From IMG/VR virus record IMGVR_UViG_3300025030_000118, positions 1-58,921 of that record: a DNA stretch of 58,921 nucleotides, one strand, 5' to 3'. Within the stretch, counting starts at the first letter, position 1; every line of letters starts with the position of its first letter. The notes beneath the pieces were generated by a model. That model searched no databases, was not told where the DNA came from, and saw only the letters and a list, made by a program, of their open reading frames with translations. A program made the translations under genes and the position numbers. Below are positions 1 through 58,921 of the stretch, one piece after another. Source of the DNA: a virus (lineage: Duplodnaviria > Caudoviricetes).

Positions 1-1463
1 CATCAGTAGCGGGTGGTTTAACATCAACAGACCCACTGGATACAGGAGTAGTTGGACAAATATCTAAGCCTGTATTATTGATGGTTACAGTGGATGCTGG
101 ATATTTCTTTAACTTTCGTGGTGCAGAAGTTGGATCAATAATAGGATCTGGATCTTATCAGATAGATCAGACTCCAGATAATGGAACTTATTCTCTTTTA
201 TCTGGAACTGTTAATGGATCTAATAAAGTTTTCACAACTTCACAATCAAAATATGTTTCTGGAACTCTGCAAGTTTTTCTTAATGGACAAATGCAGGCGC
301 AGGGGACAGGAGTTAATGATTGGGCTGAAACTACTCCTGGATCTGGAACTTTTACTTTTGTTACAGCTCCCATAACAAATGATATTATAACAGCATATTA
401 TCAATCTGTTGTTTCAACGGCTGGAAATGCACAAACTGTAAATGGATATACACATGATCAGAGTCTTTTGACCTCTGCAAGTCCTTCTTTCGTAGGAATA
501 ACTATCGCAGGAAATCCTTTTATTGGTAGAAACTTTTTGATTAATGGTGGTGGTATGGTTAATCAAAGAGTTTCTGATCATACATTAGTAAAAGATATTT
601 ATGGTATTTGTGCTGATAGATTTTATGGAATGTCAACTGGAACTGCTGTTTCTGCTGGAACACTGATTCAAGGATCTGGTATTCCTTGTGGGATTACTGG
701 GTATGGTTTTCATTTTTATGCATTAACATTAACTGGAACTGGTATAGTTTATCTAAGATATAGAATGGAGTCTAAGGATGCTATTAAATTGAAAAATAAA
801 ATAGCTTCTTTTTCTTCAAAGGTTTATCAGGATACTGGAGGAGCGATAAATTATACTGTATATATCCGAAAAGCAAACGGATTAGATGAGTTTAGTACAG
901 TAACAGCAATTTCAAATAGTGGATCGATTTCAGTTTTAGGTTCTACAGAAACTGATTTAAAGTATGAAAATATATCTATGGGTGATTGTTCAAATGGTGT
1001 AGAGATTGAAATAAAAGTAGAGTGTGGTGCAATAACCTTAAAAAACTTTTATTTTACAGAGTTACAATTTGAATTAGGGACAAAATCTACTGCTTTCGAG
1101 CCACGATCTTATGCTGAAGAGTTATCATTATGTCAGAGATATTATGAAAATAGTTGGGATGATGCGGTTCCTCCTGGTACTGCAACATATAATGGATTTA
1201 TTATAAATGTTTTGGGTGCTCTTTTAAATGGACTACATCAACATAGTATTTCTTACAAAATAAAAAAAAGAATAGCAGTAACTCCTATTCTTTATGATTA
1301 TGCAGGAAATATAAATAAAATATCTACTTTTGACGCTGCTGGAGCAAAAACAGATAATGCTGCTGGATCTGTAGGGATTGCAGGAGAATCCAGTTTTAGT
1401 TATACAATAACTGGAAATATTGCAGGAACAGGATGTCATTGGACAGCTAATGCAGAATTATAA
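1..1463 (+). CDS. Tail fibre / virion adhesin, 5'-truncated by window edge
   Basis: Frame is open from position 3; Gly/Thr-rich; C-terminal RNFLING...QFELGTKSTAFEPRSYAEELSLCQRYYE signature typical of phage fibre tips. Confidence 0.7.
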   Translation, partial: SVAGGLTSTDPLDTGVVGQISKPVLLMVTVDAGYFFNFRGAEVGSIIGSGSYQIDQTPDNGTYSLLSGTVNGSNKVFTTSQSKYVSGTLQVFLNGQMQAQGTGVNDWAETTPGSGTFTFVTAPITNDIITAYYQSVVSTAGNAQTVNGYTHDQSLLTSASPSFVGITIAGNPFIGRNFLINGGGMVNQRVSDHTLVKDIYGICADRFYGMSTGTAVSAGTLIQGSGIPCGITGYGFHFYALTLTGTGIVYLRYRMESKDAIKLKNKIASFSSKVYQDTGGAINYTVYIRKANGLDEFSTVTAISNSGSISVLGSTETDLKYENISMGDCSNGVEIEIKVECGAITLKNFYFTELQFELGTKSTAFEPRSYAEELSLCQRYYENSWDDAVPPGTATYNGFIINVLGALLNGLHQHSISYKIKKRIAVTPILYDYAGNINKISTFDAAGAKTDNAAGSVGIAGESSFSYTITGNIAGTGCHWTANAEL

Positions 1464-1484
1464 AACAATAGGAGATAAGACATA

Positions 1485-2309
1485 GTGGCTGATAACAGAA
1501 TTAACGCGAATCATGCTGATTCTACGATTCTAACCGGGGCTGACGTTCTCGCTCAATATCTCCTCCTCTGTGGCGTAGATTCTACCCGCAAGGTTCAAGA
1601 GGCGTCCGGAATAGCGACGGATGTAAGCGGGAATTTGATTCTCCCCGCCTCTGCTGGCTATAGAATGAAAAACCCTGCCGGAACCTTTTACTCAGAATTG
1701 AAATCCGGGGCTGTTACAGCAAATAGATCCTGGACTCTGCCGCTTGTCGATGGATCTGCGAATCAAGTGTTGGCAACAAACGGATCTTTGGTTTTGTTTT
1801 TTACGACAGTTCCCGGAACGTGGGAGCCTATACTGGATTATTCTGTATCCGGAGCCGCTATTTCAAATTATGATTTCCCCGCAGTCAGTCTTACGAATTA
1901 TTATGAATTTCGAATCTTCGCAGATATATACAATACCTCCGGGACGGGAAATCAATATCAATTATTTTTTGAAGCAGATTATACAAACACCAATTATTAT
2001 TCACAAATCCATAATTCTTACGGAACTACAAATAGCACGAGCCGACTCAATGAAAATACGATTGGATACATCGAATCGGGAGAATACGCATCATGGGATA
2101 TTAAAAACATTAGGCGAAGGGCGGACGGAAAACCCTGGCTTGAATCTATACAAAACCGAAGAACAGCAGCCTCTAATATAATTCATTCTTCGGGTTTATT
2201 AATGAAAACTGCTTCGGTTGCGGACATCTCTGCCATTCGCTTTGCTTGTGATACAGCAAATGGGATCGGAATAGGCAGCCGATTGATTTTATTGGGATTA
2301 AAAAAATAG
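1485..2309 (+). CDS. Putative fibre/adhesin, cassette 1
   Basis: GTG start with AGGAG RBS; WTLPLVDGSANQVLATNGS fibre motif; N-terminus homologous to 2876-3775. Confidence 0.6.
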   Translation: MADNRINANHADSTILTGADVLAQYLLLCGVDSTRKVQEASGIATDVSGNLILPASAGYRMKNPAGTFYSELKSGAVTANRSWTLPLVDGSANQVLATNGSLVLFFTTVPGTWEPILDYSVSGAAISNYDFPAVSLTNYYEFRIFADIYNTSGTGNQYQLFFEADYTNTNYYSQIHNSYGTTNSTSRLNENTIGYIESGEYASWDIKNIRRRADGKPWLESIQNRRTAASNIIHSSGLLMKTASVADISAIRFACDTANGIGIGSRLILLGLKK

Positions 2310-2320
2310 GAGAAGTAATT

Positions 2321-2602
2321 ATGAAATGCCCATATTGTAAATCCTCAAGTCTTATAGAGGTTTTTAATCCCATTAGCGTGATTTGGAGAAATCACGATGA
2401 AGCGGGAAATATCTTCGAAGAGGGATTATTTTTTGGGGGTATCGAAGAGGTTTTACAAGAAGTGAATTTGAATAAACTCAAAGAACTTATAGCCGATCCT
2501 TCGAGTGCAAAAAAGTGCAAATGTAAAAACTGTCTAAAAAAATGGGGAGGAGAGTATGATAAAAATTTAAAAAAGTGGAACAAACTACAAGAAATATTTT
2601 AA
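2321..2602 (+). CDS. Small Zn-ribbon protein (CxxC...CxxC)
   Basis: MKCPYC...KCKNC; AGGAG RBS. Confidence 0.65.
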   Translation: MKCPYCKSSSLIEVFNPISVIWRNHDEAGNIFEEGLFFGGIEEVLQEVNLNKLKELIADPSSAKKCKCKNCLKKWGGEYDKNLKKWNKLQEIF

Positions 2603-2641
2603 CTCCGCAGATTTGCGGAGGGATTGCCGGAATAAATTAAA
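2603..2641 (+). repeat. 39-bp hairpin-containing element, copy 1
   Basis: CTCCGCA-GATT-TGCGGAG then GGATTGCCGGAATAAATTAAA; 34/39 identical to 3982-4020. Confidence 0.85.
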
Positions 2642-2653
2642 GAGGTGTAGAAA

Positions 2654-2832
2654 ATGCCAGTTACAGCATCAGATTTAAAATTATACCAGTCGGCAAATTA
2701 ATTCATGCTGATATTTTTACACCCGGCGAAAGTTGGGCGTACGATGAAGAAAAATGGGGAAAGATTCTACCCAATTTTAATATGGAAATTACAAACAAGT
2801 GCAAAAACTGCGATAATATTTGGAAGAAATAA
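2654..2832 (+). pseudogene. Collapsed cassette: 5' stub of a structural gene joined to the 3' end of a Zn-ribbon gene
   Basis: GAGGTG RBS + MPVTASDLKLYQSAN-stop (2654-2701); another frame reads IHADIFTPGESW...NKCKNCDNIWKK-stop, resembling KCKNCLKKW of 2321-2602. Confidence 0.55.
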
Positions 2833-2875
2833 AATTCCTAGGTCTTTTGGAGTAGTTTAAAAATGGAGTAAAATT

Positions 2876-3775
2876 ATGGGATATTCAAGATTACCTTCTG
2901 GAGTGTATGTACCTAATCCAGTAACCTCTAATGATGTTCTTGCTCAATACGCTATTTCTATGGGATCTGATGGCACGAGAAAAGTGCAGGATTCGGGCAT
3001 TCTGACCGATGCAAGCGGGAATCTTCACCTGCCCGTCGGAGGAACAATACCTAAAATGGATTATCGAAAAATTCTCGATCAGACGCTTCATCAGATTTGC
3101 CTAAAAACGCTAACGACGGGAGATGCTAATGCAGCAAACTATCAGGGGGTAGCAACTGGTGGAGAAATAGTAGAATTGATTTATCTTCCGGATCATTTTA
3201 TCGTTACCACGGCGGGGACGGGAGGAGGAACACAGGAGGTTCCAAGCGGATATAACCAACCGATAACGGCATTTCCGATGGGTTTAAATTGGACAAACGC
3301 CAATTTTGATAATACAGTGATAAACTGGTCGGGAATCACAAATTGGGGAGCAGGAAGATCCTGGCGATATACGCCTTTTTATTCTGCACACCAAGTTGGT
3401 GCAACCCCCGCCATGGGTTGGCAAATGAAACTTAATTCTGCAACTGCCGCCGCAAGAGGAAGGGCGGGGGCAGGAATTCAAAACCTTGCAAATTGGACGG
3501 GGAATGCGCAATGCCAGAGCTTCCCAACAATTATCGCGGTGGGCGTTCCTTTGTCGGCAAATATCAATCATTTAGATATTTTTTACGCACTGGCGAGGGT
3601 TCTCGATGCTGACGGAAATACGGATATTGTAGTCGGTGATTATGTTGTATTTGTTTCGGCACATTGCGTGAATAATGCTAACCCGCAAGCGGATACGCAA
3701 CCCACAACAGCGGCACCTGGAGGAGAATCTGTAGGAACGGATATTTATATCGTTCCAGGATCGCTGTTGGCATAA
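2876..3775 (+). CDS. Putative fibre/adhesin, cassette 2
   Basis: Shares DVLAQY...D.TRKVQ..SGI.TD.SGNL.LP with 1485-2309; unrelated C-terminus; GC-rich. Confidence 0.55.
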   Translation: MGYSRLPSGVYVPNPVTSNDVLAQYAISMGSDGTRKVQDSGILTDASGNLHLPVGGTIPKMDYRKILDQTLHQICLKTLTTGDANAANYQGVATGGEIVELIYLPDHFIVTTAGTGGGTQEVPSGYNQPITAFPMGLNWTNANFDNTVINWSGITNWGAGRSWRYTPFYSAHQVGATPAMGWQMKLNSATAAARGRAGAGIQNLANWTGNAQCQSFPTIIAVGVPLSANINHLDIFYALARVLDADGNTDIVVGDYVVFVSAHCVNNANPQADTQPTTAAPGGESVGTDIYIVPGSLLA

Positions 3776-3791
3776 TTTAGGAGGATTTATT

Positions 3792-3980
3792 ATGGTGATT
3801 TGTCCGATTTGCTACAGTGTCGAATTTCAAGAAATTACTATATTGAACATCGACAAAGCAAAAATAACAGACGATAAAGCGACCCTAAAGGATAATGGGA
3901 ATTATAAAATAAAATTAAAATGTATTGGATGTAATAATACATTTACTGCGGACGATGCTAAAAAATTTAAAGAGAAATAA
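3792..3980 (+). CDS. Small Zn-ribbon protein (CxxC...CxxC)
   Basis: CPIC...CIGC; AGGAGG RBS. Confidence 0.65.
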   Translation: MVICPICYSVEFQEITILNIDKAKITDDKATLKDNGNYKIKLKCIGCNNTFTADDAKKFKEK

Positions 3981-3981
3981 T

Positions 3982-4020
3982 CTCCGTAAAGTTGCGGAGG
4001 GGTTGACGGAATAAATTAAA
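3982..4020 (+). repeat. 39-bp hairpin-containing element, copy 2
   Basis: CTCCGTA-AAGT-TGCGGAG then GGGTTGACGGAATAAATTAAA; lies at the GC-to-AT transition. Confidence 0.85.
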
Positions 4021-4035
4021 AGAAGATAATTAGAT

Positions 4036-4521
4036 ATGATAATAGATAACACTAATACATCTCAAATAATATTAGAAATATTATTAGAAGATTTTGATGG
4101 TAGTTTAAAAAATAATATAACTAGTGCTAAAGTTAGGGTATATTATATATTATCTAATCAAGAAGTAGATATATTGTATTCTATAGATTTATTAAATATA
4201 AGTACTGGAAAGTATAGATATGTATGGAATCCTGATAATATTAGTACAGGATATTATATAATTGAGTATACTATAATAGATGAAGATAGTATATCTGCTA
4301 TATTTTTAGAAGATTTAATTATTAATGATATTTCAGATATAAGTACAATAAAAGATAATGTAGATATTATTAGAAAAATAGAAACCGGAAGATGGAAAAT
4401 TCTCAACAATACAATGATATTTTATGATGATGATGGAACTACTCCATTTTTAACTTTTGACCTTAAAAATTCTAATGGAGTATCTTCTAATATAGATGTA
4501 TTTGAGAGGGTACCTCAATAA
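4036..4521 (+). CDS. Putative virion structural protein
   Basis: Acidic beta-rich ORF in structural operon, overlapped stop/start with next gene. Confidence 0.5.
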   Translation: MIIDNTNTSQIILEILLEDFDGSLKNNITSAKVRVYYILSNQEVDILYSIDLLNISTGKYRYVWNPDNISTGYYIIEYTIIDEDSISAIFLEDLIINDISDISTIKDNVDIIRKIETGRWKILNNTMIFYDDDGTTPFLTFDLKNSNGVSSNIDVFERVPQ

Positions 4522-5033
4522 TGAGTTTACTAATAACCAGAGGTCTAGGAATATCATCTTCGGGAATAAGTATATCTGAATCAATATCTGGAATTGTTGA
4601 AGATATTGTTTTAATTTTTGGATTAGTTACTGAAATAGAAAATTTAACTGGAATAATTTCTACAGAAGAGGGAACGGTAGATATGTCTGATCAATCAAAA
4701 AATATATATAAGAATGATGATAAAACTTTTAGAGTAACAGTAGTAGATGATTTAAATAGACCTATAAACATAACTGGATATTTAATACATTTAAGTATTA
4801 GATATAATGATTTTTCTACTGCTAGTATACTGGAAAAAGATTCTTCAGTTTCATCTGAAATACTTATTACAGATGCAGCTAATGGTGTAGCTGAGATATA
4901 TTTTATTCCAGAAGATACTACAGATTTAAGCTCTGGAATATATATTTATGATATTAAAGTAACTACTGGTACTGGAAAGGTTTATACTATTGTTAAAGAT
5001 GTTTTATTTATTAAAGAAAGCTTGGCGGCATGA
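4521..5033 (+). CDS. Virion protein with BppU-like Ig-type domain
   Basis: ITDAANGVAEIYFIPEDT...YIYDIKV...YTIVK pattern. Confidence 0.5.
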   Translation: MSLLITRGLGISSSGISISESISGIVEDIVLIFGLVTEIENLTGIISTEEGTVDMSDQSKNIYKNDDKTFRVTVVDDLNRPINITGYLIHLSIRYNDFSTASILEKDSSVSSEILITDAANGVAEIYFIPEDTTDLSSGIYIYDIKVTTGTGKVYTIVKDVLFIKESLAA

Positions 5034-5704
5034 CAGAATACAGAGATTGGTTAAATCAAACAAATTATATTCTTAGTCAGCAAGATAGAGATTCAATTGA
5101 TTATTTATCTCAAGAACTTTCTTATGTTCATGAAGAAAATCTTAGACTTGCTGGTGAAAATGCTGTATGGTTATCTAGAAAAATGTTTGGAACTCCATGT
5201 TCTAATAGGGATGATGCTCATGGAAGATTTCAAGATGTAGTATCTAGATGTCAATTATGTTATGGAACTGGATATTTAGGAGGATATGAAGTAGCTGTTA
5301 CAATACCTATTAGTTTTATACCTAGTAAAGAAATAATAGATATAACTAATGTAGGATTAGCAGTTCTACAACAGCCAATAGCATGGACTAAAAAAACAGA
5401 TCCTGCTATAAAAGAAAGAGATATTATTATATTAACTACTGATATTACTTCTCCTTATGGATCAGTATATAAGAAAAACACTAGGTTTTATATTGCTTCT
5501 GCTACAAGAAGTGAAGTTAAGGGATTAACCAGATATCAAGAAATGGTATTAGATTTTCCAGAGATATCAGATATCATTTATGATATACCAATTAGTGGAA
5601 CTATAGGTGAAAAATATAATAATTTAAAATGTACAATGACAATCAATCCATTTAAACAGGATCTTGTATGTACAATGGAAATTTTTAACTATTGGTGGAT
5701 CTAG
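5030..5704 (+). CDS. Head-tail joining (neck) protein
   Basis: CQLCYGTGYLGGY motif and position before terminator/sheath as in large myoviruses. Confidence 0.55.
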   Translation: MTEYRDWLNQTNYILSQQDRDSIDYLSQELSYVHEENLRLAGENAVWLSRKMFGTPCSNRDDAHGRFQDVVSRCQLCYGTGYLGGYEVAVTIPISFIPSKEIIDITNVGLAVLQQPIAWTKKTDPAIKERDIIILTTDITSPYGSVYKKNTRFYIASATRSEVKGLTRYQEMVLDFPEISDIIYDIPISGTIGEKYNNLKCTMTINPFKQDLVCTMEIFNYWWI

Positions 5705-5747
5705 AAGAAATATGAAAAAATACAGTATAATATAATGATAAAAGAAT

Positions 5748-6044
5748 ATGTTTAATTTTAATATAGATCTTAATTCTTTACAAAATTTTTTAGATAGAAG
5801 TAAAATTATTAAATTTAGAGATAAAATAAATAAAGATACTTTTAAACTAAAAGATAAAGAATCAATGGCTAGTAAAATAATGTCTGATAATATACCACTT
5901 AGTTATTCTAAAACAGTTAGAGAAAAAATATTAAATAAAATTTATAAAAATAAAATAAAAAAGGATCCAATATCTGAAGAGTCAATAGATATATTTAAAA
6001 TAATTAATAATAATTTTAGGGAAATTTTCAAGGATGGCATTTAA
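5748..6044 (+). CDS. Hypothetical basic protein
   Basis: Fills gap in operon, overlaps next start. Confidence 0.45.
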   Translation: MFNFNIDLNSLQNFLDRSKIIKFRDKINKDTFKLKDKESMASKIMSDNIPLSYSKTVREKILNKIYKNKIKKDPISEESIDIFKIINNNFREIFKDGI

Positions 6045-6639
6045 TGATTATATTTATGGATTAAGATATAATGTTAAAAATGAAATAATATATGCTATTA
6101 GACACTATTTTGAAAATTATTCTGAGTTTAAAAAAGATAATAGTAATATACAGATACCAGCTATATATGATGAAATACCACTAATAAATAGAACTTATCC
6201 AAATGTAATAATAAAGAATACTGGAGGACAAGATATACCTTTAGGATTAGATAGAGATTTTATAGAGGATGTCTGGTCTGATGATTTAGAAATTCCAAGA
6301 GTAATAGCCGAAAGAAGAGGATATGCAGAAAATATAGGCTTTCAGTTACAAGTACAAGGCGATACAACTCCAGTAAGAGATAGAATGGTAGACAATATAA
6401 TAGCTGCTTTAAAGTTTATAGAAAGACAATATTTATTAAATAGGGGAATTAGAATATTAACAGTTTCTCCAGGAGGAGATACATTAATACCATTAGATAC
6501 TACAAGAGCCATATATCAAACTACAATAAGTATAACAGTTTATGCAGAGCAAGTATATGATACCTTAGTTGATGCAATAACTGCAGTAACTGTTTTAGAG
6601 AAACATGGATGGGTAACAGATTATACACCACATTCATAA
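6034..6639 (+). CDS. Putative tail terminator/completion protein
   Basis: Directly before sheath; IYDEIP...YPNVII and RDRMVDNI pattern. Confidence 0.5.
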   Translation: MAFNDYIYGLRYNVKNEIIYAIRHYFENYSEFKKDNSNIQIPAIYDEIPLINRTYPNVIIKNTGGQDIPLGLDRDFIEDVWSDDLEIPRVIAERRGYAENIGFQLQVQGDTTPVRDRMVDNIIAALKFIERQYLLNRGIRILTVSPGGDTLIPLDTTRAIYQTTISITVYAEQVYDTLVDAITAVTVLEKHGWVTDYTPHS

Positions 6640-6651
6640 AGGAGTACAAGA

Positions 6652-8082
6652 ATGTCAATAGAAGGATATAAAGAGCCAGGCGCATATTCTCAAATTATTC
6701 AGAATCCTGGAATTTCAAGATCATCTGGAAGACAAACCATCATAGCAATAATAGGAGAAGCTCAACAGGGAACTTTTGATCCAATTTTGTTTTATGATCA
6801 AGATTCTGTAGTAGCTGAGTTTGGACAAGCTAGTACATCTAATCCTTTATCTCTTGGAGCCGAATTAGCTTTTTCACAAAATGCTCCTATTGTTTTACTT
6901 TTACAGGTTCAATCATCTACTAGTACATCAGCTGTTTTAACTAGTACTGCAGTTGCTTCTGGTGCTCTAAATAATTCTTGGTCTTTTACAGTTCAAGACG
7001 GTGGAAGTGGAGAGAGTGCAGTAACTGTTAATATATCTTCAACTCCATCTGGAACTAGTAGTATAGACAATTCATTATCTATTGTTTATGATATTAATCA
7101 TACTTATGGAATACCAGTTTTAGCAACTTCTAATGGAAATGGTACATTTACTTTAACTAATAGAGTTAAAGGAGCCAACCATACTATAAGAATTGTAAAT
7201 ATTCGTCCAGAGTTAGGTCTTCCAATAAATGATCCTTTTTATGAAATTTCCAATGGAACTACAGGAACTATTTCAGATTCTGATTATTCTAATGCTTTAG
7301 ATACTCTAAAACAATATGATACAAATATAATAGTTCCTTTAAATATATCATCAACTGTTAGAAATGCATTAAAATCTCATGTAGATTCAATGAGTGGTCA
7401 TGATGAAAGAAAAGAAAGAATTGGGATAGTTTCTGGAGATATTAATCAGAGTCAGTCTGAAGCAATAGTTATATCTACAGGACTTTCAGATCAGAGAATG
7501 GTGTATGTTTATCCAACATCTGCTTTTAAATATGATCCTATTAATAGATCCAATATGGTTTTAAATGGATCATATATAGCATGTGCTCTTGCTGGAATTT
7601 TATCTTTTTATGATCCAGCTGAGCCTTCAACACACAAAACATTATCAGGATTTACTGCATTAGGAGCAGGTCCTTTTACAAGAACACAAATGAATACTTT
7701 AGCTTCTAATGGTGTTTGTGTAATTGAAGATTTTAGAGGCAACATAAGAGTAAGACATGGAATGACAACTGATTTAACTAGTGCCGATACTCAGGAAATT
7801 TCAGTAGTTAGAGCTGTTGATTATACTGCTACATTAGTAAGAGAAAGTTTAGAGGCTACTTATATTGCTAAAAAAATAGTTTCCACCACAGTGGCATCAA
7901 TTAGTTCTACAACAAAGTCTGTTTTGGAGAGATTAAAAGAAGGAAATATAATATACGATTATAAAAATATAAGAGTTAAACAGAATACATCTGAACCAAG
8001 ACAAATAGATGTAAGATTTGATTTACGACCAGTTTATCCTTGCAATTGGATTGAAATAACCTTAGCTCTTTATAGTTCATAA
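6652..8082 (+). CDS. Contractile tail sheath protein
   Basis: YKEPGAYS N-terminus, AIIGEAQQG, QEISVVRAVD, DLRPVYPCNWI C-terminus. Confidence 0.9.
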   Translation: MSIEGYKEPGAYSQIIQNPGISRSSGRQTIIAIIGEAQQGTFDPILFYDQDSVVAEFGQASTSNPLSLGAELAFSQNAPIVLLLQVQSSTSTSAVLTSTAVASGALNNSWSFTVQDGGSGESAVTVNISSTPSGTSSIDNSLSIVYDINHTYGIPVLATSNGNGTFTLTNRVKGANHTIRIVNIRPELGLPINDPFYEISNGTTGTISDSDYSNALDTLKQYDTNIIVPLNISSTVRNALKSHVDSMSGHDERKERIGIVSGDINQSQSEAIVISTGLSDQRMVYVYPTSAFKYDPINRSNMVLNGSYIACALAGILSFYDPAEPSTHKTLSGFTALGAGPFTRTQMNTLASNGVCVIEDFRGNIRVRHGMTTDLTSADTQEISVVRAVDYTATLVRESLEATYIAKKIVSTTVASISSTTKSVLERLKEGNIIYDYKNIRVKQNTSEPRQIDVRFDLRPVYPCNWIEITLALYSS

Positions 8083-8105
8083 TTAATTTTAAGAAGGTGT
8101 AAATA

Positions 8106-8711
8106 ATGTCAACATCTGGATTTGATCCCAAAAGAACTTACTCTGATCTAGATGATCCTAATTCTAGAAGAGCTGCTCCTCCAGTAGGTAGATTTGCTGA
8201 AACATGTGATTTTATTGGAGTGGTTGTTAATGGTTTTGGGGTTGGTATGATACAGTCTATTACTCCTATACAAAATAGACCTGTTAATCCAGTTTATGAA
8301 ATAGGAAACATATATCCTGTGGAACTAGTTCCACAAAACTTTAGCGGAACAATCGAATGTAGTAGGGTTACACTATTTAAAAATGATTTGATTTCAGCAA
8401 TATATAGAGGAGATGTTTCAAGAGGAGGGCCTCCTATAGATATAACTAAAATACAAACAATAGCTGATATTACTTTTCCAATGGATATTCAAATGATAAC
8501 AATTAATCCTCTTGGTCCACCTACTATTAGAGAATATACAGAGTGCTGGATAACTAGTTATAGGTTCCCTGTAACAGCTGGAAATAAAATAATAACCGAG
8601 AGTGCATCTTTTGCATTTAGAAGAATAACAAATAGTCCATCAAGTTCATTTGTAGCTCCTACTACTCAACAAGAGGGAGCGGGACAATTAGGACTACCAT
8701 TTAAAGGTTAA
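8106..8711 (+). CDS. Tail tube protein
   Basis: Follows sheath; VGMIQSI, PVYEIG, YTECWITSY, IITESASF. Confidence 0.8.
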   Translation: MSTSGFDPKRTYSDLDDPNSRRAAPPVGRFAETCDFIGVVVNGFGVGMIQSITPIQNRPVNPVYEIGNIYPVELVPQNFSGTIECSRVTLFKNDLISAIYRGDVSRGGPPIDITKIQTIADITFPMDIQMITINPLGPPTIREYTECWITSYRFPVTAGNKIITESASFAFRRITNSPSSSFVAPTTQQEGAGQLGLPFKG

Positions 8712-8726
8712 TAACGGAGGAATAAG

Positions 8727-9083
8727 ATGAGCGAAGATAAAATGAAACTATTAGAAAAGCTGATATTGTATGGTAAAATAGAGAAAGATTTAAAAATTGG
8801 AGATTTTGTTTTTACTGTAAAAACTATGTCTGATGAAGAAAATAGAGAACTTTATTCAAATATGGTAGAATCAGAAAATAAAATCGAAAGAAGTCTAAAA
8901 ATAAGAAAAGAGCTAATCGCTAGAAGTATTACAAAAATAAATGGAATAGAAGTTTCTTATGAAGATATAGTAAATATAATTAGCAAATGGCAGTTTAGTT
9001 TAGTGGAAAAAATAATAGATTTTATTAATGATATTAGTAAAGAACAATCTAGTTTTCTTAGCGGAGAAGAAATAAAAAACTAA
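8727..9083 (+). CDS. Tail assembly chaperone (G-like)
   Basis: Between tube and tape measure; ends at slippery A AAA AAC. Confidence 0.75.
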   Translation: MSEDKMKLLEKLILYGKIEKDLKIGDFVFTVKTMSDEENRELYSNMVESENKIERSLKIRKELIARSITKINGIEVSYEDIVNIISKWQFSLVEKIIDFINDISKEQSSFLSGEEIKN

Positions 9084-9101
9084 TAAAGACCCCCAGGGGT
9101 C
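9074..9101 (+). promoter_or_regulatory. Programmed -1 ribosomal frameshift signal
   Basis: AAAAAAC (9074-9080), 7-nt spacer, GACCC-CCAG-GGGTC hairpin (9088-9101); -1 frame open into 9158-9418. Confidence 0.8.
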
Positions 9102-9418
9102 AGTTTATTTCAATAATATGTGAAGATGCTTTTTGTAATTTAGAGGAATTTAAAATAATGCCACCAGAAAGAAAAATGTGGCATTATTATAATGGTCTGG
9201 AAAAAAGAGAAAGAGAATATAAATGGAAACAAAATTTAATAAAACTAATAGATAATAACGCTGAATTTATAGCAATGTTTTCCAATCCAGAAATGTTTAA
9301 AAAATATAAAGAAAGTCAAGATAGTGTAAGTTATGTTTCACAAACTAATGAAATGAGTGAAGAAGAATTTAGAGAAAAAATGAAGCTTTATGATCATCTA
9401 ACAATTGAAAGAACGTGA
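9080..9418 (+). CDS. Frameshift extension of tail chaperone (T part of GT)
   Basis: -1 frame LIKTPRGQFISII...MPPERK with no stop from the slip site to 9418. Confidence 0.7.
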   Translation, partial: LIKTPRGQFISIICEDAFCNLEEFKIMPPERKMWHYYNGLEKREREYKWKQNLIKLIDNNAEFIAMFSNPEMFKKYKESQDSVSYVSQTNEMSEEEFREKMKLYDHLTIERT

Positions 9419-9424
9419 TAAAAA

Positions 9425-11431
9425 ATGCCTAGTGATTATCAAGATTTTACTAATCAGATAGAAGCTAGGCTTAATTTTTTTATTGATGAAAAAGAATTAG
9501 ATGAATCTTATAAAAAAATAGAAAGCTTTATTAATAAAGTTAAAAATAATTATTCTACTGATGTTTACAAAAAGACAGAAAATTATAGTTTTTTAGATAA
9601 TATATCTAAATTTGTATTTTCTAGTGTAAAAACTTCACCAATTATTAATAGTCTGTCCAATATTTTTGGAAAAAATAATAATATTGATATTGTTAGATCT
9701 TCAGAAATAGTAAGAACTATTGAAAAATCTAATGATGTTTTAAGAGACTTAATATCTGAAGAAACTATAGAAGAGTTTGAAGAAGACATTCCATCTGTAG
9801 ATGTATTATCAGTAGATGAAGATTCTACAGATAATGTATTAGAGGGTATAACTGAAGAGATTATGGATGATTCTTCAGATGTAGATTTACCAGATATTGA
9901 TCTTCCAGAAATAAAAAATCCAGATATAAAATTACCTAGTATTCCTTCTCCTGTAGGATATAATACTCCTAGTGTTCCTGAAGTTGTTCCTGCTTCATCA
10001 TCTAATATATCTGAAAATTATTATCCTACTTTTAATCCAGAAACTGATGAATTTGATTATGAAAATATAGATAGGGAATATAATATACCAGAAACTGATG
10101 AATATAAGCCTATATTACCAGAAAATATACCAGATAATTATAAAACAAACTATATTCAACCAGAATATTTACCTACTCCAAAAATGTATAATGTTGATAA
10201 GTATAATCCTATAACTTCGTATAATATGAGTGATAGTTTATTAAATACTATCGATGAATGGAATTATAAAGTACCAGATTTATTTAAAAATATTATAATA
10301 TCTTGGAACAAATTAAAAGATGAGTTTATAAATAGATTAGAGGATATGGGAGATAAGTCTATAGAAAACTCAATATTTAATTTTATTGAAATTTTCAAAG
10401 ACCGTATAAAATATGTTGGTGAGATAGTAATAGGTTCAATATCTAAAGCTGTAGATTTTGTAGGTAGTGTATTTAGTGGGGATTCATCAAAGGTATCTGA
10501 TATAGCTAAAGAGTTAGAAGGTAAACAGTATTGGGAAGATTCTTGTGGTTTTTTTACTAATGAGTTCTTAAAGAAAATGGGAGTTGATGTTACGAAAGAA
10601 GGAGTTGGAAATATTGAATGGGCTCCAGATTATGCAAAAGGAGGAAAAGCTGTAAAGGGATGGAAAGATGCAAAACCTGGAGATGTTATTGTATTTAAAG
10701 ATAATGCTTCTGTTGATCCTTATCCTCATGTTGGGATTATTATTGATCCTTCAACACATACAATTATGGATGTATCTACTGATGCAGGATATAAATCAGT
10801 TATTAGAAAAGCAGAAGATTTAACTACTTCTATGGGATGGAGTTATGAAATTAGAAGTTATTTTGAAGAAGATGAAGATGATAAAAAAGATAAAATTAAT
10901 ATCTTTGATCAAAAATATAAAGATATTTCAAATATTTCATCAGGAAATTTATCAAAAGATTTTACTATTGAAAATAATAAAATAACCATTCCTAAAATAC
11001 CTGAAGAAAGACTTGAGACTATACCGGAACTGCCTAGTAGAAAAAATATTCCTGATGTATCTCCTACTTTTATTAATGAAGAAAACAACAAAGAAGAAAT
11101 ATTTCCTGGAGTATATATTACAAACAAGGGAATGGATTTAGATCCTGTAGAATATGAAGGATATAAAGTTATAATACATGATAATAAAGATACTAGAGAT
11201 GTAGATATATATGAAACATTTAATGATGATGATAATAATAATGATAAATTTTATGAGAAAATAAAATTAATTAAAGATTCTAATAAATGGAAAGTAAAAA
11301 ATAGAACAAAAAAGAAAAAAGTATCCATCATTAATTTAAAAGATTCATATATAAATAAAGAAGATTTTGTTAAAGATATAGGATTAATTGCAAGAAGAAA
11401 CCAAGAATCTATTTTTAGTAATATGGGATAA
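9425..11431 (+). CDS. Tape-measure-like protein 1 with NlpC/P60-CHAP-type domain
   Basis: Position after chaperones; DSCGFFT...KPGDVIVF...HVGII Cys/His dyad. Confidence 0.65.
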   Translation: MPSDYQDFTNQIEARLNFFIDEKELDESYKKIESFINKVKNNYSTDVYKKTENYSFLDNISKFVFSSVKTSPIINSLSNIFGKNNNIDIVRSSEIVRTIEKSNDVLRDLISEETIEEFEEDIPSVDVLSVDEDSTDNVLEGITEEIMDDSSDVDLPDIDLPEIKNPDIKLPSIPSPVGYNTPSVPEVVPASSSNISENYYPTFNPETDEFDYENIDREYNIPETDEYKPILPENIPDNYKTNYIQPEYLPTPKMYNVDKYNPITSYNMSDSLLNTIDEWNYKVPDLFKNIIISWNKLKDEFINRLEDMGDKSIENSIFNFIEIFKDRIKYVGEIVIGSISKAVDFVGSVFSGDSSKVSDIAKELEGKQYWEDSCGFFTNEFLKKMGVDVTKEGVGNIEWAPDYAKGGKAVKGWKDAKPGDVIVFKDNASVDPYPHVGIIIDPSTHTIMDVSTDAGYKSVIRKAEDLTTSMGWSYEIRSYFEEDEDDKKDKINIFDQKYKDISNISSGNLSKDFTIENNKITIPKIPEERLETIPELPSRKNIPDVSPTFINEENNKEEIFPGVYITNKGMDLDPVEYEGYKVIIHDNKDTRDVDIYETFNDDDNNNDKFYEKIKLIKDSNKWKVKNRTKKKKVSIINLKDSYINKEDFVKDIGLIARRNQESIFSNMG

Positions 11432-11434
11432 ATT

Positions 11435-13624
11435 ATGTTTGATGATTTTAACGAAAAAGATATAAACAATACTATTAATTTTTCTATTAATGATCGTAGT
11501 CTTGAAGAATCATATAATAAAATTATTTCTTTTTCAAATAAGATCAAAAATGATTTTGATTCTATATCTAAAATAAAAATGGAATTAATTTTTCCAGAAA
11601 ATACTATAACAGCTCCTATAATTGATAATAATATTATTACAAAAGTAGATATTATAGAAAAAAAATTAGAAGATATAGATAAACAATTTAACACAGAAAA
11701 TAATTCAGTTGAGAAAACAACTGATAAAACTTCAGATGAGGTTGAAGAAGCTCGAAAAGATGAGATGACAAAAGAGTTCGAAAAACTCTTAGAACTTTTA
11801 AGTGATTTAAAATTAATAAAAAAACAGGATACTAAAGAAAAAACAAAATTAGATCGTGCTCAGGATTTTATAAGTAATATAAAAAAACATGGTATTTTGG
11901 GAGGTATTTTAGATACTGGTAAGACAGTTATTATGACAATGATAGCTCAGTGGATGACTAAAAAACTATGGGCGTGGGGTGTTCCATTTACTAAAAGATT
12001 AATAATGATCCAATTACCTAAGATAATATTACCTGCTTTAGAAGGAATGTTTTTAGGTGGAGGAATAGAAATTATAGTAGGTACTGGAATATTTTTGGCT
12101 CCTGCGGCAGTAATATATACAATTTTTGATCAAATTGATAAAAAAATTAAACAATCAGAAGAAGAAAGATGGAAATTCATGTATGAAAATCCAGAATATA
12201 GTAAAGTTTCTCCTGATCAACTAGAAAAAGAAGAAAAATATACTAAAAAGATTGAAAATCGTATTAAAACACAAAATGATTTATTGAAAAAAAGTATGGA
12301 GGGAACAACTTTATCAGAAAATAAACATAAATCAGAAGGTAAAAGTTTGTTTCAGGAATGGTTAGATAAATTTGATATATCTAGTAAAAGAGATAGAGAA
12401 TTATTAGAAAGAAAAAAGAATCAAGATTTACTTCCTATTAAAGAAACTTTTTTACCAGGAGAAAATTTAATAGGAATGAGTACATCTTCTTATACAGATA
12501 TAGGTTTTAATACTAAGAACGATAAACCAAATATAAATATAGAGGAGATAGAATTAGATCCATCTTCTACAGATATTGGTATTTCATCTTGGGATGAAAA
12601 AGCCAAAAAAGATTCAGAAAAAATTATTAAATCTTTTGAATCTTTGAGTAAAAATACAGTTATGTTTTTAGATACCTTTGGAATGGATTCAATTAGAGAT
12701 TCAGTTAATAATATTACAGATAAAATGTTAGATATTTTTAGTAACCCAGAAAAATATTTAGATGATATTGGCGATTTTTTAAATAAAAGTTTATCTGGTA
12801 ATAATACAGTAGATATATCTAGTAATGGTGCCGGACAAGGACTGGAAGGATATTTCTTTTCTGCTGGTGGAGTAGGAGTAGAGGGAGAATCCTATGCTAA
12901 AGCACTAGCTAGTATAGAAAGTAGTGGAGGAGATTATAGAGCTGTTGGAGTTCCAAATGAATCATTAGGTGAGCCTTTAGGTGCTTATCAAATAATGGAA
13001 TATAATGTCAAAAATCTTATGGGTCAAACATTAGAAAATCTTGGATATAAAGAAGATTCATCTAAATGGAACAGAGAGGAATTAAAAGAATTTTTTCTTT
13101 CTCATTCGGATGTTCAAGATGAAATGTTAAAATTATTTACAGAAAAAACTCTTAAAACACTTACAAAAAGTGAAATTGAAAAAATACAAAAAATGGCAAA
13201 AGAAGATATTAAAAAAGCCGAAGAATATCTTTATGGTCTTTTGGCGGCTGCTCATCTTAGTGGAAATTGGGAAAACTATAGTAATTTAAACGTAAAAGAT
13301 GTTCTTGGGACTAGTAGTCCTGAATATATAAGAAAAACATTACCTATATATAGAGAAAATAGAAGACAAAAGGATGAAAAATTAGATTTTAAATATGATA
13401 AACCACAATCAAGAATAGATAATATAAATAATATGTTATCAATGATGAATATTAAAGAATTTATCAATAACGAGGAACAAGAAGAAGAGATAGAAGAAAT
13501 AAATCTTGCAGGATCCTTAGATTCGCCTGATAGTTTTATATCAGATATGATGGACGAAAAAGAATATTTTCAACAACCAATAGCTTCATATATTAAAGAT
13601 ACTGATAATCATAATTTAAATTAG
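11435..13624 (+). CDS. Tape-measure-like protein 2 with lysozyme/transglycosylase-like domain
   Basis: ALASIESSGGDY...LGAYQIM...LAAAHLSG; hydrophobic mid segment; N-terminus paralogous to 9425. Confidence 0.7.
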   Translation: MFDDFNEKDINNTINFSINDRSLEESYNKIISFSNKIKNDFDSISKIKMELIFPENTITAPIIDNNIITKVDIIEKKLEDIDKQFNTENNSVEKTTDKTSDEVEEARKDEMTKEFEKLLELLSDLKLIKKQDTKEKTKLDRAQDFISNIKKHGILGGILDTGKTVIMTMIAQWMTKKLWAWGVPFTKRLIMIQLPKIILPALEGMFLGGGIEIIVGTGIFLAPAAVIYTIFDQIDKKIKQSEEERWKFMYENPEYSKVSPDQLEKEEKYTKKIENRIKTQNDLLKKSMEGTTLSENKHKSEGKSLFQEWLDKFDISSKRDRELLERKKNQDLLPIKETFLPGENLIGMSTSSYTDIGFNTKNDKPNINIEEIELDPSSTDIGISSWDEKAKKDSEKIIKSFESLSKNTVMFLDTFGMDSIRDSVNNITDKMLDIFSNPEKYLDDIGDFLNKSLSGNNTVDISSNGAGQGLEGYFFSAGGVGVEGESYAKALASIESSGGDYRAVGVPNESLGEPLGAYQIMEYNVKNLMGQTLENLGYKEDSSKWNREELKEFFLSHSDVQDEMLKLFTEKTLKTLTKSEIEKIQKMAKEDIKKAEEYLYGLLAAAHLSGNWENYSNLNVKDVLGTSSPEYIRKTLPIYRENRRQKDEKLDFKYDKPQSRIDNINNMLSMMNIKEFINNEEQEEEIEEINLAGSLDSPDSFISDMMDEKEYFQQPIASYIKDTDNHNLN

Positions 13625-13634
13625 GAGATATAAA

Positions 13635-14501
13635 ATGTCAGATGTTAAACATGAATCTTCATCATCTATTGGTAGAACTGGTACTGATAACTCTAATATT
13701 AGAAAATCATTAATCAAAGATGGTAAGCCTTTAACTGGTATTGACTTAAAAAATCAATATGATAAATTATTAGAGTCTAATAAAAAAAGATTTACTATAA
13801 AAATTGATGATACCACCAGGATTACTATGCATATAGACCCTACTCAGTTAAGAATTAAAAAGAGTAAAAGAATAAGAAAAATAGATACTTTAGCTGGTGC
13901 TATATTTCAAGATTTTGGTTTTGATCCAATGTCCATTGAAATAGATGGAACTACGGGATCTTGGTATAAAGAAGCTATAGATTATATAGATACTGTATTT
14001 AGAAATAATAATCCAGGAAATAATAATGTTGATATATATGTAGATGGAAAAGAATATAAAGCTGTATGGAATACTTTTTCCTATACTAGAGATGCTAATA
14101 CCCATATATATAAGTATCATGTTGAATTTCAAATATTAACTGAAAATATAATAAAAGATGAATCAAACTCTAAAAAAGGATCATATATAGATAGTGGATT
14201 TCTTGCTGTTATACCATCTGGTTTAGATTCTAAATCATTTATTGAAACTTCATCTAGTGTTTCATTTACTAATGATCAAATTCCACCAATAGTTTCTGGA
14301 AGAAGAGAATCAAGAGATAATGTGTTTATTTCAGGGGTTGATATAAATGATGTTAGAAACATAAATAAATTTTCTGAACAAATAGGAAGAGTATCTTATA
14401 ATTCGAAACAAATTAATTCTGATTTTATAAATGATACTGTTTTATGGAAACTAAACATGATGATAGGTCTTAATCTTTTTGATAAATATAGAGGAGTTTA
14501 G
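13635..14501 (+). CDS. Putative tail tube initiator / baseplate protein
   Basis: MHIDPTQL...IDTLAGAIFQDFG...IEIDGTTG; position before hub. Confidence 0.55.
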   Translation: MSDVKHESSSSIGRTGTDNSNIRKSLIKDGKPLTGIDLKNQYDKLLESNKKRFTIKIDDTTRITMHIDPTQLRIKKSKRIRKIDTLAGAIFQDFGFDPMSIEIDGTTGSWYKEAIDYIDTVFRNNNPGNNNVDIYVDGKEYKAVWNTFSYTRDANTHIYKYHVEFQILTENIIKDESNSKKGSYIDSGFLAVIPSGLDSKSFIETSSSVSFTNDQIPPIVSGRRESRDNVFISGVDINDVRNINKFSEQIGRVSYNSKQINSDFINDTVLWKLNMMIGLNLFDKYRGV

Positions 14502-17348
14502 ATGGAAATAGTTCCTAGTTATTTTAAAAATACTAATATACCCGATCTAGATTATTTTTCTACTGGTTATGTAGTAAAAATATATTCTAGATTTTCAGAT
14601 AAGAAACATAAAATAGCTTTTAATAGAAGAAAAGAGGAAAGAAAAAATAGTGGATATTTTGGATTAGATGTTCCTTATAAAGATATATGGGTCGATTATG
14701 ATGCAGATGCCAAATTTACTTCAGAAGATCCAATAGCTCCAATTATTAACATTATGACTAATCATAATGTTACCTCTGGTAATCATAATTGTAATATAAC
14801 TATTGCAGATCATCCAGATATTAAGTTTTTAGAGTGGTCTTTACCAGAGATAAACTGTTTTTCAATAAATAATATTAGAATAGGAGTAATGGATACAATA
14901 ACAGTAGAGCTATGGAGAAAGGGAAAAAAGAGAGAAGAAAGAGGAAGTAAATATGTTGTTCCATTAGTAGAAGAAGATGAAATAAAATCTGAAGTTTTTA
15001 GAGGATTTATTACAAGTATAACAAGATCACAAGATCCAAAAAGCGGATCGTTTATAACATTAAACTGTCTTGATCATATGCATCTTACTGATTTTAGTTT
15101 GCTTAAAATTACAAGAATACATACTATGGATTTTAATTCAGTAACTGGATTTGTTGCAGTTATTAAAATTTTACAATATTTAAACTATATACTAACAGGC
15201 ACAAATAGTGGTCTTTTTGCAGAGCTTCAAAGAATAGGAGAATCTTTAATAAAAGGAATAGATAAAGAATGGGGTAAAGTTTTTACTGAGGATCTTCAAA
15301 AAGAGTTTAAAAGAACAGCTCTTGGTCCTAAGAATTCTTCATTGTTTGAAAGTGGATCTTTTCTTGGACAAGGGAGAGGAGATACACAGCCAAGTTTAGA
15401 TTTTAATGATTGGGAACTTGGACGTATATATGAAACATTATCAAATAATCCTGATATTCCTAAAGCCATACTTGGAGATAAAGGAGTTGCAGATAAAATA
15501 ATAAAAATTATAGAAGAAAGCTTAAATAAATTTTTAGAAGGAACTAAAGAAGATTATAAAAGAGTTAAAAAACTTATGGAATATGATTGGAGATATGTTT
15601 CTTTAATTTTATCTGAGCTTACAATTTTTGAAAATTTCGAAGCAAATAATAGAACAGCAAAATCTTTACTAAGAATGATTGCAAGACAAACCATGAGAGA
15701 AGTTTTTTGTGAAGTATGTCCTACTGAGGGAGGGGTATTAATTCCTCCAAATAGGGGAATATTAAGATATAGAATAGTTCCCTGGATGGATGATCCAGAA
15801 ATTATATTTGATCATTCTGATATAATATCTCAGCAATTTACTGAAACAGAGCAGGGAGTATTTACAGCTGCTATGGTTGCTGGAGGAGAAGCTTTAGGAC
15901 AACTTAATATGGAGACAATAGGTCAAACAGTATTTGATTTTATAACTGGTAGAAATATTGGAGTATTTGCGTTTCCTGATTATTTAGATGAACAATATTA
16001 TACACGACTAGGATTTAGGATGAAAAATGTATGGGATCCTAAAATAACTAAAGTAATACAATCTGCTTTTAGAGGAATGATTGAAAGAGATTATAGTTTA
16101 AGAGAGATGTTTTCTGGAGATGAAACTGTTATAGGTGATCCTAGAATTAAAGCTGGATTAACATGTAGTTTTATAGATTCTGGAAAATATTGGAAAAATG
16201 GTAAAATAAAAGGAGATGGAATTGATGGTTATATGGAAGGAGTTTCGCATTCTTGGACTTTAGGAGGTATTTATAAAACTAGAATTACTTTAAAGTATGT
16301 AAGACAAAAAGGTAAGTTATTTCCACCTTTTGAAAAAAATGTTCAAAAAGTTTTAGATATAGAATCAGAAGAGGGATCTTTACAAGTATCAGATAATTAT
16401 ATAGCATGTAGAAATATTCCAGGATATTATTCAAGTACTATAATAAATGATGTAGATATAGAAATTTTTCTAGGTGCATATTGGAAAGCTATAAGTAATT
16501 GGTCTCCTGCTAATATAAAAGTAACTTATAATTGTCCTTTATATGGATCAGAAAGAATAGGATCTTTTGGTATGACTGTAGATCAATCTAAAAAATATAC
16601 AGGAGATAAAGTTCCATCTAGGATTATTAATGGAGATAATAATTATAATAAAATTAAAGAAAAAATTATGGATCAAAATGAATGTATAAGAATTGCTAGA
16701 TTATATACTATAGACAGTATTAATAAACTAGGTAAGTTTGGAGATATGATTCCACCTTATAGAAATATTGTTAAAAACTTAGCTCATTGTTTTTTTACAG
16801 GAAATAGAGATAATAGAGATAATATAGATGATTCTATTTTTTGTGAAAATGTTTATAAGGAATATAAAACTGCAATACAGATAAAGAAGATTGATTATAA
16901 AATACCAGATATAGATAGATCTATACCAGATAACAATAAAGTTTTTACAACTAATTGTAATAATCAACCATCTTATTATAATATAGGAGCTGATCCTTAT
17001 TCTGAATCAGATTTTTATAATAAATATGTAAAAGATATTAGAAATTTAAAATATGTAGGAGAATCTCCAGGTCTTATAAATGCAAAACAAAGAATGGAAG
17101 AAATATGTAGAAGAAAAGGATATAGTGTTGAATATATAAAAACCTATGAAGATGTAAATTATAGTATGCATGGAATAGGATGTGCAGCTGACTTTTTCAT
17201 ATACATAAAAACTAAAACAAATTTAATTTCATGGGAAGAGTCTATCCAAATAGCTCTTAATTCTGGTTTTCAGTGGATATGGGCTAATCCTGATGCCGAA
17301 AATAGATCATATAAAAAATATATTCATGCATCTTTGTATGGATTATAA
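14502..17348 (+). CDS. Baseplate hub with C-terminal peptidase M15-like domain
   Basis: VFRGFITSI and YMEGVSHSW hub motifs; SMHGIGCAAD...YIH Zn-peptidase motif. Confidence 0.7.
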   Translation: MEIVPSYFKNTNIPDLDYFSTGYVVKIYSRFSDKKHKIAFNRRKEERKNSGYFGLDVPYKDIWVDYDADAKFTSEDPIAPIINIMTNHNVTSGNHNCNITIADHPDIKFLEWSLPEINCFSINNIRIGVMDTITVELWRKGKKREERGSKYVVPLVEEDEIKSEVFRGFITSITRSQDPKSGSFITLNCLDHMHLTDFSLLKITRIHTMDFNSVTGFVAVIKILQYLNYILTGTNSGLFAELQRIGESLIKGIDKEWGKVFTEDLQKEFKRTALGPKNSSLFESGSFLGQGRGDTQPSLDFNDWELGRIYETLSNNPDIPKAILGDKGVADKIIKIIEESLNKFLEGTKEDYKRVKKLMEYDWRYVSLILSELTIFENFEANNRTAKSLLRMIARQTMREVFCEVCPTEGGVLIPPNRGILRYRIVPWMDDPEIIFDHSDIISQQFTETEQGVFTAAMVAGGEALGQLNMETIGQTVFDFITGRNIGVFAFPDYLDEQYYTRLGFRMKNVWDPKITKVIQSAFRGMIERDYSLREMFSGDETVIGDPRIKAGLTCSFIDSGKYWKNGKIKGDGIDGYMEGVSHSWTLGGIYKTRITLKYVRQKGKLFPPFEKNVQKVLDIESEEGSLQVSDNYIACRNIPGYYSSTIINDVDIEIFLGAYWKAISNWSPANIKVTYNCPLYGSERIGSFGMTVDQSKKYTGDKVPSRIINGDNNYNKIKEKIMDQNECIRIARLYTIDSINKLGKFGDMIPPYRNIVKNLAHCFFTGNRDNRDNIDDSIFCENVYKEYKTAIQIKKIDYKIPDIDRSIPDNNKVFTTNCNNQPSYYNIGADPYSESDFYNKYVKDIRNLKYVGESPGLINAKQRMEEICRRKGYSVEYIKTYEDVNYSMHGIGCAADFFIYIKTKTNLISWEESIQIALNSGFQWIWANPDAENRSYKKYIHASLYGL

Positions 17349-17362
17349 AAGAGGAGATTTGT

Positions 17363-18703
17363 ATGGATCCAAGATATATTAATAGAATAAGAGATGATTC
17401 AGTAAGAATCAGTCCTGCTGATGATAATATGCTTTCAACTGAAAGATTTAGAAGAATTAGGACTGGTAGGGTTATTTATGTAAATAGGGTTAACAAGACA
17501 GTAAAAATCCAATGGATGGATCAGGCAGGAGAAACATTTGAAATTCCTTTTCACTATTCTATGGTTGGTGCAACATGGGGAAGGATGCATTCTCCTAAAA
17601 AGAATACAATAGCAATAATTGGGTTTATGGGTGAGAATACTCCATATATTTTAGGGTTTAGACCTATGGATGTAGCAAGTTTAAATACTATCGATGAGGG
17701 AGAAATATATGATAGATGTGAGCATGGTACTTCTATACATTTAAAAAATAAAAGAATAATTAGAACTACGGATGGAAAATGGACTAATCATGATGATTGG
17801 ATAAAACCAAGACAAAGGTCAGCTGGATGGAGATCTAGTGATGGATCAACCACTACAACTGATTCAATATCTGCTTCTCCTGGCGGAATAGAGATAGTTG
17901 TTAGAGAACCATATTCTAAATTTATAAAAAGCTCAGGAGATCCAGGAAAAGGACAATATGTTAAAGGTACTGGATATGCAGAGGATGGTAGATTAACAGA
18001 AGGTCCTTTCTTTAAGGAACATTCTTTTTTATTTATGTATGATGATGGTAATATAATAATACAAAGTGCAGTAGATGATGGAGATTCTGTAGAAAATTTA
18101 GCTAGAATAACAATGGAAGGTAGTGGTAAATTAATAATAGAAGATGCAAAATCAAAAAATGTTATAGAAATGAATCCAGGAACTGAAGATGGAAATGAGC
18201 CAAGTTTTACAATTTTAGGTAATAAATCATTAAATATTAGATCTAATGATAGCGTTAATATTTCAGCTGCTAAAAGTGTGAGAATAGCTTGTGATACTGG
18301 AGATATAAGTTTTATTGGTAATAATTTTAACAATAAGACAAAAAATGGTTCATGGTTTATGAACTGTAAAGATGGTGGTATCTTTTGTAATGATGGAAAT
18401 GCTTCTATTTATTCAACTAAGGGAGCAAGATTATTAGCAAAAGAAGATGCTTGGATTATAGGAGAAAAATATTTAGAAATAAAATGGGGAAAAAACGGAG
18501 TTCCAGGAACTGCCTTAATACAAGGAGTAGGTGATTTAACTCTTAATATAACTGGAAATGTTAATTCTCAGGTAACTGGAAACATGACTAGCTTAGTAAA
18601 TGGTAATTTAAACATAACATGTACAGGATTAGTAAATATAAATGGACAAATGATTAATCTCAATTGTGGTGCAATTGACAGTGGAGATATATTAGTAGCG
18701 TAA
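17363..18703 (+). CDS. Baseplate central spike (gp5/gpV-like)
   Basis: N-terminal OB-fold pattern (GRVIYV...TVKIQW...IIGF), C-terminal VTGN repeats ending INLN. Confidence 0.75.
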   Translation: MDPRYINRIRDDSVRISPADDNMLSTERFRRIRTGRVIYVNRVNKTVKIQWMDQAGETFEIPFHYSMVGATWGRMHSPKKNTIAIIGFMGENTPYILGFRPMDVASLNTIDEGEIYDRCEHGTSIHLKNKRIIRTTDGKWTNHDDWIKPRQRSAGWRSSDGSTTTTDSISASPGGIEIVVREPYSKFIKSSGDPGKGQYVKGTGYAEDGRLTEGPFFKEHSFLFMYDDGNIIIQSAVDDGDSVENLARITMEGSGKLIIEDAKSKNVIEMNPGTEDGNEPSFTILGNKSLNIRSNDSVNISAAKSVRIACDTGDISFIGNNFNNKTKNGSWFMNCKDGGIFCNDGNASIYSTKGARLLAKEDAWIIGEKYLEIKWGKNGVPGTALIQGVGDLTLNITGNVNSQVTGNMTSLVNGNLNITCTGLVNINGQMINLNCGAIDSGDILVA

Positions 18704-18741
18704 AGTCAACAATTTTAGTATAATGTAAAGAGGAATTATTT

Positions 18742-19017
18742 ATGGGATTACCAGTAGCTCGATTAAATGATCCTACAGCATTTGGTGGAATGATAGTTGA
18801 TGTTCAGGATTATACTGTTAATTCCAATAATATGCCTGTAGCTGAATTAGGAGATATAGCTAGAACAAGAGTAGGAGATGACTGGGTGTTTTTACCTATA
18901 GTATCTGGATCTGGTATGGTTTTTTCAAGAAATAGAAATTTATCAAGAGAAGAAGATATAATATCAAACGGAGATATAATAGTAAATGGTTCTTATAACG
19001 TATATGCAGGTGGATAA
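18742..19017 (+). CDS. PAAR-like spike tip
   Basis: PVARLND, PVAELGD, LSREED repeats; GSYNVYAG end. Confidence 0.85.
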   Translation: MGLPVARLNDPTAFGGMIVDVQDYTVNSNNMPVAELGDIARTRVGDDWVFLPIVSGSGMVFSRNRNLSREEDIISNGDIIVNGSYNVYAGG

Positions 19018-19724
19018 TGGCTGATACAACTCCATTAAATCTACAAGAATTATTTGATGATAAATTTAAAGGTGCTTTTGATAAACTTGAAGATACCTTA
19101 AAGACAATAAATACAGTGATAAATTATCAAGTTGATCTTACTTCTATTCAAGAACAAATAACGATAATAGAAGATACTATAGAAAATGAAGTGTTAGATA
19201 AATTACAAGATATAACAGATGCAATAGCTGATATCTTAGAACCAATTTTAGATCCTTTATGTAAAATAGAAACTGCAGTATCACAAGAATTAAAAGATTT
19301 TCTAGATGATGCTAAAACAAATTATCCTAATACTTATGAGTTATTAAAAGCAGTAATAGATAAAAATGATAATTATTATAAAAATTTGAAAAATAGAGCT
19401 TTAAGTAACGCAGAATTTAACTTAAAGAAAATACAGGGATTTATAGATCATACATTATCTCTAGATAGTGAAAAACAAAGACTTAATAATATTTTAGATA
19501 ATTTACCTTGGAATGATCATATGTCAATCCCTGATATATTATGTCTGCATAATAGTTTGAGAAATTATTCTTCTTATTTAGATAATAGGAAGAGTTATCT
19601 AGAAAGAGAAATACAGCTTTACCAAGATAAAATCAATAAAAGCCAAACTACTGCAGAAAAGAATACAACTCTTAGTGAAAGTTATACTAATGTTCAAAAT
19701 GTAATAAACAACGATATAGGATAA
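19017..19724 (+). CDS. Hypothetical helical virion protein
   Basis: Coupled to PAAR gene; heptad-rich. Confidence 0.5.
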   Translation: MADTTPLNLQELFDDKFKGAFDKLEDTLKTINTVINYQVDLTSIQEQITIIEDTIENEVLDKLQDITDAIADILEPILDPLCKIETAVSQELKDFLDDAKTNYPNTYELLKAVIDKNDNYYKNLKNRALSNAEFNLKKIQGFIDHTLSLDSEKQRLNNILDNLPWNDHMSIPDILCLHNSLRNYSSYLDNRKSYLEREIQLYQDKINKSQTTAEKNTTLSESYTNVQNVINNDIG

Positions 19725-19726
19725 TT

Positions 19727-20215
19727 ATGTCATACGATATAAAAATAGATAACGAGAGTGGAGAGTTTGATCTTTTAGATCTAGATATAGTTTTTGATGG
19801 TCGGGGTCAGACAACTATGATATCTGGATCTAATAAGCTTTCTCAGGATGTTAATAAAGTTTTATTAACCAATACAGGATCTAATAGATTTCATAAAAAA
19901 TATGGATCTGAAATAAAAAGAATAATTGGACAAAAAGGAAGACCAGAATATATACAGAGTGTAATAAGAGATACTTGTTTAAATGCTATAGGATTATATA
20001 TGTCATTACAGTCTGATCAATCTAAGTATCAATTATTAAATAGTGATGAATATATAAGCGAGATAAAAGAAATAATTACTGATTATTTAGGAGATAATCC
20101 TGATACATATCCATTTGAACCAGAAATTTCTAAGTTTTCAACCTTTTCAGTAAAGATATCTTTATTAAGTATGTCTAATGTTACGGAACAAATAAATTTA
20201 GGAATAAGATTATAA
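19727..20215 (+). CDS. Baseplate wedge / sheath initiator (gp25-like)
   Basis: KLSQDVNKVLLTNTGSNRFHKKYGS. Confidence 0.8.
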   Translation: MSYDIKIDNESGEFDLLDLDIVFDGRGQTTMISGSNKLSQDVNKVLLTNTGSNRFHKKYGSEIKRIIGQKGRPEYIQSVIRDTCLNAIGLYMSLQSDQSKYQLLNSDEYISEIKEIITDYLGDNPDTYPFEPEISKFSTFSVKISLLSMSNVTEQINLGIRL

Positions 20216-21660
20216 TGAAAAATTTTTCAGATATTGTAACATCTTTAATTGGTAAAATAAGAGATATATCTCCTAATGTAGATACTAAAATAGGTACAGT
20301 AATTAGAGATATATTTATAGATCCTCAATCTTATGAACTAGAAGGTCTTTGGGACGAGGCAAAAATAGCAAGCGATGCTCAAAGTATTAATACAGCTACA
20401 GGTAAATATTTGGACGCTTTAGTATCTAATTGGGGAACTAGGAGAAAATCAGCAACACATGCAGTAGGTACTGCAAGATTTTTTGTTTATGAAGAAACTA
20501 ATGCAGATATATCTATTCCTGCTGGTACATATTTATCCACAAGAATAGACTCTAGTGGTAGAAATATTGAATTTACTACATCAGAAGAAGGAATAATCCT
20601 TACTGGAGAAACAGAAGTAGAAGTACCTATAGTATGTACTATGTCTGGTTCCATTGGAAACATAGCTTCTAACTCAATAATTAACACAGATACATCTTTT
20701 GTAAATGGAGTTATTAATGATCTTTTGACTACTGGTGGATCAGATGTTGAAACAGATGCAAGTTTAGCATCTAGGGCTCCATTTTCTTTATCAGGATCTT
20801 CTAATGGTACTTCTAATGGATATATCGAGGAAGTACTTAAAGTAGATTATATAAAGGGAGCAAAGGTTATAGAACCAGATAGTACAATGAGTAGAGGTCC
20901 TGGAAAAGTAGATATATATATTCAACATACAACTAATTATACTGGCACTACAACTACTCAAAACATAGAAGCTGGATCGGAAGTTGTATATTTGGGAAGA
21001 CCAGCAATTGTTTTAAATAATCAACCAGTTTCTGCTGTATTAAACATAACTTCAACCTATACAGATGATCAAGGAGAGCATACAATCACTTATCCTTCTT
21101 CTGCTTATAGATTAGAAAAAGATAAAACTTATAATTTTCAAAGTTCACAAGCTCAAGATAGAGTAGTATGGATATCATCAGCTCCTATTAGAGATTATGT
21201 TATTAGTTATGCTTATAATAAAACTATAAAAGATGGACAAGATTCTATAGAAAATAAAAGAGATATTACATCTGATGTTTTATGTAAAGCAGCTTCAGGA
21301 GTACCTATATATATTAAAGCAACTGTTTCTCTATATGAGATGTATACTGAGTCTTATGTGTTATCTAATATTATTACCAAGATAAGTGATTATTTTTCAA
21401 CTAGACAAATAAACCAATCAGTAAACCAATCTGATATAGATCATATAATTAGAATGATTAAAGGTGTTGCAAGAGTTGATTTACCGTTTACTATATTTAA
21501 TAGAGATACAAATTTAGGAGAACAAAGTAATATAGATATAAGAGAACTAGAATATGCTTATCTTGCTCCCTTACAACCAGATATAATAGTATCTGATACA
21601 AGAATAGAATACAAAGGGCCTATTTTACCTGTAGGATCTGATACAGGATTAATAGATTAA
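20215..21660 (+). CDS. Baseplate J / gp47-like protein
   Basis: ATGKYLD, IPAGT, GSIGNI, GGSDVETDASL, GPGKVDIYI. Confidence 0.9.
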   Translation: MKNFSDIVTSLIGKIRDISPNVDTKIGTVIRDIFIDPQSYELEGLWDEAKIASDAQSINTATGKYLDALVSNWGTRRKSATHAVGTARFFVYEETNADISIPAGTYLSTRIDSSGRNIEFTTSEEGIILTGETEVEVPIVCTMSGSIGNIASNSIINTDTSFVNGVINDLLTTGGSDVETDASLASRAPFSLSGSSNGTSNGYIEEVLKVDYIKGAKVIEPDSTMSRGPGKVDIYIQHTTNYTGTTTTQNIEAGSEVVYLGRPAIVLNNQPVSAVLNITSTYTDDQGEHTITYPSSAYRLEKDKTYNFQSSQAQDRVVWISSAPIRDYVISYAYNKTIKDGQDSIENKRDITSDVLCKAASGVPIYIKATVSLYEMYTESYVLSNIITKISDYFSTRQINQSVNQSDIDHIIRMIKGVARVDLPFTIFNRDTNLGEQSNIDIRELEYAYLAPLQPDIIVSDTRIEYKGPILPVGSDTGLID

Positions 21661-21669
21661 GGTATTAAT

Positions 21670-24348
21670 ATGGATGGATCTAAAAATCTTAATACTGATT
21701 TAACAATTTTTAAACCTAGCACAAGAGCTGAAGTTTTATTATCATTATTACCAGATATATATAAAACTTCTAAAAGTTCTAATATATATAAACTATTATG
21801 GACAATATGTGAGGAATATAAAGAATTTAGGGAAAACCTGGGAATAATATCTGCTAATAATTTTCTAAAATATAATGAATCACAAATAGGTTTTTTCGTT
21901 GTTAATAAAGCTAAAAGATATTATATCACTTTTGATATTCCTTTTTGTATTCCTCCAAAGGACATAACAATAGTTACGGTAAAAGGGTATACAGATTATA
22001 TAGTTGAAGATATTAATGAATTTGGATTTACCTTAAACGTATTATCAGATGGTATAGATCAAATAACATGGCACGCAGAAGGAACCATAGGTGCAAGAAA
22101 TAGTCAATATGCAAAAGATGCTTTATATAATAATTTTGGAATTCCTTTAAATATTCCAAGATTTTCAATATATGATTATGATTCTTCTAGTTATAAAAAT
22201 TTAGTTTATGAAACTCTTTTTCCATATCTTTATGTAAAATCTATAAGAGAATTAGAAGATGATGAAATATTTATTCAGCAATCTCCTAAATATAGAGGAA
22301 TAATTAAAGCTAATTTACTATCTGGAGTTCCTGGATCTCATGTATTGAAAGATGAAGATGGTAATTATATATGTATTTTAGAGAGTAGATCTAGATCAAT
22401 AAACTTAAATGATTATTTAGATAATCGAGTTGAGGTTGATGGATCTGAAAGCCAAGCAAATATAAATTTATGGAATCAAAAAAGTTTTTTAAGAAAAGTA
22501 TTATCTTCTGATTTTAAGTATCGAACACTATTGAAATCATTATATAATGCTATATATTCAGGACCTACATTGCAAGGTATGTATCTTGGAACTGAAGCAT
22601 TATTTGCTCAGCCTTATATAAGTTATGATATATGGAGATTAGGAGAATATTATTCTAATTCAACTAATGTGGATATAGTTGATATATATGAAGTATTAAA
22701 TAGTTGGGATCATAGAGGAATAACTTGGAATAATCAACCATCTTTTCCAGGAACTGCTATTGATTATGGAACTATAAGTTCTTTAAACCAAAATTATTTT
22801 TTTGATTTAAAAAATTTAGTTACTAAATGGAATAAATTATCATTTCCGATAGCTTGGGGTGGATATTTAGAAGGAATACAAGATGCAAGTAATAAAGATT
22901 TTACTATTGATAATCCTGTAAAACAAGGTATTATAATTTTTATAAATGGACACATAAAAAAAGAAGATGTTGATTATATAAGAATAGATCAAAATATATC
23001 TTTTATAGATTACAGTCCAGATATAAATGATAAATTAACATATGCATATAGCTATATAAATATAGATAGATCATATTTTACTGGATCTGTAGTTGAAATA
23101 ATGGATTCAACTACTACAACTACAGGTTATATAATTATAGAGATATCTACAGGATATAAAATATTATTACCATTGATAAATGGATTAGTTATATCTTATA
23201 ACAGTACTGGTTATACAATGCCAAATTTAGCAACTGTTTTAAGTAGTATAATTCCAATAAGTGGAAATGTATTAATAAGTTCACCAGCTTTAGTGGGATA
23301 TATGGTAAATATTGATACTGTTAATCCTGATTATTCTTTAATGACTATAAATACAGATAATAATGGAACTGTTTTATTATCTATATTTCCTAATATTGTT
23401 ATTAAAAATGAATTAGGTAAAACATATAATAAAATTTATCCAAATAATAATGGTATTATGTTGAAGCTTAGAGATGAAAATACAAGTAATTCTAAAATAC
23501 TTTATTCCACTAATTCAGAAAAAGAAGTTAATAAGTTACCAAAACTATTATTAAAATATAAGACATCTTCTAGTGTTTTAAGTCAATATAAAATAATTCA
23601 TCTTATAAGAAATATATCAAGTGCCTGGATAGATCAATTATATCCAACAAATGTTCAAAATTCTGATAATTATATAATTATCGGAGGAAAATATGTTAAG
23701 GATAGTAGGTTAAGAACTGATAGTAATAACACAACAAAAAGATCTTATTTAAAATTTGATATGTCGGTTATTCCTACGGATGCAGTTATTGAAGAAGCTA
23801 AAATGATTCTTTATTTTTGCTCAGGATTAACGATAGAAGAAGGAAATAAAGAATGTTTAAGGTTAGGAAGAAGTCTATTAGGAATTAATTCGAGATTATC
23901 TGGATATAATTTTAATAGATTTACTTTTAAAATAAATCTTCCGTGTTATGATAAAACAGAATTTGTTGGAGTATGCAACTTGTATACAAGTTTGGGTATA
24001 TTAAGCATACCACTTACTCAGGATACTATTTTTTATAATGATCAGAGTATAATTGTAGATCAAAACGATGTTGAAATAGATCAACTAGTTACTATACAAC
24101 CGTATAATATTAGTGGGACAATAAAATCAATTATTGAATCTAGTTTAGTAGATTTTACTAATTATGCATCAACTATATATAGTAGAATATTAGGAATGGT
24201 AAAACCATCTCATACAAACTTTGTTTTAGAAGGAAGAAGAGAATCTGATAATTTAATAGAAAAGGTTATAGATAAAAGCTTATCTTCTGGTTTTGTTTCT
24301 AATTATGATATTTCTAGTTTAGTATATTCTAATGGCAGGTTTATATAA
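21670..24348 (+). CDS. Large baseplate wedge protein with inserted DNRLRE-like and other modules
   Basis: Follows baseplate J; VKPSHT C-terminal wedge motif; ITWNNQP and RSYLKFDMS. Confidence 0.6.
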   Translation: MDGSKNLNTDLTIFKPSTRAEVLLSLLPDIYKTSKSSNIYKLLWTICEEYKEFRENLGIISANNFLKYNESQIGFFVVNKAKRYYITFDIPFCIPPKDITIVTVKGYTDYIVEDINEFGFTLNVLSDGIDQITWHAEGTIGARNSQYAKDALYNNFGIPLNIPRFSIYDYDSSSYKNLVYETLFPYLYVKSIRELEDDEIFIQQSPKYRGIIKANLLSGVPGSHVLKDEDGNYICILESRSRSINLNDYLDNRVEVDGSESQANINLWNQKSFLRKVLSSDFKYRTLLKSLYNAIYSGPTLQGMYLGTEALFAQPYISYDIWRLGEYYSNSTNVDIVDIYEVLNSWDHRGITWNNQPSFPGTAIDYGTISSLNQNYFFDLKNLVTKWNKLSFPIAWGGYLEGIQDASNKDFTIDNPVKQGIIIFINGHIKKEDVDYIRIDQNISFIDYSPDINDKLTYAYSYINIDRSYFTGSVVEIMDSTTTTTGYIIIEISTGYKILLPLINGLVISYNSTGYTMPNLATVLSSIIPISGNVLISSPALVGYMVNIDTVNPDYSLMTINTDNNGTVLLSIFPNIVIKNELGKTYNKIYPNNNGIMLKLRDENTSNSKILYSTNSEKEVNKLPKLLLKYKTSSSVLSQYKIIHLIRNISSAWIDQLYPTNVQNSDNYIIIGGKYVKDSRLRTDSNNTTKRSYLKFDMSVIPTDAVIEEAKMILYFCSGLTIEEGNKECLRLGRSLLGINSRLSGYNFNRFTFKINLPCYDKTEFVGVCNLYTSLGILSIPLTQDTIFYNDQSIIVDQNDVEIDQLVTIQPYNISGTIKSIIESSLVDFTNYASTIYSRILGMVKPSHTNFVLEGRRESDNLIEKVIDKSLSSGFVSNYDISSLVYSNGRFI

Positions 24349-24350
24349 AA

Positions 24351-25175
24351 ATGCAAAGTTATGAAACTTATACTTTTAGTGAAACAATAAGTGGATCAAT
24401 AATAAAAACTTATCATAATCCAGGAGATCATTTAAGAATTGATTTAACTCCTATTGGAGATGGATCGATTACTGAATTTATTCTTCCATCTTACTATTTA
24501 AATTATATATTATATGCTAATTATTTAATACCTGGAGGATTTATAGAATCAGGTATGGGTAATTATCTTTTATTATTTAGAGATATATATCCTTTAATTC
24601 ATAATGTAGATTACATAATAGATACATCAAATGGAGTTAAGTTTATTTTAGCTGATCCTCCAAATGAGGGAGAAATTGTAAGAATTATAAAAAGAAGTAT
24701 AATGAGAAATTGGTATGAACCAATTCCTGAATCTTTTTATACTTTAATAAATAATACATCTTTTAGAATAGATTTATCTCATGCTAATTTAGAAAGAGGT
24801 CAGCATAAATTAGCTGTTGAGTATTATAATACTTTAGGAAATATAATTACTGATTATTTTGATGTTCCTTTTTATGATGATTATGATGTTAGAGCTGATG
24901 ATCTTAATGAAATGTTTTTAAGTTTTATTTCTAGTTTTAATTATAATATTATGGGGAATGGAGAATACACATTTAATAGAAATTCATCAAAAAGTATAAT
25001 ACAAATAAATAGATCATATAATGGAGTTCCAATTATTAATAATTTAGATATATCTTATTTTTCAAGGGATACATCTGAAAGAATAATTTCTGGATATAAA
25101 GAAATTAATAGTTATCTTGACAAAAGTTTAAATATAGATTATAATTTAAACGGAGAATCAATTTTGATAGTATGA
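24351..25175 (+). CDS. Tail appendage paralog 1 (N-terminal modules only)
   Basis: KLAVEYY...VPFYDDYDVRADDLN shared with next two genes. Confidence 0.5.
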   Translation: MQSYETYTFSETISGSIIKTYHNPGDHLRIDLTPIGDGSITEFILPSYYLNYILYANYLIPGGFIESGMGNYLLLFRDIYPLIHNVDYIIDTSNGVKFILADPPNEGEIVRIIKRSIMRNWYEPIPESFYTLINNTSFRIDLSHANLERGQHKLAVEYYNTLGNIITDYFDVPFYDDYDVRADDLNEMFLSFISSFNYNIMGNGEYTFNRNSSKSIIQINRSYNGVPIINNLDISYFSRDTSERIISGYKEINSYLDKSLNIDYNLNGESILIV

Positions 25176-26938
25176 GTATATTTATAGATTTTTATAACAA
25201 TAGAATAAACAAGGCTACTTCTATATCTAAAGTTTATTCTATTCCAGGATCCAACGATATTTATTCTGGTATATATTTATCTGGTGTTCAAGATGGGTTT
25301 AATAAAAATTTTACAATAAATGGATTATCTGGAATTGGATATGTTTCAATTCTAACATTAGATGGTTTTCTTCAGATAATTAATCAAGATTATACATGGA
25401 ATATTAATCAAATAGTATTTAATATTGCTCCACAACCTCAAAATGTTTTATCTATACAAATTACTAATAGATATTCTTATGATGATATATTATCCTGGGG
25501 ATCTCCTATAAGTAATAGTTATTATAGTTTAGAAGAATATGGAATGAGGTTAAATGTATCTTTTACAAAGATAGAACCAGGAGAAAATAAGCTGTCTGTA
25601 GAGTTTTATATTGGAAATGATTTATTTAAAGAAATATTAACTGTTCCTTTTTATGATGGATATAATATTCAGCCTAATGATCTTAATTATTTCAATACTA
25701 TATTTACAAATAAAATAAATAGTGAAAATGATGATAGTGGAAGATATGTTATTAGTTATTCAAGAGATAGATATCCTGATTGTATTCAACAAATTACTAA
25801 ATATAAAAGTGATAATATAAGTGAAGTATTAGATATAAACCATGATTATGATGGATATATTTCAAATATACATGAAGTTGTATATAATGAATCTCTTCCA
25901 CTTAAAAAAGAAGATTTATTCATACAGAGAGATAAAAATGATAATGAATTAATATCTAAAATAGTTATTACTAATGAAAACTCTAATTTTAATTTATCTT
26001 TATTATGGGAATCGACTGATATAGTTAGTTTTGATTATGATAGTCATTTTTATCCTATATATAATGATGATAACTATATATATGGTATATATAGTGTAGA
26101 TAATAATAACTGGAAAATATGGAGAAACGGATATAATGATAACGTAGAAACAATATATGATTTAAATGCCAGTATATTATCTAACTGGGTTATTGATGAT
26201 AATTATATTTATTTATTAATATCCAATATAGGAGATTCTAATAGTAGATATATTAAGAGAATTAATAAAGATGGAAGTGGATTAATTACATTAGGATCAA
26301 TACCTGATAATAGACATGCTAGTTGTATGAAAGTTATTGATAATTATATATATATGATTAATACTATAGATGTTGGTCTTCCATTTACTGTAAATTTGGA
26401 ATATGTTAGCCGATTTATTAAGACTGATTGTTCAGGATTTGAAGATATTAAGGTCTTTAATAGTATATCAAGAAAATATGGTACTATTCCATTCTATCAT
26501 ATTATAAGTGATATTAATTATATTTACTTCTTGAGAATAAATAGTAATAATAGTGAGTTATATAAAATAGATAAAACAGATATGTCTACTGAATTAATGG
26601 TTTCTGGTTTATATAATCCTGTTAATTTACTTTTAGATGGTGATTATATATATATTACTGAATATAACTCTTTTAATCTAATAAAAATAAATAAGAATAA
26701 TAATGAAATAACTAATGTTTTAGAGACATATTTACCTAAAATAATATTAAAAAATAATAATGATATATTTTTATTATCTGATGGAGAATATAGTTTAAGA
26801 CAATATAGTAATAATATTTTTTATAATATAAATACAGATATTAATGGAGTTAATTTTTTCATAAAAGAAATTAATGGAGAATTAAAAATATTTAATATTG
26901 GATCATTAGCTATACAGATATTGAGGTATGTAGGATAA
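25172..26938 (+). CDS. Tail appendage paralog 2 with beta-propeller
   Basis: Repeated DDNYIY...RINKDGS blades. Confidence 0.6.
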   Translation: MSIFIDFYNNRINKATSISKVYSIPGSNDIYSGIYLSGVQDGFNKNFTINGLSGIGYVSILTLDGFLQIINQDYTWNINQIVFNIAPQPQNVLSIQITNRYSYDDILSWGSPISNSYYSLEEYGMRLNVSFTKIEPGENKLSVEFYIGNDLFKEILTVPFYDGYNIQPNDLNYFNTIFTNKINSENDDSGRYVISYSRDRYPDCIQQITKYKSDNISEVLDINHDYDGYISNIHEVVYNESLPLKKEDLFIQRDKNDNELISKIVITNENSNFNLSLLWESTDIVSFDYDSHFYPIYNDDNYIYGIYSVDNNNWKIWRNGYNDNVETIYDLNASILSNWVIDDNYIYLLISNIGDSNSRYIKRINKDGSGLITLGSIPDNRHASCMKVIDNYIYMINTIDVGLPFTVNLEYVSRFIKTDCSGFEDIKVFNSISRKYGTIPFYHIISDINYIYFLRINSNNSELYKIDKTDMSTELMVSGLYNPVNLLLDGDYIYITEYNSFNLIKINKNNNEITNVLETYLPKIILKNNNDIFLLSDGEYSLRQYSNNIFYNINTDINGVNFFIKEINGELKIFNIGSLAIQILRYVG

Positions 26939-28741
26939 ATGGCTGTAAATTTAGATTTTATTTTAAACCAAGAATGTAATGGTGAAATTTCAAGAGTTTA
27001 TTCAGCTCCTGGGTTTTATGATTCTCATCTAAATATATCCTTATCGGGTATTCAGGATGGATTAAATAAAAATTTTACAATAAACGGATTATCTGGAATT
27101 GGATATGATCCGGTTTTAATCAAAAATAACTCATTACAAGTAATCAATGAAGATTATATATGGGATGGACAATCCTTAATAACCTTTAATAGTGCTCTTT
27201 TTTCACATGATACATTAAGTATACAAATTGGAAAAGTTTTATCTAATGGTTCAGTTTGGGGGATTCCTATTAGTTCTTCATGTTATTCTTTAACATCATC
27301 CATAATAGTTACAATAGATATGAATTTGGCTGTTTTAGAACCAGGATATCAAAAATTAGTTATTGAATATAATAATAATGATGGTTTATTAGTAAGAGAA
27401 ATTTTTAATGTTCCTTTTTACTATAAGTATTTAATCCAAAAAGATGATATGAATGAATTAGTGGATGATATTAATAACAATATAAGATTAATAACCGATA
27501 TAGATGGTAACTGGGAAATAAATAGGAACACATCTACAGATTCAATCAATTATATTATAAGAGACTATTATGAGTATGATAATACTTATTTAAGAGATTA
27601 TATTAAAATTAATAGAGATTACCAGGGATTAATTACAGAAATAGAAGAAAGTACCCATACAGGAGGATCTGGAGGAGAATATCTTAATCCTCAAGATGAT
27701 AGTGATAAAAAAACAATAATTAAAAGAAACTCTGATGGAATAGTACAAGAAATAAGAAAATATAATAGTTCTAGTATAATAGGAAACTTAAATACTATTT
27801 CAAACTTTTTTAATTTAGAAACTGGTTCTTTGTTCATTATGAACTTTTTAAATGATAATGATTATTTATATTTTGTTATAAGATATAGAGATAGTTATAA
27901 CTTTAAAATAAAAAGATTGAACTTAACAACTGATGTGATAGAAGATGTAACATATATAACTGGCTATATTCCTTTAGTATGGGATAAGGATAATGATTAT
28001 TTTTATATATTTTGTAACAAAGATGGAGAAAATAGTCAAGTATTACTAAGAGTTAAAATTGATGCATCTGAAACATTAGAAATAGGAAATATAGATTCTT
28101 CTTATAGTTTATATAATGGATGTTTAAAAAGTATAGATAATTATTTATATATTATTTATTATAAAGAAATAGATAATATTTTAGTTCAATTTTTAGGAAG
28201 AATGTTAAAAACTGATACATCTTCTTTATATGATATTATTAGATTTAGATATATGGATATACCAGATTATAGAAATTTTAATAATCATATATCCTATGAT
28301 AATAATTATATCTATATATTAGAAATATATAAAGATAATAGTAAAATATGGAAAATAGATAAATCAGATCTTACCTTTTCTTCTATAGTAAGGGATATTT
28401 ATAATCCTTATTTCATATTAATTAATGACAATAATATATATTTATCTGAGTATAATACATGTAGAATATTAAAGTGTGATAAAGATGGATCTAATTTATC
28501 TTATATAGTTGGATCAGGAGAATATCCTAATGATTTAGAATATCCATCTAATATTTATATATATAATAATAAAATATTCTGGACGGGAAAGGGAATAAAG
28601 TCCATAGAGAATAGTAATTTAGATGGATCAAATAGATCTATATTATATTCTACAAATAATCCATTAGATCAGTTGTTTGTATATAACAATAAAATGTATA
28701 TAGTTGAAAGGAATCAGTATATTATTAGAATAGTATACTAA
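26939..28741 (+). CDS. Tail appendage paralog 3 with beta-propeller
   Basis: DNDYLY/DNNYIY blades, SNLDGSNR; colinear with 25172-26938. Confidence 0.6.
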   Translation: MAVNLDFILNQECNGEISRVYSAPGFYDSHLNISLSGIQDGLNKNFTINGLSGIGYDPVLIKNNSLQVINEDYIWDGQSLITFNSALFSHDTLSIQIGKVLSNGSVWGIPISSSCYSLTSSIIVTIDMNLAVLEPGYQKLVIEYNNNDGLLVREIFNVPFYYKYLIQKDDMNELVDDINNNIRLITDIDGNWEINRNTSTDSINYIIRDYYEYDNTYLRDYIKINRDYQGLITEIEESTHTGGSGGEYLNPQDDSDKKTIIKRNSDGIVQEIRKYNSSSIIGNLNTISNFFNLETGSLFIMNFLNDNDYLYFVIRYRDSYNFKIKRLNLTTDVIEDVTYITGYIPLVWDKDNDYFYIFCNKDGENSQVLLRVKIDASETLEIGNIDSSYSLYNGCLKSIDNYLYIIYYKEIDNILVQFLGRMLKTDTSSLYDIIRFRYMDIPDYRNFNNHISYDNNYIYILEIYKDNSKIWKIDKSDLTFSSIVRDIYNPYFILINDNNIYLSEYNTCRILKCDKDGSNLSYIVGSGEYPNDLEYPSNIYIYNNKIFWTGKGIKSIENSNLDGSNRSILYSTNNPLDQLFVYNNKMYIVERNQYIIRIVY

Positions 28742-28747
28742 TAAACT

Positions 28748-29065
28748 ATGATAAATTTATCAATTAATGATTCAATTACTGATTTTGCAAATAAAGCTGG
28801 AAGTTTAATTGAAGAAGTAATATATAGTCGAGATAATGGAGTAATTAATATAGATAACTTAGCTGGAATATCTGTAACATTTAATGAGAGTTTTTCAGAT
28901 GTTAATAGTATATCTATTACTTTAACCAACAGGGATGGTAATCCTCTTATTGGTAGTGTATCTAATGTAACAACTACTAATTTTTTAGCAAGATGTTATG
29001 ATAATACAGGAGCTGCATCTACTGGAAATTTTAGCTGGTTTGCATATGGTAGGAAGGGAGCCTAA
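28748..29065 (+). CDS. Small fibre-tip-like beta-sandwich protein
   Basis: VTFNESF...VTTTNF...FSWFAYG pattern. Confidence 0.5.
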   Translation: MINLSINDSITDFANKAGSLIEEVIYSRDNGVINIDNLAGISVTFNESFSDVNSISITLTNRDGNPLIGSVSNVTTTNFLARCYDNTGAASTGNFSWFAYGRKGA

Positions 29066-29517
29066 TGTCAATATCTTTAAATATTTCAGATAGATCTGGA
29101 CAAATAGCTAGTTTATTAAATTCTTTAAATAGAAAAATAAATAAAGGTATGATAGTTACTGGTCAATTTTATGCCAGTGCTGGAAAACTATATTATCTTA
29201 ATAATTTATATATATTATGGGGAGATCAAAGATATTCATATGTAAGTTCGGCTAATTCGGGAACTATTACTTTATCTGCATGGGAATATGCTTATGTAGT
29301 TGATCCTGGAGGAACTGGCGGAGAAGTTACTATACAAAAAGTTAATAAAGATTCTGCAACATTTCATACAACTACAGATAATTTATGTGTATTAGGAATA
29401 ATGGGTAGTGATAATATTTTTTATTCTATATGGCAAACTTATCCAAAAGATATTCATGAGATTTTGGAGGATCTACAATCACAAATTGATGATATTGATA
29501 TAGTATATCAGGAGTAA
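29065..29517 (+). CDS. Hypothetical virion protein
   Basis: Coupled to upstream gene. Confidence 0.45.
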   Translation: MSISLNISDRSGQIASLLNSLNRKINKGMIVTGQFYASAGKLYYLNNLYILWGDQRYSYVSSANSGTITLSAWEYAYVVDPGGTGGEVTIQKVNKDSATFHTTTDNLCVLGIMGSDNIFYSIWQTYPKDIHEILEDLQSQIDDIDIVYQE

Positions 29518-29568
29518 GGAGGCGAAACTGGTCCTTTAATTTGATATAAAAAGGAGAATAAATTATTA

Positions 29569-30717
29569 ATGCTTTTAATAAACTCTAGTTCTTTTATGGA
29601 AAGACCTTATCTGCTTGATGAAGTTCAAAAAGATAAGGTTATTGTTCTCTTTAAGGATATAGATGAGTTGGATGAAATTAGTAAGAAAGATAAGAGTGCC
29701 GGAAGAAGATATGAAGCTAATATGGCAATGAAATCTATTGAAAAAAATTTTGATAGAATTAAGTTTGTAAAATATCTTAGAAACTATGAAGATATTACTG
29801 AAGTAATGACAGAAGATTTTAAACAGAGAATAGAAGCTAAATATAATAAAATTAAAATTTCTAGTGTATATGATGTAGTGAAAGAAGATAATCCCTTTTT
29901 TGAAGTATTTTTAGAAAATGATATGTTTGCTCAGCTTATAAATGATGGCAAAATAGAATACAAAGAATTACAAGAAAATCAATATGGAGTTGTTAAAAGT
30001 AAAGTAAATTCATCTATAGTATATTTAGCCAAATTTAAAAATCATAATTTAGAATTAGTTAAGGAAAGAAATATATGTACCTTAAAAGCTCAAAACCGAG
30101 AGCAAATATATGCTATTGATGCTTTATATGATAAGAGAATAGAGTTAGTTATTTTAGAAGCTTTAGCTGGATCTGGAAAAACATTATTAAGCTTGGCTTC
30201 TGGTATAGATATGATAGAAAAGGGATATTATAATAAAATTATAGTATGTAAGCCTTTAGTAAAAATAGGCGAAGGAATTGGTTTTTTACCAGGAACTAAA
30301 GATGAAAAAATAAGTCCATGGTTGGGTAGTTTACAAGATAACTTAGAAGTGTTTATTAAATCTAAGAACGATAATGTAAAAATGTATTTAGATATGCTTA
30401 TGAGACCTGGAAAATTAGTATTAGAAGATATTAGTTTTCTAAGAGGAAGAAGTTTAAATAAATGTTTTGTTATAATTGAGGAAGCTCAAAATCTAGATAC
30501 ATATTATTTAAACTTGATTTTAAGTCGACTAGGAAAAGGATCCAAAATAGTTTTAAATGGAAACTTGGATCAAATAGATAATATAAATTTATCTAGATAT
30601 AAAACAGCTTTATATACATTAAAAAAGAAGTTTGTTGGAAAAGATCCTGTTGCATATATAAGACTTAATAAGTGTTTGAGATCTAAGATTGCTGAACTTG
30701 CTTGTGAACTTTTGTAA
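29569..30717 (+). CDS. phoH: PhoH-family ATPase with degenerate PIN-like N-terminus
   Basis: AGSGKT, IGFLPGTKDEK, FLRGRSL, EEAQN, GNLDQID. Confidence 0.9.
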   Translation: MLLINSSSFMERPYLLDEVQKDKVIVLFKDIDELDEISKKDKSAGRRYEANMAMKSIEKNFDRIKFVKYLRNYEDITEVMTEDFKQRIEAKYNKIKISSVYDVVKEDNPFFEVFLENDMFAQLINDGKIEYKELQENQYGVVKSKVNSSIVYLAKFKNHNLELVKERNICTLKAQNREQIYAIDALYDKRIELVILEALAGSGKTLLSLASGIDMIEKGYYNKIIVCKPLVKIGEGIGFLPGTKDEKISPWLGSLQDNLEVFIKSKNDNVKMYLDMLMRPGKLVLEDISFLRGRSLNKCFVIIEEAQNLDTYYLNLILSRLGKGSKIVLNGNLDQIDNINLSRYKTALYTLKKKFVGKDPVAYIRLNKCLRSKIAELACELL

Positions 30718-30739
30718 TTAATAGATAGAGATAATACAG

Positions 30740-30767
30740 AGAGGGTAAAAATATTTACCCTCTTTTT
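30740..30767 (+). terminator. Rho-independent terminator
   Basis: AGAGGGTAAA-AATA-TTTACCCTCT followed by TTTT. Confidence 0.85.
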
Positions 30768-30770
30768 CTA

Positions 30771-30799
30771 TTGACTTTCTAAGAGGAATAGATTATAAT
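30771..30799 (+). promoter_or_regulatory. Sigma70-type promoter
   Basis: TTGACT-17-TATAAT. Confidence 0.8.
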
Positions 30800-30884
30800 A
30801 AAAATATGAAAGATAGAAATTTTGATCGTGAGTATATGAACTATCCAATTATAAATTCATCTTCAAAAAAAAAAGGAGATATAA

Positions 30885-31919
30885 ATGAGTATATTTAATG
30901 ATTTTAGACCACAAAACTTTAGTGAAATAATAGGACAAGATAACAATATATCTATATTGAAAAAGATAATAAAAGATGATAAAAGAGTGAATACGTTTAT
31001 TTTTTACGGATCTAGAGGAACTGGTAAAACTACAACTGGTAGATTATTGGCAAGAATGTATAACTGTACTTCACCTAAAAAAGACATAGAGCCATGTAAC
31101 GAGTGTGTTAACTGTAAATTATCAATAGATGGAGGACATCCTGATATTTTTGAGATTGATGGAGCTTCTAATAGAGGTATAGATGATTCAAGAAAAATCA
31201 AAGAAATATCTGAATTCAAACCAAGGAAGGGAATTAAAAAAATATTCATAATAGATGAATGTCATATGCTTACAAAGGAAGCTTGGAATTCACTATTAAA
31301 ACTATTAGAGGAACCACCATCTTATTGTATTTTTATTTTATGTACAACTGAAGTTTATAAAGTAATCGATACTATATTTTCAAGATGTTATAAAGTAGAA
31401 TTTAAAAAAATTAATAACAAAGATATAAAAGATACTTTATATAATATCATAGAAAGATATAAAACTTTATATAAAAAAGATGTGGAAATAGATAGTGATA
31501 TAATAGACATTATGATTGACTATTCTAACGGATCTCTAAGAGATGCATTAGTTGCTCTTGAAAAAGCAATTGATGCAAAAGAAAGCGGAAAAGTAGATAT
31601 GAATTCGCTTTTTGATATGGTTAGCGTAGATAACATGAATATATTTTTAAACATATTTAAAAATAAAGATGCTAGTGCTTTTCTCACTTTTTTAGATCAA
31701 ATGTCGGGGACATATACTTTAGAGAAAATAAGAATATCTTTAATGAGGTATTTTAAAGATTTATTTGTAAAGAAAATAAAAGATAAGGAGGATATTGGTA
31801 TTGATATAACATATCTGAGAACCATATTAGATACACTGATAAATATAGGTTTTTTAGGTAGTGATTATCAATATAGAGTTAAGTTTGAGATAAAATTATT
31901 AAATCTATTTATGGATTGA
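30885..31919 (+). CDS. dnaX: DNA polymerase III clamp loader gamma/tau subunit (short form)
   Basis: RPQNFSEIIGQ, GSRGTGKTT, PCNECVNC, EIDGASNRG, IIDECHML, LEEPP, SRC. Confidence 0.92.
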   Translation: MSIFNDFRPQNFSEIIGQDNNISILKKIIKDDKRVNTFIFYGSRGTGKTTTGRLLARMYNCTSPKKDIEPCNECVNCKLSIDGGHPDIFEIDGASNRGIDDSRKIKEISEFKPRKGIKKIFIIDECHMLTKEAWNSLLKLLEEPPSYCIFILCTTEVYKVIDTIFSRCYKVEFKKINNKDIKDTLYNIIERYKTLYKKDVEIDSDIIDIMIDYSNGSLRDALVALEKAIDAKESGKVDMNSLFDMVSVDNMNIFLNIFKNKDASAFLTFLDQMSGTYTLEKIRISLMRYFKDLFVKKIKDKEDIGIDITYLRTILDTLINIGFLGSDYQYRVKFEIKLLNLFMD

Positions 31920-31922
31920 AAT

Positions 31923-32774
31923 ATGAAAATAAATAAGCTTTTAATATTTGATAGTAATTTTCTATTTCATAGATCTAAATATGCTTCATTTAAGAACGAT
32001 TCTGGAATATTTTCTAATACTACTTTATTTTATTTTTTGAATGCTGCTAAAAAAATAATAAAAGAACTTAATCCCAATTTTGTAGTTTTTTGTTGGGATA
32101 GTGGATCTAAAATTAGAAAAGAATTATATCCAGAATACAAAGAAAATAGAAAAGGACTATCTGATACAGATAAAGAACAAATGGATATAATTAAGGAAGG
32201 ATTAAATGTATTAGGATTTAATCAAATAATTATATCAGGAGTAGAAGCTGATGATTTAATTTATAGTATTATTGAAAAAGTAAAAAATGATAAAATAGGG
32301 ACTATAGTATATACTAGTGATAATGACTTCTATCCTCTTTTGAATAATAGAGTTATTATCTATTCACCTACTAAAGATAAAAAAATTATCAATAAAGAAG
32401 ATGTGGAAAAAGAAAAAGATATTTCTGTAGATAAATTACAAGATATTAAATGTATTACTGGAGAAACAGGAGATAGAATTCCTGGAATAAAAGGAATAGG
32501 TTTTAAAACTGCTAGAGAATTGATAAAGGAGTTTGGATATTTAGATGATTTACTGAATAATATAGATAAAATTAAAAAGTGTAAAATAAAAGATAAAATA
32601 AAAGATAATATTAGTCAGATAATAATGAATAAAGATCTTGTGGGATTTAAGTTTATTGATTTTGAGTTAGATTTAATATATAGAAAAGACTTTAATATAG
32701 ATAGTGTTTATGATTTTTTCAATCAAGTTTCACCAGGATTATTAAATAAAATAAATGATTGGATAGACTTATGA
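31923..32774 (+). CDS. 5'-3' exonuclease / flap endonuclease (Pol I N-terminal-like)
   Basis: RKELYPEYKENR, EADD, SDNDF, DRIPGIKGIGFKTA. Confidence 0.9.
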   Translation: MKINKLLIFDSNFLFHRSKYASFKNDSGIFSNTTLFYFLNAAKKIIKELNPNFVVFCWDSGSKIRKELYPEYKENRKGLSDTDKEQMDIIKEGLNVLGFNQIIISGVEADDLIYSIIEKVKNDKIGTIVYTSDNDFYPLLNNRVIIYSPTKDKKIINKEDVEKEKDISVDKLQDIKCITGETGDRIPGIKGIGFKTARELIKEFGYLDDLLNNIDKIKKCKIKDKIKDNISQIIMNKDLVGFKFIDFELDLIYRKDFNIDSVYDFFNQVSPGLLNKINDWIDL

Positions 32775-33727
32775 TACAAACAAGATTTATAGATTTTAAA
32801 GATAATAATAGTAATATTTATATTATTATTGGAGATTCTTATCTTTCTAAAAAGGTAATGGATAAGATCATAGGAAATAAAGAATATATAAACATATATC
32901 CTAAAGATAATATAACAAGTTATAATTATATGTCTTTCAATTATGAAGTTTATCATAATTCTGAAGATATAGATAAAGATAACTTGAAGAAAATAATTAG
33001 TAAGGAATCCAAAAAGATATTATTAGTATCTAAAGATATAAAGATGGGAAATAATAATATTTTTGGGAAGGATAAAGATAAACTCTTTCCAGATAATACA
33101 TTGGTTGTATTTTGTACTTTTTGGAAAAACGAATTAACAAGTTATGTATATAAAATATTTAACAAGAGAAATATTAAAATATCTTATGTTGATGTCGACT
33201 ATTTTTTAGATAGAGTTGGAAGTGATTTATATACAATAATACAGCAAATAAATAACCTTAATTTATTAAATAAAAGTAAAATTATAAGAGAAGATATAGA
33301 TAAAAACATATCTATAACAAGACAAGTAAACAACTATGAAATAATGGATGCAATATTCAAAAAAAATTATGTTTATGCTTTATCGATATCAAGATATACA
33401 AAATCTTCCAACGTTGGGGAAATAATAGGATATTTAAGAAAAAACTTGATTCTATATATGAATATAAAAGGATGGTCAAAATATAGAAATAATGAATCTA
33501 TATTAGAGAGTATTAAAAAAATGGAAGATATGTATGATATTAAGTTTTATATTAATGATAAGAAGCTTAATATAATATTAGAACATTTAAATGAAATTGA
33601 TATAATTAAGGTATTGAAAGCTATTAACTGGGTTGAATTATTTATGATGAAAGATCAAGATGATATAGATTCATGTCTAGAATATATAATATATAAAACA
33701 ATTGAAATATTATATAAAGCGGATTAG
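32759..33727 (+). CDS. holA: Divergent clamp loader delta subunit (start may be 32771)
   Basis: IYIIIGDSYL, FLDRVGSDLYTIIQQINNL, IIREDIDK, NNYEIMDAI; near dnaX. Confidence 0.65.
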   Translation: MDRLMIQTRFIDFKDNNSNIYIIIGDSYLSKKVMDKIIGNKEYINIYPKDNITSYNYMSFNYEVYHNSEDIDKDNLKKIISKESKKILLVSKDIKMGNNNIFGKDKDKLFPDNTLVVFCTFWKNELTSYVYKIFNKRNIKISYVDVDYFLDRVGSDLYTIIQQINNLNLLNKSKIIREDIDKNISITRQVNNYEIMDAIFKKNYVYALSISRYTKSSNVGEIIGYLRKNLILYMNIKGWSKYRNNESILESIKKMEDMYDIKFYINDKKLNIILEHLNEIDIIKVLKAINWVELFMMKDQDDIDSCLEYIIYKTIEILYKAD

Positions 33728-33771
33728 TTGTTATGTTTGGAACGACTTCTATTGATGTGCCAAAAGATAAC

Positions 33772-34062
33772 TTATGATGATTTACTTTCAGTAATTCTTA
33801 ATATGTTTTCACCTCTAATAGATATATGTATTATTTTATCTATAGTTACTCCATTATTATCAAATGTTTTTTCCAAAGTATATGTTTTATAGTCTTCTTC
33901 ATCTAGTATTATTTCATTATCACTGTATCCGTTTTTGGATATAATCTTTCTAGCAATAGATGGATTATGTTTTTTCACTTTAATTTTTGAATTATGCATT
34001 TCTGGTATATTATTTTTTACCCATTCTTTAATAGTTTTTGTTTCATTCATTTCAATCACCAT
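33772..34062 (-). CDS. Small protein coupled to C25 protease gene
   Basis: Overlaps protease stop. Confidence 0.55.
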   Translation of the reverse strand: MVIEMNETKTIKEWVKNNIPEMHNSKIKVKKHNPSIARKIISKNGYSDNEIILDEEDYKTYTLEKTFDNNGVTIDKIIHISIRGENILRITESKSS

Positions 34063-35044
34063 CTTTTTTAATTTCTATTATTTTTTCCGGATTACCATAA
34101 ATATTAAACTGAAGTATTGTTTTCTTATCTTCTGGTCCTACCATTCCAAACCTATTTATTGTTTCTATTAGAAATTGTTTTTTAGATTCAAAAAATAAAT
34201 TTCCCAAAGATACAGAATTTTTTACAATTTTTGAATAAAATATTTCTCCTAGTAAATCTGATTGTGATGGTGGTGGAAATACTGGTCCATATGATATACT
34301 GGTGGAACAAATTATTGCATCTGCTCCTAATCCTAATAAATGAAGAGGTATTGAGTTAAGTTTATTTTTATTTGATAATTGTCCTCCATAGCAACATTCT
34401 ATATAATAAATAGATCCGTTGGCTGAAATAATATCTGATATTGATAAAGCTATTGGAAATCCATTTTCATCTTGACCAAAATAATTACTTACGTTTTTTT
34501 TACCATGAAGATTAATATGAGAAATATAACAATCATGAATATTATTATTTTTTAATTTATTGTTTTCTTGAGAAGGTGAAGTTAAATAAATTTTAAAATT
34601 AAACTTATTTTGCAAATATTTACTTATTCTGTCCCATCTTAATGCACAATAATTTATTCCAAACTGTTTTTTTGTTGTAGTAGATCTACTATTATTTAAT
34701 ATTTTGATAAAGAAATCTTTATTCCAGTTGTTTTGCTCGTCTGGTATTCTAGATATTATTTTTTCGGAATATAGATAATCAGGAGCAGATGCTGTATATG
34801 CTCCATCACTTTCTATGTATTTATCTTTGTCGTTTACTGGATTTTTTATATTCATAAAAGGAATTATATCAGGTCCACCTACAATCAAAAATATTTTTTC
34901 ACAACTTGTCTGTATATAATTATAAACTTCTTCTTGTTTAACACCATCATTAAATATATGTATGTTTTCAGATATTTGTTTTATATTATCTATAATATCT
35001 GATCCATATTTACTTATTATTTTATTAGAAGTTATTAATTGCAT
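34052..35044 (-). CDS. Peptidase C25 (gingipain-like, clan CD) cysteine protease
   Basis: LIVGGPDIIPF, SDGAY, ISRIP, INLHG (His), ECCYGG (Cys), FNIYGNP. Confidence 0.75.
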   Translation of the reverse strand: MQLITSNKIISKYGSDIIDNIKQISENIHIFNDGVKQEEVYNYIQTSCEKIFLIVGGPDIIPFMNIKNPVNDKDKYIESDGAYTASAPDYLYSEKIISRIPDEQNNWNKDFFIKILNNSRSTTTKKQFGINYCALRWDRISKYLQNKFNFKIYLTSPSQENNKLKNNNIHDCYISHINLHGKKNVSNYFGQDENGFPIALSISDIISANGSIYYIECCYGGQLSNKNKLNSIPLHLLGLGADAIICSTSISYGPVFPPPSQSDLLGEIFYSKIVKNSVSLGNLFFESKKQFLIETINRFGMVGPEDKKTILQFNIYGNPEKIIEIKKDGD

Positions 35045-35052
35045 TTTTTTCC

Positions 35053-35964
35053 TTATAAATTATTTATTATCTCTATAGTCGTTTCATTACTAGTCTTCTT
35101 GTCGGTTAAAAAACCTACACTCATATGTGAGTAGTATATTTGTTGTAATATTCCATATGCTCTATTAAGTCTTCTATTTAACCAATGATATCTTATTCCA
35201 GATATTGTATTGAGATCAGTATTGTTTTCTAAATATGATATATAATTATCTATCTCCCCTTTTATGGCATTAATTGCAGGTAATCTTGATTGTTTTTGTA
35301 AAGGACTTAAAGGCCAATTATATGGTTGCTCTAAATATACAAGTTCAGATCCAAAAAAATAGTAATAGTAATTTAATCCATCATAAAGATTCGTATATTC
35401 TGGAGGACATAAATCTATTGCTGTTTTCAAATAATTATGAGCATTAGTTAATTTAATTTTTTCATTATTTACTGCTGTGTTATAACCTATCTCTCCAGGT
35501 ATTCCTGTATCTATTGCATAATATTCATCTTCTAAATAATCATATTCGCTATCATTATATATTTTATTTTTTATAACAAAAGGATTATATACATCAATTT
35601 GACTATACCATGGCAAAGGATATGGTTTTAGTCCATAATATCCTGATGGAAAGAACGGGTTACCTGTTAAATAAGTTCCCTTTTGTATTTCATATCCACT
35701 ATCGGGATAAGGATCTCCTTCATAGTCTTCGATACCATGACCTTCAAATCCTTTTAAATAACGTCTAGATTCATCTAATGTACCTAAAACATTATTATAA
35801 TTCACAAAAAATTTCTTATATAAAGCTTCTATAGTTAATCTATTTGGTATTGAAGTATTATTAATAAAATCAATACTATCTGATATTCCAGTATCTTGTT
35901 GTTCTAATCCTAATTTATGTTTACCTAGATTAACTAATTCTTCAGAAGTAAAAGAAGGATTCAT
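35053..35964 (-). CDS. Hypothetical Tyr-rich protein
   Basis: 303-aa ORF coupled to upstream gene. Confidence 0.55.
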   Translation of the reverse strand: MNPSFTSEELVNLGKHKLGLEQQDTGISDSIDFINNTSIPNRLTIEALYKKFFVNYNNVLGTLDESRRYLKGFEGHGIEDYEGDPYPDSGYEIQKGTYLTGNPFFPSGYYGLKPYPLPWYSQIDVYNPFVIKNKIYNDSEYDYLEDEYYAIDTGIPGEIGYNTAVNNEKIKLTNAHNYLKTAIDLCPPEYTNLYDGLNYYYYFFGSELVYLEQPYNWPLSPLQKQSRLPAINAIKGEIDNYISYLENNTDLNTISGIRYHWLNRRLNRAYGILQQIYYSHMSVGFLTDKKTSNETTIEIINNL

Positions 35965-36374
35965 TATATTGTTCCTTGTATTTCTTTTATTTTGTTATTA
36001 TATTTTTCATGTTCTAATAATAAATCATTATTATCTTTTTCTATATCTTTTATTTGTTTATTGTATATTTTAAACATATCGGAAGTTATATCAGGACTCA
36101 TAAGTCTATATATTTCATCCAGTGTTTTTTTATTTTCCTCAATTTTTTCTTTTATGTTTTTATTTTTAGATGTATAGTATTCTTCTTCTGCATTAATATT
36201 ATTATTATCATTAACAATAGATAAACTTCCAAAGCTATTAAAAGATACATCATGAGTGCTTAATATTTTTTTAATTAAGGATAAGCTTTCAGATGTATAT
36301 CCTAGATCAATTATTTTCTTTATCTTTTGAAATATCACCTTTGACATTCTTTTTATCCTTTTTCTTTTTATCAT
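35964..36374 (-). CDS. Hypothetical coiled-coil protein (start uncertain)
   Basis: ORF in minus-strand operon. Confidence 0.45.
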   Translation of the reverse strand: MIKRKRIKRMSKVIFQKIKKIIDLGYTSESLSLIKKILSTHDVSFNSFGSLSIVNDNNNINAEEEYYTSKNKNIKEKIEENKKTLDEIYRLMSPDITSDMFKIYNKQIKDIEKDNNDLLLEHEKYNNKIKEIQGTI

Positions 36375-36425
36375 TTTTTTGAATTTGCTCAGAAGGAATA
36401 ATTTTTCCTCCTGTTATTATCTTTT

Positions 36426-37478
36426 TTAACATAATAAATTTCTTTTCTCCTTGTTAATTATTATTTCAAAAATATCTTTTGATTTTTCAATAGATATTTT
36501 TATGTCTTCTTCTTTCATGTTTCCAGGATCTTTAGAGTCGTAGGGTACTATATATATATCACATATGTTTTTCATGTCTTCGATTACTTGATCTCTTGCT
36601 TTATAACCACTATTATCATTATCGAAAAATAAATATACTTTTTCAGTATATTTCTCTAATAATCTTATTTGATTTTTAGATAAAACACTTCCCATAGTTG
36701 CTACTACATTTGGAAATCCAGCCTGTGTTATTTTAAAAACATCGAAAGGACCTTCTGTTAGTATTATACCATGTTTATTAGAATATTTTTTGACCTTGTT
36801 AAGGTTATATAATATTTCATTTTTCTTAAGCCCATAACTATTAGCATACTTTACTGGGTCTTTGTTAGTTACATCTCTTCCAATAATTCCAACTAGTTCA
36901 TCATTATCGTTTCTAACTGGAATCGTTATTCTTTTAGTGTATCTTACCTTTTCTCCGTTTTGTATTATCCAGTTATCTGTATATCCTAGTTCAAAATACT
37001 TGCATATATTTTCTTTAATTCCTCTTTCATATAAAAAAGGATGTCTTTTTCTATATTTTTCTAATAGTAAATTATCTAGAGGAATACATATATTTTTTTC
37101 TTTATTTATTATATTTAGTTTTTCAGATATAATATTTATTGCATTTTTTCTTTTAATTTCCAACATTATATCATCTTCTATATCTATAGATATTTCATAT
37201 TTGTTTTTTAAATACTCTAAGACATCTTTATCTCTTTCTAGGTTTTTTATTTTTTTTATAAGATCTACTAGATTCCCGCCCCCACACGTGAAGCAGTTAT
37301 ACGTACCATCTTCCATATGTATTCCAAAAGATGGTCTTCTTTCCTTTCCTAGTTTATGAAAAGGACAATAAGACTGAATATTATCACTAATAATTTTGCC
37401 AGTAGTTCTTATATCAAGATCTTTTATTAAAAGATCAATATCTATAGCAGATTTTATAAATTCAAGTATTTTATTCAC
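36426..37478 (-). CDS. dnaG: DNA primase (CHC2 Zn finger + TOPRIM)
   Basis: CPFH...PSF...YNCFTC, TEGPFD, FFDNDNSG, KDP. Confidence 0.92.
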   Translation of the reverse strand: MNKILEFIKSAIDIDLLIKDLDIRTTGKIISDNIQSYCPFHKLGKERRPSFGIHMEDGTYNCFTCGGGNLVDLIKKIKNLERDKDVLEYLKNKYEISIDIEDDIMLEIKRKNAINIISEKLNIINKEKNICIPLDNLLLEKYRKRHPFLYERGIKENICKYFELGYTDNWIIQNGEKVRYTKRITIPVRNDNDELVGIIGRDVTNKDPVKYANSYGLKKNEILYNLNKVKKYSNKHGIILTEGPFDVFKITQAGFPNVVATMGSVLSKNQIRLLEKYTEKVYLFFDNDNSGYKARDQVIEDMKNICDIYIVPYDSKDPGNMKEEDIKISIEKSKDIFEIIINKEKRNLLC

Positions 37479-38776
37479 TAGTCATCTATAATCCATTCAT
37501 CTGAATTTGTACTAGTTATTATTACAGTTTCTTCCTCTTTACTTATTTCTCTTATATTAGAATTATCCATATCCCAAGATATTGGTATTATTTTTTTACC
37601 AGGACCTTCTCTGGAAAGCAAGCAATAAAGATGCATTAGTTTATTTTCTCTCATTTCATCACTTTGGTATAATGCCCAGGAAAAATCTAAATACCTATTG
37701 ATTCTTTTAGTAAAACTAACTTGATCTTCATGTGGCTCATGTCTTACTTTTTTTATTTTATCATCTTTTTTTACTTTTTCAACCTCAGATTGCATTTGAG
37801 AAATAAGTACAACTGGCATATTTAATTCTTGTTGTATTTTTTTATTTATAGATAACATTACTTGAGTAATTTGTCTCCATTCATCAAATTTATTACTAAT
37901 ATCAATATGAGATAACTGATCAATAAAAACTATTTGAGTATTATATTTTTCTATACAATATTTTGTGTGTTTGTATATGTCTCTGACGTTACAATCTTCA
38001 TTTACTATTATTAGTTTTCCACCTTCTGTTTGACATACAGATATATTTTTTTCGAATTTTTCAATATCTTCTTCGTTTAAGCTTCCTTTTCTTATTTTAT
38101 CATAAGATATATTAGATAAAACAGCATCTAATCTTCTAGCTATTCTATCTCTTGTCATCTCAAGGGAGAATAATAATACATTAACTCCTTGCTTAAGAAG
38201 ATTATTAATAAGATATAAGGAAAACCAAGTTTTACCTACTTTAGTATCTCCTAGTATTAAATGTAATTCACTCGGCAAAAAACCCTGACTTTCTTGATCA
38301 AAAGATGGGATTAAACTTTTTATACCATTTTCTTTTATATTCAATACATGATCTTCGTAATCTTGTAGTCTGTCTGATTTGTTATACTCAAAATAAACTT
38401 CTTTTTCATCTTGATGTGGAGACATACATTCATATTCTATTTTGTTTAATAAATATGTTTTAATATCTATATTTTCATCTAAATTTTTAATTTTTTCTAT
38501 TATACCATAAATATTAGATAAGTTTTTTCTCCTTATTATTTTTTTCATTATTATATCAATATCTAATGGATCTTCTATTTTATCTATCTGATAGTCCTCT
38601 AGTTCTTTAAATCCTGGAACTTTTTTATATTCTTCCCAATAGTCTTTTATTTCTTTGAAAGCTTTAGAATAATTATCGTTCAAAAATAAACTTTGATCAA
38701 TCTTATATTTAGGACTATCTATTAAATCTGGATTTTGAATTATACAGTTAATTAACATGTTCTCATAATTTGCCAT
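37478..38776 (-). CDS. dnaB: Replicative DnaB-like helicase
   Basis: GDTKVGKT, FSLEM, VFIDQL, LISQ. Confidence 0.88.
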   Translation of the reverse strand: MANYENMLINCIIQNPDLIDSPKYKIDQSLFLNDNYSKAFKEIKDYWEEYKKVPGFKELEDYQIDKIEDPLDIDIIMKKIIRRKNLSNIYGIIEKIKNLDENIDIKTYLLNKIEYECMSPHQDEKEVYFEYNKSDRLQDYEDHVLNIKENGIKSLIPSFDQESQGFLPSELHLILGDTKVGKTWFSLYLINNLLKQGVNVLLFSLEMTRDRIARRLDAVLSNISYDKIRKGSLNEEDIEKFEKNISVCQTEGGKLIIVNEDCNVRDIYKHTKYCIEKYNTQIVFIDQLSHIDISNKFDEWRQITQVMLSINKKIQQELNMPVVLISQMQSEVEKVKKDDKIKKVRHEPHEDQVSFTKRINRYLDFSWALYQSDEMRENKLMHLYCLLSREGPGKKIIPISWDMDNSNIREISKEEETVIITSTNSDEWIIDD

Positions 38777-38792
38777 TGTTATTCCTTTATCT

Positions 38793-39572
38793 CTAAAATA
38801 ATGGTTTTAATTTTTTTATATTATTAGATTCTAGTAGAGATTCGAGATAAAAAGATTTTTCTGTTCTATAATCTATATCTCTTTTAACTTCTTTTTCTAT
38901 TAGTTTACCTTTAATTAAGCTTATAATATTTAGAGCATAAGATGATATATCTTTTATTGGACAGTTTGCAGTAATTATAGTTGGTTTGTTTCTTCTATTT
39001 CTATATCTTATGATATAATCTAAATAGAATTCTATATAACTTTTATCTTTTGTATATTCTCTAGATATATCATCTATAACTAAAAAATCTATTTCTTTTA
39101 TTTTTTCTATAAAATCTCTTGTTTTGTTAGAAAACCTATCATCTAAATAAGATATTATTTCTGACAAAGTAGTAAAGAACGGTTTATATTTTTTAGTTCT
39201 TATTGATTCTTTTAATACACATACTGATAACATTGTTTTTCCAGCACCAAGACGACCCCATAAATAAAGTCCTATTCCATTTTCATATGCTTTATCTATA
39301 CTATTTATATATTTTTTTACTGTGTTGTAAGCATTTTTATCATTGTTGTTTTCTTTTTCGAAATCTTCTAGTTCTAGATAATGATATTCTTCATATATTC
39401 CACAAGAGTTATATATTTTCCTTATTTTTTCCTCAACTACACAATAACAATCATTATTATTGACTTTTCCAGTATTGTTACATTCTTTACAATAGTTAAT
39501 TTTTGAATATCTAATATATTCCGAAGCATCGATTTTATTCATTTTGGATAGTTTTTCAGAGTCAAATTTCAT
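38793..39572 (-). CDS. DnaC/IstB-like helicase loader
   Basis: N-terminal Cys cluster, GLYLWGRLGAGKT, LVIDD, TIITAN. Confidence 0.85.
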   Translation of the reverse strand: MKFDSEKLSKMNKIDASEYIRYSKINYCKECNNTGKVNNNDCYCVVEEKIRKIYNSCGIYEEYHYLELEDFEKENNNDKNAYNTVKKYINSIDKAYENGIGLYLWGRLGAGKTMLSVCVLKESIRTKKYKPFFTTLSEIISYLDDRFSNKTRDFIEKIKEIDFLVIDDISREYTKDKSYIEFYLDYIIRYRNRRNKPTIITANCPIKDISSYALNIISLIKGKLIEKEVKRDIDYRTEKSFYLESLLESNNIKKLKPLF

Positions 39573-40714
39573 TTTTTATCCTCTTTATACATATATGCAT
39601 ATTTTCTCATAATATCGATAGATGGTGGAGTATCGATCCAATTATCCCCAGCTTCTTTTATAAAGTTTTTATATTCTTCATCATTAATCCTACAATCATT
39701 TTTGGCTTCTAGTATTATCCTTACAAACACTTTATGTTTTTTATCTATTTCTCTTTTCTTTTCTTTAAATTCTTCACTAAATAATAATGTTCCGTTCTTG
39801 TATAATTTTATTATGTCTTTTATATTCATTTCTCTTTGAGATATATCAATATCTTCTTTATTGAAAGGAAGATTCCATTCGTTTTTATTTTTATTTATAA
39901 TATTTAACGTCCTTCCAATTTGAGGAAGAGAATAATATTTTAATGTCATAGGTAATTCATCACCATCAAATACCATTCCATCATATTTTTTACTTATTGA
40001 GTCTTCATATACGCCCCTTATACATTTAAAAAGATCTTCTAGTTTTATATCTCCATCATTTTTTAGAAGTTTAGCCTCTCTGAGAGATCTTGAAAAAAAT
40101 GATTTACTTATATCTTTTAGATTGTATTCACTAAACATTCTCATAGATATATCATATAGATTGTAATCTGAAAGTTCTTTTTCAACTGGAGGTGGTACTA
40201 CTATTTGTCTTAGTTCTTTTTTCTCCTGACAGTTTTCGATTGTTTTTGATTCTATTTTAATTTCTATTGGTGTTGGTGTTGGATTTTCTTTACATAAATA
40301 TATTTTATCATTTTCGATATATATCATACCATTAATTTTTTTTATTATTTTTTCTATTCGTATTTCACTTTCATTTATATTTTGAGATATTTCTTTCAAT
40401 GTTAATCCTATTTTTTGTATCCATGTATTATTGTGTTTAAAACCATAATGATATTTAATTAAATTAATTATAATTTTCATTGTTATATTTTTAGTAATTA
40501 TACCAATATAGTCTAATATCTCCACAGGCATTACTATATTATTATTTAGTTCTAATAAATTTAATATTTTACTATCAACAAATATACTATAATTCCATAA
40601 ACTGTTTTTACATTCCTCACAAAACGGTAAATTCATTAAATTAATATTTTCATTATTTTTTACTATAATTTTTTCTTCTTTGGCACCCTTTTTGGAACAA
40701 TTTTTACATATCAT
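39569..40714 (-). CDS. Putative replication initiator (Zn finger + winged HTH)
   Basis: CKNC...CEEC, LTLKEISQNINES; first gene of loader-helicase-primase operon. Confidence 0.45.
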   Translation of the reverse strand: MICKNCSKKGAKEEKIIVKNNENINLMNLPFCEECKNSLWNYSIFVDSKILNLLELNNNIVMPVEILDYIGIITKNITMKIIINLIKYHYGFKHNNTWIQKIGLTLKEISQNINESEIRIEKIIKKINGMIYIENDKIYLCKENPTPTPIEIKIESKTIENCQEKKELRQIVVPPPVEKELSDYNLYDISMRMFSEYNLKDISKSFFSRSLREAKLLKNDGDIKLEDLFKCIRGVYEDSISKKYDGMVFDGDELPMTLKYYSLPQIGRTLNIINKNKNEWNLPFNKEDIDISQREMNIKDIIKLYKNGTLLFSEEFKEKKREIDKKHKVFVRIILEAKNDCRINDEEYKNFIKEAGDNWIDTPPSIDIMRKYAYMYKEDKK

Positions 40715-40744
40715 AATTAATATTCCTTATATATTGTTTTTACT

Positions 40745-40773
40745 ATTATATAATAAAAAAAAGATATTGTCAA
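40745..40773 (-). promoter_or_regulatory. Leftward sigma70-type promoter
   Basis: TTGACA-17-TATAAT on minus strand. Confidence 0.8.
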
Positions 40774-40786
40774 ACCTATTTTGATA

Positions 40787-40814
40787 TTGACAATATAAAT
40801 ATGTATGTTATAAT
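40787..40814 (+). promoter_or_regulatory. Rightward sigma70-type promoter, now firing into the IS
   Basis: TTGACA-16-TATAAT with extended TG. Confidence 0.75.
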
Positions 40815-40968
40815 AGAAGAAAAGAAGGTGTTTTTGTCCTCTTTAACCATTGAGAGAAATTCCCTCCCTTCAGGTAGGGGTTATAAATCAGGGTAAATTT
40901 TAGGGGCTAGAGATTTTGTAAAATACAGTATAATATAGGTAGAGATAATAATTTAGGAGCTTATAAAT

Positions 40969-41382
40969 ATGTATCACTTAGATAAAACAAGTAACTCTGT
41001 TTTTTCTTTATTTTTCCACTTTATAACTGTAGTAAAGTACAGACAAAGGATTTTTACAGATGATACTATAGTATCCAATGTAAAACTAATTATGGATGAG
41101 ATAGCTAAAGATTTTGATGTTTTAATTATAGAACAAGAATGTGGAGAAGATCATATACATATTTTATTCAAAGCTAAACCGACCTTAGATATTACTAAGT
41201 TTATAAATATCTTAAAAGGTCACAGCTCTAGGAAAATTAGAGATAAGTATAAAGATTTCTTAAAGGATAAGTTATGGGGCGATAATTTATGGTCTCCGTC
41301 TTATTTTTTGGCTACTTCAGGTAATGTAACAATAGATATTCTTAAAGAATATATAGATAATCAGAGGTCTTTGCAGGAATAA
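40969..41382 (+). CDS. tnpA: Y1 HUH transposase
   Basis: VVKYRQRIF, EDHIHIL, LWSPSYF, EYIDNQ. Confidence 0.95.
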   Translation: MYHLDKTSNSVFSLFFHFITVVKYRQRIFTDDTIVSNVKLIMDEIAKDFDVLIIEQECGEDHIHILFKAKPTLDITKFINILKGHSSRKIRDKYKDFLKDKLWGDNLWSPSYFLATSGNVTIDILKEYIDNQRSLQE

Positions 41383-42599
41383 TGATCACTTATAAATATA
41401 GATTATATCCAAATCGAGACCAGATAGATTTGATGTGGTCTCATTCTAGTAAACTAAATTGGGTTTATAATTATTTTTTAGATCAGAGAATACAAGAGTA
41501 CAAGACTAATCATAAGTCCATCAGTCGTAAAAAACAGCAGTCAGAATTAGTAGATCTTAAAAACAAATATCCGGACCTGAAAGAAATACATTCTCAGGTC
41601 TTACAACAGGTCCCTCTTAGATTATATAAGAGTTATAAAGTTTTTTTCAAGAGATGTAAGTTAGGACAGGGGCCACCTAAATTTAGATCCTGTAAGAAAT
41701 TTTTCACTCTGGTTTATCCTCAGTCAGGTTTCAGTATACAGGATAATATTTTACACACCAAGGTTTATGGAGATATTAAATTCTATAAATCTAGACCAAT
41801 AGAGGGTAATATACAGCAGATTCAGATCACTACTTATAAAAATAAATGGTATCTTTGTGTACTAACAGATCACATTAGACCATCTTCAGATACGGACCTA
41901 AATAAAATGATAGGTATAGATCTAGGAATTACTAATCTTGTAGCGACCAACGAGGGTGAAATCATAAAGAACAAGAATCATGCTAAATATTTTGACAAAC
42001 AGATCAATAAATTAAAGTCAAGGAGGGATAAAAATTGTAAAAAGTATTCTAGGAAATCTAAGGAACTAACTAAGACCATAAACAGATTGTACGACATGAA
42101 GAATAATAAGACCAGGGATTTTCTTCATAAGGTTTCTAAAAACCTATCCAGTAGATTTGGTACGATCTTTATAGAGGACTTAAATCTTAAGACCATGTCA
42201 GAATCTGATATAACTGGATTAAATAGGGAGCTCAGAAACTCCCAATTATCTAGATTTGCAGGTATGGTTATTTACAAGACTAAGAGGACTTTAAAACTGA
42301 ATCCATTTAATACTTCTAAGACCTGTAGTCAATGCGGACATGAATATAATATGCCTTTACACATCAGGGTTTTTAGATGTCTTAATTGTGGTCTTGTAAT
42401 AGACAGAGATGTAAATTCTAGTAAAAACATTTATTGCCTGGGACGGGCCGTTCTATCTAGTAATAAGGAGTTAGAAATGATAGAATGTACTGGATTTTCA
42501 ACTATGACGATCCGGGAATACTGGTCTAATCAGCCAGCACTGCAGACTAAAGATGATAGGAGAGATCCAAAAGAATCTCCTGTCTTTAGGCAGGAGTAG
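41382..42599 (+). CDS. tnpB: RNA-guided endonuclease TnpB, RuvC triad intact
   Basis: YKYRLYPN, GIDLG, IEDL, TSKTCSQCG...CLNCG, DRDVN. Confidence 0.95.
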   Translation: MITYKYRLYPNRDQIDLMWSHSSKLNWVYNYFLDQRIQEYKTNHKSISRKKQQSELVDLKNKYPDLKEIHSQVLQQVPLRLYKSYKVFFKRCKLGQGPPKFRSCKKFFTLVYPQSGFSIQDNILHTKVYGDIKFYKSRPIEGNIQQIQITTYKNKWYLCVLTDHIRPSSDTDLNKMIGIDLGITNLVATNEGEIIKNKNHAKYFDKQINKLKSRRDKNCKKYSRKSKELTKTINRLYDMKNNKTRDFLHKVSKNLSSRFGTIFIEDLNLKTMSESDITGLNRELRNSQLSRFAGMVIYKTKRTLKLNPFNTSKTCSQCGHEYNMPLHIRVFRCLNCGLVIDRDVNSSKNIYCLGRAVLSSNKELEMIECTGFSTMTIREYWSNQPALQTKDDRRDPKESPVFRQE

Positions 42600-42624
42600 T
42601 TCAAATGATTATATAATTGAAACA
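42430..42624 (+). ncRNA. Predicted omegaRNA/reRNA; guide approx. 42605-42624, 5' boundary approximate
   Basis: Inferred from TnpB biology: scaffold overlaps tnpB 3' end and right end, guide is the adjacent flank. Confidence 0.55.
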
Positions 42625-42687
42625 CAATTAGAAAATCTATTGACAAAATTATTAAACGATTATATAATTGAAACACAATTAGAAAAT
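42605..42687 (+). repeat. 32-bp direct repeat x2 (42605-42636, 42656-42687), one mismatch
   Basis: A(T/C)GATTATATAATTGAAACACAATTAGAAAAT, 51-bp period. Confidence 0.95.
42640..42668 (+). promoter_or_regulatory. Consensus promoter of ssb-dnaE-helicase-ruvC-recA operon
   Basis: TTGACA-17-TATAAT; AGGAGG RBS at 42688. Confidence 0.85.
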
Positions 42688-42700
42688 AGGAGGAAAAATT

Positions 42701-43420
42701 ATGGGAACTGGAGAATATGGTTTCGAGGCTGCTGAAAAAGGATCGAATGAAGTAGCAGAAAAAAAGAGGCAAGGACAAGGAGGAAAAAAGGAATTTTCAA
42801 TGGAAGATTTCCTAAAGAGAAATTTTAGGCTAAAAAATATTGGAGATGAGTCAGCTATTAGATTTTTAGAAGAAGATGAGAGTAAATCAATTCTAACTTA
42901 TAAGAAACATACGATTCAAACTGGAACAGGGTTTAGACATCCTGCATGCTGGGGAACAGGTTGTCCTTTTTGTAAAAAGGGAAATAAACAAAGAACATCT
43001 ATACTTATGAATATTATAGATAAAAGAGATAATTTGGTTAAAATATTTGAGATCAATGCAACAACGTGGGGATGGTTTGTTGCATATAAAAGAAGATTAA
43101 AGAAAAGTGGAAAGCCAGATCTTTTATCCGATAGAGATTTTGTTATTGCGAAGGCTTCCGATAAAGGAGATTTTAATATTACCTATGATGATCCTTCTCC
43201 TTTAACAGATGATCAGAAAAACATGAAAAGATGGGATCTTTCTAAAAAAGCCAGTCCAAGACCTGTGGAAGAACTTAAGAAAATGTTTCCTTCTTTTTTT
43301 GAAGACGATGAAGAAACTCCTTCTTCTCCACCATTTGATACAAATGTTACAGAAGTTAAAGAAGTTACAGAAGATCTTCCTAGTGATGATGATCTTTTTC
43401 CCGATTTTGATAAAGTGTAA
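42701..43420 (+). CDS. Single-stranded DNA-binding protein (gp32-like)
   Basis: IRFL, H...C...CPFC Zn site, acidic tail ending DDDLFPDFDKV; before polymerase. Confidence 0.7.
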   Translation: MGTGEYGFEAAEKGSNEVAEKKRQGQGGKKEFSMEDFLKRNFRLKNIGDESAIRFLEEDESKSILTYKKHTIQTGTGFRHPACWGTGCPFCKKGNKQRTSILMNIIDKRDNLVKIFEINATTWGWFVAYKRRLKKSGKPDLLSDRDFVIAKASDKGDFNITYDDPSPLTDDQKNMKRWDLSKKASPRPVEELKKMFPSFFEDDEETPSSPPFDTNVTEVKEVTEDLPSDDDLFPDFDKV

Positions 43421-43442
43421 ATAATTATCATTAGGAGATATA

Positions 43443-46400
43443 ATGTACGTTAATCTTCACTGTCATACTGAATACTCAACATTAGATGGTCTTGCAAAGA
43501 TCAAGGACTATATAAACAGGTGCAGGGATCTAAAAATCCCTGCACTTTCAATTACTGATCATGGAAACGTAGGGGGTCTTTTAGATGTTTATCTAAAATG
43601 TAAGAAGAATAATATAGTTCCCATACTTGGTATGGAGGCTTATCTTGTTGATAATTTAGAATCTATGTTTTCAAGAAAAATTCAAAAAAAGAATCATTTA
43701 TTGTTAATAGCTAAGAACTTAAAAGGATATCAAAACTTATTAAAAATAAGTACAGATAGTAATATTCATGGTTTTTATTATAAGCCTACAGTAGATTATG
43801 ATATTTTAAGAAAATATGGTGATGGTATTATAGCTAGTTCAGCATGTATTGCTGGAGAGATTCCAGAAGCAATTCTAAATAAGGATCTTAATAAGGCAGA
43901 ATTACTATTAAAAAATTATTTAGGAATATTTGGAGATAATTTTTATTTAGAAATGATGCCATCTAGAGATGATAGACAAAAGGAAGTCAATTTAGGACTT
44001 GCTTATTTATCTAGAAAGCATGGAATAAAAACTATTATAACTAATGATAGCCACTATATAAAACAGGAAGATGCTAAGGTTCATGAAATTTTAAAATGTA
44101 TACAAATGAACAAAAAATATGATCCAAATAATATGAGATTTGGAGTAGACGACTATTTTATTATGGATGAAGATCAGATAAGATCTTACTTCAATAAATA
44201 TCATCCAGAAATATCAGAAGATTTAATCAATAATAGTTTTAAAAATATAGAAGATATAGTATCAGGATATAATATAGAGATACCATTAAACCAGATATTA
44301 TTACCTAAATTTAAAATAGAAGATGAAAACTTTCTAAAACAAAAAGAAAAATATGTAAATAAATATGATTTTATTAAAAATGAATTGGATGGTTTCTTAT
44401 TATATTTATGTTCAAAAAATTGGAAAAAGTATGGATTTAAAGAAAATATTTATAAAGAAAGACTTTTATATGAATTAAAAGTTATATGTAATATGGGCTA
44501 TTCCAGCTATTTTCTAATAGTATGGGATTATATAAAATGGGCAAAAGATAGAGATATTATGGTTGGTCCTGGACGAGGGTCTGGAGCGGGGAGTTTAATA
44601 TCTTATATATTAGATATTACAACAGTAGATCCTATAAAACTGGATTTGACTTTTGAAAGATTTTTAAATCCAGATAGAGTTAGTATGCCTGATATCGATT
44701 CGGATTTCCAGGATAATAGAAGAGAAGAAGTAATAGACTATATATGTAAAAAATATGGAGAAAGAAACTCTTGTAATATTACAAATTATAATAAGATGAA
44801 TGCAAGAGGAGTAATAAGAAAAGTATCTTCTGCATATAATTTAGATTTCCAAGATGTAAGTAAATATATAAAAATAATAGAATCCTCTTATGATATTAAG
44901 TTATTATCAATTAGAGATATATTTAAAGATCTTAATAAGAATAAGTGGAAAATATTTGATGGTTTTGGAGATGTAGATAAAATTAAAGAAATATTTAAAG
45001 TTTCATCTGTAATGGAAGGTGTTATATCTAATGATAGTATACATGCTGGAGGAATATGTATAAGTGATGAAGATTTATCTAATTATACAGCACTAAAAAG
45101 AAGCAAAAAGAAAGATAATAAAGACGTAAATATGATTTCTACTCAATATGATAAAGATACCTTAAAGGAAATAGGTCTTTTGAAATTTGATATATTAGGA
45201 GTATCTTATCTTAATGTGATAAAAAATACTATTAATTTAATAAAAGAAAGATATAATAAAGATATTATATTAGAAGATATATCTTTAGATGATAATAATA
45301 TTTATAGGGATCTTAGTATAGGAAAAACTATAGCAATTTTTCAACTTGAGAATAATGTTCCAAAAGGTGTATTGAAAAAAATAAAAGCAAATTGTTTCGA
45401 GGATGTTGTTATTACGAATGCTTTAATTAGACCAGGTCCTTTATCTAATCAAATGGATACAATGTATGCAGAGAACAAAGAGGATCCAAGTAGAATAAAA
45501 TATGATCATCCTATAATGTCTAAAGTATTAGGAAAAACTCATGGGGTTATAGCATATCAAGAGCAAGTAATGGAAATGTCTAAAGTTCTTGCTGGATTTA
45601 ATAATATTCAGGCAGATACTCTAAGAAAGGGAATGGGAGATAAGAATATAGAATATTTTAACAAGCTCAAAATTGAATTTATTGATGGATGCAAAAATAA
45701 AAATAATATTGATAACAATATATCTAATAAAATATGGGATATAATTATCAGGTTTGCTGGATATTCTTTTAATAGGTCTCATTGTGTATGTTATTCATTA
45801 TTATCATGTTGGTGCGCATGGCTAAAATATTATTATCCTTTAGAATATATGCTATCTTGTTTACAGATACAAGGAGGAGATAGATATGAGATATTAATGA
45901 AAGAATCAAAAAGAATAGGAATTAATATATTAGCTCCAAATATAAATCATAGTCAAGAATCATGTTCTATTTATAATAATTCTTTATTAGCTGGTTTTGA
46001 TATAATAAAAGGAATAAGAACACAAGATGTAAAAATATTGATTAATAATAGAACATATAAAGATTTTAAAGATATTGTTTTAAAAACTAATAAATATAAG
46101 ATCGGTAGACAATGTATTATTTCATTATTGAGATTAGGGATAATTCCAAAAAATATGATAGAGGATGAATATTCAGTAAAATCTATTGTAGAAAATATTG
46201 ATGATTATATAAAATATGTAGTAAATTCTAAATATAGTTTATTTGAAACTGTTTCTGGTATTCCAAAAATAGAAGAATATCTAGACAAGGAAATAGAAGA
46301 TTTCGAAGAGAAAAGCTATACAAGTAATATTTTTGCAAGATCTTTAATGGATAAAGTAGAAATCATAAACAAAAAGAGATCTTTTCAATATGAAGATTGG

Positions 46401-46679
46401 GAAAATATTAAAGACGGGAAAGAAGTAATAATAGGTGGTAAAATAAGTAAGCTGGTAATTAAACAGGATAAAAGAGGAGGAAGATATTGTAATTTTGAAA
46501 TTACAATTCCTGGAGTGGATGAAAAGTATAAAATAAGAGTTTTCAGTAATATGTATAGTATATATGAAAACTTAATAAAGATGGATACTTTTATCATGAT
46601 TAAAGGGAATGTTAATATTAGCGAAGAATGGCATTTCAAAGGGATAATTGCTAATAAAATAGGACTATTGGAAAAATAA
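43443..46679 (+). CDS. dnaE: DNA polymerase III alpha subunit
   Basis: PHP LHCHTEYS/ITDHG/TNDSHY, GRGSGAGS, FERFLNPDRVSMPDIDSDF, GLLKFDILG, YSFNRSH, terminal OB fold. Confidence 0.96.
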   Translation: MYVNLHCHTEYSTLDGLAKIKDYINRCRDLKIPALSITDHGNVGGLLDVYLKCKKNNIVPILGMEAYLVDNLESMFSRKIQKKNHLLLIAKNLKGYQNLLKISTDSNIHGFYYKPTVDYDILRKYGDGIIASSACIAGEIPEAILNKDLNKAELLLKNYLGIFGDNFYLEMMPSRDDRQKEVNLGLAYLSRKHGIKTIITNDSHYIKQEDAKVHEILKCIQMNKKYDPNNMRFGVDDYFIMDEDQIRSYFNKYHPEISEDLINNSFKNIEDIVSGYNIEIPLNQILLPKFKIEDENFLKQKEKYVNKYDFIKNELDGFLLYLCSKNWKKYGFKENIYKERLLYELKVICNMGYSSYFLIVWDYIKWAKDRDIMVGPGRGSGAGSLISYILDITTVDPIKLDLTFERFLNPDRVSMPDIDSDFQDNRREEVIDYICKKYGERNSCNITNYNKMNARGVIRKVSSAYNLDFQDVSKYIKIIESSYDIKLLSIRDIFKDLNKNKWKIFDGFGDVDKIKEIFKVSSVMEGVISNDSIHAGGICISDEDLSNYTALKRSKKKDNKDVNMISTQYDKDTLKEIGLLKFDILGVSYLNVIKNTINLIKERYNKDIILEDISLDDNNIYRDLSIGKTIAIFQLENNVPKGVLKKIKANCFEDVVITNALIRPGPLSNQMDTMYAENKEDPSRIKYDHPIMSKVLGKTHGVIAYQEQVMEMSKVLAGFNNIQADTLRKGMGDKNIEYFNKLKIEFIDGCKNKNNIDNNISNKIWDIIIRFAGYSFNRSHCVCYSLLSCWCAWLKYYYPLEYMLSCLQIQGGDRYEILMKESKRIGINILAPNINHSQESCSIYNNSLLAGFDIIKGIRTQDVKILINNRTYKDFKDIVLKTNKYKIGRQCIISLLRLGIIPKNMIEDEYSVKSIVENIDDYIKYVVNSKYSLFETVSGIPKIEEYLDKEIEDFEEKSYTSNIFARSLMDKVEIINKKRSFQYEDWENIKDGKEVIIGGKISKLVIKQDKRGGRYCNFEITIPGVDEKYKIRVFSNMYSIYENLIKMDTFIMIKGNVNISEEWHFKGIIANKIGLLEK

Positions 46680-48131
46680 ATGATAAATATCATTATAGAT
46701 AACCATAAATCTAAACTTATAGGAGATCTTCCTTTCAATGTAAGAAAAAAAATTGAAATGAAAACATCTTTCAAATATCCTAATTACTTTTTTGTTCCAC
46801 AAAGAGGAAATTGGGATGGATGGATAAAACTTTTTGATAAAAATAGTACATTCCCTACAGGATTACTGTATTATATTATATCAACTTTAGATGATTTTAA
46901 AATTAAGTACTCTTTAATAGATAAAAGAAAAATATATAATAAGAAAAATATAAAAATTGAAAACAAAAATGGTATTATTTTAAGAGATTATCAAGAAAAA
47001 GCATTAATAGACGTGATAGATAATAAAAGAGGAATTGTAAGACTTCCAACTGGTGCTGGTAAAACAATTTTATCGGCTTTTATAATTAAGGAATCTGGAA
47101 TGTATCCTAATATATTTCTTGTTCATAGAAAATCATTATTATATCAAACTATTGAAGTTTTTAAAGATTTTTTTGGAGAAGATAAAGTTGGTCAAGTAGG
47201 AGATAATATTGTAGATTTTAATCCATATGTAAATGTAATTATGTTTCAGACATTATCTAATATTTTTGATATTAAATATGAAAGTCTTGATTCAGTTGAA
47301 AAAGATAAAACAGAGATAAAGAATAAAATTGAATCATCTAATAAAATACAAGAATCTAAAATGATAATAATTGATGAGTGTCATCATGCTGGAGCAAAAA
47401 CAGTTAGAGATATAATGAAGAAAATGGATAATGCTTTATGGAGAATAGGTCTTAGTGCAACACCATATAGAGATGATGGATGTGATCTACTTATAGAATC
47501 TTATATAGGTCGTATAATAAGTTCTATAACAGCATCAGATCTAATAAAGAAAGGAAATCTTGTAAATTCTCGCATGAGGTTTATAAGATATAATCCTGGT
47601 GGTATAAAAAAAAGATTTAAATATGATGAAATATACAAAGAGGAAATAGTTAATAATGAATATAGGAATAAAATAATATCTGAAATAACTTTAAAGCAAT
47701 CACAACTTGGAAGAAGTACATTAATAGTTGTTAAACACATAGAACATGGTAGAAACTTACTTAAAATATTGAATGAAATGAATATAGACGCATATTTTAT
47801 AGAAGGAAAAACTAAAGATAAGGTAAGAAATGAGTATCTAAATAAATTTAAAAATAAAGAAGTTTTAGTAATAATTAGCACTATATTTTCTGAAGGAGTA
47901 GATATTCCATCTTTAGATGTCCTGATAAATGCAGAAGGGGGAAAGTCTCCAACTGCAACTTTTCAAAAAGTAGGAAGAGCTTTAAGACCTTATAAGGATA
48001 AAAAAGAATGTATTTATATAGATTTTATTGACCCATATAAATTTTTATTAGATCATTCTAATCAAAGAATTAAAATACTAGAAACTGAAGATTTATTTAA
48101 TGTAGGAATAGTTAATTATGAAAAAAAATAA
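46680..48131 (+). CDS. SF2 DNA helicase (UvsW-like)
   Basis: LRDYQ, PTGAGKT, DECHH, SATP, EGVDIP, QKVGRALR. Confidence 0.9.
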   Translation: MINIIIDNHKSKLIGDLPFNVRKKIEMKTSFKYPNYFFVPQRGNWDGWIKLFDKNSTFPTGLLYYIISTLDDFKIKYSLIDKRKIYNKKNIKIENKNGIILRDYQEKALIDVIDNKRGIVRLPTGAGKTILSAFIIKESGMYPNIFLVHRKSLLYQTIEVFKDFFGEDKVGQVGDNIVDFNPYVNVIMFQTLSNIFDIKYESLDSVEKDKTEIKNKIESSNKIQESKMIIIDECHHAGAKTVRDIMKKMDNALWRIGLSATPYRDDGCDLLIESYIGRIISSITASDLIKKGNLVNSRMRFIRYNPGGIKKRFKYDEIYKEEIVNNEYRNKIISEITLKQSQLGRSTLIVVKHIEHGRNLLKILNEMNIDAYFIEGKTKDKVRNEYLNKFKNKEVLVIISTIFSEGVDIPSLDVLINAEGGKSPTATFQKVGRALRPYKDKKECIYIDFIDPYKFLLDHSNQRIKILETEDLFNVGIVNYEKK

Positions 48132-48645
48132 GATATTATGTATTGATCCAGCAAAAATAATAAGTGGGTATTCGGTTTTTACTATAGAGGATCAGGATAT
48201 TATTTTATTAGATTATGGTTTAATAAAAACTAAATATAAAAACCATTTATATCTTTTAGAAATATATAACGAGATTAAAAAATTAATAGAAAAACATGAT
48301 ATAAATATATTAATTTTAGAAGATATATATTGTAGAAATGTTAATACATTAATAGTATTAGCCATGGTTAGATCCTGTATAATGTTAACTTCTTTATTAT
48401 ATAATAAAGATATAAAGATAGAAATATATAGAACTAAAACAATAAGAAAAGAGTTATGTGGAAATGGAAACTTTAATAAAGAACAAGTTAGAAAATACTT
48501 AATAGATAATTACAATATGGATGAGGATATTATAAGTTTAGATATAAGTGATTCAATATCTCTAGGAGTATATTATTATATTATAAAGGAGAAAAATAAT
48601 GGCAGTAAAATTGGGAGTAGATCAGACAAAAATAAATCAATATAA
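48118..48645 (+). CDS. ruvC: Holliday junction resolvase RuvC-like
   Basis: ILCIDP, ILED, KEQV, DISDS. Confidence 0.8.
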   Translation: MKKNKILCIDPAKIISGYSVFTIEDQDIILLDYGLIKTKYKNHLYLLEIYNEIKKLIEKHDINILILEDIYCRNVNTLIVLAMVRSCIMLTSLLYNKDIKIEIYRTKTIRKELCGNGNFNKEQVRKYLIDNYNMDEDIISLDISDSISLGVYYYIIKEKNNGSKIGSRSDKNKSI

Positions 48646-49156
48646 TTCAATATTAATAACTGCAACAGAGGCTCAAAGTAAAATTCAAGAAGATTTAGAA
48701 ATTAGAATTGATAAACTAACTGATCTAAAAGATGAAATATTTAAATATGTTAATAGTCAAGATCTTAGAATTCAAGATGATCCTGAACTAGATCAAGTTG
48801 AAAAAACTTTAGCGAGAGCTCAAAACTATATGAATAGAGTAATTGAAATTTTATTCGAATCAACTCGAAAAAAGATTGATCTTGAAAGAATGAAAAAATC
48901 AATATATAATAATATGATAGTATGCGTAGAGGGAGGAGATGCAAATACTAGAATATCTTTTATAGAAAATAACCTTACAACCTTTACTCAATCTATTACA
49001 ATAGAAGATGATATGATATCTTTATGTAAAGTTGTAGTAGATAATCTTAAAAAAATACAAGAAACATCTTCAAGACAATTGACAGCAATAAATTATAGAA
49101 TTCAAATGAAAACTACTGGTATGCAAAATATGGATGACTTGAATATGGATATATAG
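48599..49156 (+). CDS. Helical protein, possible recombination mediator
   Basis: AAGGAG RBS; coiled-coil between ruvC and recA. Confidence 0.45.
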   Translation: MAVKLGVDQTKINQYNSILITATEAQSKIQEDLEIRIDKLTDLKDEIFKYVNSQDLRIQDDPELDQVEKTLARAQNYMNRVIEILFESTRKKIDLERMKKSIYNNMIVCVEGGDANTRISFIENNLTTFTQSITIEDDMISLCKVVVDNLKKIQETSSRQLTAINYRIQMKTTGMQNMDDLNMDI

Positions 49157-49164
49157 GAGAAAAA

Positions 49165-50232
49165 ATGAAAGAAGATCTTGAAAAACTAAAAGAAAAAGAA
49201 GACAAACTAAAAGAAAAAGAGTTAACGCAGGGAGAAAATCTTGCTAAACTTTTAAGTAAAAAGTTTACTCTGCTTCCAGTTAAAGGAAATGAACATAGGT
49301 TTGAAGTTAATCCCATATCTACTGGATCTTTAATAATGGATTATCAATCTGGAATAGGAGGGTTTCCAAGAGGAAGAATAGTTCATATTTATGGATCTAA
49401 ATCATGTGGTAAAACTACCTTAGCTTTTTCAGTTATGGCTCAAGCTAAAAAGATGGGATTATTATCTGTATTATTAGAAATGGAAAGAGCTCCTATGTTA
49501 AGACAGAGAGCATTAGAGATGGGAATAGATATTTTAGACTCTAATAATTTTATGTTTGATCAGCCAGTATCAGCTGAAGATTGTCTAAATAAATTAAGAT
49601 GGACTTGTCAAGCTGAAAAATTTATTCCAGCAGTAGTTGTAGTTGATTCTGTAGCAGGAATGATGTCTGAAGTTGATATCGATAAGGATTATACAGATTC
49701 TTCCAAGGTTGCTGGAGTTCCATTATTACTTTCTAGATCCCTAAAAGAGATTAACTATTTTGCCAGTAAGAATAATATTTTAGTTATTTTTACTAATCAA
49801 GTAAGAGAAAAAGTTAGTATGACATCAAGATATGTTCAAGAAATTCCACCAGGTGGAAAAGCTATTGGTTTTTATGCTAGTATGGAAGTGACTCTGAAAA
49901 CTCTCAAAGCGGATGAAATTATTGATCCTGATAATAAAGATGAAGATAATAATAAAATAGGACAAGGAGTTTCTTTTGTTTTTTCTAAAAATAAAGTAGC
50001 AGTTCCACATAAGTGTGGTATATTTGATCTATATTTTGATGAAAGAAAAATAGATAATTATAGTGCTTTAATATTAATAGCTACAAAAAAAGATATAGTA
50101 CATCAGGGAGGTCCATGGTTCACTTACAAAGATGAAAAATGGCAGGGTAAAAATAAACTAATAAATGAATTAAGATACAACGAGAAACTATATGAATCAA
50201 TAAAAAATGATATATTTGGAAACAAGAAATGA
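49165..50232 (+). CDS. recA: RecA-like recombinase
   Basis: ISTGS, GGFPRGR, GSKSCGKTT, VVDSVA, FTNQVR, GGKAIGFYAS, KNKV. Confidence 0.95.
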   Translation: MKEDLEKLKEKEDKLKEKELTQGENLAKLLSKKFTLLPVKGNEHRFEVNPISTGSLIMDYQSGIGGFPRGRIVHIYGSKSCGKTTLAFSVMAQAKKMGLLSVLLEMERAPMLRQRALEMGIDILDSNNFMFDQPVSAEDCLNKLRWTCQAEKFIPAVVVVDSVAGMMSEVDIDKDYTDSSKVAGVPLLLSRSLKEINYFASKNNILVIFTNQVREKVSMTSRYVQEIPPGGKAIGFYASMEVTLKTLKADEIIDPDNKDEDNNKIGQGVSFVFSKNKVAVPHKCGIFDLYFDERKIDNYSALILIATKKDIVHQGGPWFTYKDEKWQGKNKLINELRYNEKLYESIKNDIFGNKK

Positions 50233-50426
50233 ATATTATAATTTTAGCAGGAGTTACTATTGGGTTAACTGAAATTAATATGAAAGTAGGAGATTCTTTA
50301 GATATAAAAGATGAAAAATATTTAATTAGATCAATCAATGATAATCACGGAATATATGAAAAAGAAATAAAAAAAATATATTATCTATATCCATTAGACG
50401 AAGGAGAAGATAAATGTCCGATATAA
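50229..50426 (+). CDS. Hypothetical protein
   Basis: ATGA overlap with recA. Confidence 0.4.
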   Translation: MNIIILAGVTIGLTEINMKVGDSLDIKDEKYLIRSINDNHGIYEKEIKKIYYLYPLDEGEDKCPI

Positions 50427-50746
50427 AAGACTATATTAGAGATGCTCATAAAATAGCAACAGAAAAAGGATTTTATGACACAAAAAGAGATTTTACTCAC
50501 TATTGTATGATGATAATAACTGAGATATCTGAAGCGGTTCAATCAGATAGAAAGAATCATAGTTATGAAGATATTATGGGGGAACTTGCAGACACAACTA
50601 TTAGGCTTTTTGATTTTATAGCATGGTTAGAAGAAGAAGCTGATAAATCTATGATTTTAACCAAAGATAATACCTTTGAAGAAATATTGAAAAAAACAAT
50701 GGAGTATTTCAAAACCAGACCATATAAACATGGAAGAAAATATTAA
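50414..50746 (+). CDS. MazG-like NTP pyrophosphohydrolase
   Basis: TEISEA...GELADTTIR...RPYKHGRKY. Confidence 0.8.
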   Translation: MSDIKDYIRDAHKIATEKGFYDTKRDFTHYCMMIITEISEAVQSDRKNHSYEDIMGELADTTIRLFDFIAWLEEEADKSMILTKDNTFEEILKKTMEYFKTRPYKHGRKY

Positions 50747-50763
50747 ACCAGGAGATAAAAATA

Positions 50764-50895
50764 ATGGGTAATCTTAGTGATTTTATTAGGGGCATAGGAC
50801 AAAGCATATTATTATTAATCGGAATAATTATTGTATTTTTTCTTGCAATATATGGTCTTTTTTCCTTAATTTTGAAACTACCTACTTTATTCTAG
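50764..50895 (+). CDS. 43-aa single-pass membrane protein (below ORF-track cutoff)
   Basis: AGGAG RBS; MGNLSDFIRGIGQSILLLIGIIIVFFLAIYGLFSLILKLPTLF. Confidence 0.6.
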   Translation: MGNLSDFIRGIGQSILLLIGIIIVFFLAIYGLFSLILKLPTLF

Positions 50896-50900
50896 AGGAC

Positions 50901-50929
50901 TTGACTTTCTAAATAAGTTAAGTTATAAT
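50901..50929 (+). promoter_or_regulatory. Sigma70-type promoter
   Basis: TTGACT-17-TATAAT; first 12 nt identical to 30771. Confidence 0.8.
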
Positions 50930-50952
50930 AATAGAAATAAAAGGGAGAAAAT

Positions 50953-51180
50953 ATGTGTGAATTATTAAACTCAAGAGAGATTCTGTTTCATATTCCAGAT
51001 GAAGGAATTGTTAGAGAAGAGTTAATAAAAGATATTAAGGATAGCATTCCTTATCTATCCTATAATATTATAGAAAAATCTATTATAAGATCACTTAATA
51101 ATGAAAAAATAGTTTTATTAAATAATATTATAAAACCTTCAGGTAATCTCACAATAATGGTAGATGGAATAATTGAATAA
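50953..51180 (+). CDS. Hypothetical protein
   Basis: GGGAG RBS after promoter. Confidence 0.5.
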   Translation: MCELLNSREILFHIPDEGIVREELIKDIKDSIPYLSYNIIEKSIIRSLNNEKIVLLNNIIKPSGNLTIMVDGIIE

Positions 51181-51673
51181 TAAAAATAAATCCCAAAAAC
51201 AAGAAAATAAAATATCTAAATTACTAGATATGTGTAAAACCATAAGTTCTGGATCTATATGGTTTTCAAAAGGTGATTTAAAAGATGATGATTTTATACT
51301 AGAAGCAAAAACTACTGATAATGAAAAATATACAATAAGTAGAAAATTAATAAACAAGATATCCGAGGAGTCTTTTTCTAGGTTTAAAAAACCATTAATA
51401 TTTATAACAGTTCAAGATAAAGACTATATATTAATGAAAAAAAATGATTTTATTGAAATATCAGAAATAGGAGAGGAAAAAATCAAAGATCTTTTAATAT
51501 ATAAAGAAGAAAATACTAGAAACAATAGTGGATTTACTATAAATAATGATTTATTTAAAGAAGAATCTATTAGAGAAGTTGTTATGGTTAATTTTATAAA
51601 AAATAACAAAATATTTGATCAGTGGATATGTATAAAAACTGAACTATTTCTGAAAATAAAAGAAGATAAATAA
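51173..51673 (+). CDS. PD-(D/E)XK nuclease, resolvase-like
   Basis: QE...SGS...KGD...ILEAK. Confidence 0.65.
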   Translation: MNNKNKSQKQENKISKLLDMCKTISSGSIWFSKGDLKDDDFILEAKTTDNEKYTISRKLINKISEESFSRFKKPLIFITVQDKDYILMKKNDFIEISEIGEEKIKDLLIYKEENTRNNSGFTINNDLFKEESIREVVMVNFIKNNKIFDQWICIKTELFLKIKEDK

Positions 51674-51870
51674 TGGAAAAAATAATAGTATTCTTTATTC
51701 AATGCTTATTTTCTATGATTGATTTATTAATGAAATGTAATATTGTTGTATTTGTTTTGAGTATTGTTTTTGGATGTTTATCAAACATATATATTTGGTT
51801 AGGTTATATAGTCTTCAATATATGTGATTATATTGATTTCATATCATGGAAAATAAGAAATATAAGATAA
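51673..51870 (+). CDS. Small membrane protein
   Basis: Hydrophobic, coupled start. Confidence 0.4.
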   Translation: MEKIIVFFIQCLFSMIDLLMKCNIVVFVLSIVFGCLSNIYIWLGYIVFNICDYIDFISWKIRNIR

Positions 51871-51881
51871 GGGATAATATA

Positions 51882-52607
51882 ATGGAAACATTAATTTGGG
51901 ATCTAGATGGAACAATAATACATACTCTTTATAAATATCGAATAGCATCATCTAAGTGTATTACTACCATTCTCGAATCTATTATACCACATACCATGTC
52001 AATTCAGGAAATAGATATTAAACATTCAAAAATAGATACTGAAGATTGTATAAAAAAAGGATTTGGAAATAAAAATAGATTTTCTAATTCATGGATCAAA
52101 ACATACAAAACTATATGTAATGAAAAAAATATTTTACCAAATGAAAATAGTATTAAATCAATAAAAAATAATGCATTATCTTGTTTTAGGAATGATATAA
52201 TTTTTATAGATTATGCTGAAGAAGTTTTAGATTATCTAAAAGATAAATATAATATGTATCTATTTACAATGGGTTCTTATGATATTCAATATGAAAAAAT
52301 AATAAAAGCTAATTTGTTCAGGTTTTTCAATCTTTCTAATATTTTCATTACCAAAGATAAAAATATAAAAACATGGAAAAAGATTTTAGATTTTGTGGGA
52401 GATCATGCTATTACGTCAATTATTGGAGATAGTTTAAGATCTGACATATATCCTGCTATAAAATTGGGACTAAAAAAGGCTATATATTTTGAATCCGAAC
52501 CATGGTTATTTAGTATCTGTACAGATATTAAATATATTGAGGATAGTGAAAGATTTTATAAAATAAAAAACTTAAAAGAAATATTTAATATTCTTGAAGG
52601 TAAATAA
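51882..52607 (+). CDS. HAD-family hydrolase (likely start 51882)
   Basis: LIWDLDGTI, FTMG, IGDSLRSDI. Confidence 0.85.
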   Translation: METLIWDLDGTIIHTLYKYRIASSKCITTILESIIPHTMSIQEIDIKHSKIDTEDCIKKGFGNKNRFSNSWIKTYKTICNEKNILPNENSIKSIKNNALSCFRNDIIFIDYAEEVLDYLKDKYNMYLFTMGSYDIQYEKIIKANLFRFFNLSNIFITKDKNIKTWKKILDFVGDHAITSIIGDSLRSDIYPAIKLGLKKAIYFESEPWLFSICTDIKYIEDSERFYKIKNLKEIFNILEGK

Positions 52608-53185
52608 TGATAAACAAATTAAAAATAATGAAAGATCTTTGGGATAAAGTTAAAAATTGTTATAAATGTAATATTAATTCTACAATAGGAGAAAATAATC
52701 CTCATGTTTTTATTAGAGGAGGAGTCAATTCAAAAATCTTAGTTATTGGTCAAAATCCTGGAAAAGATGAAGTTATCCAAGGAAAGCCTTTTATTGGTAA
52801 ATCTGGAAAAATATTAAATAAATTACTAGAAGAATCAGGATTGAGAGAAAAAGATTATTTAATAATGAATTCTATTTTTTGCTATACTCCGAAAAACAGA
52901 AAGCCTAAAGAAGAAGAAATAAGAAAATGTAGAGTTAATTATGGATTGAAAATAATATCAATAATGGATCCTAAAATAATAATAACAATGGGATCATCGG
53001 CTTTAGACTTTATATCTGGTGAAACAAAAGAGATAATGCAATATAGAGGAACATGGAAAAAATTTATGGGTAAAAATGTTTTTGTAATGTTACATCCAGC
53101 TTCTGGAATATATAGTAAAGAGAGAAAGGTTTTATTCGAAAATGATTTCAAATATTTTAAAGAAACTTGCAAAAAATATTTATAA
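52607..53185 (+). CDS. Uracil-DNA glycosylase family 4
   Basis: CYKC, IGQNPG, GKPFIGKSG, NRKP, LHPA. Confidence 0.9.
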   Translation: MINKLKIMKDLWDKVKNCYKCNINSTIGENNPHVFIRGGVNSKILVIGQNPGKDEVIQGKPFIGKSGKILNKLLEESGLREKDYLIMNSIFCYTPKNRKPKEEEIRKCRVNYGLKIISIMDPKIIITMGSSALDFISGETKEIMQYRGTWKKFMGKNVFVMLHPASGIYSKERKVLFENDFKYFKETCKKYL

Positions 53186-53283
53186 AATACTATTATTATG
53201 TGATATTTATTTTCATGTTTATAATATGGATAAAACAAGATGGATGACCATTAAGATTAACTTAATATATAAGGGATATCAAT

Positions 53284-54081
53284 ATGAAAAAGACCTTCTT
53301 AAATGAAATTATAATGTCAGATAACCCTCTTTTTAATTATAATAATTTAATTATTTTAGTTCCAGAATTAAGAGATTGTGTTAAATGTAATCAAAACAAA
53401 TATCACTCTAAAAATGTTTTTGGTCACATTATGGATGTAGTAATGTCTTGCGAAAAAGATTTAATACTAAAACTTGCCGCATTGTTTCATGATATAGGAA
53501 AACCAAAGGTAAAAACTTATCATTGTCCTGATTGTGATAAAAAGTATTTGGATAGACCTTTTCATTGTGGTAAAAAGTTTGATGATATTAATTGTCATTT
53601 TTATCAGCATGAAGTAGAAAGTGGAAAAATGATACAAAAAATAATGGAAAGATTAGAATATAATGAGAATATAATTTACAATGTAAGAATATTAGTAGAA
53701 GATCATATGTTTCCTTTCGATATGAATAAAAAAACAGTTAAAAAACTAATAAAAAGAGTTGGTAAAAATAATATAGTAAATCTTATAAAATTAAGAATTG
53801 CGGATATTATGGGATCTAAAAATGATTCAATATCAGATCTTAAAAAAACAAGAAAAATGTTAGATATTATGTCAGAAATAATAGAAGAGGATGAATCTTT
53901 TACTATAAAAGATCTTGCAATAAATGGTAAAGATGTTATAGAAATATTAAATATTAAACCGTCTAAAATAGTTGGAGAAATATTAAAAACATTACTTGAA
54001 GAAGTTAAAAATAATCCAGAGAAAAATAATAGAGAATGTTTATTAGAGATGATATGTTTGTATGATCAGACTTATAAATGA
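53284..54081 (+). CDS. HD-domain protein matching the C-terminal half of CCA-adding enzyme, no nucleotidyltransferase head
   Basis: PEL...QNKYH...VFGH, AALFHDIGKP, HFYQHE, LAINGKDVI...VGEIL. Confidence 0.8.
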   Translation: MKKTFLNEIIMSDNPLFNYNNLIILVPELRDCVKCNQNKYHSKNVFGHIMDVVMSCEKDLILKLAALFHDIGKPKVKTYHCPDCDKKYLDRPFHCGKKFDDINCHFYQHEVESGKMIQKIMERLEYNENIIYNVRILVEDHMFPFDMNKKTVKKLIKRVGKNNIVNLIKLRIADIMGSKNDSISDLKKTRKMLDIMSEIIEEDESFTIKDLAINGKDVIEILNIKPSKIVGEILKTLLEEVKNNPEKNNRECLLEMICLYDQTYK

Positions 54082-54094
54082 ATAAGGAGATAAT

Positions 54095-54727
54095 ATGGAA
54101 GTTAATTTAAATGTAGAATTATTATCTATAACACCTAATGCTTTAGATTTAATAGAGGAAGCAGGAAGAATATGTTATAATAGTAAGAAAGGTAACCAGG
54201 ATAAAAGAAATAGTTTTATAAAAAAAAGAATAGAAGCAGGACATGAATCTATTATAGAACATTGTTGCGCCACTTTTTTAATTGAAGGTTTTAGCCGAAT
54301 ATCTTCACAACAGCTTACTAGGTATAGAATATGCTCATTTTCCCAAAGATCTCAAAGGTTTACAAAAGAAGATGGTTTTAATTATATTATTCCAGTAACA
54401 ATTAAAGATAGTAAATTTATAAATAGATTTGTAAAATGGATGATGGATGGAAAAGAGCTTTATGATGAAATGATTAATAATGGGATTCCTAAAGAAGATG
54501 CAAGATTTTGTCTCCCTCCAGGAATAGAAACAAAATTAGTTATGACTATGAATTTCAGAGAGCTGAGACATTTTTTGAGTCAGAGATTAGCTAAAGATGC
54601 TCAATGGGAGATAAGAAATGTCGCTAAAGAAATATTAAGAATATTAAAAGAACAAGTAAATGTAATATTTGATGATTTAGGAGACAATAATGATAAAAAC
54701 AAAAACTCAAGAAACAAAGAAGAGTAA
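54095..54727 (+). CDS. thyX: FAD-dependent thymidylate synthase
   Basis: AGRICY, GHESIIEH, SFSQRSQR, EDARFCLP, MNFRELRHF, AQWEIR. Confidence 0.9.
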   Translation: MEVNLNVELLSITPNALDLIEEAGRICYNSKKGNQDKRNSFIKKRIEAGHESIIEHCCATFLIEGFSRISSQQLTRYRICSFSQRSQRFTKEDGFNYIIPVTIKDSKFINRFVKWMMDGKELYDEMINNGIPKEDARFCLPPGIETKLVMTMNFRELRHFLSQRLAKDAQWEIRNVAKEILRILKEQVNVIFDDLGDNNDKNKNSRNKEE

Positions 54728-54968
54728 TAATTCTTTATGGGTTAGAAATTCTTTAGATATAGCAGATGAAAATTTATCTGTTTCTTGTATGTTTCAAAAT
54801 GGAATGATGGTTTCTTTGCCTAATTATTTTATATGTGAAATGTATAATCGAATTCGTAGATTTTATCAGGATACTTCAAAATATCAAATATATTTTGAAC
54901 AACATATTGTTATATTATCATGGGGAAATATCCATATATCATTGGAAGGATATAATCATAACGTTTAG
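54690..54968 (+). CDS. Hypothetical protein
   Basis: AGGAG RBS. Confidence 0.45.
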   Translation: MIKTKTQETKKSNNSLWVRNSLDIADENLSVSCMFQNGMMVSLPNYFICEMYNRIRRFYQDTSKYQIYFEQHIVILSWGNIHISLEGYNHNV

Positions 54969-55017
54969 GACTTCAAGCTTACAAAATATATTATATAATA
55001 GAATAGGAGGTAATAAA

Positions 55018-55260
55018 ATGGAAAATCAAATAGGAGATAATAAACTTTATTATGAGAAAAGAGAAATAAGTTCAGAATTCAACACCTTTTATATTGAGAT
55101 GAAAGGTAATAATGTTGAAATTATAGGAGATGGAACATCTAATGGAACTAAAGTAATAATTAACGGAGAGCAAGTTAAAGGAATACAATCATTAGATATA
55201 TTTTTAAATATCAATAAACCAACAATAGTTGATATAAGCTTAATAGTAATTCCAAAATAA
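55018..55260 (+). CDS. Hypothetical protein (start corrected from 54835)
   Basis: AGGAGG RBS before ATG 55018. Confidence 0.55.
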   Translation: MENQIGDNKLYYEKREISSEFNTFYIEMKGNNVEIIGDGTSNGTKVIINGEQVKGIQSLDIFLNINKPTIVDISLIVIPK

Positions 55261-55268
55261 TAGATTAC

Positions 55269-55342
55269 AGGGACGTAGCTCAACTGGCTAGAGCATCAGT
55301 CTCCAAAACTGAATGTTGTGGGTTCGAGTCCCATCGTTCCTG
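55269..55342 (+). tRNA. tRNA-Trp(CCA), no encoded 3' CCA
   Basis: Acceptor AGGGACG/CGTTCCT+G, D arm GCTC/GAGC, anticodon arm TCAGT-CTCCAAA-ACTGA, T loop GTTCGAGTC. Confidence 0.93.
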
Positions 55343-55354
55343 CTGGAGGATATA

Positions 55355-56218
55355 ATGGAAAACAAATCAGATTATTTTAAATCTGTTATCAAAGATTATG
55401 ATAAATATTTAGATAAATCATTATATACAATTTTATGGTTTGATGGTAATAGTTTTCATAATTTCACTAAAAACTTCTTAGATTATTATGATCCTTTTTT
55501 ACATGATTGTATTATTAAAGGAACTCAAAAACTAGTTGATGAATATTTTGGTAATCTATGGTCAACTATTTATCACCAATCAGATGAAATTACTATTATT
55601 ATTCCTCCTATGAAAAACAAAGAGACAGAATTACCTTTTAGTGGGAGAGTTACTAAATATTTATCTGTATTTTCAAGTAAGTTATCATTATATGTTTCTA
55701 ATTATCTTTTATGGATTAACTTAACTAATCCAATGAAACAAGAAAATTTATTATCTCTTGAGATTAAGGAAGATATTGTTAATATTGTTAATATTTTAAA
55801 GAAAATATATAATGGATCTAGAGTGGATAATATTAAATATGATCGTTATGGTACTGGAATTATAAATAAAGGTAAAATAAGTATTGATAAATATGATTAC
55901 TATCCTTCTGGAATTAGAGTTAGTGTTAAAGATTCAGAATGTGTTTTCGATTGTAAGGTTTTTCAACTAGAAGATGAAGAAGAAACAAGATCTTTTCTTA
56001 CTTATAGAAGAGTAGATGCTTTAAGAAACAGTAAGTCATCTCTGGGAAGATTATTTTTTTCCCATAAAGAAATGATTGGAAAATCAAGCTCAGATGTTAT
56101 TTCAGAAATTAATGAAAAATATAATATTGATTGGTATTCTTTTCCTCAAGAGATGAAAAGAGGAACAATAATTAGAAATTCTAACAATATTTTTGAGGAT
56201 GGTTTTGTTGATCATTAG
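55355..56218 (+). CDS. Thg1-like 3'-5' nucleotidyltransferase with internal insertion
   Basis: FDGNSFHNFT, YHQSDEI, PFSGRVTK, FDCKVF, RRVDALRNS, KRG; GGAGG RBS. Confidence 0.85.
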   Translation: MENKSDYFKSVIKDYDKYLDKSLYTILWFDGNSFHNFTKNFLDYYDPFLHDCIIKGTQKLVDEYFGNLWSTIYHQSDEITIIIPPMKNKETELPFSGRVTKYLSVFSSKLSLYVSNYLLWINLTNPMKQENLLSLEIKEDIVNIVNILKKIYNGSRVDNIKYDRYGTGIINKGKISIDKYDYYPSGIRVSVKDSECVFDCKVFQLEDEEETRSFLTYRRVDALRNSKSSLGRLFFSHKEMIGKSSSDVISEINEKYNIDWYSFPQEMKRGTIIRNSNNIFEDGFVDH

Positions 56219-56228
56219 TGTTGATGAC

Positions 56229-56257
56229 TTGACTTTATTTTTGAAATATTATATAAT
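56229..56257 (+). promoter_or_regulatory. Sigma70-type promoter
   Basis: TTGACT-17-TATAAT. Confidence 0.75.
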
Positions 56258-56285
56258 AGAAATATAAAAAATAGGAATATTTGAA

Positions 56286-56474
56286 ATGATTATATATTTG
56301 AAATTATATATAAGAACTATCTATCTATTTGAGAAGTTTTTATGTTATATAGGATATCATGATTTATCAATATTAATCGATAATAATGATAATAGATGTT
56401 ATTGTTGTATAAGATGTGATAAAATCTTTTATGAAAAAAATGATGACGGAGTATTAAGAATAAGGAGAGAATAA
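56286..56474 (+). CDS. Small Cys/His protein
   Basis: LCYIGYHD...CIRC. Confidence 0.5.
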   Translation: MIIYLKLYIRTIYLFEKFLCYIGYHDLSILIDNNDNRCYCCIRCDKIFYEKNDDGVLRIRRE

Positions 56475-56475
56475 T

Positions 56476-57099
56476 ATGACAATAGAAGAATTTTTAGATC
56501 ACGCAATTTATTATGGAATTAGTATAGAATCTAAATTATATCAAAACATGAAATACTATTTATGTAAATATCAGGAGAAAGAATTCTATTTAGTAATCAA
56601 AAATAAAAATAGAATGAAAAAATATTCATGTACTGGGTTTTCAGAGAATATGAAAGATTATTATTATAATATACAATATTTATCCAATAAAAAGCTATTT
56701 GTTTTATTCAGAGATAATTTTGAAGAGGAAGAATGGTATGGAAACTTTTTAGAAGAATTAGATAATTTTGTTTATAGAGATCATTGGATGTTTAAAAATA
56801 GTGATGAAAGTCATATTATGTATCGCTATCCCGAAGCATTTATTAAGGTTGATAGTTTGTTAGATGTTTTTGATAAAATTAATATTCCTATTAAGTTTGA
56901 AATAGGTAAATATTATGAACATACAACGGGAAATAAAATTTATATATGTGGTGAACTAGTTACTTATATGTGGGGAAAATGCCTAGTAGCTGAAAGTAAT
57001 AAAACAGAATTAGTTGTGGTTGGAAAATATGAAAATTCATCAGTTAATTATAAAGAGATTCCCAAAGAAGAATATATGAAATATTATATTAAAGTATAG
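56476..57099 (+). CDS. Hypothetical protein
   Basis: AAGGAG RBS. Confidence 0.55.
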   Translation: MTIEEFLDHAIYYGISIESKLYQNMKYYLCKYQEKEFYLVIKNKNRMKKYSCTGFSENMKDYYYNIQYLSNKKLFVLFRDNFEEEEWYGNFLEELDNFVYRDHWMFKNSDESHIMYRYPEAFIKVDSLLDVFDKINIPIKFEIGKYYEHTTGNKIYICGELVTYMWGKCLVAESNKTELVVVGKYENSSVNYKEIPKEEYMKYYIKV

Positions 57100-57114
57100 A
57101 AGGATTAAAAAATA

Positions 57115-57648
57115 ATGTTTAAAGATGCTAAACCTGGTGATGCAGTATTGTTTCTATTTTCTCAATATCCTATAATAAAAACTATTCAAAAAGTTACAGA
57201 AGATAGTATATTTATTAATGACTGTGATGTAAATGAAGGAATATTGGAATATAATAAAGAAAATGGTCTTCCAGTAACTGATAAAGATACTATTTATTCA
57301 TTTGGATTAATTCCTTTTGATGATAAGAGATATGATGAAATTATGGATGAAATTGAAAAACAGGATAAAATAATAAGTAGCGAAAAATTTACTTGTAGTG
57401 ATTGTGGAGATAGTTTGGGAATATATCATATTATACAAACTATTGAAAAACAAAAACAAAAGTATGTTATAGGTAATGATAAAAAATATGATATAGATAA
57501 AAAAACAGGCTTTCCACGAGGATCTGTTTTATATGTAGATTTTGATTATTTTGAAGTTAAATGTAATAGATGTAATATGGTTTGTAGAGATAAAGAACTA
57601 ATAAAAAGAATAGAGAATAAGTTTCATGAAATGTTAAATAAATTATAA
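57115..57648 (+). CDS. Hypothetical protein with CxxC pairs
   Basis: CSDC...CNRC. Confidence 0.55.
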   Translation: MFKDAKPGDAVLFLFSQYPIIKTIQKVTEDSIFINDCDVNEGILEYNKENGLPVTDKDTIYSFGLIPFDDKRYDEIMDEIEKQDKIISSEKFTCSDCGDSLGIYHIIQTIEKQKQKYVIGNDKKYDIDKKTGFPRGSVLYVDFDYFEVKCNRCNMVCRDKELIKRIENKFHEMLNKL

Positions 57649-57780
57649 AAATTGAAATCAAAAAACAGTACAATGTAAATGTAGAGAATGTAACAATAAG
57701 AAATTTATAATAATGGAAAATATTAGAAAACTAATAAAAGTAAAATCAATAAATATTATAGAGAAATAAAGGAGATAATA

Positions 57781-58077
57781 ATGAAAGATGGTTTTTATGT
57801 AAATTCAGGCGGAAATGTTAATAAGGTTGACCCAATAGTTCACGATCCTAATGATATCAAAAAACCAGAAATAAAATTTGATAGTAAAAAAGCTAAAAAA
57901 CTTAAAAATAAAATTGAACAGAAAAGAAAAAAAATAGAAAACAAAATGGATAATATGTATGAAGAGGATACAGAAAATACTAAGAAATCTAAAACAAAAG
58001 ATAAAGTTTTTGTAAATTATTCAGGAAATATTGTTGAAGCAGACTCTTTAGAAAGATTATTAGAAGATGAAGAGTAA
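57781..58077 (+). CDS. Hypothetical charged protein
   Basis: AAGGAG RBS; FYVNSGGNV/VFVNYSGNI internal repeat. Confidence 0.5.
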   Translation: MKDGFYVNSGGNVNKVDPIVHDPNDIKKPEIKFDSKKAKKLKNKIEQKRKKIENKMDNMYEEDTENTKKSKTKDKVFVNYSGNIVEADSLERLLEDEE

Positions 58078-58546
58078 TATATTATTATTGAATTATGATT
58101 ATACTCCCATTAATATTATAAATACTAGAAGATTTATAATATTAGCCATGAAAGATAAAATAGATTTATTAAATGATGCTCAGGATACTATATCTACAGT
58201 TGATACATGTTATGGAGTACCATCTATAGTTAGAATGAAATATTATATAAATCAAAAATTTAAAAATAATAATGTATCTAGAAGAAAAATACTAATAAGA
58301 GATAATTATATATGTCAATATTGTGGCAAATCTGGAAACACAATAGATCATATAATACCTGAATGTAAAAATGGAGAAACTAGCTGGAATAATTGTGTAT
58401 GTTCATGTAAAACATGTAACTTAAAAAAGGGTAATAAAAAAATAGAAGAAGTAAATATGAAATTACTAAGAAAACCAAAACCTAGTAATTATTTTTTTAC
58501 ATTACCAATAAAACATCCTAAAGAATGGAATGAGTTTTTATTATGA
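58067..58546 (+). CDS. HNH endonuclease
   Basis: RDNYICQYCG...TIDHIIP...WNNCVCSCKTCNLKKGN. Confidence 0.9.
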   Translation: MKSNILLLNYDYTPINIINTRRFIILAMKDKIDLLNDAQDTISTVDTCYGVPSIVRMKYYINQKFKNNNVSRRKILIRDNYICQYCGKSGNTIDHIIPECKNGETSWNNCVCSCKTCNLKKGNKKIEEVNMKLLRKPKPSNYFFTLPIKHPKEWNEFLL

Positions 58547-58728
58547 ATGATCATATTTATCAACATAGTGATGATGATTATTACTATTATAATGAAAACG
58601 GGAACAAAGTACCTTATGATAATAATAGCGGATACTTTATTTTGAGAGATCAAGTATGTGAATTGAATAATATAGTAATAGAATTACAAGAAAAAGTACA
58701 ACAGCTAGAAAGGGATAAGTATGAATAA
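58543..58728 (+). CDS. Hypothetical protein
   Basis: ATGA overlap with HNH gene. Confidence 0.45.
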   Translation: MNDHIYQHSDDDYYYYNENGNKVPYDNNSGYFILRDQVCELNNIVIELQEKVQQLERDKYE

Positions 58729-58921
58729 GTGTGAACATGAATTAGAAAACTTAATATGTAAAAAATGTAATAAATCATTTTTACCATTAGATGATATTAA
58801 AGACTTAATAAATGATTTTATTTCTTTAAATTCCTCTTTGGTTTCTCTACAAGTATTAATCGAATCAGGAAGATACATTGATGCTTTTTTTCAGTTAAAG
58901 GATATTAGAGAAGGAAATTGT
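58721..58921 (+). CDS. Hypothetical protein, runs off window
   Basis: MNKCEH...CKKC, open to window end. Confidence 0.45.
   Translation, partial: MNKCEHELENLICKKCNKSFLPLDDIKDLINDFISLNSSLVSLQVLIESGRYIDAFFQLKDIREGNC

Follow-up and report, generated by a model that had tools for sequence, protein, structure and literature searches.

The replication control region of a groundwater phage carries an IS200/IS605-family element, and the 32 nt adjoining the right end of this element recur, with one mismatch, over the promoter of the phage's own replication operon. The first of these nucleotides form the putative guide of the TnpB encoded by the element; hence the question of whether TnpB acts on the promoter of its own phage, as an earlier note on this DNA had suggested, or whether an ordinary insertion happens to lie beside an older repeat. 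The window, namely the whole stretch of DNA that was analysed, is an IMG/VR virus record of 58,921 bases with a G+C content of 26.8% and a completeness rating of 37%. The evidence from this window, its sequencing runs and published TnpB systems makes the ordinary insertion the probable answer.

Control region of the replication genes

The control region separates leftward replication genes from a rightward operon and contains three perfect sigma-70-type promoters. The leftward promoter (40745..40773, minus strand; TTGACA-17-TATAAT, 12/12 match) faces the leftward replication genes, which comprise a 381-aa ORF and the genes of an AAA+ loader-like protein and a DnaB-like helicase. The upstream rightward promoter, P1 (40787..40814, plus strand), has the form TTGACA-16-TATAAT with a TG before the -10 box, and its direction of transcription now leads into the IS element, which is situated between P1 and P2 and is oriented like the operon. 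P2 (42640..42668, plus strand) is again a 12/12 match to the consensus (TTGACA-17-TATAAT), and the operon behind it encodes an SSB-like protein, DnaE (assigned by Pfam), a helicase, a RuvC-like resolvase and a UvsX-like recombinase. The promoter of an ssb-dnaE-helicase-ruvC-recA operon described in the earlier note is thus confirmed, with a recombinase of the UvsX-like type. The first gene of the operon (42701..43420, plus strand) is SSB-like by its match to phrog_14578 (E 6.5e-12), and a Pfam search with the same protein returned no match. An AGGAGG at 42688-42693 stands directly after the downstream arm of the repeat and is followed by the ATG at 42701.

Genes and ends of the IS200/IS605 element

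The element occupies 40847..42604 (plus strand; 1758 bp) and possesses neither terminal inverted repeats nor a target duplication; its flanks, TTTAA on the left and ATGAT on the right, are not duplicates of each other, and the 58.9-kb record holds one copy. By its sequence, it is an intact member of the IS200/IS605 family (IS605 group, tnpA and tnpB). The tnpA gene (40969..41382, plus strand) encodes a Y1 (HUH) transposase of 137 aa that spans profile positions 1-121 of the 121 positions of PF01797 (E 2.7e-37). An HIH motif and a C-terminal SYF tyrosine are visible in the TnpA translation, and we take these to be the Y1/HUH transposase residues.

The tnpB gene (41382..42599, plus strand) encodes a protein of 405 aa with the Pfam domains HTH_OrfB, OrfB_IS605 and Cas12f1-like TNB, which aligns to the ISDra2 TnpB structures 8bf8, 8exa and 8h1j (E 8e-26). 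The nearest TnpB homologues share ~61% identity and are ~372 aa long, and relative to them the phage TnpB has a C-terminal extension of ~30 aa. In a 29-sequence alignment, D180, E265 and D343 are invariant, as are C315, C318, C333 and C336, the zinc-finger cysteines, which form two CxxC pairs. By their motif position, D180, E265 and D343 presumably constitute the RuvC triad. Their invariance agrees with the earlier observation that all three RuvC acidic residues are present and that the protein is not a classical TldR.

At the right end (42577..42604, plus strand), a hairpin at 42577-42596 is followed by the terminal motif TAGTTCAA; a hairpin and TTCAA ending at 42604 had been recognised before, and both the sequence and the end motif shared with related elements bear this out. 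At the left end, an imperfect hairpin (40862..40880, plus strand) is located 15 nt inside the junction and resembles the right-end hairpin. It is the best upstream match to the latter, with mismatches at 7 of 20 positions, its fold as DNA is weak (z 0.58), and a similar left hairpin occurs in one of the collected loci (L094). In the IS608-style rule, the bases 5' of each hairpin are linked to the cleavage motif.

Guide, TAM and omegaRNA

The right end, consisting of the hairpin and GTAGTTCAN, is present in 46 of the 170 collected loci with 48 occurrences, usually 80-150 nt past the TnpB match, and each GTAGTTCAN is preceded by a hairpin of its own. In an alignment with three related elements, conservation continues through GTAGTTCA and divergence sets in right after it, which places the boundary between the scaffold and the guide at 42604/42605. 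On the left side, the related elements have the motif TTTA[A/T/G]. Among 13 loci, taken as left-hairpin candidates with at most 6 mismatches and with flanks read by eye, 7 have TTTAT, 1 TTTAA, 1 TTTAG, 2 CTTAN and 1 an edge TTAA, and 1 is unclear; a script tally likewise gives exact TTTAA in 1/13. TTTAA also occurs in four less certain candidates (L037, L113, L149 and L162), of which L149 and L162 represent a single element in two flanking contexts that part from each other immediately upstream of TTTAA. In the phage, the left-flank insertion motif and putative TAM is the TTTAA at 40842..40846 (plus strand), which holds the sole TTAA between P1 and the left hairpin.

The shared right-end motif and the left motif of the group, together with the TTTAA and TTCAC of SisTnpB7 from Sulfolobus islandicus REY15A (PMC11043419), make a guide starting at 42605 and a TTTAA TAM sound assignments at the level of sequence comparison, as had been proposed when the guide was first read from the right flank and the TAM from the left motif. 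The end motif is TTCAC in SisTnpB7 as against TTCAA here and GTAGTTCAC in most of the related loci. In the same study, the TTCAC end motif abolishes cleavage by the TTTAA-TAM TnpB; in the phage, TTCAA stands where the TAM would be, in keeping with the earlier expectation that a filled allele normally offers no target.

The presumed omegaRNA scaffold (42380..42604, plus strand) includes the 3' end of tnpB and the right end and is placed by the family rule. Its predicted RNA fold has a z of -2.98 against shuffles. An Rfam search gave no omegaRNA-type family, and its four sub-threshold chance matches lie inside ssb and dnaE.

The repeat over promoter P2

Arm 1 of the repeat (42605..42636, plus strand), the first ~16 nt of which would be the omegaRNA guide, and arm 2 (42656..42687, plus strand) are identical at 31/32 positions with an offset of 51 nt. 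The sole mismatch, T at 42606 against C at 42657, falls on guide position 2. The recurrence of a 32-mer behind the right end was the starting point of the earlier note, and direct comparison and shuffling both uphold it, in that 0/100 dinucleotide shuffles gave two matches to the 32-mer. Without gaps, the repeat extends to 34 nt at 97% identity (42603-42636 against 42654-42687), the final AA of the element matching too, and a length of 32-34 nt indicates a true duplication. A 16-nt match was considered improbable by itself and this was rejected, as 30 of the 547 TTTAA sites have a 16-mer with at most 1 mismatch elsewhere in the window, in DNA of 27% G+C. Among the repeat families listed (20 of 23), that of the arms alone attains at least 90% identity in the window, and the arms' repeat begins exactly at the end of the element.

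Arm 2 covers P2 from its spacer through the -10 box and start region to the leader, and the ATTAA before it (42651..42655, plus strand) differs from TTTAA at position -5 only; this placement after ATTAA and over the -10 box and start region also agrees with the original description. The -35 box of P2 is situated within the 19-nt spacer between the two arms, exactly 17 nt from the -10 box, and this spacer is not duplicated. An unrepeated spacer that contains the -35 box means that P2 is not a by-product of a simple tandem duplication. From this arrangement, P2 looks native rather than made by the duplication, and arm 1 appears to be an additional -10/leader segment, positioned upstream of the native promoter.

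A third, partial copy of the guide lies at 56286..56303 (plus strand) in another intergenic promoter-like region, is 17/18 identical with a mismatch at position 12, and follows TTGAA. Furthermore, 56245-56262 is another copy of the first ~18 nt of the arm with 3 mismatches. The first ~18 nt of the arm are part of a recurring -10-region motif of the phage. These copies were also considered for the polarity of the mismatch; a derived state of the C at position 2 was set aside as too weakly founded, the copy at 56286 having T and the alignment at 56245 being ambiguous.

Relatives and IS-free alleles

An IS-free allele, in which 40846 would be joined to 42605, occurs in none of the contigs of 4 runs; contigs drop rare variants, so this absence is weak evidence. 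Mobility would be visible as a second copy, of which the 58.9-kb record has none, or as an empty site, of which the 4 runs have none. Searches for relatives, from which the records of this genome and of its close neighbours may be missing, gave no match by megablast of 38000-46000 against INPHARED, none by an exact 27-mer scan of metagenome contigs, none by a TnpB protein scan of genome contigs, and none in IMG/VR with the SSB-like protein, TnpB, the right-end 28-mer or the repeat 30-mer. A scan with DnaE found only 8 loci at 26-34% identity and no related phage. Homologues of TnpB were obtained at a greater distance: a scan with alignment A1 gave 80 loci at 24-33% identity, and a metagenome scan with A2 gave 80 loci, the closest at 59, 47, 46 and 41% identity.

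At the other occurrences of GTAGTTCAN, no guide copy (16-mer, at most 2 mismatches) is found nearby within the own locus (0/47). A guide copy as a general property of this IS group was rejected on this count, which also indicates that elements of this family do not produce repeats of this kind. Meanwhile, searches of the TnpB literature, aimed at other points, met no active TnpB with a natural second target.

Insertion of the element and origin of the repeat

The arrangement is probably that of a selfish IS605-family element inserted in the ordinary way at the border of a promoter-segment duplication older than the insertion, with arm 2 as a bystander spared by the seed mismatch. An autonomous IS200/IS605 element would have inserted 3' of the sole same-strand TTTAA in the divergent control region. 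At this site, a local duplication of the P2 -10/leader segment, older than the insertion, would have had the 5' edge of its upstream arm. Arm 1, which nearly matches arm 2, would thereby have been inherited as the guide. P1 and the element's own signals would express tnpA and tnpB, and the TnpB-omegaRNA would cut genomes that lack the element, where TTTAA is followed by arm 1, so that recombination restores or spreads it. The element's own junction would be protected by TTCAA in place of the TAM, and at arm 2 the mismatch at position 2, with or without the TAM difference at -5, would prevent R-loop formation, leaving P2 neither cut nor meaningfully occupied. The insertion would be tolerated because P2 still stands complete between the element and the operon.

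The control region has two TTTAA sites, one on each strand, which left 40846/40847 as the only landing site for an insertion in this orientation; what remains as coincidence is the presence of the element in this region at all. When the element is removed, the contexts of the arms are identical for 4 nt (TTAA) into the left flank, as against 2 nt (AA) into the element end, a weak hint from the sequence that the duplication spans the insertion point. By a crude ORF-based gene call, 95% of the window is coding and its intergenic DNA holds 22 TTTAA sites, both strands counted; with a uniform choice among these 22, the chance of the element adjoining the repeat is ~1 in 22, i.e., a few percent. 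The real probability is likely to be higher, since an insertion at this spot leaves a complete promoter downstream, from which the operon is still expressed. Counting against an insertion beside an older repeat, the only repeat of at least 90% identity among the families listed (20 of 23) starts at the element end.

Alternatively, the duplication may have arisen after the insertion, either when a promoter between the element and the operon was rebuilt by compensatory rearrangement or by gene conversion, or by a copying of the P2 -10/leader segment to a position beside the right end. In that event, the element and the repeat would be causally linked and not adjacent by chance. This order of events is unlikely, for the perfect -35 box, with its spacing of 17 nt, lies outside the repeat, so that P2 cannot stem from a simple tandem duplication; likewise, the 0/47 count at other right ends speaks against it. 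No IS200/IS605 chemistry is known to make flank duplications, which counts against it as well. In its favour are the chance of adjacency, estimated at just a few percent, the start of the sole near-perfect repeat among the families listed (20 of 23) at the last two bases of the element, and the arm identity of 31/32, which implies a recent event or homogenisation.

Under the preferred reading of an ordinary insertion beside an older duplication, the mismatch at position 2 may have pre-existed or may have been selected as an escape. Escape from self-cleavage at arm 2, one branch of the earlier proposal, is plausible and has its precedent in the TAM and seed mutations of the fliC promoter in TldR phages; it is inseparable from a chance insertion into a pre-existing duplication because neither an IS-free relative nor an IS-free allele was found.

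Predicted action of TnpB on arm 2

According to the Ymu1 preprint, unwinding by TnpB is abolished by mismatches in nucleotides 1-4, cleavage falls >100-fold with a single mismatch at position 4, 7 or 10, and stable states of binding without cutting result from TAM-distal mismatches. The binding of TldRs requires the TAM and a seed of ~6 nt, and in the TldR phages' own fliC promoter, conserved mutations of the TAM and the seed rule out self-targeting (bioRxiv 2023.11.30.569447). In this published work, a TAM-proximal mismatch blocks R-loop initiation, and hence the mismatch at position 2 argues against occupancy of arm 2, binding included, and not for a repressor mode. The suggestion of the earlier note that the second copy may be bound without cutting is not sustained, as such states arise TAM-distally and the mismatch here is at position 2.

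The weight that had been laid on ATTAA in place of TTTAA also proves too great. SisTnpB7, the one characterised TTTAA-TAM enzyme, cleaves NTTAA as well as TTTAA, position -5 being free, and tolerates single mismatches on a strong TAM but not on weak TAMs (PMC11043419). ATTAA may therefore give no protection, and the C at position 2 is possibly the only barrier. Counting against arm 2 as a spared bystander, the free -5 base and the tolerated single mismatches of SisTnpB7 mean that arm 2 might be cut.

Residual cutting of arm 2 by the TnpB-omegaRNA at a low rate would be either a fitness cost repaired by UvsX and RuvC or a break that stimulates recombination. The intact nuclease triad would permit it, the operon itself encodes a recombinase and a resolvase, and the SisTnpB7 behaviour described above is on its side. 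It is nevertheless decidedly unlikely: the same target is present in all genome copies, so repair would not remove it; single-strand annealing of the arms would delete the -35 box of P2, yet the two-arm form alone is seen in two samples; and the >100-fold losses of Ymu1 TnpB cleavage point the same way.

A further alternative is that the TnpB-omegaRNA, though nuclease-competent, tunes P2 by occupying arm 2 without cleaving it, in the manner of a TldR-like repressor in which the nuclease still survives. In its favour, the target includes the -10 box and start site, the place at which TldRs repress by excluding RNA polymerase (bioRxiv 2023.11.30.569447), 30 further bases of the 32-nt arm match, and guide length is reported to switch an active TnpB between regulation and editing (PMC13507860). 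However, a seed mismatch such as this one would block the initiation of the R-loop and with it binding, and in the published work states of binding without cutting need TAM-distal mismatches or short guides; the hallmarks of TldRs, namely a dead RuvC, a lost tnpA and decayed ends, are missing. A completed R-loop on an active enzyme would mean cleavage, to be expected, by analogy, 15-21 bp from the TAM at ~42670-42676, which also opposes such tuning. This alternative is very unlikely. A small probability likewise attaches to the broader proposal that a mobile, nuclease-competent TnpB acts on P2 of its own phage, be it by transient occupancy limited by the TAM and seed or by low-rate cuts feeding UvsX/RuvC recombination-dependent replication.

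Assembly of the repeat

Six sequencing runs, in two studies, contain sequence of the window, with no RNA run listed among them, and runs X5 and X6 cover parts of dnaE only. In run X1, one Logan contig spans 38505-45500 and passes through both arms. In run X3, the contigs end at the arm borders, and an 81-nt record over 42607-42687 has 0 differences and a depth of 11.4, as against 14.3 for the adjoining contig. No contig of run X3 covers 41542-42477 despite 0.98 of the sampled words being present; these records are filtered, and the gap carries no inference. The Logan contigs list no variant at 42606 or 42657, and only the two-arm form is seen in the two samples. The duplication, for which the earlier note had asked that an assembly artefact be considered, is real and is reproduced in the Logan contigs of two samples. 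Runs X1 and X3 come from one study, possibly the one from which the record derives; with an independent assembler and possibly the same study, an artefact of the assembler is ruled out, but the contigs are not independent biology. An assembly artefact is thus extremely improbable: the 30-nt identical core of the arms does break de Bruijn graphs and the contigs of run X3 do stop where the arms begin or end, yet the run X1 contig crosses both arms, the 81-nt record joins arm 1, the spacer and arm 2, and the Logan contigs and the IMG/VR record come from independent assemblers, although the data are possibly shared.

Comparison with known systems

The ISDra2 TnpB-omegaRNA belongs to the same protein family as the phage TnpB (E 8e-26) and has the same tnpA-tnpB layout. 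It differs in residing on a bacterial chromosome rather than in a phage and in a guide without a paralogous near-target. The TAM of ISDra2 TnpB is TTGAT, which differs from TTTAA here. In the homing or retention model of TnpB (bioRxiv 2023.03.14.532601), the element-free joint is cut and recombination follows, and the same would be expected of the phage element. SisTnpB7, an IS605-type system, shares with it the TTTAA TAM, a guide from the right flank and an end motif that protects the filled site (PMC11043419). SisTnpB7 is archaeal and thermophilic, and the accessible text of that study describes no second near-cognate site beside the element.

TldRs, the nuclease-dead TnpB-like repressors of temperate phages, are also phage-borne relatives of TnpB whose guides match a promoter, and the paralogous promoter of the TldR phages themselves has TAM and seed changes, the same signature as in arm 2 (bioRxiv 2023.11.30.569447). 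In the same study, TldRs have lost the RuvC residues, tnpA and the ends, and their guides are perfect in TAM and seed on the repressed promoter; in contrast, the phage element retains its mobility and nuclease features, and its promoter copy is the mismatched one. An inactivated RuvC, the loss of tnpA and the ends, and a cognate TAM with an intact seed of ~6 nt define a TldR. Here, the triad is intact, tnpA and both ends are present, and arm 2 has a mismatch at position 2 and ATTAA for TTTAA; the element is therefore not to be filed as a TldR. It does have the features of the IS605 group, namely a Y1 TnpA, subterminal hairpins without inverted repeats or target duplication, and a fixed pentanucleotide on the left with a related motif at the right end.

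Free-standing homing endonucleases of phages are likewise selfish nucleases that cut sibling genomes lacking them and spread with co-conversion of the flanks (PMC13565253). The phage TnpB differs from them in being RNA-guided, with a target set by the flank, and in the additional possibility of transposition by TnpA.

In the ordinary reading, this locus is one more IS605-family insertion: a groundwater phage that is otherwise unrelated has an intact TnpA/TnpB element within the control region of its replication genes, and TnpB would act there like a phage homing endonuclease. In addition, TTTAA with a perfect guide match and ATTAA with a mismatch at position 2 form a natural matched pair, and this pair of sites is a test of the TAM and seed discrimination that a wild TnpB needs beside a paralogous target. 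If TnpB did act on P2, the element would represent a present-day intermediate on the way from a selfish TnpB to a domesticated factor of the TldR type. If arm 2 were found to be bound or cut, this would show that TldR-like regulators may begin by a flank duplication that gives a mobile nuclease a promoter target.

The C-terminal region of TnpB and related elements

The TnpB of the phage element extends approximately 30 residues beyond its homologues of approximately 372 residues at the C-terminal side (residues ~367–405, encoded in the window at 42480–42599). Because the final residues of TnpB are similar to those with which the homologues usually terminate, the additional stretch looks inserted rather than appended, and it is situated in a region that would also encode the omegaRNA. 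The match to the related TnpB from the metagenome locus L094, with an identity of 41%, spans all 405 residues.

The metagenome loci L149 and L162 share another related element, whose right hairpin is identical in the two; the copies lie in different contexts, and both are located directly 3′ of TTTTAA. In L162, two right-end motifs are separated by 155 nt.

Occurrence outside the source study

In X5 and X6, two sequencing runs of one sample from a second groundwater study, short pieces of the dnaE region (window 43264–44752) are near-identical to the phage, with 0–5 differences at a depth of about 2–3; therefore, the phage or a close relative is present beyond the source study. The pieces listed all fall within 43264–44752, and none of them reaches the element or the repeat.

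Repeated sequences and promoter motifs in the phage

Diverged internal repeats occupy 24863–27454, including a 133-nt repeat with 75% identity (25223–25355 and 26987–27119) and a 46-nt repeat family at 65–80%, and point to putative paralogous or repeat-containing genes. Two intergenic regions of this otherwise 27% G+C genome carry a 39-nt G+C-rich repeat (2603–2641 and 3982–4020, 87% identity), containing the stem CTCCGC...GCGGAG; the repeat may represent either a terminator common to both regions or a small repetitive element.

An identical 18-nt stretch with TATAAT exists in the element interior, upstream of tnpA (40920–40937), and in a phage intergenic region (5717–5734); a rough calculation indicates that, at this base composition, chance alone would produce one or two such pairs.

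The intergenic region 56230–56303 contains a TTGACT-17-TATAAT-like promoter, and the guide-like −10 motif occurs there two more times. At 56286–56303, directly preceded by TTGAA, it has one mismatch to the first 18 bases of the inferred omegaRNA guide, and the copy at 56245–56262 has three. This arrangement suggests a family of phage promoters sharing an extended −10 context.
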